Below are positions 1 through 64,000 of a DNA stretch of 64,000 bases, piece after piece. The DNA comes from Massalongia carnosa (lineage: Eukaryota): NCBI GenBank assembly GCA_965645245.1, contig OZ287068.1, positions 558,001-622,000 of the forward strand, read 5' to 3'. Numbering within the stretch: position 1 is the stretch's first letter; each line of letters starts with the position of its first letter. Under the pieces are notes generated by a model, which saw only the letters and a list, made by a program, of their open reading frames with translations, was not told the origin of the DNA and searched no databases. Position numbers and translations under genes: made by a program.

Positions 1-1846
1 AACATGAAGCTAATCTAGACGTTCGATCATAACATTGGCTCGCAGCATGCATCGCAGACTCGGCTTGCGTAGGACTTGGCTAGAGAAGTTTGGTAATGCT
101 TACTTCGATTTCATACCAGTGTAGCACAATGAGGAAGCTTCAGGACAACAAGCTTCTCAACCTGGGCTAAATAATCTCACCTTGGACCAAGAGCTTGTTG
201 CTCGTGAAGTAGAAAATTTAGCAAAAATTGTTCCTATAATGCGTGCAAGCCCTGATAGACGTTATGGAACCCAAAATAGTAATAAGGGGAAGCTAGCCGT
301 TGATGTGATGATGTCTACCTTCAGCGTCAGTTGCGAACCCAGTTTAGGCAGCCCTAGGCAGACAAATTGTTTGAGAGCAGCCTTTGCATACGATGATCTC
401 ATGGGCGCTAATGTTGAATTCAGTCCAGAAGACCCCTTGTTTTCACGAAAATATAGTATATCCCCCAGTACTTTGACGTTCCATTGCCCTAGCAATCGAG
501 CGCTAAATTTCGATAGGTGACTGCATTATAGCGGTAGAATTCAAAGGAGAGACGTCGATTTCTGGAAGTGCTCTCAAAAACGTTGTCGATTACGTATTAG
601 AAAAGTGTTTGAGGGCTCCTTTAGCACTCCTGGTTGGGGGCACTGCCATCAGTAAAAATCCTCAAGGAAATACTCGAAAAGAGGTAGATAACCCGTTCTC
701 TGTTATCTAATGTAAATCATTGATGTCAGTACCCAAGTTGACTCTGTGCCATTCTTCCTGGCATGGAAGTAACAATATATGAACAAAACGAGGCCTCGAC
801 CATTAACACGGATACCTATGCTTGGAAGGCTGTTTCAACTCATGAAGGAGATATCAGGCAATGCCCTAAAGGGACTAGACCTCCAGTAAGCCCACCCTAT
901 CAAGGTATCTGGAGACAGTAAATCTGGGCCAAGGCATACCTGTAGTGAAATTTAGCACCCAGCTGATGAGTATCAACCTTCTATCTAAGGATATTTTACT
1001 CTTTGAAGTGCGCAGCAACGGAAGGCAATCCAGCAATGCCTCGATTTGTCTCCAGCGGGTGATGTTCGATGACATCCAAAAATTAACAGCAACCAAGACT
1101 AAGAAGCGCCTCATGAAACACTGTAGCTCAGATCCACTGATTCTGCACGGGGTCAACCCACAAAAATCTTCTCACCGTTCATGGTTATGAAGACTTGGCT
1201 GTCGCTTCAGTGGAGCGAGCATTCCGCTTGCCTCAGTACCTCAGACCTGCCTTGCCCTCGCCACAGCTAAACCTATTCAGATTAGTATATTATTAGTCTA
1301 AAGCTAAGCTAGTTTAGTGAATAGTTTAACTATTTTGGGTTAAGACTCTGTTTAGCTTACTACGCATGCTTCGGGCGGCAGGTCTGAGTTCAAAACTCTG
1401 TAATTTTGCCAGGTTCGCGTTATTTTGGTGACAACACATGTAAATTTCGTGCTTAAGATAAAAAATCATCGTTTTTCACGTTCAGGACAGGATCAACGAC
1501 AACACATGATAATTGTTATATAATACTTCTTTGTCGCCGCTACTTTCAGATATGCTTTATTGAATGCCCTAAAATTTAAACGCCCTGCATGCGTTGCGCG
1601 AATATCTTCCTCGTCGAGCAACATCGACTCAAATTGTTTCTCAAATCCCGACAACAGCACGACAATATCAAATTGAGTCTTGCTCTTCAAATCAACGGTC
1701 GGCGCTTATATCCATCATATTGCCTTGACGGATCAAGTTATTGTAGTCCTTCAGGGCTCCGAACTCGAAAACCTAGTCGTCGTCCTTGCTAGCGTGCTTT
1801 TTGACAGTTCGAAACTCGATCAAGATTGTAGCGCTATTACATCAAT

Positions 1847-2600
1847 ATGAACGACGCGATACAGGCGTTGACTCTTGAGAAGATCGAGAGCGTTTTTGAT
1901 CGTTATTTCGGATTTCGTCTAAAGAGGGCGCAGGTGGATGCTCTTCATCATCTGTTGTGCGATAGGATGGATTTGATTTTGATAGCAAAAACAGGCTTCG
2001 GAAAAAGCATACTATTTCAAGCTGCTCCTTTGATGTTTTCGCCTTGCAAGTCAGTGTTGATAATCATGCCTTTGATTGCACTAGAAGAAGAGCAATGTGA
2101 AAAATTTACTCTCATCGACAACTGTCGACCCATAGTGTTGAACGGAGATAATAACAACTTGTCTACCTTGACTGCTATTCGTCATAGTCGTTACACTCAT
2201 GATAAGTCGAATAAATCTGTTTGTATACAAGTCAGCGCTCTAATTGTTACTTACAGTATTCACGAGTCCAGAAATAGCAACGTCGAAATTGTTTAACGAA
2301 ATGGTTCTCAGTCACTCATATTATTTCTCAAATCTTTGTCTGTTGGCTATCGACGGGCTGCATCTGGTATCGGAATGGCGTGATTTTCGACCTGAATACT
2401 TCAATCTTTGAACCTGATTGCCAGATGGAATACCCTTTTTGGGAGAACGTTGGATGAAGACCTTGAACTGCGTCAGAAGTCAATGTGGGTTTCATGATGA
2501 AACTCGACTTATCAAAACACCTCTTGATCGACCAGAGATTTACATTCAAGTCAGTTCTTTGTTGAAATCACAAGCTGAAATGCTTGATCTTCAACAGTTG
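1847..2600 (+). pseudogene. RecQ-family (SF2) helicase fragment, transposon-borne
   Basis: LKRAQVDAL (motif 0/Q), AKTGFGKS (Walker A), IIMPLIAL (Ia), FTSPEIA after an intron whose donor reads ATAAGT, LLAIDGLHLVSEW (mutated DExH), FRPEY, TPLDRPEI. Contains stops and deletions; truncated near 2600. Confidence 0.8.
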
Positions 2601-3560
2601 TGCTTTCGTCTTTCATAACCGGCTTCAACGGATACTTCGTTCGAAGGCGATTCAGTCTTTTCAACACAGGCATGGATGTAACCCGAGGAAACTTGAAGTC
2701 GCTGAATTTAGCATTGTAAAGGGCTTGAATTGCCGACTCGACATGATGAATTTGAATCTTCGTCCACATTTCATCAGTTTCAAGTAAGCCGCTTGGAAAA
2801 GTGGTCGATGCTTACCTGTGCGTCTATTGTCATCTAGTTTCAATCTTAGTGCGAGTCCTATGGCGGACAAAGGATAATTCTCAGGTTGCCACATATTCTG
2901 TCTCAAGACCGTTACCCCAAGGCCCTGTCCTTCAAATATCAAAGCGGTCGTAATTGATCAAAACTTTCTTACGTCACCGATTCTCTCGCCTCTTCGGCCT
3001 TCTGCAAAAACAAATTATCATAGGTTACAACAGTAGTTGAAGCTCGCCCTATCGTCCTTAATTTTCGCCTTGCTTCGTCACTTAAGCTTGACATGCGCCG
3101 TTGAAGAATGGAATACGACATTGTCAAGCCAAGTTGACATAAAGTATCCAGAACTCTGCGCCTGGCGTCATCCTGATAGATATAAAGGCCCATGATGCTC
3201 TGAAAATTTGTTGACGTATTCGGGCGCAACATGTGACAAAAGAGGGACAATATAGTTAACTGCCGCCCGACCGGAATACCGCGCTGAGGATGAGTGGACT
3301 CGTCTCGGTGGGCATCACAACAGACGCGCTTAATAGGATCTAGCCATCGTGGCGCCTTACTCATGATGACCGATGCGGCACCCTTGAAGCTATTTAAGGT
3401 GCCCAGCTCGTCAGTCTCCGACGGTGGGTGGAAAACCCCAAATGCGGCCGTTGCAACCAGTGCATTGAGCTCCGCTCGAAGGGCCTCCGCGACCCAGGTC
3501 CAACCCTGTTCATGAAGGATGATTGCCGCTCGATCCTAGCTTTGCCGTACATAGTCTAGC
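2595..3560 (-). pseudogene. Academ-type (DUF6589-like) transposase 5' fragment
   Basis: Minus-strand peptides NFQSIMGLYIYQDDARRRVLDTLCQLGLTMSY...VVTYDN, then after a frameshift ERIGDVRKF*SITTALIF and YPLKPVMKDESTT. These resemble fungal DUF6589/Academ transposases (recalled motifs). Upstream boundary approximate. Confidence 0.55.
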
Positions 3561-4025
3561 TATAGAGATGATAAGTTAATTATGAATCAATGACCGCTTG
3601 CAGCTGTCATTCTCTTACTATTTTCGTGACTGAACTAGATGTCCATTGTAGACTGAGATCCGGGCCTTTTGTCTAACTTGCATCGAGGTTAAAAAGCGCG
3701 CTCATTGTTCCTTGATGGCGTTCTACAGCGCGCATAGTCTGTCGTGTAGTTGGAAAACACATAAATAACACACATAGAAAACGATGGGATGGTATAACAC
3801 AATCGAGTTGATATTTTACGCTTAATCGGGTAAGGCGGCTTGGTATTTTAATATTTTCTCATTTATAAGGCAAACCTGCCTGTATTATTGAGTTTTGCCC
3901 TCAGACGTGCTGGCACAGCGAAGTTAGTAAGCAAAGTCTAACTATAAAAAGTTAGACTTATAGGCTAAATAAGTTAGCGGTGAGTTAACCGGAAAAGGTT
4001 AATAAAGGCGAAGGCTGAGCCACAG

Positions 4026-4607
4026 AATCACAATACGAAATCCTTAGTTCAGGCCAGCCTATGAGCTTTACAAATAAAGACACCAAAGACATACGAGGAA
4101 ATCTTGTTTTTGATTGGTGAGACGCTCGACAAGCTTGTTCTTAGTCTTGACGGACCAGGCATATAGAGCACGTGGGAACCATTGAGCATGGTTCGCTCAT
4201 GCATAAATGGCAATCACATTCTCAATACTCTGTACCATGAACTCTGCTCGTCTGGTCATACAAAAGAAGTGATTTTCCCGACCTACTTGGTGAATGCATC
4301 CAGCAAGTCTTTGAATTAGGAGTTATTCTACTCGTGATATCTTCGTTCCCAAATAACCATGTAGATCTTTAATACCTGGTACTACCCCGAGCTCCCGGTA
4401 AACTTTTCATTCATCTTCCCAATCGAATCAGTCATGGCTATCCCTCTAATCCGTACAGAGGCTGGCATATTACCCATTTCTTAAATCATGAGATAAGTCC
4501 CACGAATCAAAGAGCGGATCATAAAACTCGGGGTCATCATGCCAACTCAAGTCCCATGCCACTCGCATCTTGATTTCTATGCAAAGTGCAGTAACCTTAC
4601 TCACCAT
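4026..4607 (-). pseudogene. Decayed ORF of unknown function; probably continues left of the transposon (below 1266)
   Basis: One continuous minus frame (MRVAWDLSWHDDPEFYD...FDWEDE*KVYRELGVVPG...RIVILW) interrupted only by TAA/TAG/TGA. It reads on across the reconstructed empty site (…RIVILWRGQGRSEVL…). Confidence 0.3.
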
Positions 4608-5374
4608 GAAATTTGCAACGAATAGGAATTTCAGGAAAAATTCTACTCGAATTCTTTCGAAGAAACAGCCTGTGTCCAAAGAAAAAGCAAGACGTCAAAA
4701 TGTCGAAAAATCGAAAAATCGCAATAATACACAATTTATTACGAATATCTGACCGTAACTTTGAGTTTTGCGTGCTATCGGAGTCACGTTAAGCAGCTGG
4801 AACGCTCATCCGAAGGAGCTTAGCGAAATAGGCTAACCTGGAGGGGCTTAAGGCTCGTGAAGCCACGCACGTTTGAGGTACCGAGGCAAAAAAATCCGAA
4901 CTTCTCACGGCTCACTTGCGGAGTACTTTGTACTCTGTATTATGTATTCTGTGCTCCGTACAGAGATTCCTAGTTACCAAAGGTAGAGCAGCAGGGTGAT
5001 TAAAGCAGCCAGAGGACAGTCACAGACGTGATGAAGCACCTAAATACCCTTCGTATGGCAAACTCCTTCTCCATCATCTCCAAGCAGCTTCGGCATTCCA
5101 ACAGGACAGGTAAGGCACCTTACCAGGTAGGTACTTGGTAATTACACATCCTGCGTCAAAAGGTAAGAGATTACCTACAGAGCAGGTTGAAAGAGCTCAA
5201 CTAGTCTACTCTGCATCGCTAGCACGGGTAGGCATCATTTGCGGTCTGAGGGTCAGGTTACTGATACCAGCAACGCCTTCCATCACAGCATGTTGGACAC
5301 TTCGTTTCTTGTTTCTTGTATCCGATGTGAACTTTAATACAAATATAACGACCGTTGAGGCTTTTACAAATAAA

Positions 5375-6076
5375 ATGAAAACATTTATGGCAAAATCTAG
5401 CATTGTCGCTCTATCAAGCCTCTGTTGCTTCCTCTCTCCTGTCGACATCCAGTCATTCGACACCTAATGGCCTGCCCAGAAAAAGGTGTCGGCTTCCTCG
5501 ACGCATCCTTCACCAACAGATGAATTTATTCCTGAACATGCAATTGATCGTGATCAAAGAACGAAGTGGAACGACGACAGTCAGAACGCATATCCTGATA
5601 GCCTTACCATCCGGGTGGTTAATCCAATCACGCTTACGGGGATTTATCCTCTCTCTTCCCCGGAAGGATATCCAGCGGAGTATAATGTCGAAGCCTTCGT
5701 GGGAAATATCTGGATTACCATGGCTAGTGTCACCAACAACGAAGACCTCCGTCAACTGGTCTTGTTCTCTCAGGCTGTCACCACTACACAGATTCGTATC
5801 AATGTAACAAAAGACGGGAGGAATCCTTCCGGAGGCCTGTATACTCGTATCCGCGAAGTTTATCCCATCTACGAGTCGAAAGCCTCAGCCAACAGAACAT
5901 TATCGACCAAAGCACCGTCCACCATTAGCTCGTCAGGTTCCAATGCAAAGCCATCGAGTACGAGTTCTAACAAAGGCGTAACCGAAAGCGCTGTTGTGGC
6001 CGGCTTGGCAGGACTCGCTATGATTTGGATTACTCTGCTTTATCTCCGCGCACGTCGCAAGCAGAGCCCCATCTAA
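5375..6076 (+). pseudogene. Secreted or single-pass membrane protein with discoidin (F5/8 type C, CBM32-like) domain; in-frame stop at 5465-5467
   Basis: ATG 5375/5387 gives a signal-like peptide (MAKSSIVALSSLCCFLSPV) in frame with ORF 5486-6076 (VSASS…AIDRDQRTKWNDD…IRINVT…YTRIREVYP), followed by an S/T stalk, a TM helix (AVVAGLAGLAMIWITLLYL) and basic RARRK. Confidence 0.6.
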
Positions 6077-8399
6077 CAGGAGAAATCGGCAGATTTAATG
6101 TGAAGATCCAATATTCTGGCATTGGAAGAGGCACCTGAAAAAGACCCGTGGAGGTTTTTTTCCCGCCAAGAGATGCCGGGGCAAAGGGAGGCAGCAGAGC
6201 TGCATGGATGATATTAGCACAGCCTAATACGGGATCTCCGTTACCGTAATCTTTACTATGTTTATTTAAAACTGCAGGGGCTGTTTGAGCTAATAGCTTT
6301 TCCGAATCGGTATTTTTCCTAGCTTTGCGTGGTGCTTCTGATAATTGAGATTTTGCTTCTCGCAAGAAACCAGGCAAAGCGTCCTTTCCGTTTTTTTCTT
6401 GTTTTCCTTCTAAAACAGTTGCAGTGGTTGCTAACCTCCTCCCTCGAAAAACAGTTGGCTGAAAGGGAACGAAGTAGACAACTTGAGCATTTCAACCCCG
6501 AAGATAGCCGTATCCTTAATATTCTTTTCATTTCGCGTATAGACTAAATGGATCGACGAATAGCGACATGAAACAAGACTGGCACGACTGGACACTTGAC
6601 GTGGTGCTGAAACTTCATGTCGCCAAAATAGCCTAGTTTCAATTATAAGGCTGCGTGGGACATACCGCGCTCCATGCATGGCTTTAACATACATTCAACC
6701 CGCTCAAACGGACCAAGCGGTCAACTCTTTAAATCTCCGGGGTGTACAGTAAAGAGACGGAAGCTTTCAACGGTTCGGGACAAACCCGGCCACATTTCAA
6801 GTCTGAGCGATGGTTAAGCCATATTTTAAGGAAACTTGCTCTGATAACAGCATTTTTCTAATTTGTAATAATATAGCTATAGCAGCGATGCGGACAGTAA
6901 GAGGTCTGCGTAGAAGTCTTTCTTTCGCCTTATTCCGCTAGCAGTAAAAGCGGCCTAAAAGCTACCAAGAAAAGGCTTGGTAGCACTCGCCTTTACCCCC
7001 CTTTCAACACAAAATGCTATATCAGGAGAATTTTTTTTGCTTGGTTTTTCCAACCCCTTAATAATAAAAACCATAGCTGCACGAGAGAGAATAGATCCCG
7101 AGGAACTTTCAATTTCTCTCACAGACCGGCTTAATTCCAGTGCCGTTGCTCGATGCGATCAGCAGCCTACTTGCCACTTCCCAGCACTACCCTTCAAGAA
7201 CATGGCGAAGCCAACATGGACTTGAGATAAACCTACTGATTTTAGGGTTCGTGCAGAGTTTGGGGGGCGGAAATAGAAAATATGTATTTTCTAGCGATGG
7301 ACGATCTCAAGGGTGGAGTTTTAAACAAGGTCTTATTCAAGACGATTTGAGCACTGCCACAATCAGCGAACTGTCATGACGTGAGCAATACTCTTGGTTC
7401 CTTGTCGCTTTGTTCTATAGTATTTTCGACGTACTTTCAATATGGAGAGTTCCCCTTCCAGTCATTTCCCGACCGAGAGTTGAAACCCTTTCCCTTGTGG
7501 CGATTCTTGTTGCGAATGGATTCGGACGACATATGCAAGCGGTCACTGCTATGTGACCTTATTGCACATATTTCTTAATAACCTTCATTTCGACTTTCAT
7601 TTCAACTTTGAACCATGCACAAAGAAATATGAAAGTAAGAAGTCACTTGATTCTTGAAAAGCCTCTCAATTTTAAGTCTCTAAATTAGGTTTTATTTTTT
7701 CTTACATTGGCTATAAAAGATTAGAGAAATTATTCGCCCCTATTTTCAGTCTTGTTCTATCGAACTGAAGATTATAAATTTTCAATGGTATATATCAATT
7801 AGATACGGTGTATTCGGTGAAGTGGACTTTTAGCAGCATACACGCCTTGCTCAGATCCTCGGATTATATGTTTCACAGGAACAATAATAAATCAAAAGCT
7901 TACAATTTAGGTTCACCAGGACTAGCAAACGGCCATGAACGGAAAGACGAGAAACGTCTCTTCTCCGAAGACGAGATGAAGGCAGAGAGAAACTATAGAG
8001 GTTACAATCTTTACCGAGACACCCAAGAAGCGGACGATTGATGATGGTTTTAGTTAGCGAAGGATCCGCCAAAAAAGCATGGATGATAAAAGGCAGTTTT
8101 AGCCCTGATGATACGGGAAAAATAGATATTGATCGGAGCGTTATTCCTTTGAAGGCGATGAGAAGCGAAACAGACATCTCTGCCGAGTATTTATAGATAT
8201 CGCTATAACTTAATCCCCATTCCAGCCTCAGCCAATAGACGGGAGTTTCAGCCTTGTGGCAGCTAGTTAGTTAGGCCTGTTTCATTCAGGTACGACGGGA
8301 CGGGCCGGATATCAACGCCTACGGGCACTCGACTTGAAGATCCCACTCCTCATTTGTGGCTAGGGGTTTCCTTTGCACAAAAATAATTGTTTATTTGGA

Positions 8400-9520
8400 C
8401 TATCTTCACCACTATCTTCGTCGCCATCGCTACTCGAAGACTGAACGGAGGTTGTGTAATTATGCTTTGTGGCCTGGTACGAGTCTATCCTTCACGCTGA
8501 CTCTTCCGCATGCAATCGATACTTTGCGCGTCCACAAGCCATATGTACAGATTTATTCCTGTGGCATGGCGTCAAAATGATTCCCCCTGCCCCTGCATGC
8601 ATGCGCTTTGGGAGCATATTCGTGAAACCGTCGGAAAGCTGGTAGGGCTCTCCCTATTGTCCAGTCACAGATACAAGGCAACGTACACGTCCAACGTTTA
8701 CAATATCTGAACTATGGTAGACGCGAACAAAAATTCGGCGCTTTAGGTCTGCGTAGAGGGCTACGGTAGCTTCAATAACGTCGGTGGAATCTCCAATCCC
8801 CTATACGACGGTCGCAACATGGCTAGCACCGAAACTTTGCAGGCATGACTCAACTATAGGCTTGATCCTTCGGATTATCAGGAACTGGACAGCGTCGGAA
8901 TAGGCGAGAGTCGGTGTGTTAATGATGTACTACTTAGTCTTCAACGGACTCGAGACATTATTGCAGTACTTGGGGGCGATTCGGTAGATCGTGACGGATC
9001 ATGTGCGGAGCGTTTCTAATACTGATTATGTATGATAAGACAATGTGCTTTTGCACCGTCAATCTGCTGACGCAATAACACCTTCACCGTTACCTCACTA
9101 CCTAATACTCCTTGTTTCGTTGAGGTTGCGATCATGGGGTTTGGCGTTGGACGAGATACGTTTATCAAGGACAAAATGAAGACTTTTGCAGCAAGCCATG
9201 CTCCGAGCTTAAAATCGCAGAGCCGGCGGCGTTCACTGCCGTTCTAGAAACTCAAAGTTGACGTAAACCGGCTCTAGTCTGCGTGCCTGAGGGAAAAACC
9301 TGTCTCCGCCTCCGCCCTATAGACAACTCTTCACAATCAACCGTTACCAAATCCAAAGTCTCTGAATGCAATTAGTGTCGACGACATCACCGCCAGCTGT
9401 ATGTACCCTCAAATCCAGATGTCGACGGCAAGACCATTCCCATCTAGTCGTGTCAACAAGGTACACGGGCGCTTTCCCATCTTTGGATCAAGTACCTATA
9501 GCTGGTTGGTTATACTGCCC
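8400..9520 (+). pseudogene. Type-B carboxylesterase pseudogene
   Basis: Collinear degenerate motifs: GGISNPLYDGRNMA, LNYRL (8849-8863), DVLLSLQRTRDIIAVLGGD (GGD 8972-8980), NVLLHRQSADA (decayed GxSAG, ~9042-9074), AIMGFG, ACLREKP, VDGKTIP. Many stops and frameshifts; boundaries approximate. Confidence 0.65.
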
Positions 9521-10260
9521 CTGATTAGCATTCATGGAGGGACCCTTTATTCGCGCTCCTCCAGTAGGTATGCCGAGAACTCTTCCAAAAGATTCGGTTT
9601 CAGCCACGGCCAAGGACTAGCTAGGTACCAAAGATTGAGATTTGGCTCGGCAGCGCCGCTGATTTGAACATTACTATCCCCTGCTTGGCTTTTGTTTCAA
9701 TACTATACTATTCATTGCCTTCTACGCCATGTCCAAGGTTCGGACCACTGCGTCTTTCCATTTCTCATTTCCCATTTCTCATTCTTCGTCAACCTCCTCG
9801 GTTGTCGCCAGGGTTAATGCTCACTAAACCACCCCTGCCTGCTAAGCTGTGGAACAATAGTAACAACAACACCCTAGAACCGCAAACTTACCAGTTGTCG
9901 AGTAATAGGTAATGAGTTAACCGCCCCCCTGGCCCCCCCCTCGGAGGTTCCTATGTACGTAATGTACCCCCACGACGACGGCGACAACGTTAAAAAATCA
10001 AAAACCAAAAAGCCCAGCACCACCACCGCATACTACCAATCTCAAGCCCTTTTCCGCGTATTGGTTTTTTTTCTTCTTCTTTGCTAGGGAGGTCGAGAAG
10101 TTTAGTTATTTATTTATTTCATTTGGAGGAAGAAAGAGGATGGGAGGAACTCTGCTTGCTTACTTTTATTTTTTTAGTTTTTTGTTTTCAATAAAAAAGA
10201 GTTCGACGGGAGGAGGGGAAGGACAAAGGTTATGACCAGAAAACGAAAAGAAAAAAGAGG

Positions 10261-10407
10261 AAGAAGAAGAAGAAGAAGAAGAAGAAGAAGAAGAAGAAGA
10301 AGAAGAAGAAGAAGAAGAAGAAGAAGAAGAAGAAGAAGAAGAAGAAGAAGAAGAAGAAGAAGAAGAAGAAGAAGAAGAAGAAGAAGAAGAAGAAGAAGAA
10401 GAAGAAG
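10261..10407. repeat. (AAG)49 perfect trinucleotide microsatellite
   Basis: 147 nt of uninterrupted AAG units. Confidence 0.98.
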
Positions 10408-11022
10408 AAAGAAGAACTGAGAGCGTAGTGGCAATGATAGGGAACTATTCCTGTCCACGCTGCGATATATATGAAAGTATAGAATATAGGTAACCTGTTT
10501 CCCCCCTATGGATGTATGCATATATGGATCTTATTCAAAACCTTGATCGTTTTGTGTGAAACGGAGAGATTGTGTATGAGGGCGTATTAATTGACTACCT
10601 AGTACATATGCATGATGTATGTACTTATGTGCTTACCTAGCTAGTTATATAGCACAACACATACCGTTTACCAAATGTCTACCAGATGAAAAACAATTCA
10701 GGTCCTCCTGCCTCCAAGATCATGGAGGATTTAGGGCTTTTCATGTTGGCATTTAAATCGGTAATTATATTTACGTTGAAAGGGAACACACTGCTTGTAA
10801 TCGGAAAACCATGCAAATAAGATTAAGAGGTTGCATTGACTGGATCCGAAAAAACATGCCATCTACCAAAAAAATAGTTCCCAAAAATAAGAAATCCATC
10901 GCACTCCGGGGTGGTGGAAGTCCATGAGGTATCGCGCTCTCAGCTCCGCCACGCCGTTGCGCAATCCATTCTCCATCCTTTCTTTGCCATCCATAGAAGT
11001 GAAATTCAGCGGCATTTCCCGC

Positions 11023-11700
11023 CTAATACTTCCCAGTCTTCTCCTTCGTCTTGTCCTTTGCTTGCTCCTTTTTCGTGGCGAAGAACGAGCTCACCCAGGC
11101 CAGGCTATCGCTAGTCACGATGAGCGAAGTAGTGATGATGGCTTTGCCACCGGAGATGACACCATCGCCACCGCATTTCTTGTATTCGCCCGAATAGGTA
11201 TTGAGAACGTAATCCTTACTGGTCCCGGCGAGCCGTAGCGGAGCAAAAGCCAAGTTGAGGACAGAGGTTTTGATCTTATGCGTGTCCTCTTTCACGATAG
11301 GAAAGGTCGTCTCGACTTTGCTGAGGCCGCCATCTGCCAGCGAGTCTGCCTTGGCTACATAGGGCTTGACGTAGCCGAAGGGACGCTGGGTGTACGGGAT
11401 AATGGGAGCGATGAACGAGCTGTACCCACGATCGGCAAGGGAGATGGACCTCTGGCCGTAAGGGTTGGACTTGAAGGTAGAAATTGAGTCGTGTACCAAA
11501 GGATACGAAGTCAGGTGCTGCACCAGGTTAGTTCTATGAAAGCATTGCATGGACCATATTAATAGTGGGCGAGCAGGGCCATATATAGCCCAACGACCTT
11601 CCAGGAGTGCTGATATGAAACTTACAGAGATAAACTGAGAGGACGGCAAGTCACCGTTGGTAGTTGGTGCGCTCATGGTATCCGATTGTGCGTGGGGCAT
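11023..11700 (-). CDS. CAP20: Perilipin-like lipid droplet protein (CAP20/MPL1 family)
   Basis: PSSQFIS|HLTSYPLVHDSISTFKSNPYGQRSI…YVAKADSLADGGLSKVETTFP. In-frame 108-nt GT-AG intron at 11518-11625; ATG at 11700. Confidence 0.85.
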   Translation of the reverse strand: MPHAQSDTMSAPTTNGDLPSSQFISVSFISALLEGRWAIYGPARPLLIWSMQCFHRTNLVQHLTSYPLVHDSISTFKSNPYGQRSISLADRGYSSFIAPIIPYTQRPFGYVKPYVAKADSLADGGLSKVETTFPIVKEDTHKIKTSVLNLAFAPLRLAGTSKDYVLNTYSGEYKKCGGDGVISGGKAIITTSLIVTSDSLAWVSSFFATKKEQAKDKTKEKTGKY

Positions 11701-12809
11701 AGACGTCTGAGAGAGGACGAGATGGTTTAGAGAGATAGACAATCACCAGAATAGAAGGATGTGCAGAAAGCAATGAGAAAATTTTCAAAGTGTCTCGTGT
11801 TTGTGCCTGAGCAAGGTGTTCTTCAATTTTTAATTTTTAGTTTTTAATTTTTAGCCTGTTGAAAGAGGAAGAAAATGATGGGAGGTTCGAAAGTGAAGGG
11901 AGACGAGGGGCGGATAGCGGTGGATGTGGAAATGATAGTATGTGGAAAGCATGAGTTAGGGCTAATGAGGCAGGAACGAACCTTGCAATCTCTCACCCAC
12001 TAGCCAGCCGAACAAGCTGCTTCCCTGTGTCTCTTCTGTTGAAAGGTGTCTGGATCGTCAGTGATAAAGTTCGCGTCGACTAGTATGGTTTTGCTAAAGT
12101 GCGATTGTGTGGAGATGTGGTGGAAGAAGATTCAACGCCAACATGCTCGAGGAGCCAGGGTTTGGGGAGGGAGAGAGAGTGTGTGGAACGGCTATCCGCT
12201 GTCGTCATGATACGAGTACGATTGTGATTCTGGTCCTTCATCTCAAATTCCCAAATAAAATTCGTTGCCTGGTACTGAAGGGAGGAAAAAACCCCGTTGA
12301 AGAGTCATTGGCAAGGAACCTCTCTTATCAGAACTGTGACGCCATTGTGGCGCGGTCGAACCAACCAGATCGGTTCCTCGGCTTGGACCTTGCCCTTTTA
12401 GCCACTAACGAGGCTTACGCTTCGACGGTCGTGATAACTGATAAGGCCCGCGCAACTTTCTAGAAGCAAATTGGGGCGTTTGTGGCATTTACCGGATTTG
12501 GGGCGCAAATGCTTGCTTGCGTACGGAGTACTTTGTACTACGTTACGCCAAGGTGAGGTAATTCGGCCCCGCCCGAAGCGTGGCGTGTGGAGTGGGGAAG
12601 GAGAACAAGTACTCCGTACTTTGTCATGCAAGCAATCGTGCCTCGGACGACGCCCCAGCCCCTCTTGGTGGATATGTGTTATGTACTCCGTACAGAGTAT
12701 AATGCCGTTTACGATTTCGATAAGGCAAAGGCCGAAGCGCCAACACCAAACAGGAAGCAATCGACCGATCTAAAAGGACAAGGGGTCGCATTCTATGCTC
12801 TCCAACGGT

Positions 12810-14132
12810 TTATTCCAGCTGTGAGGCTTGGTTGGTATACAACACATCTACAACGTTGCTCAACTTCTCGATCGTCTCCAACGCCGCATCGTACCCTTGA
12901 TCCCTTTCCGCTTCGTCATACACGATGAGGCAACCCGCACCCTGATCCAAAACCCCGGTGATAACCTTGTCCAGTATCATTTGGGATAGTTTGCGCTCCA
13001 CCTGCTGCGTGTCGAGTCCAACCATTTTGGCGATGTGCGCGATTTCTACCCTGCTAAATGGCTCGATGACTTTGACGAGATTCTGCTCCAACATGGCGTC
13101 ATACAGCCGCCGCAAGTGGTTTCGTATGAATGTATCGCTACCGAGCTCGTACCGATAGGTCGACAGGGCCTTCTCGTAGTCCTCCAAACTTCGGTTCGAA
13201 TGAGCACGGGCGACTGCTTTCATTGCTTCGAGATTCCTTCCGGAGTACTTGATAGCTTGCTTTGATGTCATCAGATTATTAACATCGGTACCCAAGTTAA
13301 GCATAATTTTGCATAATAACATGTATTGCAACGCCGAGGTTGCTTTTTGTGTCTCTTCCTGAGAATGGTGTCCCTCTAGCGCCTCGATGAAATACGAAAA
13401 GGCCGTATTAAAGTCCTGATCTTCAGCATGAAGCATGCCAGACTGCATATCCAGACCAGCTTGCAATAATGGAGGAGTATACACGGAAGCTGCCGATGTT
13501 CGGGCGGAGGTCAATGCAGCCCGAGCCTTTGGTTGGTTTCCAAGTGCATGGTAAACCCTTGACTCAAGCAGTTGGACCTCAACAAGCACAAGCTTGTCAT
13601 CCAACCGCTTAAGCTCTTTCAGAAGGCCGTTAATAAGAGTAAGGGCGTCGTAATAAGATTGTTTTTGCATGTAAAGCGAGACAAGTCGGGTTTCGAGGTT
13701 CTGACGTAGAAAACCTCGGCGCTCTGAGATTGCCCATTCTATACATGACTTGGTAACCGAAATTTGTATGTCAACCGTGTTGGGAATGGAGGAAAAGAGA
13801 TCGAGGAGTTGCCGGACTATCTATAGTTAGCAGTGAATTCATAGATGGGCCAAGTACTCCGTACCAAGTTTTGCAGTTTTGGCCTTGGCGAAGGAGGAAA
13901 GCGTTGATCTGCTTGTCTTAACAAGTCTTGCCAAATCATTTGGCTTCTTTGCAACCTGATATAGCTCCCCCAACCCCATCAAAGCTGTTTCATACTCTCG
14001 TAAAGCAGCTTCACCAGATCCTGGCCCCTTCGAGAGAATATCCTCATAGAGAGCCTCAGCTTTGGGCGGGTCAGTTTTGGCAAGCTTTTGAGCTTCTTCG
14101 ATTCGTTTCGAGTTGATGGGAGGTGGGGCCAT
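12810..14132 (-). CDS. RPN6: 26S proteasome lid subunit Rpn6 (PSMD11)
   Basis: FAKAKTAKL|VRQL, LKELKRLDDKLVLVEVQLLESR, AALTSARTSA, PCI domain (LSQMILDK…GVLDQG). Intron 13817-13864. Confidence 0.96.
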
Positions 14133-14371
14133 TATTAATGTGGCTTCTGATTTGCGGTGGTGAATGGCTGATGAAATGTCTACTGACAAAATGGAGTATT
14201 ATCAGCGCTAGGCAATCAGCTTCGGCCGGTAAAACATTGATGCGCTCCGCAAACATTCACATCCAGCTGTTGAATTTTATGCTACTCCAATGTCAAAACT
14301 CACTTTTAGAACCCTCCTGCAACTTTTAGATTACAAATCCGTTGATTAATTTAGTTAGGACATGAATCAAT
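14133..14371. promoter_or_regulatory. Compact divergent (likely bidirectional) promoter RPN6/SOF1
   Basis: Only 239 nt separate the two head-to-head ATGs (14132 and 14372). Confidence 0.55.
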
Positions 14372-15808
14372 ATGGTGATTTCTATGCTAAGCCCGCTCCT
14401 ATATGCATTCGCTAACTCTTGCAGAAAATAAAGGCTCTTTCGCGTCCAACGGCCTCGTATCAGGCCCCCGGTGCAAGTGTTGCAAGGCAGCCTCGGAATC
14501 TAGATCCCGCCCTGCATCCCTTTGAAAGAGCTCGAGAATACTCAAGAGCCCTGAATGCCACCAAACTGGAGAGGATGTTTGCCGCCCCCTTCATCGCTCA
14601 GCTAGGGAGGGGGCATGTGGATGGCGTGTATGCTATGGCCAAAGATCCGGAATCCCTTGAGCGTTTTGCCAGCGGCAGCGGAGATGGGGTAGTCAAAGTT
14701 TGGGATTTAACCAGCAGAGAAGAGATATGGCACGTGCAGGCGCACGAGGGCATCGTAAAAGGGATGTGTTGGACGAAAGACAAAAAGCTACTGTCTTGCG
14801 CAAGTGACAAGTCCATCAAACTATTTGATCCATACAATTCGGCTTCAGGAGCAGCCCCGATAGCCACCTATCTTGGCCAAACTGCCTTCACTAGTGTCTC
14901 ACATCATCGTGATCTTTCAACTTTCGCTGCCTCGTCAAGTGTTATTTCCATTTACGATCTCTCACGTTCTTCTACAATACCTTTACAGACCCTACAATGG
15001 CCTACATCCACTGCCACCATTAATGCTGTGGCTTTCAACCTGGTTGAAACTTCAATTCTTGCCTCGGCTGCCACAGACCGTTCTATCGTACTATATGATC
15101 TTCGAACCTCGTCTCCTTTATCAAAAGCAACTCTCGGGCTTGCATCAAATGCAATATCGTGGAATCCCATGGAAGCTTTTAATTTTGCTGTAGCCAACGA
15201 AGACCACAACGTATACATATTCGATATGCGGAAGCTTAACCGAGCCCTGAACGTTTTAAAGGATCACGTAGCTGCAGTCATGGACGTTGAGTATAGCCCC
15301 CATGGAGAAGAGCTAGTTACGGCCAGTTACGATCGAACAGTACGGCTATGGAATCGAGCCGGCGGCCATTCACGAGATATCTATCACACGAAGAGAATGC
15401 AAAGGTACCTAAAATCTAACTCTGTAGGGTAGACCTTGCTAAAGATTTAGGGTTTTCTCAGCAAGATTCACCCCTGATTCCCAATTCCTTCTGACTGGAT
15501 CGGATGACGGGAACATCAGACTCTGGCGTGCTCACGCTTCAAGACGGGAAGGAATCAAATCCACCCGTCAAAGGCAGAAACTTGAGTACGATGAAGCACT
15601 TAAGGAGAGATACCAACACATGCCTGAAATTCGAAGAATTAAACGTCACAGACATGTTCCTAAACAGGTGAAGAAGGCAGGAGAGATCAAGGGGGAAGAG
15701 CTTGCTGCGATTAAAAGAAGACGTGAAAACGAAAGAAAGCATAGCAAGAAAGGGCTAGTGAAGCGGCGCAGCGAACGGGAGAAAATGGTGCTGGCAACGG
15801 AGGAATGA
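14372..15808 (+). CDS. SOF1: U3 snoRNP WD40 protein Sof1 (DCAF13)
   Basis: M|KIKALSR, RNLDPALHPFERAREY, WD40 repeats, SRDIYHTKRMQR|VF, C-terminal MPEIRRIKRHRHVPK. Introns 14375-14424 (right after ATG) and 15405-15450. Confidence 0.96.
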
Positions 15809-16580
15809 TCCCGGTTAATGGATCCACAGACGCCTATAGCAAAGTCCAGGACAACCCAGGAAGTGCTTCGTTCAAGCAGCTTCAGGTTGCGCTCCTGGTA
15901 TTGAGTTTAAACGATAGAAACTCCCTGCTTGATCCTACCTCGTGTGATTTAGCTTGCGATAGGTATGTCTATCTCAGAATATTTTAATTCTAGATTAATA
16001 GGCTGACTATACCGGCTCTTCAAAAGCCAAACACCACAAGAGAAAGGAGGTATCAAGCCTAGAAGGTATCTGTGTTTTGGAAATCCATCATGCCACAGCA
16101 TAGACATCGGTGCAGCAGATATAGTCAGTTGTCTAGTGAACCAATTCCCTAATTATGGCGTTGAACATAGCTGCAGATTGTTTTATTTGCATCAATGAAC
16201 AACTCCTAGAGAATTTTAAGCCGATTAACGATTTCTATGTCGTTAGGGTTTAAAAGAGACACGGTTTAATTCATCTCAGAGTAATCCAATTAATTATCAG
16301 GTGGTCGTGTAAAAGATTATCCCTCTTAAGACATTTTGAAATACGTTATTGAACTGAAAGATTTTCAGCTTGCCCCCTACCATGCCCCTATGTCCTTAGA
16401 GTGCTCAGAGAGGACTAGCAGTTATCAGTTAGGGCTATGAGTTAGTTAGGTTTAAGTTAAGCGAGGCGCGATTCTATCCTTGATACAAAGCAACTAGTGA
16501 GTAGTAGATGAGCATCTTGTAGGAGTAACAGCGCAACCAACGGACAAACAGACTTGACGCAGCTTTTCCGAATCAGCGCG

Positions 16581-18257
16581 ATGAATCCGTCCATGTCGCA
16601 ATATCGTGGTAATGGCAACTACCATCACATTACCCAGAGATCACCCCATGCATCCGCGACGAAACGAGGTCTACGTGAGCCTAGGAATTCCACTCCCGCA
16701 TTTAGTTCCGAATTGTTAGCTAACACCTGATCTAGCTCCTATTTTGCCCCATTCTCAGCAAACGGCCAGTCCAGCCCAGGCTGAAGCAGCCCAAAAAGCC
16801 GCGAAGATGGCACACGAGGCGGCTAAACGACGTGCCCAAAGGCCTACAGACAAGAACATACCAGAAGGGGTGGAACATATAATCATTGGGGATGGCGTCC
16901 AGCAATACAAGCGATTGAGAGAAATCGAGAGGAAGCTGGACGCGGTCATGATGAGGAAGAGACTGGATATTCAGGACTTGGCACAGCAAGGCCCGAAGAG
17001 ATATAGGACAATGCAGATATGGGTTTCGAACACGGTGGAGAATCAACCGTGGCAAGCGAGAAACCTAGAATCAGATATGTTCGACTTCGACACGGGAGTA
17101 GAGGCAATGTACAAGGTCAAGATTGAAGGACGGCTCTTGGAGGAGGATGGTTTAGAAGACTCTCCAGGGTATGGCAGCGACGATGAAGACGGCGAAGATC
17201 CGACCAAATTTATCAAGACGGACGATTCTATGGTGTCAAGTGATGAATCTACAAAGCCAAACCAACCGCCCACAACCACAAGTACCAAAACCCGGCTCTC
17301 CCACTTCTTCAAAGCCATAACTATTGACTTCGACCGTAACAAAAACCTTCAACCCGAAATTGCCACCCAGATCGAATGGAAGAAGCCCCTTGTTCAGCCC
17401 GGTGCGTTGCTCCCCAAGGAAGCCGACTTTGACTGCTTGGAATTCGAGCGGAAAGGCGATGAGAACGTTAACTGTAACATTAACTTCTACCGGGACGAGT
17501 TCCCCGAGCGGTGGCGCTTGAGCAAAGAGCTCGGTGACCTGCTCGACACAGAAGAAGAGGAACGCGCCGTCATCATCTACAAGATCTGGGAGTACGTCAA
17601 GGCGATGAATCTGCAGCAGGACGAGGAAAAACGGCTTGTCCAATGCGATGACCGTCTCCGGGCCGCAAGTCTTCCATCCCCCCCCTCCTTATGGGCCAGA
17701 TCATACCAAACTAACCCTACTTTCTCCCATGTCTGCAGATCTTCAAAACCGACATCATCTTCTTTCCCGACCTTAGCACCACCTCTCTCCTCCTCCCACA
17801 CATCTCCCCCCTTCCCCCCCTCTCAATTCCCTACACCATCCGCGTCGACCCCCATTTCCATGCCCTCCAACCTACCCCGTCAACAAGCTACACCTTCCGC
17901 CTAGCAGGCCCCTCCCCCCTCGGACCGCTTCGAATCGCTCTCGCCCAGCCTCCCACCTCCCATCTCACCGTCCTCCGCCAACTAGCCACTTACGACGAGC
18001 ACCTCGCGCTTCTAGTGCAGGCCATGGCCGACTCCAAGGCCAAGCACGCCTTCTTGACCGAGATGAGTCGCGATCCCGTCCGCTTCGTGAGGCGGTGGGT
18101 GGGGAGCCAGAAGCGCGATCTGGAGGTCATTCTAGGCGAGTCGGGCAAAGGCGAAGATGCCATGGGAGAGGAGTGGAGGAGGGGCGGAAAGGGCGGGGTG
18201 TGGGGGACGGAGAATGTAAGGGAAAGCGTGGGGTTGATGGTGCAGAAGGCACGGTGA
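16581..18257 (+). CDS. SNF12: SWI/SNF-RSC SWIB-domain subunit (Snf12/Rsc6/Ssr3, SMARCD family)
   Basis: RPTDKNIPEGVE, ERKLDAVMMRKRLDIQD, IWEYVKAMNLQQDEEKR..CDDRL, FLTEMSRDPVRFVRRWVGSQKRDL. Introns 16675-16735 and GC-AG 17665-17738. Confidence 0.9.
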
Positions 18258-18986
18258 AAGGGTGAGGGTTACGCTTTTCTCTTTGGGTGCGTTTCTGTGA
18301 GAGAATGGTATATGATGGGAAACTTGGTGTTCTGGGGCTCGGATTGCCCGTTTCGCTTGGGTGGTGTACGATATATGTACTGTACCTGGAAAACCTTTGG
18401 CAAAATGTTACCTACATATGTAGTCGCGGCCAATGATCCAACGGGCGCATGTAGAGTAGACAAGTTCCATACACGGGAAAGCCCGCAACCGTAAGTAAAG
18501 TACCTGCCGCAACCGAAAGGAGGTCTTCGATTCTGCTTTTCTCCTTTGTGGCTTACTTTTTAGTCCTAGACTCAGACAAAATAACGCTCATCATAAACCA
18601 CCCTTCAAGTTACAAACGAAGACACAGGATTTACTTTTGACATCTTTGATACTATGTACCGGACCTGGGCATGTATGTATGGTGTGTATGCATGTCTTTC
18701 ATGGGCCTAATCGAAGCAGAGGGAAACCCCCTTTCCAATCCATGCAGTCATTAGCTCCTAGGGGTTAGAATCCTCCCCCTTAACCAGCCATCATCCACTG
18801 GCAACACCGATGACCTGGCAACACCTCCGCTAAAAAGGCAATGTCAAAAACCGAATATCTCAAGTCTTTCCCTCCTCACCCAGACCCTTTCCCCATCCAC
18901 GCCAAGAACAAGGAAAATCATGCCCTTTTCCTCTGCCCTTCCCTTTAAAGTACCCCAAAACCCTCAAACAGTCTGGGTAACTACAT

Positions 18987-21900
18987 TCATTCCTTACCGA
19001 AATAATCACTTCCCCCTTCTAGCGCCGCTGTCGGCATCTCGGTTCCAATCCCGCTATCACTTGTCTCTCCAAACAGCACCATCTCGTTCGCGTTGCCAAT
19101 TTCGCCCCCCCGCACGGAGGAATTCTCATATAACATGGGAGTAGACTCGCGCTCGTGCTCCACTTCCTCAACGTCGTCGTCGTCATCGATGAATTCGGAG
19201 TCAGAGACATCACCGTCCTCAGTCATCGGATCGTCCTTCGTTCCGAGTGATTCAACCGTGGAAGGCGCATAGCTGGTCCTCCGATCATCGGCGGAAACCA
19301 CGCTGCCATCCCCGTAACTCATAGTGCCAGTGTATGTGCCCGAATAGCTGGTTCGTCGCTCCGTACCTGTCTCGCTGCCTTCTCGATCTTCTTCTTCATC
19401 CTCCTCGTCGAGGATACTGTTTTCCTTGTCGTCTTCGTCATCAACGCCTTCATCTGCGTACATGCCTAGAGCCTTGGTTCCGCCCCAGCTAGCTTTACGA
19501 ACAGGGAAATTTGACTTCACGCTGTGGCTCCTCTTCACACCGCCAATCCCGAAGGCTGAGCCCTTTGTAAGACTGTCGGCGTGTGAAGCGTTTGCCAGCA
19601 CCATTGATCGCTCTGCATTAACCCCTCTATTGGCACCAAGTGTGCTGAGACTTAATATCCGTCGATCACCTTTGCCACTCACAGTGCTCGAGCCTGGTTT
19701 TCTAATAGGCTGTCGTCTTTTGAGAGCCATTCCAATTCCGCTGCTCACCGCGCTGGTCGCGTATGAGGGTGCAATGGGACCGCCTATACTAGTTCTAGTA
19801 GAAGATGTATTGTTACTCGCGGTTGACACAACTCTCTTAAGGTTCATCTCCTTCAAGCTTGACCGAGGCCTGGACGCGGTAAGTAGCGACCGTGAATGAT
19901 CTAACACACCATCAAGTATTCGTCTCTCAAGACCTTCGGCTCTAGTTTCCATAATATGAAGCTCCTCTCGGCGGATCTGTAGTGCAGTGTGTAGTGACGA
20001 AAGATCCGCTTGCATTTTCGATCTCTGGGCGATCAAGTCCTCTTTCACCAGTACAAGTTCTTGGACATCTTTATTTAGCTCGTCCTTGTGGGCCATCATC
20101 CGAACAATATCAGCCTCCACATGCTCCTTCTGCGAGATTCTTAATTTCAAAGCGACACCAACTTCTTCCGCCTCCTTGGCCCTATCATTGGCTTCCTGAC
20201 GAATCATAGCCTGCTGTCCAGCAACCAAGTTCTCAAGCTCTTTTGCTGTAGCACTCACCTGTTCCCGAATATGATCAAGCAGAGCGAATTGCGTGAGCGA
20301 TTTATTAGCCTCACCAGCATGCTCAACCAATTGGTCGAGCTTCGCATGAACTGCAGAGTCATTGTATGGCTCATGAACGGGAAACTCTATCGGCGTAGGC
20401 GGGGGCGCGGCGATCGCTGGTAGAGGAATAGCAGCGGGGATTGCTTGGACACTAGACTTGATTTCCTCCGCCGACGATTTAGCCTGTTCATAGTGTTGTT
20501 CGACAATGCCCAATACTTCTTGGATAGTTTCTAAGATCTTAGGCTGATACTGAGTTACATGCGCTTGCACACCCTCTACTCCTGTTAAAGTTTTCGAAAT
20601 CTCTGCTCTGGTAGACTGATGTTCACTCTTCACGTCTTGTGAGAGCAATTCATCAAGTTTGGAGCTCATACCTCCAATGCGTTCAAAGACTGTTTTTGAG
20701 TCCTCACCCAATCGTTCACATGATTCCGTGAGCGTAGAGCTAAGCGTATCAAGGACAGCTTTTAGGTCTTCAGTCGCGAATTTGGTAGCATTCAAAATAT
20801 CGGTTTGCTCCAGACTAGTCTCTTTGGAAGCTCTATCATGTTCTGCAGCAGCAACCTGAGCATCATCGTACTTCGTAAGGATCTCGTCGAAACGTTCCTC
20901 GATCTTTGAAAGAAGCTCCGTAATAATGGCAGTTTTATACTCATCGTGTTTTTCGAGCAGAGAGCTATGATGTTGCTCGCGTTCCAGCTCAGATCCAGCG
21001 AAATCTCCATGGATAGACTCAAATTCCCGGATTAGCATTTCTTTGAGCTCGTTAACTAGCGGTGTAACATCGCTGCCGACCACAGTGTCTGTAAAAGTTT
21101 CCAGTGTGGTAGTAAGCTCCCGGATGCTGTGTCCATCTTTGTCAAGTTTGCCCTTGAGCTCTGCTCGTACATCATCAAGAAAGAGCTTGACGTCCTCAAT
21201 CTTATCAGCGATTCCTCCATGTTCAATTTTACGTGACTCGAATGCTCGCGCAGTAAGTTCGGCATCTTCTTCCCTTCGCTCCCTGAAGTCTTTGATGAGG
21301 TCTCCAAGCAACTCAATTTCTGCTTTGGTAGGCATCATTTCTATGCCAGGTAGAACAATATCCTCGATGTGCGTTTTAGTATCCAGACATACAGTCTCTA
21401 AGTTCTCGAAATCAGATTTGCGGACTCTATCGTCAATGTCCTGCGCCAAAATCTTCTCGCGAACATCTTCTACACCTACAAATATTTCTTTAAGAAGGGC
21501 TTCTAGAATACCGACATCTTCTTTCGAAGCCTTTCCTGTACCGATGTCATTCACTGCATCCAGCGTTTCCCTTGTGATTGCTTCGACGTTCTCGATTTGT
21601 GCTACTCGAGCTAGACCTTCAGATTCGGCCGAAAGCATGTCATCAATCCTGGCTTTCGTGTTGCGTAATAATGTCTCGATGGCTTCGGTGTCTTCCTTAG
21701 TCACGGTGTCGTCCTGCTGAATTTGATTTCTTTGGGTAAGCTCTGCAATGGTAACCTGAACGTCTCGTAAGATGCCTTCAATATTTTCAAGGTCTTCTTT
21801 GACGAGAGCACCGTCGTTGTTTGGCGGAGCAGGCTGAGCTACCGGAGGTACCGGGGGCGTATCCATTGACTCTACCTTTATTCGAAGTTGAGTTATCATA

Positions 21901-24900
21901 ACCTCCAAGTTTTCGATATCGTTCCTTCGTAAGCTTTCAGCCTCTCCGTCAGCAACGATAACTTCTCCTCCTTTACTAGTCGTGATTTCCTGCTCAGCAG
22001 ATCGCAAGCGATCTACATCTGATCTAATGTTCGCTAGTCCTTCCTTTAAAGTGTCGAGTATCTCATAATTAACAGTCATGTCAAGGGGTTTGTTGACCAT
22101 TCTTTCCACATCAGCCCGAAGTCCGTCAAGCCCATCGTTTAGAGCATCCACAACCTCGCCACTAATCGATGAGACGCTTTCGGGTTTGTCCCGGTTTCTT
22201 TCAATGTCGAGCCGAACACTCTCAAGTCCGTCTCGAAGAGCCTCAAGTAGCTCTTCTTTATCAGCTGAGCAACTACCTCGGACTAGCGTGGTAGATAAAG
22301 TTTCCCGAAGGTGTTCGAGTTCCTCCTTCACTGTAATAATTGCCTCAGCATTGACGTCCCGGTTGCCTTCTTGTGCTAGGTTCTTCTTCAAAGCTTCTAG
22401 CCCATCTCTGATAGTATTTAGAATTTCTTGTTTATCGATCGTCGATGCTCCACTGGGTACTATTGATGTAGCAATGGTCTGACGAAGAAGCTCGAATTCT
22501 TTCTCCATGATATTAGAATTGACGTCCCGGTCGTTTTCTTGTAACATGTTTCTCTTCAAATCTTTCAACCCGTCTCTGATAGCATCAAGCATTTCTTCTC
22601 TATCAATTGCTGGTTCTTCACTACGTATCATTGATGTAGCAATTGTCTGACGGAGATGCTCAAACTCGTCCTTCATTGTATCAGCATTGACGGCCCGATC
22701 GCTTTCTTGTGGCATGTTTCTCTTGAGATCTTCCAGTCCGTCTCTGATAGCATATAGTATTTCTTCTCTATCGATCGTTAATCCTCCACTAGGCACGATT
22801 GACATAGCAATTGTTTGACGAAGGTGCTCAAACTCGTCCTTCATCGCATCAGCATTGACGTCTCGATCGCTTTCTTGTGGCATGTTTCTCTTCAGATCCT
22901 CCAGTCCGTCTCTGATAGTATCTAATATTTCTTCTCTGTCAGTCGTGGGTTCTCCACTACGTACCATTGATGTAGCAATGGTCTGGCGAAGATGCTCAAA
23001 CTCCTTCTCCATTGCGTCCAGAATTTCTCCGTTGTTGGAATTACCTGACTCACGCGGAGAATTTGCAATAGCACCTTCAAGGTCGACACGGAGATGTTCC
23101 AGGCCATCTCTTACGGTTTCAATTATTTCGTCTTTTCCGGTGACATCGGCCGCACGGTCAACATAGGTCTCTATGTCAGCGCGCAGAACTTCTAAGCCAT
23201 CTTTCATTGCATCAAGGACTTGTTCTGTATCTCCTCCATTGGCAACAGAGTACTGTTTGAACTCCACTCTCATCCCGTCGATGAGATCTTGCATCTTCTC
23301 TAGCACTTGCTCCCCAACGCCATCCATAGGTGTACGTGCACCCTCAAGGCCAGCCCTAACAGCCTCGAAGATATCATCACGGTTGAAATCAATCTCCTTA
23401 ACAAGTGGTCCTTGTGTTGAAAATCCTTCCTTAACAGCATCAATAACATCTTCGCGAGTCATCTCCAACTCTCGGGGTGCTCCAACACTCGATGTGGGAA
23501 ACTCAAAGGTGTCCAAGCATTCTCGGACGGTCATAAGGATCTCCTCCTTCGTGATACTTGCTTCAGTCTCTATAGGCGGAGGTGGCTTGAAGTGCTTAAG
23601 TCCCTCTTGGACAGCATCTAGAACCTCCTCATAACTAGCGCCACCGAGATCCTTGTTTTGTTCCTTTGGTTGATACTCTTGCAAGCCCTCTTTGAGACAC
23701 TGCAGAATTTCATCCCTTTCCAGTCCAAAGTTCTGCAGCTCAATCTCCGGTTTATAGGTCTCCCATGCTTCCCGGACAGCCTCGAGGATCTCTTCTCTCT
23801 CGATACCAGATCCAGAATGCTGCATGGCAATCTGCTGATGAAATGGACTTTCACTCAGTGCATTTTTGACAGCTGTGTAGATCTCTTGACTATCAACAGT
23901 ACTTCGAGATATGATAGAAGAACTGGACTGACGTCGCATCTCTCGCATCGAATTCTCCATATGATCTTTTAGCTCAGCTAAACCCTGCTCAACTATCTGA
24001 GCGATTTCGTCCCGGCTCGGACCTTGGTAGTCGGCTTGTTGACCCTGGATTGATTCTGCTTGATCCAGCTTTCGCCCAATTTCACGACCCATTCCGAGAA
24101 CCTCGCCACGAAGTTCCCTTACCAGTGCTTTGAGCTCCGCGGTCATCCCACCTCCTTCTGTAATGCTGTCTTTCATTTTTCTCAACATCTTGAGTATATC
24201 TTCACTGACAAACCCTGCAGCAGCTCCAGGATTAGCATGCAAAATCTTGCCCTCAACATTCATCTCACGGCTCGCGTGAGGATTTGTTCCACGGGATATT
24301 CGAGCTAATGACATGGATCGAGGGTCAAATTCTAATTCCAGCTTTGGAGGTATATCCCCGATTTCATTCCCATCATTTGTTTGGGTTACAAGTACTTTTT
24401 CGTTGCCCTCCTTTAAGAAAGCCAAGATCTCCTCTAACTTTTTAGCTACGGCTGGATCCGAATCTCTTGATTTCGATCGATCAAGTAGCTCAGAAAGAGA
24501 AGAAAGAAGTCGTTCCTGTCCTTCTTTCGTCCCCATTTCACGTAAAATCTTCTCCAGAAGCGCTATGCTAGCGGCACCATCCATGTTGTAAGGAGAAGCT
24601 ACGATTTCTCGATCTAGAGAAGCCGAAAAGCTATTTGGACTAGGTATTCTCGGTAGGGAGAAGCTCTTCGGCATTCCGGAGGGCGACACATGAGGTTTGC
24701 TGTCTATCAAGAATCCTCCCGGGCCTCGACCGTAATGACTAGTAGAGCGTGAGCTATTGTCAACACCCGGCTCAATCAGATGTGATGATAAATTTGTGAC
24801 TAGATCTCGCAAACTTGTTCGAATATCCTCATCTCGGAGGTTAGTGGCCTCCTTCAAGCTGATAAGGTCTGTAGCGTTGTCCTTGCTTCTCCTGCTTAGC

Positions 24901-25750
24901 TGGGCCATTTCCCGTTGCAAATTTGTCGCAATGCTTGTTAGGCTAAGTATTTGAGAAGAAATCGCCTCAAAAGTTTGTGGAGTTCGCATCATCGCAGAAG
25001 CGCCGTTTGTGATGTTCGAGAGGGAGGTGTCAACCTCCTTGAGAGCTGGGATGTTTTGCAAAGCAAGCATTGTAGATGAAGGAGGCGTATTTTCTCCTAA
25101 TATAGCCTTTAATGGAGGCCTCGAACTTGGTCGTAGAATAGGCGTGTCTCTTGCAAATTCCTTCGCATTGGGGGTTGGGGTTCCTGTCCGTGTCGGGCTT
25201 CTCTCAGGAGATCTGTTTTCAAAGTCAAACGCAGTTGTACGAGGTAATCTTTCAGGTGAGCGCTCTACGGATGATGCTCCATCAAGATAGTTGTTTCGAT
25301 CCCGAACGTTTCCATGCCCGTTTTGCAGCGATTGCATTCGTTTATGGTATTGACCTTTGATCAATGACCTTTCCGGTGATCTATTTGGTAGCGGATTCGT
25401 AGTATATGCACTTTCTCGGGCCTTGGCCGTCAATGCTTCGGCGGCTGCTGTTATGGAGGCCGATGTATTGGGCTTCGTTGCTGGACTAGAGCCCGGATTC
25501 ATAGGTAAAGGAGGGGGTGCACGATCAGGATCCGAGCTGTCCCACCTGTATTTTCCAAGTAGTGATGTCAGTTTCATTGAATCCGCACAAAGCAATATCA
25601 GCTATCCTGCCTTACGTGCAGGAATTGCCTCAAGCGCCCTTTGAAGATTGCGTACATTGGGACAGATGCGCGACCTGAATCAGAGAACGAGGGTTGGTGC
25701 TTGAGGACAAGCTCGCGGTCACGAGACTCTTCTCTGTCTACTGACGGCAT
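18987..25750 (-). CDS. Large (~2200 aa) Pezizomycotina coiled-coil protein, often auto-annotated 'chromosome segregation ATPase family'
   Basis: 6.5-kb open frame with conserved-looking N-terminus VPM|WDSSDPDRAPPPLPMNP and RRSKDNATDLISLKEAT. Short exon 1 from ATG 25750; intron 25546-25655. Long heptad-rich body and acidic tail. Confidence 0.85.
22341..23012 (-). repeat. Coding tandem repeat, 4 x 168 nt (56 aa)
   Basis: Units start at 23012, 22844, 22676 and 22508. Consensus M(E/K)(K/D)EFEHLRQTIA.S...SG....D.EE.L..IRDGL.DLK.N..QE.DRDVN. Confidence 0.92.
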
Positions 25751-26122
25751 TGTTGCTGCGCTTATGATGTCTCACTGTGGTGGGTATTGAGGAATGTGGT
25801 GAGTTTAGAAAAACCGCATAGCGGTCTAATTTCCCAAAGACGGATTTCCTCAAACTTCCAGTAGAGCGATCGAGTGGCAATTGAAAATGAGCAGTAATTG
25901 TTGTTGCTCAATTTGCGACAAGTCGATGATGAGTCCAGCGAGCTTTGTAAACACGTCAAGTAAACATTCATATCAAGCTACTCTGAGTTTGTGCTAGCTT
26001 GCCGCACAAGGAAAGCGCGATTCAGCAAGCGAGTGGGAAGGTTCCAAAACCCTCCCCACGAAATTGACCCTTTCAAGAACTACCACGAATTATCGCCAAC
26101 CTAATAGTCCCCAACGGCCACG

Positions 26123-26728
26123 ATGAAATGTAAGATGCCAAGCACAAGTTATGCTGATTTCGTATTTTGGCTGATATACCGCTAGTCCTCAAGATTGGTC
26201 GTGTAGCTATCATCACGCGAGGGAGATACGCAGGGAAGAAAGTATCACTCTCAACCCACACCCCCAGCTCCGCCATATTACTTTGGCGAATCCGGAAAAA
26301 AACTATTTCTAATGATTGATGGCTATCTAGGTTGTCATTATTCAACCTCTAGATACTGGATCTAAATCTCACCCATTCCCCCATGCACTCGTGGCTGGAA
26401 TTGAGCGTTATCCGTCACAGATCACTCGCCGAATGTCCAAGACCCGTCAGGAAAAGCGCAGCAAAGTCAAGCCATTCATCAAGACCATTAATTACAACCA
26501 CCTAATGCCTACACGATATACGCTAGAGTTAGAAGGATTGAAAGGTGTAGTCACGAATGACACATTCAAGGAGGTGTCGCAGAGAGAGGATGCAAAGAAG
26601 ACAGTGAAGAAGGCGTTGGAGGAGCGGTACACGAGTGGGAAAAATCGGTGGTTTTTCACTCCCCTGAGTATGTCTCCCGCGTTCAATACTCTAGTTAGAG
26701 CTTCGCTGATGATAATCTAGGGTTTTGA
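26123..26728 (+). CDS. RPL27: 60S ribosomal protein L27 (eL27)
   Basis: [27 protein letters not shown]…GIERYP…[17 protein letters not shown]…[12 protein letters not shown]. Three GT-AG introns. Confidence 0.97.
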
Positions 26729-28446
26729 GCGGTTGAATATGTTCCGCATAGGAATGGATTCAAACTGAGGCGATAAGACAGGTCATAGCAATAGCTCTTA
26801 TTATTCATAGCTATCAAACCGACCAACTACTATCAGGGAGTGACAATGCTCTATACAGACATAAGCGTCACCCGATTCTTCATGTTATGCCGAAATAAAT
26901 GCCAGCTTCTTTCGCTGTTCATTAACGTTCCCAAACGCCAGTTATTCATGAGCTTCTGACAAGAGCTAGGATTTAAGCAGGTCAAGAGAAGCGCTCCTTT
27001 TAACTTGTGGATTACCTTATTTAACCCTTTCGATACTTCCCATAAAAGCACTATATACTGACAGCGAAAGACTCTATAGCATATTTTCACTACAATCTCT
27101 CTTGGCATTAGTCTATCAGTTTAATCGATCCTCCTGGAAGATTACAGCGAAAGCTGTGTTTGGGAATGAACTTGGTAGAAAAATTGGCTACGCACTTTGG
27201 CGCTGGCTAACCATCGACCTCTTCATGCTGTCTAAATTGTCGCCATATCCACACATCTTCAACACTTACCCTCAATGTTCAGCGTCACCAGCAATCGTCG
27301 AAGTGTTTACCATCTATTAAGCTATGGTCTCGTCTACGAAAGCCTTAGATCAGGACCAGGACCTGATCCTAGTAAAGATCTACCTTAGCTACTATAGACA
27401 AATTTCTTTAAAAGGGAGATTTGCCCTTCGTGTATGCACTTATTGTACTTGGAAAGTAACTAATGATACCTACTCAGATGCATACCCAGGGCTTGATGTG
27501 GCGCTTTGCGATGAATTACATTGGCAAATATCCTTCTATACAACGATATCCAAGAAAAGAAAGTTGAAATCAACATCGGATATAAGAATTCTGGTTATCA
27601 ATGTATTGTTGAAATGTTTACGCAAGCTAAGGGGGTTGTTACCTGGTTAAAGAGTTGACAAGCCAAGGCTAAAGAGTCGTTCAGGCTCGCTAATAGTATG
27701 AATGCCAGAGGGTGACGTTTATTTCAGCTTGTATACCTTTGTGATGATTATATTGATACTCCTATGCTAGCTCAATAACACTCTACCATACTTATATGGG
27801 CGGGTATGGCTCTTAGGGTTCAGAGCATTGGGGGAGAGACTGAAAAGGTAGGTATGGGCATATTAGCTAGAGGCGGGCTTTGGGTACTGGACGTACTTGT
27901 TTGGTGAAGTTGAGGGGAGGCGGACTCTTGGGGGAGGGTGGTTGCCGTCGTCGGCGATGGTATAGTTAACGACTTGGCAGCAGGAAATAACAACCAAACC
28001 GGAGAAACGAAAAGAGGGAAGCTGTGATTAAAATCCGCCTGAAACCCACCGTAGCAGATGGTAAAAAATGAGCTCCTACCACATTGAGCCTTTTCGTTCC
28101 GTCTAGATACATCTAGCTACCTAGTCTCTTACTCGCTGAACGCATAACTTCTCGCTCCCCCAAACGCTCGAAGAGTGCAATGTCTCTTTCTCCACTTATG
28201 GCAATCATGGGAGCTGGCGATTCAATTTCTTGAAGGTAAAATCAGCCCCACGGTTGAATTCAAAGATGGCAATCATTCTAGGAAAAGGCAGTTACACCTA
28301 AAGCTCACGTTGTTAGTGAATGGCTAATACTAAGGTCAGGTTTCAGCATCTACCAGAATCTTCAACTCTTGCGGTTGGGTTTCCGAGATACGCGTTATCA
28401 AAGAGTCGCAATGACAAAACTCCATTTGGCGAAATTGAGGACTTCA

Positions 28447-29676
28447 TCAAGGGGAAGGTTCAATGTCGCTAAGCTTGCGTTTTGAGCCCGGAAGGGTAAT
28501 TGATAAGCCACTCGGTGATTTGGAGGTAAGGGTTTTTGAGCTCTCGGTTTCCCAAGGGGAGTCACTGTCCTTTGGGGTTTTCTCTTCGGCCGCACTGGTG
28601 TTGTTGTGATTGTTTAGCAACATGTTTTCTTCTTCCTCAGTTTCAGACATAGCTTCGTCATCACTTGGAATGGAAGCCCCACTCCCCGATGGAGCTTCTG
28701 AAAGGCCGTCGCTCTCCTCGTCGACCAACACTGTACCATATGTCTCCTCTTCTTCCTCTTCTTCTTCCTCCTCTTCTTCCTCCTCTTCTTCCTCCTCTTC
28801 TTCCTCCTCTTCTTCCTCCTCCTCTTCCTCCTCCTCCTCCTCCTGCTCCTCCTCCTGCTCCTCCTCCTGCTCCTCTTCTTCCTCTTCGGTCGTTTCATCC
28901 CCTTCCAGATTTCCATTTCTTTCCTCAAACTTCAACAAAAATCGCATCATCTTCTTCGTCTCATCCTCCTCCTTATCTTCATAATCTGGAGCCATCCACA
29001 ACGGCCTTTCCGCGGCACGAGTCCACATCATCACTGACCGCTGACCAATCCTGTTCGTATCTCTTGATACTAGCTCTACTGCCTTAAAAAACGCTAGAGA
29101 CTCTTTTTCTAGCCCTAAGACACGGAGGCTGCGGATAATGCGCGTGATGCGCAAATAATTATGGTTAAATTTGGTGTTCCAGTTCAAGGCTGGGACCCAC
29201 TTGTCGCGCATTTCTAGAAAATTTTCCACACGTACGATTTGCATTTCGTCCAGTTCCATGCCATCGGCTGAAGATTGAACTTTGAAACCGTAAAAACTCA
29301 GCATTCGGAGGAAAGATTCCCTAAGCCGGGCACGAAGTTCGGGTCGCCGACGAAATGCAACAAAGGTTTTACGATCGACGACGGGTGCGCGCTGGTTGGT
29401 GAGTGATATTTCAGGTATAGGGAACAGATGGTGAATATAATCATGGCAGTCTTCGAGCTCCTCATCGGAGAAAGCAAGAATGGTGGTGAACGTACGTCCT
29501 TTCAGATCGGGGGCGTTAATCAAGGGATGATAAAAGTCGACGGCATTGGGTATTGGGTCGACGGAATTGAGCCAGCGGATCCTATTTATTGCGTACTTTG
29601 TATGGGTTTTGTAGGGAAGAGGTGGGAAGGGGCTATAGAGTTCTAGCGGCTCGAATTGGTAGCATGGGTCCCACAT
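28447..29676 (-). CDS. Opioid growth factor receptor (OGFr_N) domain protein with poly-Glu tail
   Basis: LEDCHDYIHHLFPIPE.S..N.RAP, RMLSFYG and NHNYLRITRIIRSLRVLG match OGFr conserved motifs. First in-frame ATG at 29676; true start uncertain. Confidence 0.85.
   Translation of the reverse strand: MWDPCYQFEPLELYSPFPPLPYKTHTKYAINRIRWLNSVDPIPNAVDFYHPLINAPDLKGRTFTTILAFSDEELEDCHDYIHHLFPIPEISLTNQRAPVVDRKTFVAFRRRPELRARLRESFLRMLSFYGFKVQSSADGMELDEMQIVRVENFLEMRDKWVPALNWNTKFNHNYLRITRIIRSLRVLGLEKESLAFFKAVELVSRDTNRIGQRSVMMWTRAAERPLWMAPDYEDKEEDETKKMMRFLLKFEERNGNLEGDETTEEEEEEQEEEQEEEQEEEEEEEEEEEEEEEEEEEEEEEEEEEEEEEEETYGTVLVDEESDGLSEAPSGSGASIPSDDEAMSETEEEENMLLNNHNNTSAAEEKTPKDSDSPWETESSKTLTSKSPSGLSITLPGSKRKLSDIEPSP
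28744..28887 (-). repeat. Compound GAA/GAG repeat encoding a ~48-residue Glu-rich tract
   Basis: 12-nt periodic TCCTCTTCTTCC and TCCTCCTCCTGC units on the + strand. Confidence 0.9.
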
Positions 29677-29916
29677 GGTTGATGAGGGCTTTGGCAATAA
29701 AAAAAAAAACTAACTTTTGCCTTTGTTGACGCGGAAGAATTTAACAAATGCTGAAATCTGATGTGATTCAAGGTACCTAGTTAACTAAGAGAACGTTACC
29801 TTACCAAACAAGAGTGACATCACAATACTTTGAGGAATCTGTTCGGTGTAACTTAAGTAACGCGATTACGCGTTTAGTTACTCAAATATACGCGCAGCGT
29901 TCAGTGCCCCTCCTTC

Positions 29917-32900
29917 GAGAAGACTCGGGACAGTCCCCCCCCACCGTCCCCCTAGCGAAAATCATTCCAAATTAGGACTAGCTACAAGCCACCTCCCCAT
30001 ACTAAATAATTAGGTGCATATACCTCGTTCACCGTCTCTATTAATAATATTATAGGTATAGGCAACCCTCTGTATAAATTTACCACTATGATAGGTAGAC
30101 CGCACTTCTTCTCTCCCTTATCTTTTTCTTTGCTATGGCCCTCACATCCACGTCCCTGGATGCACGTTTGCAAAGGGCTATAGCGAGTTTACCGTCTTCT
30201 CATCGTCTTCCTCCGAGTGAGAGTGAAATCTTTATCTCCTGGGAGGAGGGAAAAAACCCGCCTTCAGAATTATGCCTTTACTCAAGGCTTTGCATTGGTC
30301 ACAGAGACTAATGATAAGAAGAATCATCTCGTTATACTAGATTGCACCCGTCATCACAAAAGAGAAAGAAACACTAGAAAGCTAGAGGAGAAGGACCGCG
30401 TACGAAAAAACACGAAGGTCTCGTTCAACGAGTGCAAATATCGACTAAGACTGAAGCAAAACAAAGACGAATCGTGGAGATTAATCATCACCAATCCTGA
30501 TCACAATCACGAGATGGCTACAGACCCCTTCGGTTTCAAAGAGCATCGTAGCCAAGACCTCGATCGAGCAACTGCCCTAGATCAAGCAAAAAGTCTCCGT
30601 GATGCATCAACTAGATACGGTCAAACATCTCGCGTTTTGGGAATGACTGGCCTGCGCCTTTCGAAGAAGGACTATTACAACCTGGCTCGATCCCAGGGCA
30701 AACATACACCTGAAGAAGAGTTGACCTATGCACTTGGATTTCTAGAAGAAGGGTTTCATGTACGGACTTTGGAGAAATATCTCGTTGAAAACAATACTCC
30801 CCGAAGACGTGTTGTTGAACATTTCTTTTTCTGTAACGCTGAACAGATCCGACTGACTAGACGATTCGTCAGTGGATTTTTGATAGAAACGGATGCTACG
30901 TTCAATACAAATCAGTTGAACTTACCTCTATCGGTGTTGGTTGGCATCACCAACACAAATCAGACTTTCCCCGCGGCCTATTGTTATATAACTTCTGAAT
31001 CGGCTGAGTGCTTTACGTTTCTATTTGACTGTATGAAAGATCTCTTTTTTCATGATACATGTCCTGGTCCTAGGGTCATCCTCGGAGACTTCGCCGCTGG
31101 ATTGACTGCAGCGATGCATAAAAAACGGGCTAAGGAAATAAACCCGGATGCAGCAATGACCGTTGCATGGCAAGTCGCCCAATCAATACACGGAACCGAC
31201 CCTGATTGTGTGTTGCAATTATGCACGTGGCACGCAGCGGAGGCAATCAAGAAACGCCTGATCAGGGCGGGTTCATATCCTTTAGAAGTACGGAAAGAAC
31301 TGCATGAATTGATATGGGAGTGGATCAAAACTCCTACCGTTGAACAGCTGGATGAGAAGAGAAACGCGTTGATATTGAAGCTTCATGCTTCAGAAAAGGT
31401 ATGAAGCCATCAAAAAACTTTAATAAGGGCTAACTCACTCCTATTTCCAGGAGTATTTTACTAGCTATTATCAACGTCAGGAGTGTCAGTTTGTTTCCGC
31501 ATACACCAGAAAGTTCCCTAATTTAGGTGCACATAGCACACAAAGGGTGGAAGGTTTGCATCCGTTGGTAAAGAATGTGACAAATAGGCATACACCTATT
31601 AAGGACTCGGTGCGGAAAATATGCGAAACAGTGCAAAGGGTTCAGGTTGACTACGAAATATCAACCAATCATCAACGAATCAACAGCCCTCGGCTAATGG
31701 ATAGAAGTGCGTTCAAAGACCTTATAGGTTTAATAACTCATCATGCTATTGACCTCATATCTAGAGAGTTGGATGCAGCTAAACTTTTAGCCGAAGATTT
31801 CAATCAACAGGCTGCTTTTGGAGTTGAAGGGACTGCATTAATCGAACCAACCGGTGAGGATTGTATGTATGATTGTGATTTGCCTCCACGATACGGTCTT
31901 CCGTGCAGATGCTGGTTGTATCGTTGCGTCATTGATGTTATCCCCATACCTATCTCCCTCATTCATCCCCGCTGGTTTTTCGATAGCCCGCCTTTTGTGG
32001 TCTCGTAGAGCATAGTTTTCGACCCCACCATAAATTTCGCTGAGATGTTTCGGAGAGCAGCTCACAGAAGACCACAGAAGAGCAGGATGAGGAGGCGGAT
32101 GAGGGGGGGAATGCTCAACAAAGTCAAGAATCTGAGCCGGAGGAGGAGATCGAGAAGGCAGTTGACAATAATACTGGGGATAGATTTCGTCGCGGGGGTG
32201 TTGATTTGCTGCATGCGGCCGCACATCAATCTATTGATTTTCATAAATCAGTAGAAAATTTGCATAGAAGGGAGGGATACGCTCGTGAATTCGCCAAATT
32301 CACTGCTATTTTCAATAAAAAATGGCAGGATAAGGAGCTGGCGAGGCCACTTATCCCTACAACTTTCCCCGACGAAATCTGACCGAAGGACAACCTCATG
32401 TATAAAAAGAGTGGGAGTCGCCGGCGGGCTTACACTGGCCGTGAGGCAGCTGAGGCAGATGAAGCTAAGCAGCGACGTGCTAAACGTAAGGACTCGATTG
32501 AAGAAGGGAGGAGAAGAAGGCATGAGGATGAATTGCGGGCAGGCGGTGAAGACAAGGGTATGATTGATGATAAAAAACCCACGATATCAGCAAATCGATC
32601 GATGTAGCGCGGCTAATATTCGGTATAGATTCTGGAGATGCTATCATCGTATCTGACGACGATGCCCTGCAATATATAGCAACTCAGCCTACCCCCGATC
32701 CTCCACTCTCTCTGAATGAGAATGATGATTTTATCCCTCCATCCCCGGCATCTTCTTCCGATTCATTTGAAGATATTGATGAAGTGCTGGCGAAACATAG
32801 CCAAAAGGCTCTTTCCCAAACGGTTCCCTCTCCAAAAGCTCCTTCCCTTTATAGCCTCAGTCAAAAAAACATCCGCGCTAGCCAGCTACCATCCACATCG

Positions 32901-33323
32901 TCTGCAACAATAACACGAGGGTCACGGGGTGTGGTAGCCAAAAAATCGAAGGCTCAGTTAGAGTTAGAGTCTCAGCAGAGGGCCGACCAAGCGGCCAAAC
33001 AAGCAAGGGCTGAGGAGAGGAAAAACGCAGCTACAAGAAAGGTTGCTAAGACTATGAAGCCTAGAAAGGATAATGTTTCGCAATTGAGTGATGCATTTTC
33101 AGAATTGAGATCATCGCAATGAGTGGTAGGAGTAGTAGTAATAGTAGTAGAATAGATGAGGATTTTTCAGAATGCGGGGCTAAGCTAAATCAGCTAGAGG
33201 AAGCTTGCGGAGAGACGGTGGACGTTCACATATTTAGTATGGGGAGGTGGCTTTTAGCTAGTCCTAATTTGCAATGATTTTCGCTGGGGGGACGGTGGGG
33301 GGGGGACTGTCCCGAGTCTTCTC
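29917..33323 (+). mobile_element. Mutator-like (MULE/Hop-like) DNA transposon
   Basis: TIRs 29917-30008 and 33231-33323 (GAGAAGACTCGGGACAGTCCCC…, ~4 differences). Perfect flanking duplication GCCCCTCCTTC at 29906-29916 and 33324-33334. Internal MULE transposase. Confidence 0.95.
30135..33122 (+). pseudogene. MULE transposase, disrupted
   Basis: FAR1-like N-terminus (C…HNH), ETDATFNTN (D1), ILGDF (D2), LCTWH (CxxH), NLGAHSTQRVEGLH (E) and SWIM-like GLPC. Introns 31399-31450 and ~32558-32628. Lesions: extra A in the run at 30251-30256, TAG 32006-32008, frameshift near 32045, TGA 32380-32382. Confidence 0.88.
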
Positions 33324-33386
33324 GCCCCTCCTTCACAATCAAATCGTCCAAAATTCCTCAACGGAGTCATCACCCCGCATCTCGCT

Positions 33387-34599
33387 ATGCCTCAGCCCTC
33401 CCAACAAGCCTGGTGGCATACCCACCTATCAATCGATACCCTACTCCTCGTCCTCTCCCACACCTTCTTTCACCCTTTCATCGCCTTCCTTCTCCCCCTC
33501 TCCCTCCGCGCCCTTGCAACCCCCTACTCCCACCCCTCCTTCATCCTCACCACCGCATATTTCCTCCTAATTAGCCTCTACCACATTCTTTCTACCCTCT
33601 CGGCCCGCGTAGCGAGTAATGGGCCCCCGCGCCCGGTCGGCGGAAGTGAAAATGATGGAGAGGAACCGGAAGTAGTGGTGATTACTGGGGGTGGGCGGGG
33701 ATTGGGGAGATGCGTGGCGGAGATTTTGGCGATGAGGGGTTGCGAGGTCGCGGTGCTGGACTTGGAGGTCGAAGAGGGGAAGGTAGAGGGCGGGGTGAAA
33801 GAATATAAATGCGATGTGGGCGATCGGGAGCAGGTGGAGAAAGTGTGGAGCAGGTTGTTGGTGGAGGTAAGTCCTATTCTCTCATGGTGCCATAAATGAG
33901 GAGCTAAATGCAGCGAAACAGCTAGGCCAGCCGACCATTCTGATCAACAACGCAGCGGTGGTGCATGGCAAACGCTTCCAAGATCTGAGCATGGAGGACG
34001 TGGAGCGGTATAGCTACCCCTAACCCCTCCTCTTCTACTTAACCTACTCCAAAACTCACTCTTCATCTAGCACCTTTCGCACCAACACCCTCGCGCAATA
34101 CCACCTAACCTCGCTCTTCCTCCCTCCCCTCCTTACCCGCCCCGCCGGCGGCACTCTCATCACCATCTCCTCCGTCCTCGCGCACCTAGGTGCCAGCCAC
34201 CTAAGCGCCTACAGCGGCTCCAAAGCAGCCCTACTCGCCTTCCACATCTCCCTGACCGTGGAGCTGGCCTCGACGCCTAACATTAAAACCATTCTCGTCA
34301 CCCCCGGCCAGCTAGACACAGGTCTATTTGCTGGGGTACAAGCCGGTGGGGGAGGAGGACGAGGGGCGGGGATAGGAGGAATGCTAGCAAAGTTTTTCGG
34401 CCCGGTCGTGGAGGTACAGGAGCTAGCGTTGGGGCTGGTGGCCATGATTGAGAGAGGGGAGGGGGGGGTGTTAGCGATGCCGGCGTACGCGAGGTGGATC
34501 GCTTGGATGGCGGTTTTGCCTGCGGGCGTACAGAAGGTGTTGAGGGGGTGGAGCGGGGTTGATAAGGCGATGGAAGGGTTTACAGCTGGGAAAAGGTAG
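33387..34599 (+). CDS. Short-chain dehydrogenase/reductase with N-terminal membrane segments (Tda5/17-beta-HSD11-like)
   Basis: VVITGGGRGLG, CDVGD, ILINNAA, YSGSK (YxxxK). Introns ~33867-33921 and ~34008-34070. Confidence 0.9.
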
Positions 34600-35679
34600 G
34601 GGGGCGGCAGTGCAGAGGGCAAAAAGTGAAAATATGTTTGACATCGCTTTCGATTATTTAAAATATACCTACATTTTTGGCTAAACCCCAATTCCCACCT
34701 CAATCCAAGCCCCTCTTTCACCATTATCCGCTCGTGTTTCCAAAATCCGTTTATATACTTATCCACGTATCATTCTACATTCCCTCATCCCCTAAATCAT
34801 AAACCCACCCAAGTTTGAAATCACTATCCCCCGTACCCTCCCAATTCCTTCATCCTTCCTTCCATCCCGCCCCCCCAACCCTCCCCTCAAAATACACAGG
34901 TATTCACCTCCCCGGAAATACTCATACAAAAACGTGCGCCGCGCCAGGAACCGTAGAACGTAAAAAATGGTATGGGCATCATATGATATGTTATGTCAAG
35001 ATAAATTGGGGGAGGGGATACGAATTTCTCATACAGGGTGAGGAATTACCGTGTTTCGTTGGTTGGTTAATTGAGTGATTGATTGATTGACTGACAATGG
35101 GGATTTGGGATGAACTGGGGAAAGGTGGAATTGTTGGTTTGCGCGTATGTTGTAATATATAAAGCGGTTGGTCTTGGAGCAGAGTAGAGGAAAAGGGGAA
35201 GGGTGGAGGCGGGTTTCGTTCCGGCAATTCTTGTTCCCGAGATCTGCTCGCTTATCGTGTCTAGCTAAACGGAGTACCTTGCACACGTGGAATCTTCTAA
35301 AGCTTCAACTGACTGAAGCCCAAATCCCAAAGGACTTTTGAGTGCGAACTTTGTACGCAGATTGGGGTAAGAAAACTCATCATTGTCAGCCAGCTATTTG
35401 CTCGGCAAAGCATATTATGCATAACCAACGTGGGGTGCACTTTCTATGTCTAAAGCCAACACCCCCCACTCCCGAACCGAAAAAAAATTCCATAGCACAG
35501 TGTAGTAGTTTTTTTAAAACCCGAGTTCCCTCCCATCGATGTTCGTGGCAGGGTAAACGTGGAGATCATTTCCGGTCCAGAGGCCCGCCAGCCGAAAGAA
35601 ACAGAAAGAGAAAGAAGGTGAAAAAGGTACGGAGGAAAATTCCCAGCTTGCAGCTTTCGGTTTTCTGAAAAAGGTTCCA

Positions 35680-36711
35680 TCAATCTACAATCATCGCCTC
35701 GTCCTCATCATATGAAGTCATCGATGTCGACGAGCTGTTTCCTGAGCTCCCATCATTGACCCACGCCCGCATTACGCTCGTTCTCGAAGCGAACAAGACC
35801 GGCGACCTGGCCGCCTTAAGCGTCTCCGTTTGCGCAAACTTGATCGGCGACCACTTTAACCCCTCCAAGCAAGTCTCCCAATCGCAACCCACCAGCCTGC
35901 CCTCGCCCAAGTCCTCTTCAAATAGGTAGAATCCTTGCTCCGTCTCTACCAAGCTGGCATCAAGCCCTTTACTTTTGAGCAAGATCTTCGCGCCTGTGAG
36001 AGAGGGGTAGTGGTTTTCGATATAGCGGGCGCAGCCGCGGGCGGCGGCTTGCACGTCCAGGTCGGAGCCGACTAGTGCCCAGCCAATGCCGAGAAGTTGA
36101 GTGAATTGGTCGATGGGCGGGTCTTGAGGACCGGATCGGGAAGAACTATCAGGACTGTCACAATTTGCTATCAATGATTCGTTGCTGGAAGATCTATCCC
36201 GTCGTGGAGCCTTTCGGCATCGCTCTAAGTCACTTCCGGGGTCTATCACTAGTGATATGGTGGCAGCTGTGTTTGACAAGTCAAATTCGGTCGGCGGTGG
36301 GAAACAAGCCCCATTCTGAGGTTCAGCAAGAATCATCCGAAGCGACGATGGATTATCTATTGCCATATCCTGCTCATCCAGTGAGTATTTACTAGAAATG
36401 TTGCGGACCTTTCGCGCTAGGTTAAACGGCAAGGCAGCCCTTGGTGCTTGAATAAGAGGCTCCGAAAGTGCGTCTTCGATATCGTCACGACGGCGCTTCC
36501 GCGACATGTTTGTGGAACTTGGAATTGCAAAGATAGTGGGTGCTCGTGAGGGAGAATCGCGATGTGTAGATTGCATGATGGGTGCTGCTGGATATGCCTG
36601 GCGATGCTGGTTCGCTAGGGGATAAGACAGGGGACTAAATGAATGGAGAGATGGCGGAGGAAAGAATAACGTTGGCGAGCTAGAACAGTCGCTCACTCCG
36701 AAGGAAGCCAT
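35680..36711 (-). CDS. Conserved fungal hypothetical protein
   Basis: 343-aa ORF with a globular-looking C-terminal block (PPIDQFTQLLGIGW…AAARG.ARYIENHYP…GFYLFEEDLGEGRLVG). The 5' part may contain an intron. Confidence 0.7.
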   Translation of the reverse strand: MASFGVSDCSSSPTLFFPPPSLHSFSPLSYPLANQHRQAYPAAPIMQSTHRDSPSRAPTIFAIPSSTNMSRKRRRDDIEDALSEPLIQAPRAALPFNLARKVRNISSKYSLDEQDMAIDNPSSLRMILAEPQNGACFPPPTEFDLSNTAATISLVIDPGSDLERCRKAPRRDRSSSNESLIANCDSPDSSSRSGPQDPPIDQFTQLLGIGWALVGSDLDVQAAARGCARYIENHYPSLTGAKILLKSKGLDASLVETEQGFYLFEEDLGEGRLVGCDWETCLEGLKWSPIKFAQTETLKAARSPVLFASRTSVMRAWVNDGSSGNSSSTSMTSYDEDEAMIVD

Positions 36712-37708
36712 AACTGGACGATGGGGAAAAGGCCAAGTTTGCAGCGTTCAGGAGTGATGGCGTCTGAATCGGAAGGTGAGAGTAAGAGCAAATTGAGTTG
36801 ACCTAAGTAAGGCCTAAGTAAGGATGCAATCAAATAGTGGCAGTTGTAACGGGCGTAGAGAGAGAAAAGTGAAAGGCGTTGATCGTACTTTCAGTGATTT
36901 AGAAGTGAAGGCTAAACGGGAAAACCGAAGGATTGAGCAAATGAAGGAAGCTGGGCACTTAGGAGTTACCTTATCCCTAGGAGGAAGCGGCCGTATTCCG
37001 AAATGATTGACTAAGGCGGGATCGGGGAAGGGGGGCGGGTCTTAAACCTTGCTAAAGTTTAAAAAACGCTCATTCCAGCCAATCAAAGGGCTGAAGGCGA
37101 AGAGGCTGAAAGTTGCTCGGCCCTATTGGGGGCAAGTGCTTACGTTATGATGCGTATGACTTGCAGATCTGTTTGCGTGGAGCAGCCCTAAAGAAGGGAG
37201 CTCGCTTAGGTCAGGTGGTTACATAGCAAACAAGTTGAGCCCTACACTTAAAAGATGGGGTGAAAGTGTGTGAGTGGGAGAGTGACATGAGAGTTCCTTC
37301 ATCCCACAATCTCGTTAATAGGTAGTTGGGTATAGAGTAAAGTAATTATGACTTGACCAGTTCCGTTGGCAACCTCTTCTGATATTTCGACACGTTTGAT
37401 GATTTTTATAGAAGCAATTCGATGCGGACTGCCGTCTCATATGAAAAAAATGCTTGTTCCGGCCTTTTTAATGTTCCGCCCCTAAGATTGGGTGTAACTC
37501 CGTACATACGTCTAGACTCGCACTCCTGTTATGCGACGGCATCAATAATCACTCATATTAACATAAGACGTGTACAGATTTAAAGTTTCGACTGGGCGAA
37601 GAGCAAAAGGAGCCTTCAGTACTCATTACGGCGTCAGCGTGCCGTCAAAGTTTTGCGATTGCGATATACATTATGTGTTCAATGCAAGGGATCTTGCTCC
37701 TAAATATC

Positions 37709-38994
37709 TCATTCACTCTGCCTTGCAGCTTCTTGCACAGCTTGCTTGAAGTCTCCCAAAAATCTCCACATTCCTTTCTCCTTCCACCCCTTTTTCATCC
37801 ACTCATTCGCCGTTGCCTGTGGAAACATTTCCACCACGTCCAGCAGCGTCTGATCATGCGCAATAATAGTGAGTATATTCTTATGTGCATCAAAATCCTT
37901 CATCTTCTCGACGCTCTCCTGCGCAGCCTTCTGGTCGTAGGCAATAAGCTCGGCTATCTTGAAAAATGGGGTGGTCTGCGCGGCCGAGCTCTCACTTCTA
38001 GGAGCCTCTTTCTTGTGAAGACGATGGAAGGATTCGAAAAGAGAGCCAGGACAAAAAGGTGGTAGGCCGGCAGATATCGATGATGTTGGGATGATATCTG
38101 GCAAGGGGACGTAGGACGTGGGTCGGAATACACCAACATGATGAGCGCAATCACCACCGAGAAAAATAAATGATGGTGGAGAGGTAGTGGTGCGACAAAG
38201 GGCGCAGAGATGGTTGATGGTATGCTAAAACGACAAGACAATGTTAATTCACAGAAACGCTGGTATCTCCAGAGTGTCGTGTTTTGCTTTCGGAATACCA
38301 ATTAGGGTGACTTACGCCAGGAGAGTCAAGGAGGTAGAAGCTACCATCCTCGAACCAGTCCAGCGCTCTGAAGCGGCCGATGTGCAGCTTGGAGTTGGCA
38401 AAAGATACTTCATGAAGTCTTCGTTTTTCCAGACCGCTATCGCTGATGAGAGCATCTCCTTTAGAAGGATAGCCAGGGAGGTATGATTTTTCAAAGCCAG
38501 GCCCTACGATCAGATCGGTGGTGTGCGGAAAAGTGGAGGGATCACCCGTATGATCCCAGTGGTGGTGGCTGAACAGAAGGTTGTTTGCTAAATAAGACAA
38601 GACCTCAGAAACCGAAACTGTGTACTACTAACCTCCATATAATCCCATTAATATCTACCGGGTCAACTCCTCCCGCTTCCAGTATTTCATCAACTCCCTT
38701 TTCCACAGATATTTCCCATCCATGTCGTTTGATCGGGCCTATTACTGCTGGCGGAAGATTCTTCCAGTCCTTTCTTATCCCCAGATCGAAGAGCAGTTTC
38801 TTGCCTTTGGGATGTTCGATAAGAAAAGAGTAGGCGGGACAATCCATGGCATCAAACCCTTGGATTTTCGGCTCGAAAAAGCGGGAAGTTGGGAGACCTT
38901 TTATATGTGAAGTGGTGTTTATGATATGGACTTCAACAGCGGAATCAGATTCGGGAATATTCAATAATGGTGGATCCTGAGCGGTAGGAGCCAT
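37709..38994 (-). CDS. Metallo-beta-lactamase-fold hydrolase (AHL-lactonase/lactamase-like)
   Basis: LLFDLGIRKDW, IIW|SHHHWDHTGD (HxHxDH), LLDSPG|HTINH, FLGGDCAHH, IIAHD. Two introns; spliced frame intact. Confidence 0.92.
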
Positions 38995-39979
38995 TTTTAA
39001 AGATAAATTGTCCTTTTTGCCCTTAAAAATCTTAAATGTTAACAAAATCCAAAACAGCAATGCGATAATATTCTGGATATTTGTTCATTCAACCACACAT
39101 CGTACTTCTCAAGGATTGGCCAATAAAATGAAATTTATATATGCCTTTCCCAGCTAGATATATAGAGTTTAGAATGTCTATTTTCGTAACATTGTTTCTT
39201 GTTCCTGAAGGATCGTGGCCATGACGCCATAGCTGCACACAACCAGCTAGTATAGATGCTCATTTAAATTCGTTCTAGCTTCGCCGTTGACTCTGTCGGC
39301 AACGTGCGCAAACGAAATATCCGAGATAGTTATCCTTAACATTATCTTAGATAATTTTGGAATGGCTACAGGAAAGATTTCGTTTTGCATGATAGTCCCC
39401 TTAGGAAAAGAGAAAGAAGAAAAACTTCAGATGAGCTTTTTCTGATATGGATAATAACCGTGGAAGAGTAATGTAACCGGATTTTCCGGGATAACTCCCT
39501 AGAAAAGAGACGACAACCGAGAAACTAGGAAATTTTTGTGAGAAATATAAGCAAAAAAGAAGGGATGGAAGATAAAACCGAGTGGAGCAACGTGCAGCCG
39601 AGGCGTTTATTTGATTGTTGTAAAATAAGCTAACTAAATATGGTTACAGAGTAGCATGAGGTGCTATTTTAAAATAAAAACCTGCTCCGTGTTGAGCTCT
39701 ATTCCCCTTTTCGGGTTCCCACATACAACTAGCAACGCAATCTCATTCTTACAATCATGAGTCTAGCATCTCGGTGTCGTCCACATGACTTGCGCGATTC
39801 TCATCGAAATGGCTAAGGATGTTTCTGGATTAGCTGTGATTGCCCTTTCGCTGAGGCTATTATCTTCCTACCTGGAACTAGCATCAGGACCCACACCGCA
39901 GTGCTGAGAATACGCATGATTATCAAAGCTGTGGATGTTAGTTTGACTATTCTTATGAAGGCTTGCTTAGGCCTTTCAC

Positions 39980-40831
39980 TTACTTTCTTGTCTCGTGTGC
40001 TGAATCTCCGTGAGACTGAAATAATTTGGCTTGCTTCTTGGTTACCGAGCCTTGAAGTTTTACTCCCGAGGCTGTTGGATGATCAAACCATCGAAGCCCG
40101 AGTGGGTTGCCGTTTCTTCGAACGCAATCTGGAAAATGCCTTCGGACAGTGTAGAGCCGAGAATATCGTTGGTTACAGATTGGGCACACATGTTTGAACG
40201 TCATTCGTTTCTTTTTTTTATCCGGCATTTCGACCCCATGAGGGTTGCCATGTAACTCTACACACTCTGGAAAATGTTTCTTTGTTTTCTCCAGAGAGCA
40301 AAACTGGACCTTACAAATTGGACACGGAAATCGCCTTGGTGAAGGTATGCTGTCTCGTTCATACCATTGGATACCCAAAGGATTACCGTGTCTTGTCACA
40401 CAGTCGGCAAAATGTCTATGCACGATATACCGTCTTGAAAAATGTTTCTTGCACAAAGGGCACACGTGATTGAAGTGCGCTCGCTTGTCTTGTCGCTCTT
40501 GTTGCACTCGAGTTGCAAGAGCTTCTGCATCTGCACCTGGTACAGGGTTTGACAGGTTTTGTGCCATCATGTCTGCAGCCGGAGTTGATAATTGAGGGTC
40601 GATAAGTGTTTGACCTGAGACCTTATGTGCATTCGACGGTACAGTGTATGCTGAAGGTACGATGTTGGACTGTTGATATTCTACAGCTTGCTCTAGTGAT
40701 AAGGCAGAGTGTGAAAATTTGATCGTTAGTGGTGTATCTGTGATCATATCCTGGCTGATCTTTGACAGGGAACCATCGTCCCACGATAAAACAATTCCTA
40801 ACCATTTAGGTTCCTCAGGAAGGCAATCCAT
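39980..40831 (-). CDS. Protein with three C2HC-type zinc-finger repeats (CPxC…HFxxC…GNPxG)
   Basis: Intronless 283-aa ORF with three Cys/His repeats, each followed by GNPxG. Confidence 0.7.
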   Translation of the reverse strand: MDCLPEEPKWLGIVLSWDDGSLSKISQDMITDTPLTIKFSHSALSLEQAVEYQQSNIVPSAYTVPSNAHKVSGQTLIDPQLSTPAADMMAQNLSNPVPGADAEALATRVQQERQDKRAHFNHVCPLCKKHFSRRYIVHRHFADCVTRHGNPLGIQWYERDSIPSPRRFPCPICKVQFCSLEKTKKHFPECVELHGNPHGVEMPDKKKKRMTFKHVCPICNQRYSRLYTVRRHFPDCVRRNGNPLGLRWFDHPTASGVKLQGSVTKKQAKLFQSHGDSAHETRK

Positions 40832-42596
40832 GAAGTTTCACTGTTTATGAGAACTAAATAGTAAAGTTGGTTGAGGAGCCACTAATATTCTTATGACTTA
40901 GAACCGGAGGCACAAGTAATCTAGTGGCTTAGAAGGGAAAGCATTAGCTTTCTGAGGAGCTTGAAGAAGAAAAAAAAAAGGTCTCTGATGTTTTGAAAGT
41001 GGTGATACCTGCTTTGTTTTCGCTCAAAAGATGAAGCACTAACGTTCTAATTGCGTACTAAGAAGAAAATGCCGGCTTATGGTATCCAAATTGGAGTACC
41101 GACTTTTCGATGAGCTTTAAGGAGAAATACCAGCTCCTGAAAATTTCAAACGAGGCAACAGTTGCTGTATGGTCAGCCTAACAAGCAACCACCAAGTTCT
41201 CAATCCCCGTGGAGAAAAATAACGTATTACAATGTTCAAAATGATGACGCTCCAGCGTCGTAATGCTGTAGAAGAAGACCCTTTGACTTTAAGATGATTT
41301 GGAAAGAGGAAGCCTCAGTTGCTCGGTGTCTTGAAGGATTATGTGCTAGCTTTGTTGTTCGTTATGAGTATTTGCAATTATCCGCGACTAGGACTGAACT
41401 GAAATTATATAATAGAATGTGCGTAGTGAATCCTCTAGTTTGACACTATCTTCGCTTAACCAGGTCATGAGAATTTGATCAGTTATGAGGACTTTGTGTT
41501 CAATGTAGGCTAATGTGATGCCGGCTCTAAAGTTGGTGAATGACCTGCCTATAAGATTCATTTCACGAATTTCTTTTCTAGGTCCAACACATGAAGGAAT
41601 AACTCATAATGAGTAATCGATGATGAGATCGGATACGTATCCTAAAATGGTGAGAACCTATGGAATATCTCTTGTACCTTGCATTCTGCCTTAATCTTAG
41701 TGCTTTTATGTGCTTTTGATATTCTTATTTTTTGAACGCTAGTGCTGCAGACATAACTCATCTACCAACATTTTTAGGCTCTCAAATGAGAATCAAATAG
41801 ATAGGGCTCTTTAGTAAGCCATCAATAGACCTGTAGACCTTTTGAATGGTGAGAAGATGAGAATCAATAGACGAAAAAGGGCTGACCGGAGCTTTTGTGA
41901 GAAATCCTACGCTATCCTATCTTTCAACCTCATGAACTCGACTCCAATTACCACATGATCTCAAAGGAAGACGACATTACCTCTTCAGGTGAATGCCCTT
42001 TTCTTGTCTCGCCATTCAATTCCATTCCTTTACTTCAAGAAAGGCACCTGACAACGTTTTTCAGCCACTGCTGTTAAGTAGCTTGAATAAGATTATATAG
42101 AAATAGGCTTTACTGTGTGTTATAGGGGACTGATGTTCAAATATATAAGAAGACATTGATTGCCTCTCCTATCTCGTTCGTCAACATCCTTACTTTGTAC
42201 ACAGAGTACGGAGTACCTTCATCACATAAACTTTTACGCTGGACGTTTATTCATAGCAGCAATTTAGCTGATAGATAAATAAGACAACTAAATGTTATTA
42301 GATTGACCTTGGCATACTAAGTTGAAGTTTACAGGCTGAATAACTGTAGATGCAACGTAGCGGTAATAGAGTTTAAGCAGCCCCTGAGATAGCCGCCAAA
42401 ATAGAATACAATACGTATTTGATACACTAGCAGGAAATACTATCATTTTCTCCCTGCACCAGGTATTGCGAGGCTACCACTAGGTACACCACGAAGAATA
42501 TAGGGACTTTGACTTAAGTTGAATGCATCAATGTTAAACTTAGTCCATCGAACCTTCAACATAGCTTCAGGTCTCGAGAGCAGATCTCAAGACGAA

Positions 42597-44452
<1,856 letters not shown>

Positions 44453-45588
44453 AACAGCGCTTTGATGGTGTGTTGATATGGTTGCACATAGGTATGCGAT
44501 AGTGACATTAAGGAGGAGCTAAAAAGAGTTCAAGAGCATATAGAATTCCGGTTCTTTTTGCACAATACTAATAGCTAGATAATCATAAAGGGGAAGAAGG
44601 GACGTTTTAGATCCGCCATATGACTGTTTTTGTAGTTGCGAATCCATCATTGGCTTGTATCCAAATACGTCTCGTTTTATGGCATGGCAAGAGCTTCATC
44701 GCAATTCTTTGGCTCGCTTTTTATACATACTCCCCCATCCCTTTATGACTATTTGTTTGCCAGCAATGCTTTACATAGGCATACATATATACTTAAGTAG
44801 GGTCCTAAGAAGGAAGGAAATACCTAGCTCCCGTTCTAAGTCGTAGACTATGTTTTTGTAAGGGTGTATGTTGCTTGTGAAAGAAGGGGAAAGGAAGATC
44901 CCCCTTCCGTTCCCTGGTAGGTAGGCGGATGTGTGTATGTATAGGTAAGGTACTCGATCTACATATCAGGTACCTTCCTACCTAGCAACCAATCCAACCC
45001 AAGCAAAAAGCATTTACGATCATAACCATATTAATCTCCCCTTCCCCCCTTTATCCTCAGACCTGCGTATCATGTACAAAAAGCGACTGACCGACCGTAC
45101 CAACCGCCAACCATCTCCACGCACGAGGCTTTCGGGTCTGTACTCGCATTCACATTCACATCCACAAGGTAAGCATCGTAACGGTATGAGTAAAGCCCCG
45201 TGTCCGGTTACATAGGTATCTATCGTACAATGCTGCCACCACCGCTGAGATAGCAAAAGCCCGAAAAATCACGTGCACGGAGGTCCACAACAGCCGGATG
45301 CCGGCGACAACGTTAATGGTGGACGGTATGCTATCCACGAGCCACCGCCCGTCTGGGTATCATTACCATAAAGCGCTCGTTGGTACTCCATGATCCTGCA
45401 CCTGTGTAAAAACTGCAGTTATTGCGGCTCCCCGAGCCCCTGAAAATACATACCGTTCGGAGTCAACAAGAGATGCAACGCAGTCCACGTTGATTCCATA
45501 CGACCATTGACTCAACAATCAATTGCAACCAGCAAACTCTACATGTTTGTCCTTTCCATTTGTAAGCCCTATCTCGCACCTTAGTTCC

Positions 45589-47475
45589 CTACCAACCTTC
45601 ATCCTCCTCCTCGTCGTCATCTTCCCCAAGTAAATCCCGCCTCTCTGCCCTCCTCGCAAGCCTCCTTCCCGCCTCTCCCACCAGTCCCCAGTTCTCCTGA
45701 TCCTCCGATTCCATCATTCTCCTCCTTGTCGGCGTCACCCGTTGAGAATTTGCACGTGATCGCCTGTTCCCAACTGGTGCCGTCTGCACCATTATGCCAA
45801 TACCACTGCCAGCGCTGCCCGGCATTTGCGCCGACATAGCGGGGAGGCCATTGCGTGGGAGGCGCGCTGGGGTTTGAGGCTGCGAGGCGGCAGGGAGGCG
45901 GTCGTTGTAAACTGCAAGGCGGCGAGGAGTGGGAGAGGGGGTGGAGTAGGGAGTTGTAGCTGGAGGGGAGGGTGGAGGAGACGGTGGGGAGGAGGAATTG
46001 ACCAAGTTGAATGAGACGGTACGGGGGGTGGCGGAGAATGGGTAAGGGGGTAGCGGCGAAGGGAGAACCGAGGCGTTGGGGCGACGCCGACGATGGCTTG
46101 GAAGGGATGGTAATGTATATGGGCTCTCCGTGTGATGGGAGGATGCCGGGGAAGAGTTGAGGCGGGGGTTTGGCGATAAGGTAATCGATTCTTGGTGATA
46201 GTAATTGTTTAGTTCTGTAGATGATGACTGCGGATATGTTGATAAGGTTTTTTGGAGGGGTTCCTCTATGGATAGACGCTCGACTGAGTCAGGCCTGGTA
46301 GACGGCAGCGATGCTTCTGAGCTACTGTAAGGGTAATTATCGCTGCGAGATATGTATGTCGTTTTGTGGCTACGGCGGCGCGAAGATTGAGAGAGGGGCC
46401 CATAGGCGTCGTCAATACAATCGTCGTCGGAGTTGGTGGATGGATACGGGCGCTTTTCCGGAGAACTCGAGGCTGCGGCTTGTGACATGTAGAGTGGAGA
46501 GCGTGGAAGACCGCTACATCGGCGACGGATATTGTCCACAGTACGAGGTAAGGGTACCTGCGGGGATGGGGATTGATTGACGGATTCATCGATTATAGAA
46601 GCAGATTCCGCTCTACTAGATCTTCCGATTAGTCCTGGCCCACCAATGCCAGGCATGTAGAGATGATTGTGTGAGATGTCGTAATCAAAATCCACCTCGA
46701 CAACTGCGCAGCAATCCTTTTGGGGATCGGAACTTGGATCAGAAGTACCATCTAACTCTATAAGATTGGGGGGTTGAGATAACTCCATCGAATGCTGTTC
46801 CAGCTTGGGAGATCTATGAAATCTTTCGTTGTAGGATAACCTCGATGATGACCGGATAGGCAGAACAAATTGAAGGGATCCTTCAAGGAAATTATCGCCA
46901 GTAGGTACTTCTTCGCTTTCTTCGTTCGCTTCAGATGAACTTTGTGGGTCAGGAAACATAGAATATTCTAACCGAGAAATAGTCTCACTCCCGTCATCCG
47001 AGATTTGAATCTGGGTATCTTCAGAATGATTTACATGATCTTCTGGAGAATCGGAGTAGTCTTCTTCGATAGAGGCCTTGGAAGACCGGGTCATGCCCTG
47101 AGAGTCGCAAGACTGCTCTACGATTCGAGGGCGTCTCCCCACATTCTGGACTAGAATCTCTGAAGGTCTTGTAGCTTCGCCTGTGAAACTTTTATAAAAA
47201 CTTTTAGGATCCTGGGCGGTTGATTCCGTGAAAACAAAGGCCTCGTCAGTGTTGTTGCTTATGTCTGGCATTTTGGTCGAAGGAGAATGCAGAAAGCGGT
47301 GCGGTATGGCAACTTTTAATCTCTCTGGCGTTTCGAGAAAAGGCTTTACCGGCGAGCCAATAAATTCAACTTGTAAGCCATTATTACGCAGGTTTTGTCG
47401 AGCTGCGTGGCGTTCGGAATGCCATGTCAAGTCTTTGGAGCCAATACCGATCTTTGTCGGGGCTAAACGCAGCAT
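45589..47475 (-). CDS. Ser/Pro-rich disordered protein with Cdc26-like N-terminal motif
   Basis: Intronless 628-aa ORF. N-terminus MLRLAPTKIGIGSKDL; short C-terminal motifs VYNDRLPAASQPQTP and DQEN. Confidence 0.7.
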   Translation of the reverse strand: MLRLAPTKIGIGSKDLTWHSERHAARQNLRNNGLQVEFIGSPVKPFLETPERLKVAIPHRFLHSPSTKMPDISNNTDEAFVFTESTAQDPKSFYKSFTGEATRPSEILVQNVGRRPRIVEQSCDSQGMTRSSKASIEEDYSDSPEDHVNHSEDTQIQISDDGSETISRLEYSMFPDPQSSSEANEESEEVPTGDNFLEGSLQFVLPIRSSSRLSYNERFHRSPKLEQHSMELSQPPNLIELDGTSDPSSDPQKDCCAVVEVDFDYDISHNHLYMPGIGGPGLIGRSSRAESASIIDESVNQSPSPQVPLPRTVDNIRRRCSGLPRSPLYMSQAAASSSPEKRPYPSTNSDDDCIDDAYGPLSQSSRRRSHKTTYISRSDNYPYSSSEASLPSTRPDSVERLSIEEPLQKTLSTYPQSSSTELNNYYHQESITLSPNPRLNSSPASSHHTESPYTLPSLPSHRRRRPNASVLPSPLPPYPFSATPRTVSFNLVNSSSPPSPPPSPPATTPYSTPSPTPRRLAVYNDRLPAASQPQTPARLPRNGLPAMSAQMPGSAGSGIGIMVQTAPVGNRRSRANSQRVTPTRRRMMESEDQENWGLVGEAGRRLARRAERRDLLGEDDDEEEDEGW

Positions 47476-48253
47476 GGTTGGGACAAATGCTATAATAACA
47501 TGAAATAACCATTGAAAAGAAAAAGAAAAAGGGCAACTCCTTCATCGCTCGCCCTTGGACAGTTTTTATGCTGCTTAACAAAGACTGCTACATGAATACA
47601 TCAGCAACGGAAGCTGCAACCCAAAAGAAGCACGGCCCAGTACACATTGTGCATTATCCCTCTAAATTCTTCCTCCACTGAGAAACGAAGACTACAATGC
47701 CCCGCATACAGATGGAACTCCATAGACGAGAAGACAGAGAAACACCGTTCTCATCCGCTGGTGTTAGTGAAATGCTTGTTATAAATCTATATGAAGTGTT
47801 TGAGATCTGTACAATACCGTTGATGCCATCGGGGTTGATTGAAGCAGAGTTCTAGGCCATAACACACCTCTGGGCAGGATGCCCATGGTGGCAACTTCAA
47901 TGTCAGTGTTGGGGAAGAACCACAAGGAGGAAGAAAGGAGGAGATGACAAGCAGGAAACTACTGTCTACATGAAATAAACAACGCTAATGACTAATACGA
48001 GTGCGAATACGAGATCTTATATACGAGTGCCGAGTGACGACTCATAAGCTGGCACTATCTGGTCACTCGTTACTCTCTCCGTCACCCTCTCTACTCATTC
48101 CCTTAGCAAGGCCACCTTTTTAATACCTAGAACCAATAGTGTCCACTTCCTAAAAATCAATGCATTCATATATCCATTCAGTATGAGGGTCACATTCCAT
48201 AATGTCCGAGCGCAGAATTTCCTTTAACTTCACCAACGAAAGCGGATTGTGTT

Positions 48254-50956
48254 ATGGACGGAGACTTGAGTCTTTCCCAGTCTTTTGGGGGTCTGCGGAT
48301 TGCAAACCCTGACGGACTATCCCCAGTCTCCTCCATTGAATTGAATCTAGCACGATCATTATCACCACTATCGGAGACGGATTCGCCTCAGGACAACACA
48401 GATAAGTTATCAAGCTCACAAATATCGTCAACAATACCCACAAATGGCGCTGTGCGACCACAATCTCCGTTAGGGTACAACTCTAGCTCCGTTTTAGTAG
48501 ATGTAGTGTCAAGCAGAGCTCAAGGATCATCAGAGAAACTACCACTTACTCCTTCAAAAGAACGTACATCGTATGCTCAGCGGCAGTCTAACCGTCAATC
48601 AATACCCTTAACATACCAAGATCAACAACAAGCCCAATTCCCACAATACCCTACTATGATGCCTTTGAGTCAACGGCATCCAGGGTCTACCGCACGCCCA
48701 GCATCTACCATTTACTCTCAAATAGCATCTAGTGGTGGAGACTTAGCACCAAAAGAAGGATCGTATCGACTTCGAAGCGAATCCTCGCGCTCGTCAGCTC
48801 AGGCAATGCCTCAGAGGAGTAGCTCCAGAGGGGCAGCGCCGGCCATGCAAGCAGGCGTACCAATAAGAGATGGAAGCTACATGGACCGCTCTTATAGACA
48901 AAGCCCCCATGCTTACAACGGAAACGGAACATTACCTCCACGTAGCAGTTCTCAGGGAATCGGAGTTAGTCAAGCGAATGGCTCGCGGGGATTTTTACCT
49001 CCACTCTCCTTAGGGTCTCCCTATGGTCTAGAAGACGGACCGTTAGTGAGCAGTGAAGAATGGCAAGAGAAAGGGGCCGCTGTCCGTGTACGAGAGGAGT
49101 TAGATCGGAACGGGCAAACAGTGCTAAGATCTGTGAAGAAAGGGGTCAAAGACTTTCATTTCGGGAGAACCCTTGGCGAAGGTTCATACAGTACCGTCAT
49201 AGCGGCTACCGACCGACAAAACCTGCATGAATACGCCATCAAAGTGCTTGACAAGAGGCATATTATAAAGGAGAAGAAAGTAAAATACGTGAATATTGAG
49301 AAAGACACTCTTAACAAACTCACAGAACACCCTGGTATCGTGCGGCTGTACTACACATTTCAGGACCAGCAATCATTATATTTTGTTCTCGATCTTGCTA
49401 GTGGTGGAGAACTTTTAGGGGTATTGAAGCGAATGACCACCTTTGATGAAGAATGTACCAGATTTTACGCCGCAGAAATTCTAGACACTGTAGATTACAT
49501 GCATGCACAAGGAATTATTCATCGGGACTTGAAGCCAGAGAACGTTCTTCTCGACGATAAAATGCATGTCAAGATTACAGATTTTGGGACGGCCAAAATG
49601 CTGGATGCCCCACAAAAGGATACAAACGGCATAAGAAACGCTGGGCTTGATCAACCTCCGGATGTAACGGCCAATGATCGAGCAAGCTCTTTTGTGGGGA
49701 CCGCCGAGTATGTTAGCCCGGAACTTCTTAATCACAAGGGCGCATGTAAAGCCAGCGATCTTTGGGCGCTTGGTTGTATTATATATCAATTACTCGTGGG
49801 AAGACCTCCCTTCAAGGCAGCGAACGAGTTCCTTACGTTTCAAAAAATATTAGCCCTTGACTACACCTTTCCCCCTGGGTTCCCAGATGTGGCAAGGGAC
49901 CTTGTGGAGAGGTTACTTGTGCCGGACCCCTCAAGACGTCTCTCCATTCATCATATTAAGAATCACCAATTTTTTGATGGAATCACTTGGGGCCCTAGTT
50001 TGTGGAAGCAAAAGGCACCGCGATTGAAGAGTTTTGTACCGCTTTCCCAAGACTCTCCAAAGTCTAATGGTCATCCGAATGGTAACGCTTCGAGTTTTCC
50101 ACCCAACATCTCTACCTCCCATAGTACTGCACCAACGCGCTTTGATGGAGCTGTCAGCAATGGTGCATCAAGAGCAGGTCCGAGACTTATCACTGAGCTC
50201 CCCCCCCCTTCTCAACTAGATATTGCTTGGTCCCCAGTATTAACAAAAACGAACGAGAGGATCCTGAAGCTCGGGAACCTCCTAGTCTTATCCTCCCCTG
50301 CCCTTCACAGCCCCAGTAATAAGAACGGTGTGCCAGGCAGCGATACTGACACCCCTAAAAAATTCTCACGGTTTTTTGGGAGCAGCGCCCCTAAGAAACG
50401 TCAACGTCTCGTCATGGTCACCTCAAGCGCTCGCATTGTTATCGCAGCGGCTGGTGGTGAGGAGAAGAAAGCAAAGGCAGAAATCGCATTACTAAGCGAT
50501 GGTTGTGGATGGAGAACCATGCAGGATCCGAAGGGCCTAACGTACTGGTGCGTTGATACGGTAAGTGTTGGTACTCATATAATTCGTGTAACTCAATCTA
50601 AACTTTCATTCCAGCAAGATAAGCACATTACGTTCGAAGACCCTAAGTCCGCATCCTCAGACGGGTCTGCCACCACAGCCATGGCCCAAGAATGGCTTGC
50701 CACCCTTGAGACCGCTCGCGAAATGGCTATTTCGCAAAGCATTTCCATGTCCGCCACCGGCGACGAAGTTTTTCGCGACCTGCAATCCGGCATCTCCAAC
50801 GCCCCGCGCAACCTTGACTTAGACTCTCCTCCTGGAGATACCAGCAATCGACACGCGCTACAGAAGTACCCATCGTCAAACGATGTGGACTCACTCAAGG
50901 GCCGAAAACGCTTCAGCAAGAGGCAATCGAAGAACGGGCTCGCGGCCGTCTTTTGA
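48254..50956 (+). CDS. PKH1: PDK1-family Ser/Thr kinase (Pkh1/2, Ksg1) with PH-like C-terminus
   Basis: LGEGSYSTV, AIKVLDKRHIIKEKKVKYVNIEK, HRDLKPEN, DFGTAK, RASSFVGTAEYVSPE. In-frame intron 50561-50614. Confidence 0.95.
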   Translation: MDGDLSLSQSFGGLRIANPDGLSPVSSIELNLARSLSPLSETDSPQDNTDKLSSSQISSTIPTNGAVRPQSPLGYNSSSVLVDVVSSRAQGSSEKLPLTPSKERTSYAQRQSNRQSIPLTYQDQQQAQFPQYPTMMPLSQRHPGSTARPASTIYSQIASSGGDLAPKEGSYRLRSESSRSSAQAMPQRSSSRGAAPAMQAGVPIRDGSYMDRSYRQSPHAYNGNGTLPPRSSSQGIGVSQANGSRGFLPPLSLGSPYGLEDGPLVSSEEWQEKGAAVRVREELDRNGQTVLRSVKKGVKDFHFGRTLGEGSYSTVIAATDRQNLHEYAIKVLDKRHIIKEKKVKYVNIEKDTLNKLTEHPGIVRLYYTFQDQQSLYFVLDLASGGELLGVLKRMTTFDEECTRFYAAEILDTVDYMHAQGIIHRDLKPENVLLDDKMHVKITDFGTAKMLDAPQKDTNGIRNAGLDQPPDVTANDRASSFVGTAEYVSPELLNHKGACKASDLWALGCIIYQLLVGRPPFKAANEFLTFQKILALDYTFPPGFPDVARDLVERLLVPDPSRRLSIHHIKNHQFFDGITWGPSLWKQKAPRLKSFVPLSQDSPKSNGHPNGNASSFPPNISTSHSTAPTRFDGAVSNGASRAGPRLITELPPPSQLDIAWSPVLTKTNERILKLGNLLVLSSPALHSPSNKNGVPGSDTDTPKKFSRFFGSSAPKKRQRLVMVTSSARIVIAAAGGEEKKAKAEIALLSDGCGWRTMQDPKGLTYWCVDTVSVGTHIIRVTQSKLSFQQDKHITFEDPKSASSDGSATTAMAQEWLATLETAREMAISQSISMSATGDEVFRDLQSGISNAPRNLDLDSPPGDTSNRHALQKYPSSNDVDSLKGRKRFSKRQSKNGLAAVF

Positions 50957-52294
50957 GTCTGCTTGGTTTTATCAACCCTAACTCTGCTTGGAAGAAAAGA
51001 ATCCCCTTGTTGCTAGGAATCTCTCATCAACGTACCCCGGAAATTACAAGTATGAGCCACTTCAGCCTCAGAAATAGATAACCTTCTCCAGATATATTAA
51101 ATCCGCATCCCCGGCCCATTCCTTTGGAAGGCGGGGGTGCTACTCGAGACGAAATTGTTCACGCAGCGCCAGCTCTACGTTACATACTTTTTGCATTCTC
51201 ATAGGTGTTGATAATAAACCCTAAAAAACAAGGATGGGCGGGTAACAAGGCCCGGAAGGGAACGGAGGAGAATTCATAGCGCATGGAGTTTTTTGGGGGG
51301 CGTGGGCTAATGGCCCTACGCCATCACATCTCCCCTCGAACACGGTTTGTTCATGGGGGGAGCTGGAATTAGTCCCTGGGGGGGGAGGTGCAAAGGAAGA
51401 AGGAAAGGGGAAGGAGAGTTGCTTCTGTGTTTTTGTACTTGAGTAGACTTGAATGGGAGTCTAATCAGACCCCCCTTAATTAACGCTTATTTTCCAAAAT
51501 TGAAAGAGGTGAGCCCACCCGTTTTCTGAGATTATTCACTTTTAGTTTTCTAAAAAATTTCCTATTGTGGTTGAGTCTAGTTCATCAGCGATAATCGGGA
51601 TCGAAGACAATTTTTATGGGACTTGAATTCTTGCAGCGATCTAGCTTGGGGATTCTCATAGTTCTCTTTCTAGCCCCTCATCTCCTGGTTCTTTGATTTT
51701 TTTGGCCTAATTACTCTTTTTTTCCTTGACGAGAGGTTCATTTACCCGTATCTATGTATCTACATACATGCCACCTTCTTCGCCTACTTTTTGATATTGT
51801 AATATCTATTTTCTCGCGAACTCGTAGGATTGAAAAGGTCTAAGTATGTATGTAGTAGGTATGTAGATAGGGATGTCAGAAGAGGCAGATGAGTGGCTAT
51901 CTCTGTAATAGAATGAGAGAAGCGGTTTGGTATGTAGAGGAGGTGTGAGGTAAGGGAAGTAGCTTGGGGCAATAGTTTGTTTGGGGGTGGGAGTGTGAAA
52001 GGTGGTTTGTATCTGTAGAGCGGGTAGAGCGGGGGAGCGGGAAAGGGTTTGGTTTAGTTGTATTTTGTTTTTCTTATTCAAAAAAGAGAAAGGAGGATGA
52101 GGCGGCCGGGATGACTCCCGGGGGAGGCATGAAAAGGGTTGGATAGGGGGGGTGATTGGAGATCTAGAGAGTTTGTTTAGGGGTGAATGCGTGGCTGGCC
52201 AGTGTAGGGCGAGGAAGCGAGACTTTGTGTATTGGGTGGGGTGGGGTCCTGGAATGAAGGTGGAGATGGAGAGAGCAGGGAGGAAATATGAGAA

Positions 52295-52312
52295 GAGAGA
52301 GAGAGAGAGAGA
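52295..52312. repeat. (GA)9 microsatellite
   Basis: Read directly from the sequence. Confidence 0.85.
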
Positions 52313-52623
52313 CTAGGATTTTCACGCTCGCCTGTTGAAGTCGAATAGGCAGTTTTGCTATCTAGTTTGCTACTAGTATGCGTTCTATGACACCTTACTA
52401 GATAGTCCTGCGCTTCGGCGACGGGGCAGTTGAGGTGGTTGTTTTCTATGTATCAGTTTTTCCTGAGATAATTGAGTTGTTTGGTTGAAAACCCTTGCCC
52501 GCATGTCCCACCGTCACCAAAAATCATGAACTACCATATACCCTACATGCGCCTGAATGAACCTAGGGTGAAGGAAGATATAGAACACTCCTGGCGAGCT
52601 ATATCGATTCATCTTCGTCCATA

Positions 52624-53379
52624 TTACGGAGTATAGATGTTTCTGCAATTCCAGCATACGTTTGAGTTAAGCTAATCATTACTCCGCGTCAGCAACAATG
52701 TTTCACGAAACTTGGTTTTTGATTCCTCTCTGGTAGTAAAAGAAGAACTTACGATTTGAAAATCACAACAGAAACTTGCAAATGCCCAATCGCACTTTTC
52801 CAGCCTAGCATCCCCTTCACGCACAAATTAGCCAAACATGTCATCAAGAGCCCTTGCTAGAGAGCAGTCAGATAGGGTTGAGATTTACGGATTGATCTGG
52901 AAAAGAGACATACAAGGATCACAGCCCGTCTGTGCGATTCCACCCCCAATCTCCACCCCGATGCAGCAAAAGGGATCTTGTCTATCCTTGCACGTCCATC
53001 TTATAGCACTGGGTTGCAGAAATATGCCAGGATCGCGTGAGCCGCTGGCCTTGCCTGGGGTAAAAATACCTGAGTCCAAGTCATCAAGCTTGCCTAGTAC
53101 GTAAGAGCCTGGTTTTGAGCCATCGGCGCTGTTGCTACTTGAAAATATGATATCAGGCTCAGAGCCAACATGGTTCGCAGTAAAGGGCGTGAGACCGTCA
53201 ATTGGTAAACTTGGCTCCTGGTTGCCATTAAATTCATTGAGCCAGGGCGCGGCATCCACGTCACTGGACTTGGAGCCATCAATCGGTCCGCTATCTTCGT
53301 TATTGGCTGTCCAGCGGTCTGAAAAGGAGGAACCAATAGCGCTTGACAGGCTTGTGATTAAAACCAAGAACTTTCGCAT
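52624..53379 (-). CDS. Secreted cysteine-rich, hydrophobin-like protein (~191 aa)
   Basis: Signal peptide MRKFLVLITSLSSAIG. Exons 53379-52914, 52814-52753 and 52671-52624 splice in phase to give C-X7-CC-X13-C-X9-C-X7-CC-X9-C-X2-C. Confidence 0.7.
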
Positions 53380-54711
53380 AGTGAGGATAGCGAGTTGTGC
53401 GATCAAACCATTTTCAAAGGTTATCGGGATGGAAATCGAAGATTCAGAGGGGCAAAAGACCAAGGGCTGGGAACCAAAGTGGTCTTATAACGCCGTAACC
53501 TTTTCCGCCTTGCATGAAATAGACATTGTGCTTCATTTCTCACAATGACTTTGCTGCGTTGATTACACCAACCGTGTTTACGCTTGTGAAATGAAAGGTA
53601 TGTACAATCACTTGGTGAACGTTGAATCCTTTCATGAATGATCCCAGCCAAGGGGCTCAGCCCACGAGGTTCATGTATCTAGTGTGGCCTTTAGGTGGGG
53701 GAAGTTCTGTTTCAAAGTTTTCCAGTCAGCCTGTTCAAGCAGTTCGACGAAAGAGGAAGACATCACGGCTCGCTTACATCTTCCCCGTTATCTAGCACGG
53801 CCAGCAGCATCCCGTACATGTTTCACGTATACAGAGTACAGCGAAGAAGGCTGAGGATAGGGTTCACAAACTAGGCTTGCGAATTTTGAACATTATCTGA
53901 TCGGTGAAATTATGAACTCTCTAGAACAATCCAACGCAATATGACATTTCTACCCCGATCTCTACAAAACCCAAATAGGAGGACAAAAACATAGCACTCG
54001 TTTCAAAAAAAACTGCATTCTAATGTTTTTTTGGCTAAAAGAAGAAAACGAAATCAAAGAGGCTGTCGTAAAGTGAATATTAATGAAAAGAAACGTTAGG
54101 TTATTCTGGCTGATTGACACTGGGCAAGTTATTTTGTCCAGATACCTGCAAAGGTCATTGATGGCATCTTACCTCAAGAATGAAGGAATTTAGCTAGAGT
54201 TGAGTTAAAGCGCTCATCGCCGTGGAGAATGAAAGTGAAGGGTAGGAGCAAATCCATTGAGCCTGACAAACGGAATAGGTAGAGGCAAAGTATCTAAGGC
54301 TATGTATGGCAGGTTGGACTATTGGAGCATCTAGACGATAAGATAATTCACCGCTGATACAAGTCATAAGTGATAAATCCCATTAGCGGCGTTATAGTGA
54401 GCATATTAGGCTTAGCGTTGTAATACTCTACTCTATATCAAGTTTCGGAACGCGGAAAAAATAGTGTACCGAGTACATAATACCTACATATAGGTTTTAG
54501 CTGTAGGTTGTAGTCGCCTCACTCATATCCTCTGTACCTTGCACGGTTACGAAGATAGACACGTGTAATTTACTGGAGTGGCGGCATCTCTTCTGTGGTC
54601 ATTGCTTGTCTTCTGGTTTAAACCATTGAGCTGTTGCGCGTAAATAGTTTCCAGCAGTCGCTGCCATTCAACCTTCGCTCCTTTTTCAACTCCCAGTCCC
54701 CGATAGTCAAC

Positions 54712-56195
54712 ATGGGCGCCGATCTAGAAAAGGAGCGTCTGTCGGCGGACATTGCTCGATCCAAGCCAAGCTCACCGATCCTTCCTACTTTCAATCCAGC
54801 TCTAGAGAAGACAGAACCTTCAGCTTCAAAGATACATCCTGCCGTATACGTCATGTGGGTGGTATCGTTGAGCTCTGATGATTGTTTGGAGGCTGACTGC
54901 ACCACCATGCAGCTCATGGATTTCGCTTAGCTCGACCACCATCTTATTCAACAAATGGATTCTGAGCAAAGACTCGCTAGACTTTCGTTGGTGATTCCGG
55001 CCTACATGAACCTCAAGGTTTTGCTAACTGATGGGTCTAGATTATCGTACGCCTACCTCTATGAACACCAATCATTCCTAGCTAATGACTCGCCTGTGTG
55101 ACAGCGATTGTCCTGACAACATGGCATCTTGTCTTTGCGACAATTATGACGCAAGTTCTATCACGGACAACAACGCTACTAGATGGGCGTAAAACAGTTA
55201 AAATGACCGGGAGGGTGTATTTGCGCGCCATTGTTCCAATCGGGGCGTTTTTTAGCTTATCACTTATTTGCGGGAACTTGACATACCTATATCTCAGCGT
55301 GGCTTTCATTCAAATGTTGAAGGTCCGTTGCCCCTAAGCCTGATAGACACCTACGGATTCTAATATCGGAAGTAGGCCACCACACCCGTTGCAGTTCTAC
55401 TCGCCGGGGCAGCTATGGGCGTGGATAAAGCCGATAAGAAAGTTCTTTTCAACGTATCTTTCATCGTCCTAGGGGTTGTTATCGCCTCCTTTGGTGAGAT
55501 CAAATTTGTCCTCATTGGATTTTTATTCCAGCTTGGAGGCATCTGTTTTGAGGCTATTCGACTGGTTCTAGTTCAAAGCTTGCTAAGTTCTGCTGAGTAC
55601 AAGATGGATCCGCTGGTGTCACTATACTATTTTGCTCCCGTTTGTGCGCTGATGAATATTTGTTTCTCGTTGATATTCGAGATACCAAAGATCACAATGG
55701 CAGAAGTATACCATGTCGGCTTCTCGACGTTTCTTCTCAATGCTACTATCGCATTCGCCCTGAACGTCTCCGCCGTCTTTCTCGTGAGTAGAGGCACATT
55801 TTGTTAAATTGGTTTCATGCTGGCTGACCAGAAAGCAGATCGGTAAGACATCATCATTAGTTCTCACGCTTTGTGGCGTACTCAAGGATATTCTTTTGGT
55901 CTTTGCTTCGATTGCCATTTGGGGTACCCCGGTTTCAGGGCTTCAATACTTCGGTTACAGCATTGCCCTGGGCGGCCTCATCTATTATAAACTAGGTGGT
56001 GAAGTGCTGAAGGCACAATTTGGAGAGCTGAATCGTGCATGGGCTGAGTATGGCGTCCGTTACCCTGCTCTGCGCAAGATCGTTGTCTTTGGTGCCGTTC
56101 TGCTGTTCTTGTTACTTGTTCTCGGGGAGATTGCACCTAGAGTGGGCTATGAATCCATCACGTCCATTATTACCGAAAATGAAAAGGTCGCATAA
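54712..56195 (+). CDS. glfB: UDP-galactofuranose transporter (nucleotide-sugar transporter)
   Basis: HPAVYV, LTTWHL.FAT, TTTLLDGRKTVKMTGRVYLRAIVPIG, YLSVAFIQMLK, KMDPLVSLYYFAPVC, IGKTSSLVLTLCGVLKDILL; near-identical to Aspergillus GlfB/UgtA. Five introns, including a 6-nt exon at 55041-55046. Confidence 0.92.
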
Positions 56196-56545
56196 GATTC
56201 TTTCTCGAGCAAAGTCCCTGGCTAGATGAGGATGTGTGGATTTTGATCCACTACATAAAGTCTTGTTCTTTCGGGCTTATGGCGCTTAGGCTATGAGTGC
56301 TGATGATAGGGAAGCTCCATAGATATCACGTTTAATTGTTGTTGGGCGAATACGATTAATTTTAAGCGCAAATTTGTAAAAAAGACAAACACATTTATAC
56401 ATATCTTAAACAACAGATTGATCCCGAGATTTGACATGATTATACCTATCTATGCAAGGTTCATCATCGTTAAAAAGATCTTACTCTGTATTTAAAGTCA
56501 GCCACGTTTATTCGTAAGGTAACTTATTCCGTACTCATTACTTAC

Positions 56546-56788
56546 CACGCGGTGCGAAAAATAGTTGACACACCAAAAATATAAAATAATTATGATAGGC
56601 TACATCGTTAAGTAAAACATTTCAAAAAAGTTAAGGTGAATTTGAACACATAAATCTATTACTCTATCAAGTCTGTTTTACTGGTTCATCTGTTGTTGAT
56701 TTTCTATATTATGTTGAAGCTTTGATCGTTGTGTAGTTTTATGCGTACTGACGAGTTTTGGTGTGTCAACTTTTTTTCGCACCGCGTG
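56546..56788. mobile_element. 243-bp MITE with 33-bp CAC-start TIRs and 5-bp TSD (Transib-like signature)
   Basis: Left TIR CACGCGGTGCGAAAAATAGTTGACACACCAAAA (56546-56578); right TIR 56756-56788 with 1 mismatch. CTTAC at 56541-56545 and 56789-56793. AT-rich non-coding interior. Confidence 0.9.
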
Positions 56789-56916
56789 CTTACCTAAATG
56801 GCACGCTAGGTAAGTTACACTTAGCTACGTATGAAATTCAAGGCGTGACGGTATGATTGATCTACTTTGTAGATATTCTCAGCTATGGTTAATCAATCTC
56901 ACTTTATATTCCTAGT

Positions 56917-59900
56917 ATGGACCAGACAGATGGGCTTGACGAAGCTCAACAACTTCCGCCCGCTGGTCTCTATGAGCGGCTCGCGCAGCTCTCCGGGTAT
57001 AGCTGGGATCAGTCATTAGCACCCTTCCATTCAGTAAGCAGATTCGCGATGGTTAACCGACCGTAGCACTGGGCTGACCTTGTTGGATACAGAGTTATGA
57101 TAACTGGCATGTTTTTGGTATTCAGCATGCCTTACGTGAATCGTCAGCCGCCTCGTCGTTGCATGAAACCGCCAGAACAAATTCGTCTAAAGGCTCTCCT
57201 CGACCCCTGGCTAAGCATCATGGGACCAGTAGCGATAAAGTCTACGATATCTCGTCTGCGAAGTCGGGAAGTGAAAGAACTTATATCCCCGTGGTTGCTC
57301 GTATCTCAACCCACGTACTCCGCCTCGAGCGAGAGTATCATTTCAACAAAACATTTATGCAAACCTCAGATCCTGAATGTAACCATACCGTGCGACTTAT
57401 TGATCTTGTAAGACTACCTAGTCATCAAGGTGACCCAAGCGGCACTATGATTGTTTCGATATTCGAGGCGCCAGGGCGGAATTATTTACAAGACCTTCTC
57501 AATTTTAGTTCGATGTGTTCACCGCCTGTGTGGTTCAAGGCGGCAAAGTCAGACTCGACCCCGAGAGTTACTAAACAACTTGATAGAACTGACAGTGGTA
57601 GTCAAAGTCTACAGGGTCATTTACCACTCTCAACGTTCCTTGACTTCGCCATTGGAGCCTGTGAATGCTTGGAGCTAATGCATCATGGGATTAGAGTGGT
57701 TCACGGCGAGATACGGGGGGACGCTTTCTACTTCAACCAGGAAACGGGAGCTGTGAAAATCATCAATTACGGATCCGGGCCACGGTCATTTGAAAATGGG
57801 CTGACGAGCACCGGTTGGCTGGCATTGTCTCGCGAGATTGGAATTAAGAGTAAGCTTCAATTCGTTGCTCCAGAACAAACTGGTCGCATGCATGCAGAAC
57901 CAGATAGTCGAACAGATATCTACAGTCTTGGGATACTCTTCTGGACTTTGCTTACTAGGCAGGCTGCTTTCGACGGGGATACACCGCTTGACGTGGTTCA
58001 GGCTGTGCTGGGCCGTCGAATTCCGCCTGTATCGGCTTTCCGCATCGATATCCCAGATGCTATTTCAGGCATCATTCGAAAAATGACGCAGAAACAGATT
58101 GACGAGCGCTACCACTCCACGAGCGGATTGAAATATGATCTTGTCGAAATTCAAAAGATCCTTGGAGATGGCGATAGCGAAGCGCTTGCGAACTTCAAGA
58201 TCGGCTCCAAAGACGTCTCTTCATTCTTTGTGCTTCCCACTAGTATTTTTGGAAGGGATAATGAACATGAAAGAATCGTAAAAGTAATCGAGAAAGTTTC
58301 CCACAGACAACAGATAACAGTCGACGCGAGTATGGCTGGAGCTTTGGACCTGAACTCTACTTCAACGTCATCAATATCAGATGGGCGCTATGACGCTCTT
58401 GAGACTGGTACTAAATCCAGTGATACAAGCTCTCAGGCTGGGAAGGAAACGAGATATAGCCCTTCGCTAAGTGCAATACATTCGCCTTATCCAGGCATAC
58501 GGCCACTGCAACTTGATTCTCAGGATAATTTAGATATCAGCGCGTCGCCTACCAAGCCCTCTACCAGTTCTTCTCATAACAGAGACCTGCTCGACCTTAG
58601 GGTTGCTTCAGAGCATCAAAGTGATGTTCCTAAAATTAGCAAACCTACAAATCTAGGTGCTGTGAACATCTCAAATGGAGCGGGCAACCAAAAATATAGG
58701 CGGAGAGGTAAATGTGAAGTGGTGACAATTGTTGGGGTGGCGGGATCTGGGAAGTCATCCCTCATTCAAAGTACCCAAGGAGAAATCCGGCGACTAGGAT
58801 ATTTCGCCTCAGCCAAGTTTGACCCTGCAAGGAAAGCGCCATTCGAGCCGTTGCTCCGCGCCATGGGATCTTTGTTTCGTCAGATCTTCTCGGAAAGCGA
58901 TATCAATAGTAATTATCACAACACAGTTCGTGGAAACATTGGGGCATTTTGGCCAACCCTCTGCAGCATGCTTGATCTGCCCGAAAGTCTCATATCTTTG
59001 GATGCCCAATACACAGCTCGCGCAGGTACTGTTTCTTCGCAGCATGGATCACATCTGTCTCTCCGACCGGAAATAACAGGTGCCTCCAGTACGAGCGGAA
59101 ATAGCAACACTGGGTCTCACGCATCTTCGGATTTCTTCCGAGGTAGTACAAATCCACGATCTCTAAAATTCATGCACGTTTTTCTTGAAGTTTTACGTGT
59201 ATTGTCCGCCAACAAGCTAATCTGTTTGTGTCTTGATGATTTGCAATATGCGGATGAAGAGAGCCTCGATCTAATCTCCAATATCATGTCGAGAAAGTTA
59301 GGAATAGCCATTATAGTAAGGTTTCCGCACACATTATAGGTATTTGATAAACTCATTAATGATGCAGGTCACTTGCCGCGAGGAAGGGATGGTATCTGGC
59401 AGAATCAGATCCGTCCTTGACGGCGGAAGTGCAAATGTGACCCAGATAAAGCTAGCACCGTTAGAGAAGCAGGACATTATCCAGTATGTCGCAGCTACAC
59501 TCTATCGACCTCAAGAATATGTGCTTCCATTAGCACTTATATGCTTGGAGAGAACAAACGGGTAAGCTCCATATTCTGGGTCTTAGTTTTGAATGCATCT
59601 TAGCCTCAATTTAAAAACCCCCTCTAATTTGATTAGAAATCCGTTTTATTTGAAACAGATGCTTGAGGTCTGTCATCGTAAGGGATGCCTTTGGTATTCC
59701 TGGAAGTCATCCGTATGGGAGTATGATATCGATAAAGTCTTCTCGGAGTTTGAAACCGAGAACTACGGCCAAAGGCTCAATACTAGCTTCATAACAAAGA
59801 GACTGCAAGACCTACCTGCAGCTGCTCGTTCAATTCTTGCATGGGCATCCTTGATCGGAAACACGTTTTCCTTCAAATTGATCCAAAGGCTCCTCAGCGG

Positions 59901-62900
59901 CGAATTCGACTATCCTGAAGATCGAGTGGGAGCTAATAAGCGTGCATGCTTGAGCGAGTCAGAAGTTTTTACGCCCCAGCATGCTGAGAACGTGGTCGAG
60001 GGTCTTCAAGCAACCTTGCAAGCATATATACTTATGCCTGGTAGCGATGATGATCAATTTTGGTATGATTATCTTTGTGCTTTTCTCGAACCACAGGGGT
60101 TGCTTCCTAAATTGGCTGACTAATTTAGTTTTTCGCACGACCGCTACATTCAAGCTTCCGCTCAGCTTAGAGAATGTCACAACGTCGCGAAAATGCATTT
60201 CATAATCGTACAAACCATGATGAAATACTCAAACATAGACGATAGATCAATGTACGCTCGCGCTCAACATGTACATCACGCAACTAGTGTAATCAAACGC
60301 CGGGTCCAGCAACGTAGCCGGTTCAGAGAGCTGCTAATCAAGGCAGCACAAAAGGCTATCGAGTCTGGAGCTCGTCCTACAGCTCTACAATATTACGAAG
60401 CGTGCCTTGATCTTATGCAGCCAGACCCTTGGAAAGATAGAACTGAGGATGTAGATTACGACGAGACATTAGCTGTATACACAAAAACCGCAGAGCTGTA
60501 CTGGTATCAAGGGCAATTTCAGGAAGCTCATAGATTAATAGCTTCCACCTTTAGCGGAGCCCGTACCGCCGTTGATAAAGCCCCTCTATGGATCTTGCAA
60601 TCACGACTCTTTGCACAGAGAGGCGATCTCACCGCAGCTTTTCAATCGTAAGTTCCTTCAGCCCCTTATCAATACTTGAGCTCATGGATAATATAGTCTC
60701 AAGACAAGCTTGTTAGAGCTGGGAATTCGGTTCGATGAACAACCTACGTGGGAAGCTTGCGATAAGGAATATCAAAGTCTAAAGGGGCGTCTACAAGAGT
60801 TTGGCCTAGAAAAACTCATCCACAAACCCTTCGTCAAAGACCGAAGAATCATACTTACTGGAGCGGTACTAACCGAAGCTATAAGTGCAGCCTATTGGAG
60901 TGATACACTATTGGTATGAACCTTTCATAGGTCTTGAAATTCTTCCGTAGCTGATCATCCAGTTTTACCAAATGGCGAATAAAATGATAGATTTGCATCT
61001 GAAAAGCCAGGGAACATTCTACCAGAGCGGCCCCGGATTCGCTTATTTTGCTTTGGTTGGCATAACTCGTTTTGCGGATCTATCGTTCGGCTCGCAGATG
61101 CATGATGTATCATACCAGCTCTTGAGACGATCCAATGATCCATATACAGTTGGCAGGGGCTTGACTATTTCAGCGATTTTCATTGACCATATGCTCACAC
61201 CGATTCGAGAACATTTCGACGTGTTGGGGGAAGCTATGGATCACTCACTTGCATGTGGCGACAAGCATGTTTTTCTGTTCTCGGTTGGTGGTATAGCTCT
61301 TTCTCGACTATTTCTGGGCATGGACATGGCTGAACTCGAGAATTACTGCAATATTGCGCCAGAAGATTTCGGCGATTGGCCCTCAGACCTTCGGGGAGGT
61401 GTACTTTTGCTAGCCGTTCGGTGAGTTCAGGATTTCTTTGAAAGAAAGTGTATGCCTGCCTTGTCAAGTAGTTCCTGGCCCTGGATGTATGAAAGGGGTA
61501 ACCCCCATCATCTGATTTCCCCGATAATCGATCGAATGTCTAGGAATAAGGAGCAAAGCTGAATCTTGAAGCTTATGGGCCAAGCGTTATGATATGTGTG
61601 AAGGCCGTTCCTCAAAGCCTGGTATACCAACAAACCAATGCTAATAATTCGGTCATTTTGCAGACAAATCGCTCGCTCGCTCCAAGGGAAAACGGGATCA
61701 TCTGAGGCCAAGACTGTCCTGTGTGACGAGTACCATGATACTGCTCAGTTCATGGAGTTTATAAATACACATGCTTCGAACAAAGAAAGGTTAGCCATAC
61801 ACGCCATCCTTATGTTCGCAGTGGTCTTACCTGTGATGTTAGACCTCGAGACTATTACAATAGCCTCCTGATGATACCGCTCTATCTCTTCGGACATTAC
61901 GAGCAAGCAATCGAAATAGGCAAAACCGTTATCCATACAATGCATGAACTGTGGAGCTGCCGAAACAGCCGTATCACATACTTTTACTTATCACTATCGA
62001 TCATAGCAAAGATCAGAGAGAACCCATCTAACGTCAATCGTGAAGAACTAATAGGGAAAGTCAGAGAATACAAGAGGCAAATCGATATATGGCAGAGCGA
62101 ATGCAATGTGAATTACCTGATGTGGTCGTTAATGTTGGAAGGTGAAATCAATGAACTAGATGGAAATCATCATAATGCCATTCAAGCTTACGAGGCTGCA
62201 ATCGACCATACCATGCTACACGACTTTGTACTCGAGCAAGCATTAGCGATTGAGCTACAGGGGGGGTTTTACATACGTCGGGGCGCCAAACGAGCCGCAC
62301 GTTCCATGTTGTTGGATTCCATCTTCATTTATTCACGAATTAATGCTAACGGAAAGTCTTCTCAACTCAAGGAAAAACACGAATGGGTGCTAAATGGGAC
62401 CTCAACTATGCGCACTGCGGATGTCGGGGTACAGACAGCAAGCACCATTGGTGAAATTGGTAACACTCAATATCGCATCGAAGAGAATGAGCGCCAGGAG
62501 ACACGAAATCTGGGTCGAGAAACTGCTGGTGATCGCACAAAAGCCTGGGTCGCCCCGGAATCTCCTACTAGAAACTCATCGAAGAGACAAGACTCCGTCG
62601 CAAGCCCGGACACGTCCGGGCTGGGACTAGATGTACTTGATCTTCAGAGTATTCTCGAATTCAATCAAGCAATCTCCTCTGAGCTACAGATAGATCGCCT
62701 ATTAGCTCAAATGACTGGGATCATTTTGGAAAGTGCTGGTGCACAGGCCGATTTTGCTGCAGTGGTTATTGAAGGGGAAGGAGGTTGGTGTATTGCCGCT
62801 AGTGGCACAGCAGACAAAATCTTATCAGAGGTGAGCGCTTCGGCCCTGAAAAGCTATAGCAATGCTAATATTCACAGGCTGTGCCTCTTTCAGAAATCCA

Positions 62901-64000
62901 GGATGAAACGCAAAAGCAAGTTCTACTATATACCATGCGGTTCAAGGAGATTGTTTTCGTCCGTAATGTGGTTCATGATGATAGGTTTTGCAACACGCCA
63001 TCCATCAAGTCGGTTATATCTCTGCCTATTATCCAAGGGAGCGATCTGTTAGGAGTACTCTATTTAGTAAGTCTATCTGTTCTAAGACAAAGCAGTTTTC
63101 GAATTAGACTTAGTTGAAATAAACAATAAATCCAAACACCTATTCGACGTATTCTTTGTATACGGGTAATCTAAGCTAATTTTCTGCTAGGAAGGTCAGC
63201 CCAATTCTTTCACAGATCGTAACCTTGGTGTACTACAGTTACTCTGTAACCAGGTTGGTATCTCGATTTCCAACGCTCTTCTTTTTAGGCGGATTAGAAA
63301 AGTCTCAGCTTTAAATACTAGCATGATAGAGTCACAGAAGCGCGCTCTAGCTAAGGCTCGAGAAGCCGAGACCAAGGCCAAACTTGCTGAAGCTGAAGCA
63401 ATGAGGAATGCAAAAGCGAAGTCTATATTTTTGGCGAATGTTTCCCATGAACTCCGGACTCCTCTGAATGGTGTCATTGGTATGTCAGAGCTGCTTAAAG
63501 CTACGTCTCTGAACAGGGAACAAGACGGATACGCCGATTCTATCCGTGTCTGTGCAGGTAAGAGTATTCCCGTATATCCATTAGAAGTTATATATTGATG
63601 TTGGAAGATACGCTATTGACGGTCATCAACGACATCCTCGACTTTTCAAAGCTGGAGGCAGGAAAGATGAAACTCTTTAGCGTGCCGCTGAATCTTAGAG
63701 ATACCATTACCGAAGTAGTTCGAGCTTTATCATACACTAATATCGAACGTGGTTTGCAGACCATAGAAGATTTAGACCTGGACTCAACAACGCTGGTATT
63801 TGGCGATCCTGTCCGATTGCACCAAATCATCATGAACCTGCTTAGCAACAGCTATAAGTTTACTGCCAAAGGCTCTGTGACGGTACGATCCCGGACCGAA
63901 TGCGAAAATGATGAAATCATTCGCGTTACCTTTTCCGTGACGGATACGGGAATTGGTATCACACAAGAGCAAGTCTCTAGGCTTTTCAGGCCCTTTTCTC
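56917..64000 (+). CDS. Group X hybrid histidine kinase (Chk1/Mak2-3/PhkA-like), 3' incomplete
   Basis: Exon 1 MDQTDG…[13 protein letters not shown]; degenerate Ser/Thr kinase domain ([22 protein letters not shown]); P-loop GVAGSGKS with [23 protein letters not shown]-box [19 protein letters not shown]-box [15 protein letters not shown]. Many introns. Confidence 0.95.

Follow-up and report, generated by a model that had tools for sequence, protein, structure and literature searches.

RAG1 and the signal sequences of V(D)J recombination derive from a lineage of transposons called Transib. Its members move by cut and paste, have terminal inverted repeats (TIRs) that start with CAC and generate target-site duplications (TSDs) of 5 bp, as set out by Kapitonov and Jurka in 2005 (PMC1131882) and for HzTransib of Helicoverpa zea (PMC4840297, PMC1852546), whose TSDs are reported to be 'invariably 5 base pairs' (PMC4840297). 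According to the 2005 description, the CAC start is invariant and opens a 38-bp TIR consensus made up of the heptamer CACAATG, a 23-bp spacer and the A-rich nonamer AAAAAAATC, positions 5 and 6 of which are called universally conserved; the targets are described as G+C-rich (PMC1131882). Non-autonomous derivatives have also been reported, for example Kodama from Nozomi (preprint 10.64898/2026.08.26.747230). The same preprint ascribes 3-bp and TA duplications as well as starts other than C to the lineage, describes the heptamer-spacer-nonamer layout as variable within it and lets classification rest on the transposase.

Two further groups are relevant for comparison. Fungal members of the CMC or 'CMCT' clade (EnSpm-like, Plavaka, ESTA; Kojima 2025, PMC12730594) end in 5'-CA...TG-3' and have TSDs within the clade's range of 2-5 bp; those described carry duplications of 2-3 bp or TA and come from Basidiomycota (rusts, agarics). 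For CMC elements proper, TSDs of 2-4 bp are given, compared to the 5 bp that is canonical for Transib (PMC1131882; preprint 10.64898/2026.08.26.747230). The hAT5 group, listed among the animal hAT families, makes a 5-bp duplication, and the third terminal base of hAT elements is G (PMC12730594; PMC1131882).

The reported distribution of these groups in fungi is uneven. In 2005, soybean rust was the only fungal source of Transib given by Kapitonov and Jurka (PMC1131882). Muszewska et al. compared fungal genomes with the Pfam RAG1 family PF12940, obtained no match and stated that Transib 'is missing from Fungi', while CMC elements were found mainly in Basidiomycota and Mucorales (PMC5751038). 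Tao et al. listed 20 fungal Transib-like proteins in 2022, the only ascomycete record being one without recognisable ends, and the patchy host range of Transib is argued there to reflect horizontal transfer (PMC9435367). With such proteins on record from fungi, the discovery of Transib in a fungus would not be wholly without precedent. The literature covered, with subscription journals and Repbase outside its range, yielded no description of a family like the one reported here in lichen fungi.

The element described below resembles Transib, a cut-and-paste transposon, in its CAC TIRs and its 5-bp TSD. With the fungal CMCT elements it has in common the 5'-CA...TG-3' termini, a TSD within the range of the clade and a fungal host, and with hAT5 the length of the duplication. 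Compared by its ends only, it differs from Transib in its heptamer (4/7 positions agree), in having no nonamer common to both arms, in a target, CTTAC, that is not G+C-rich, and in its lichen-forming ascomycete host. It differs from the described fungal CMCT members in its 5-bp duplication and again in its ascomycete host, and from hAT elements in the C at its third position.

A short inverted-repeat element upstream of a hybrid histidine kinase gene

Positions 56546-56788 of the window, by which we mean the whole 64-kb stretch of DNA that was analysed, are a copy of a non-autonomous DNA transposon (MITE) that encodes nothing. Its insertion site is a small palindrome in an intergenic region, with a transporter gene on one side and a hybrid histidine kinase gene on the other. 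The features of this region are as follows.

55376-56195 (+): 3' part of a triose-phosphate-transporter family gene, with the stop codon at 56193-56195, 350 nt before the MITE
56541-56545: left TSD copy, CTTAC, identical to 56789-56793; the outer bases of the two copies differ
56546-56788: MITE, 243 bp, AT-rich (33% G+C), non-coding
56546-56578 (+): left TIR, 33 nt, starting with CACGCGG, 97% complementary to the right TIR; pairing ends at position 33
56579-56755: interior, AT-rich (29% G+C), non-coding, with stops in all six frames
56756-56788 (-): right TIR, 33 nt, ending in CCGCGTG, pairing with the left TIR
56789-56793: right TSD copy, CTTAC, matching the left copy
56794-56815: remainder of the target palindrome; the element-free site consists of ACTTACCTA, a 10-nt loop and TAGGTAAGT, with a perfect 9-bp stem
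56917-56919 (+): ATG of the hybrid histidine kinase gene, 128 nt past the TIR end; the gene runs off the window

The two arms of the MITE are paired at 32 of 33 positions and have 177 nt between them. Their sequence is CACGCGGTGCGAAAAA[T/A]AGTTGACACACCAAAA, the bracketed T versus A being the single mismatch, at TIR position 17. Among the 21 inverted pairs found in 56300-57100, this pair is the best by far, the runner-up being 20 nt long with 75% pairing. An A precedes the left CTTAC and a C follows the right one, and outward extension of the TIRs is blocked by C versus C. As the bases beyond CTTAC differ and the TIRs cannot be extended, the direct repeat is exactly 5 bp long. These observations confirm the near-perfect 33-bp TIRs and the exact 5-bp TSD that the first-pass annotation of this DNA had recorded.

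We found the 16-nt start of the TIR at three places in the 64-kb window, namely in the two arms and, with three mismatches, at 31604, compared to 0.31 matches expected; none of 100 shuffles reached three matches. In addition, the window was scanned for CAC...GTG pairs with 14-nt arms, up to two mismatches and a distance of 60-6000 bp. The MITE is the sole one of the resulting 12 inverted pairs that combines 0 mismatches with a 5-bp flanking repeat, while the flanking repeats of the other 11 measure 0 bp (7 pairs) or 2 bp (4 pairs). Neither a second copy of the MITE nor another CAC...GTG element with a 5-bp repeat was found in the 64-kb window.

The downstream gene shows Pkinase-like, AAA_16, TPR, HisKA and HATPase_c domains in Pfam. 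A degenerate protein-kinase domain and AAA_16 lie in a frame at 57078-59339, which is followed by TPR-like frames, and HisKA (63191-63598) and HATPase_c (63562-63999) come near the window end; the last two domains substantiate the histidine kinase that had been named at first pass. The 28-residue translation from the ATG at 56917 aligns with the N-terminus of P0032 (eukaryote-annotated, from a Letrouitia MAG), indicating that this start codon is sound, and the earlier figure of 128 nt between the element end and the ATG thereby stands as well. All taxon-named relatives of the kinase are from lichen-fungus MAGs, with about 48-55% identity, and the best of the remaining relatives reach 66-67%. 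One of the runs containing the locus is labelled lichen metagenome. The named relatives and this label are in line with the ascomycete host that had been proposed.

The intergenic DNA between the transporter and kinase genes measures 721 nt with the MITE and 473 nt without it. In a relative, a single predicted protein (P0062) carries both PF03151 and PF13191, indicating that the transporter and kinase genes are adjacent there, too. Between the MITE and the kinase ATG, we noted a candidate 106-nt 5'-UTR intron at 56810-56915 (+) with canonical GTAAGT...TAG borders. If this intron is real, transcription would start within about 20 nt of the MITE, inside it or upstream of it, and the MITE would fall within the core promoter or the first exon. 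The MITE now belongs to the upstream region of the kinase gene and is fixed in the runs seen; judged from its position, it may influence the promoter or the 5' UTR of the kinase gene.

The window otherwise consists of gene-dense housekeeping DNA, including genes for RPN6, Sof1, SWIB, L27e and a protein kinase. The Pfam scan covered 53 of the 83 frames of at least 110 aa; of the other 30, 10 were scanned separately and 20 are shadow frames that overlap larger ones. An uninterrupted open frame of 2,204 aa at 18990-25601 (-), unusually long for an unannotated fungal frame, gave no Pfam match with an E-value of up to 0.001. The window also contains an intact-looking MULE of about 3.4 kb (29916-33324), with TIRs of ~93 nt (29916-30008 and 33231-33324) that are 96-100% paired, a 9-bp duplication, CCCCTCCTT, on either side, and an ORF at 30217-31404 with MULE transposase and FAR1/AFT DNA-binding domains. 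This is the sole transposase in the window, and the TIRs of the MULE are unrelated to those of the MITE.

Copies in public runs and their target sites

Five of the seven public runs listed contain the locus, and contigs of four of them (X1, X2, X3 and X5) were aligned to it at 80% likeness. This gave 562 contig pieces, of which 504 are at least 95% like the window. Summed contig depth rises steeply over the MITE in each run: from 26.6 in the flanks to 448-1210 in X1 (17-45x), from 865 to 120,224-161,216 in X2 (139-186x), from 455 to 12,010-24,647 in X3 (26-54x) and from 4.2 to 84-212 in X5 (20-50x). The ratios were taken in bins covering 56532-56775, and we read them as a family of tens to more than 100 copies, the depths being sums over all aligned contigs and not copy numbers in themselves. 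The MITE family is thus real, multi-copy and fairly young, and it resides in a lichen-forming ascomycete. The view taken at first pass of a young, non-autonomous element agrees with the 17- to 186-fold depth in all four runs and with the high likeness of most pieces.

The contigs also delimit the element. Contigs with unique flanks stop 27-30 nt inside the MITE; this holds for either side in X1, X2 and X3 and for the left side in X5, and short-word assemblies break in this way at repeats. At the right junction, 31 contigs were available from 24 of the 50 loose-end rows. Directly after 56788, 15 of them depart from the window sequence, whereas 7 depart after 56789, 5 after 56790, 2 after 56793 and 2 slightly earlier. 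These departures of other copies from 56788 onward confirm the right boundary, and contig pieces that begin at 56545 or 56546 agree with the left one. Beyond 56788-56793, the other copies continue into unrelated DNA. The window copy is unlike nearly all others at 56616, 56654 and 56727. We also observed contigs in X1, X2, X3 and X5 that have only the right TIR (56756-56788) in common with the MITE and a different interior, with loose ends before 56756. They represent either another subfamily or a longer and perhaps autonomous element that shares these ends.

The insertion at this locus was seen in all four runs, including X1, where 8 of the 776 left-flank positions deviate. An empty site, which had been suggested as a check of the insertion, did not turn up: no contig bridging the insertion was found in the four public runs, where contigs show presence rather than absence. 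Contigs leading from flank to element were present for either side in X1-X3 and for the left side in X5.

Flanks of other copies provide information on target choice. At two other loci, (T)ACTTAC lies directly left of CAC (X1 at place 56539, X3 at place 56540), and the sequences upstream of these loci resemble neither one another nor the window. On the right side, CTTAC immediately follows GTG in two X1 contigs (place 56793). The frequency of ACTTAC in the window is 1.6e-4 per site, so that far fewer than one such flank would be expected among some 50-180 copies, indicating that CTTAC is a recurrent target and that the 5-bp repeat described here is no accident of this locus. Its recurrence on both sides of the element speaks for a 5-bp duplication elsewhere too, the left and right flanks being unphased. 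A further left flank (X2, place 56543) has just TAC in common with this locus, and the other right flanks begin with CGTGC, CCATG, CACGG, CCTTG, CTAGC, AGGTG or GCCGG. In a hand count of nine distinct right flanks, a small sample in which the first base is biased by alignment extension, G+C amounted to 29/45 at +1 to +5 (~64%) and to 18/45 at +6 to +10 (40%); CTTAC itself is 40% G+C.

Many of the right flanks listed show NTACA at +6 to +10 after 56788, behind five variable G+C-rich bases. The motif is absent from the window copy and from the CTTAC-flanked copies, and no mirror image of it is present in the four left flanks that can be seen. A 9-bp duplication of the MULE type, to which the TAC found at +7 to +9 in many right flanks pointed, was rejected for the window copy, whose flanks share just five bases. 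GTAAGT, the usual 5' splice site of fungi, is complementary to ACTTAC. Reading the element as an introner was likewise rejected: an intron running from the first GTAAG to the second would take out 253 nt and, with them, 5 nt of original sequence, and the window copy lies in no recognisable minus-strand gene.

At the locus under study, the insertion fell in the left arm of the palindrome (56540-56545 and 56794-56796). Palindromes of such quality occur three times in the 63.7-kb element-free window and cover 0.12% of positions, and the coincidence is a single post-hoc observation. RAG transposition in vitro favours hairpin targets.

Searches for the family in other collections yielded no further copies. 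The 16-nt TIR start occurs at no fewer than 119 loci of the metagenome collection, all of them single matches. A BLAST comparison of the MITE with these loci gave stretches of at most 22 nt (L064) and 20 nt (L119), which we dismissed as chance matches, both being located in G+C-rich DNA and devoid of a partner arm. A 24-nt TIR pattern was found at none of the loci in prokaryote genome contigs and viral contigs, a search that is silent on fungi. For a 48-aa frame leading from the right flank into the MITE, no match was obtained among predicted proteins of 26-84 aa.

Assignment to a transposon lineage

Judged by three terminal bases and one TSD length, the MITE family probably belongs to the clade of CACTA, Mirage, Chapaev and Transib-related elements ('CMCT'), with Transib as the closest described pattern. 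The 5'-CA...TG-3' termini, the C at the third position and the 5-bp duplication speak for this clade, while the NTACA at +6 to +10 of many other right flanks is unaccounted for by the model. In such a model, a DDE transposase encoded elsewhere in the genome would bind the 33-nt TIRs and excise the MITE at its CAC/GTG ends. The excised element would then be joined to a target cut with a 5-bp stagger, the repair of which would leave the CTTAC duplication.

A narrower form of this explanation is that the family derives from a genuine Transib transposon with a RAG1-like DDE transposase in the lichen fungus. We consider this possible, although the evidence is divided and we would not yet expect it to be so. 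An exact 5-bp duplication next to a CAC start is the canonical pair, the recurrence of CTTAC beside copies elsewhere agrees with a stagger fixed at 5 bp, and the G+C content of the first five bases in the nine right flanks gives a weak hint of a G+C-rich 5-bp target. Moreover, the 20 fungal records of Transib-like proteins include one from an ascomycete, Erysiphe pulchra; this single published ascomycete record, on a 3,970-bp contig, comes without identifiable TIRs (PMC9435367), and the fungal survey reported zero RAG1-domain matches (PMC5751038). The ends themselves argue against Transib as well. The heptamer CACGCGG agrees with CACAATG only at CAC and at G7, on both arms alike, and with a spacer of 12 or of 22-24 the two arms have no nonamer-like stretch in common: the best match, 7/9 at spacer 22, is confined to the left arm, the right arm reaching 4-5/9, and none of the spacings tried puts an A at both position 5 and position 6 of the nonamer. 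The target CTTAC, finally, is not G+C-rich.

The other readings of the element are less probable. A mover outside the CMCT clade, be it hAT5-like, an atypical MULE or a family undescribed in ascomycetes, is rather unlikely. The NTACA in many right flanks would fit a longer or unusual target, and an intact-looking MULE is present in the same window; this MULE, however, has unrelated TIRs and a 9-bp duplication, and the flanks of the MITE share only 5 bases instead of the 9-10 bp that accompany the long TIRs of Mutator-like elements. The third terminal base of hAT elements is stated to be always G (PMC1131882, Fig. S7 legend), so that the C at 56548 excludes hAT, including hAT5. We regard it as still less likely that a CMC-type lineage (EnSpm/CACTA, Mirage, Chapaev, fungal EnSpm-like, Plavaka or ESTA) with a real TSD of 2-4 bp is responsible, and that a duplication of 3-4 bp was lengthened by chance. 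By simple arithmetic, a 4-bp TSD would appear as 5 bp in about 1/4 of cases and a 3-bp TSD in about 1/16. CAC...GTG termini, which the MITE has with GC and not TA after CAC, are common to EnSpm-type elements, among them fungal ones with 3-bp TSDs (PMC12730594), and the X2 flank that has only TAC in common with this locus would agree with a shorter duplication. Against this, the full CTTAC lies beside CAC at two or more other loci and beside GTG in two contigs, so that five bases recur and not three; the MITE has a TSD of 5 bp instead of 2-4 bp. PlavakaA (TGT..ACA) and PlavakaB (CATCA..TGATG) have termini unlike those of the MITE (PMC12730594), and CMC elements are reported mainly outside Ascomycota in the fungal survey (PMC5751038).

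Hardly credible, in turn, is an immobile local hairpin, for instance a palindrome that regulates the kinase promoter, or a gene for a hairpin or miRNA-like RNA located there. When folded in single-stranded form, the MITE DNA does reach -47.9 kcal/mol compared to -21.9 +/- 3.5 for 200 shuffles (z -7.4), and its only Rfam match is RF04128, a long miRNA-precursor hairpin. This match stays far under the gathering score (23.9 bits versus 211; E 0.04), the sequence is flanked by a duplication, and in each of the four runs it recurs at least tens of times between unrelated flanks, which in practice refutes the hairpin.

The first-pass annotation had called the element Transib-like and had taken the CAC start together with a 5-bp TSD as the hallmark of that lineage. 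The pair is indeed canonical, and the 2-4 bp given for CMC set it apart (PMC1131882; preprint 10.64898/2026.08.26.747230), but duplications of 3 bp and TA are described within the Transib lineage too (preprint 10.64898/2026.08.26.747230) and hAT5 also makes 5 bp (PMC12730594), which leaves the TSD as supporting evidence only. The label itself keeps its CAC start and 5-bp TSD, and the heptamer-spacer-nonamer layout is not evident. As a proposal drawn from the ends of one family, the Transib label is a reasonable lead, with two hallmarks present and one defining layout not recognisable.

Overall, we tentatively suggest that a Transib/RAG1-like lineage, or an unrecognised relative that cuts CAC ends with a 5-bp stagger, may have been active recently in lichen-forming Ascomycota. 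The MITE family with its tens to more than 100 copies would be the trace of this activity, and the transposon would prefer CTTAC-type, perhaps hairpin-forming, targets. If the autonomous partner is not a Transib, 'CAC plus 5 bp' is not diagnostic, which matters for the automated classification of transposable elements. If it is, the family would record Transib activity in Ascomycota, a phylum in which the kingdom-wide survey reported no Transib transposase (PMC5751038), and an abundant, young ascomycete family with clean ends and duplications would allow ends, targets and transposase to be studied together.
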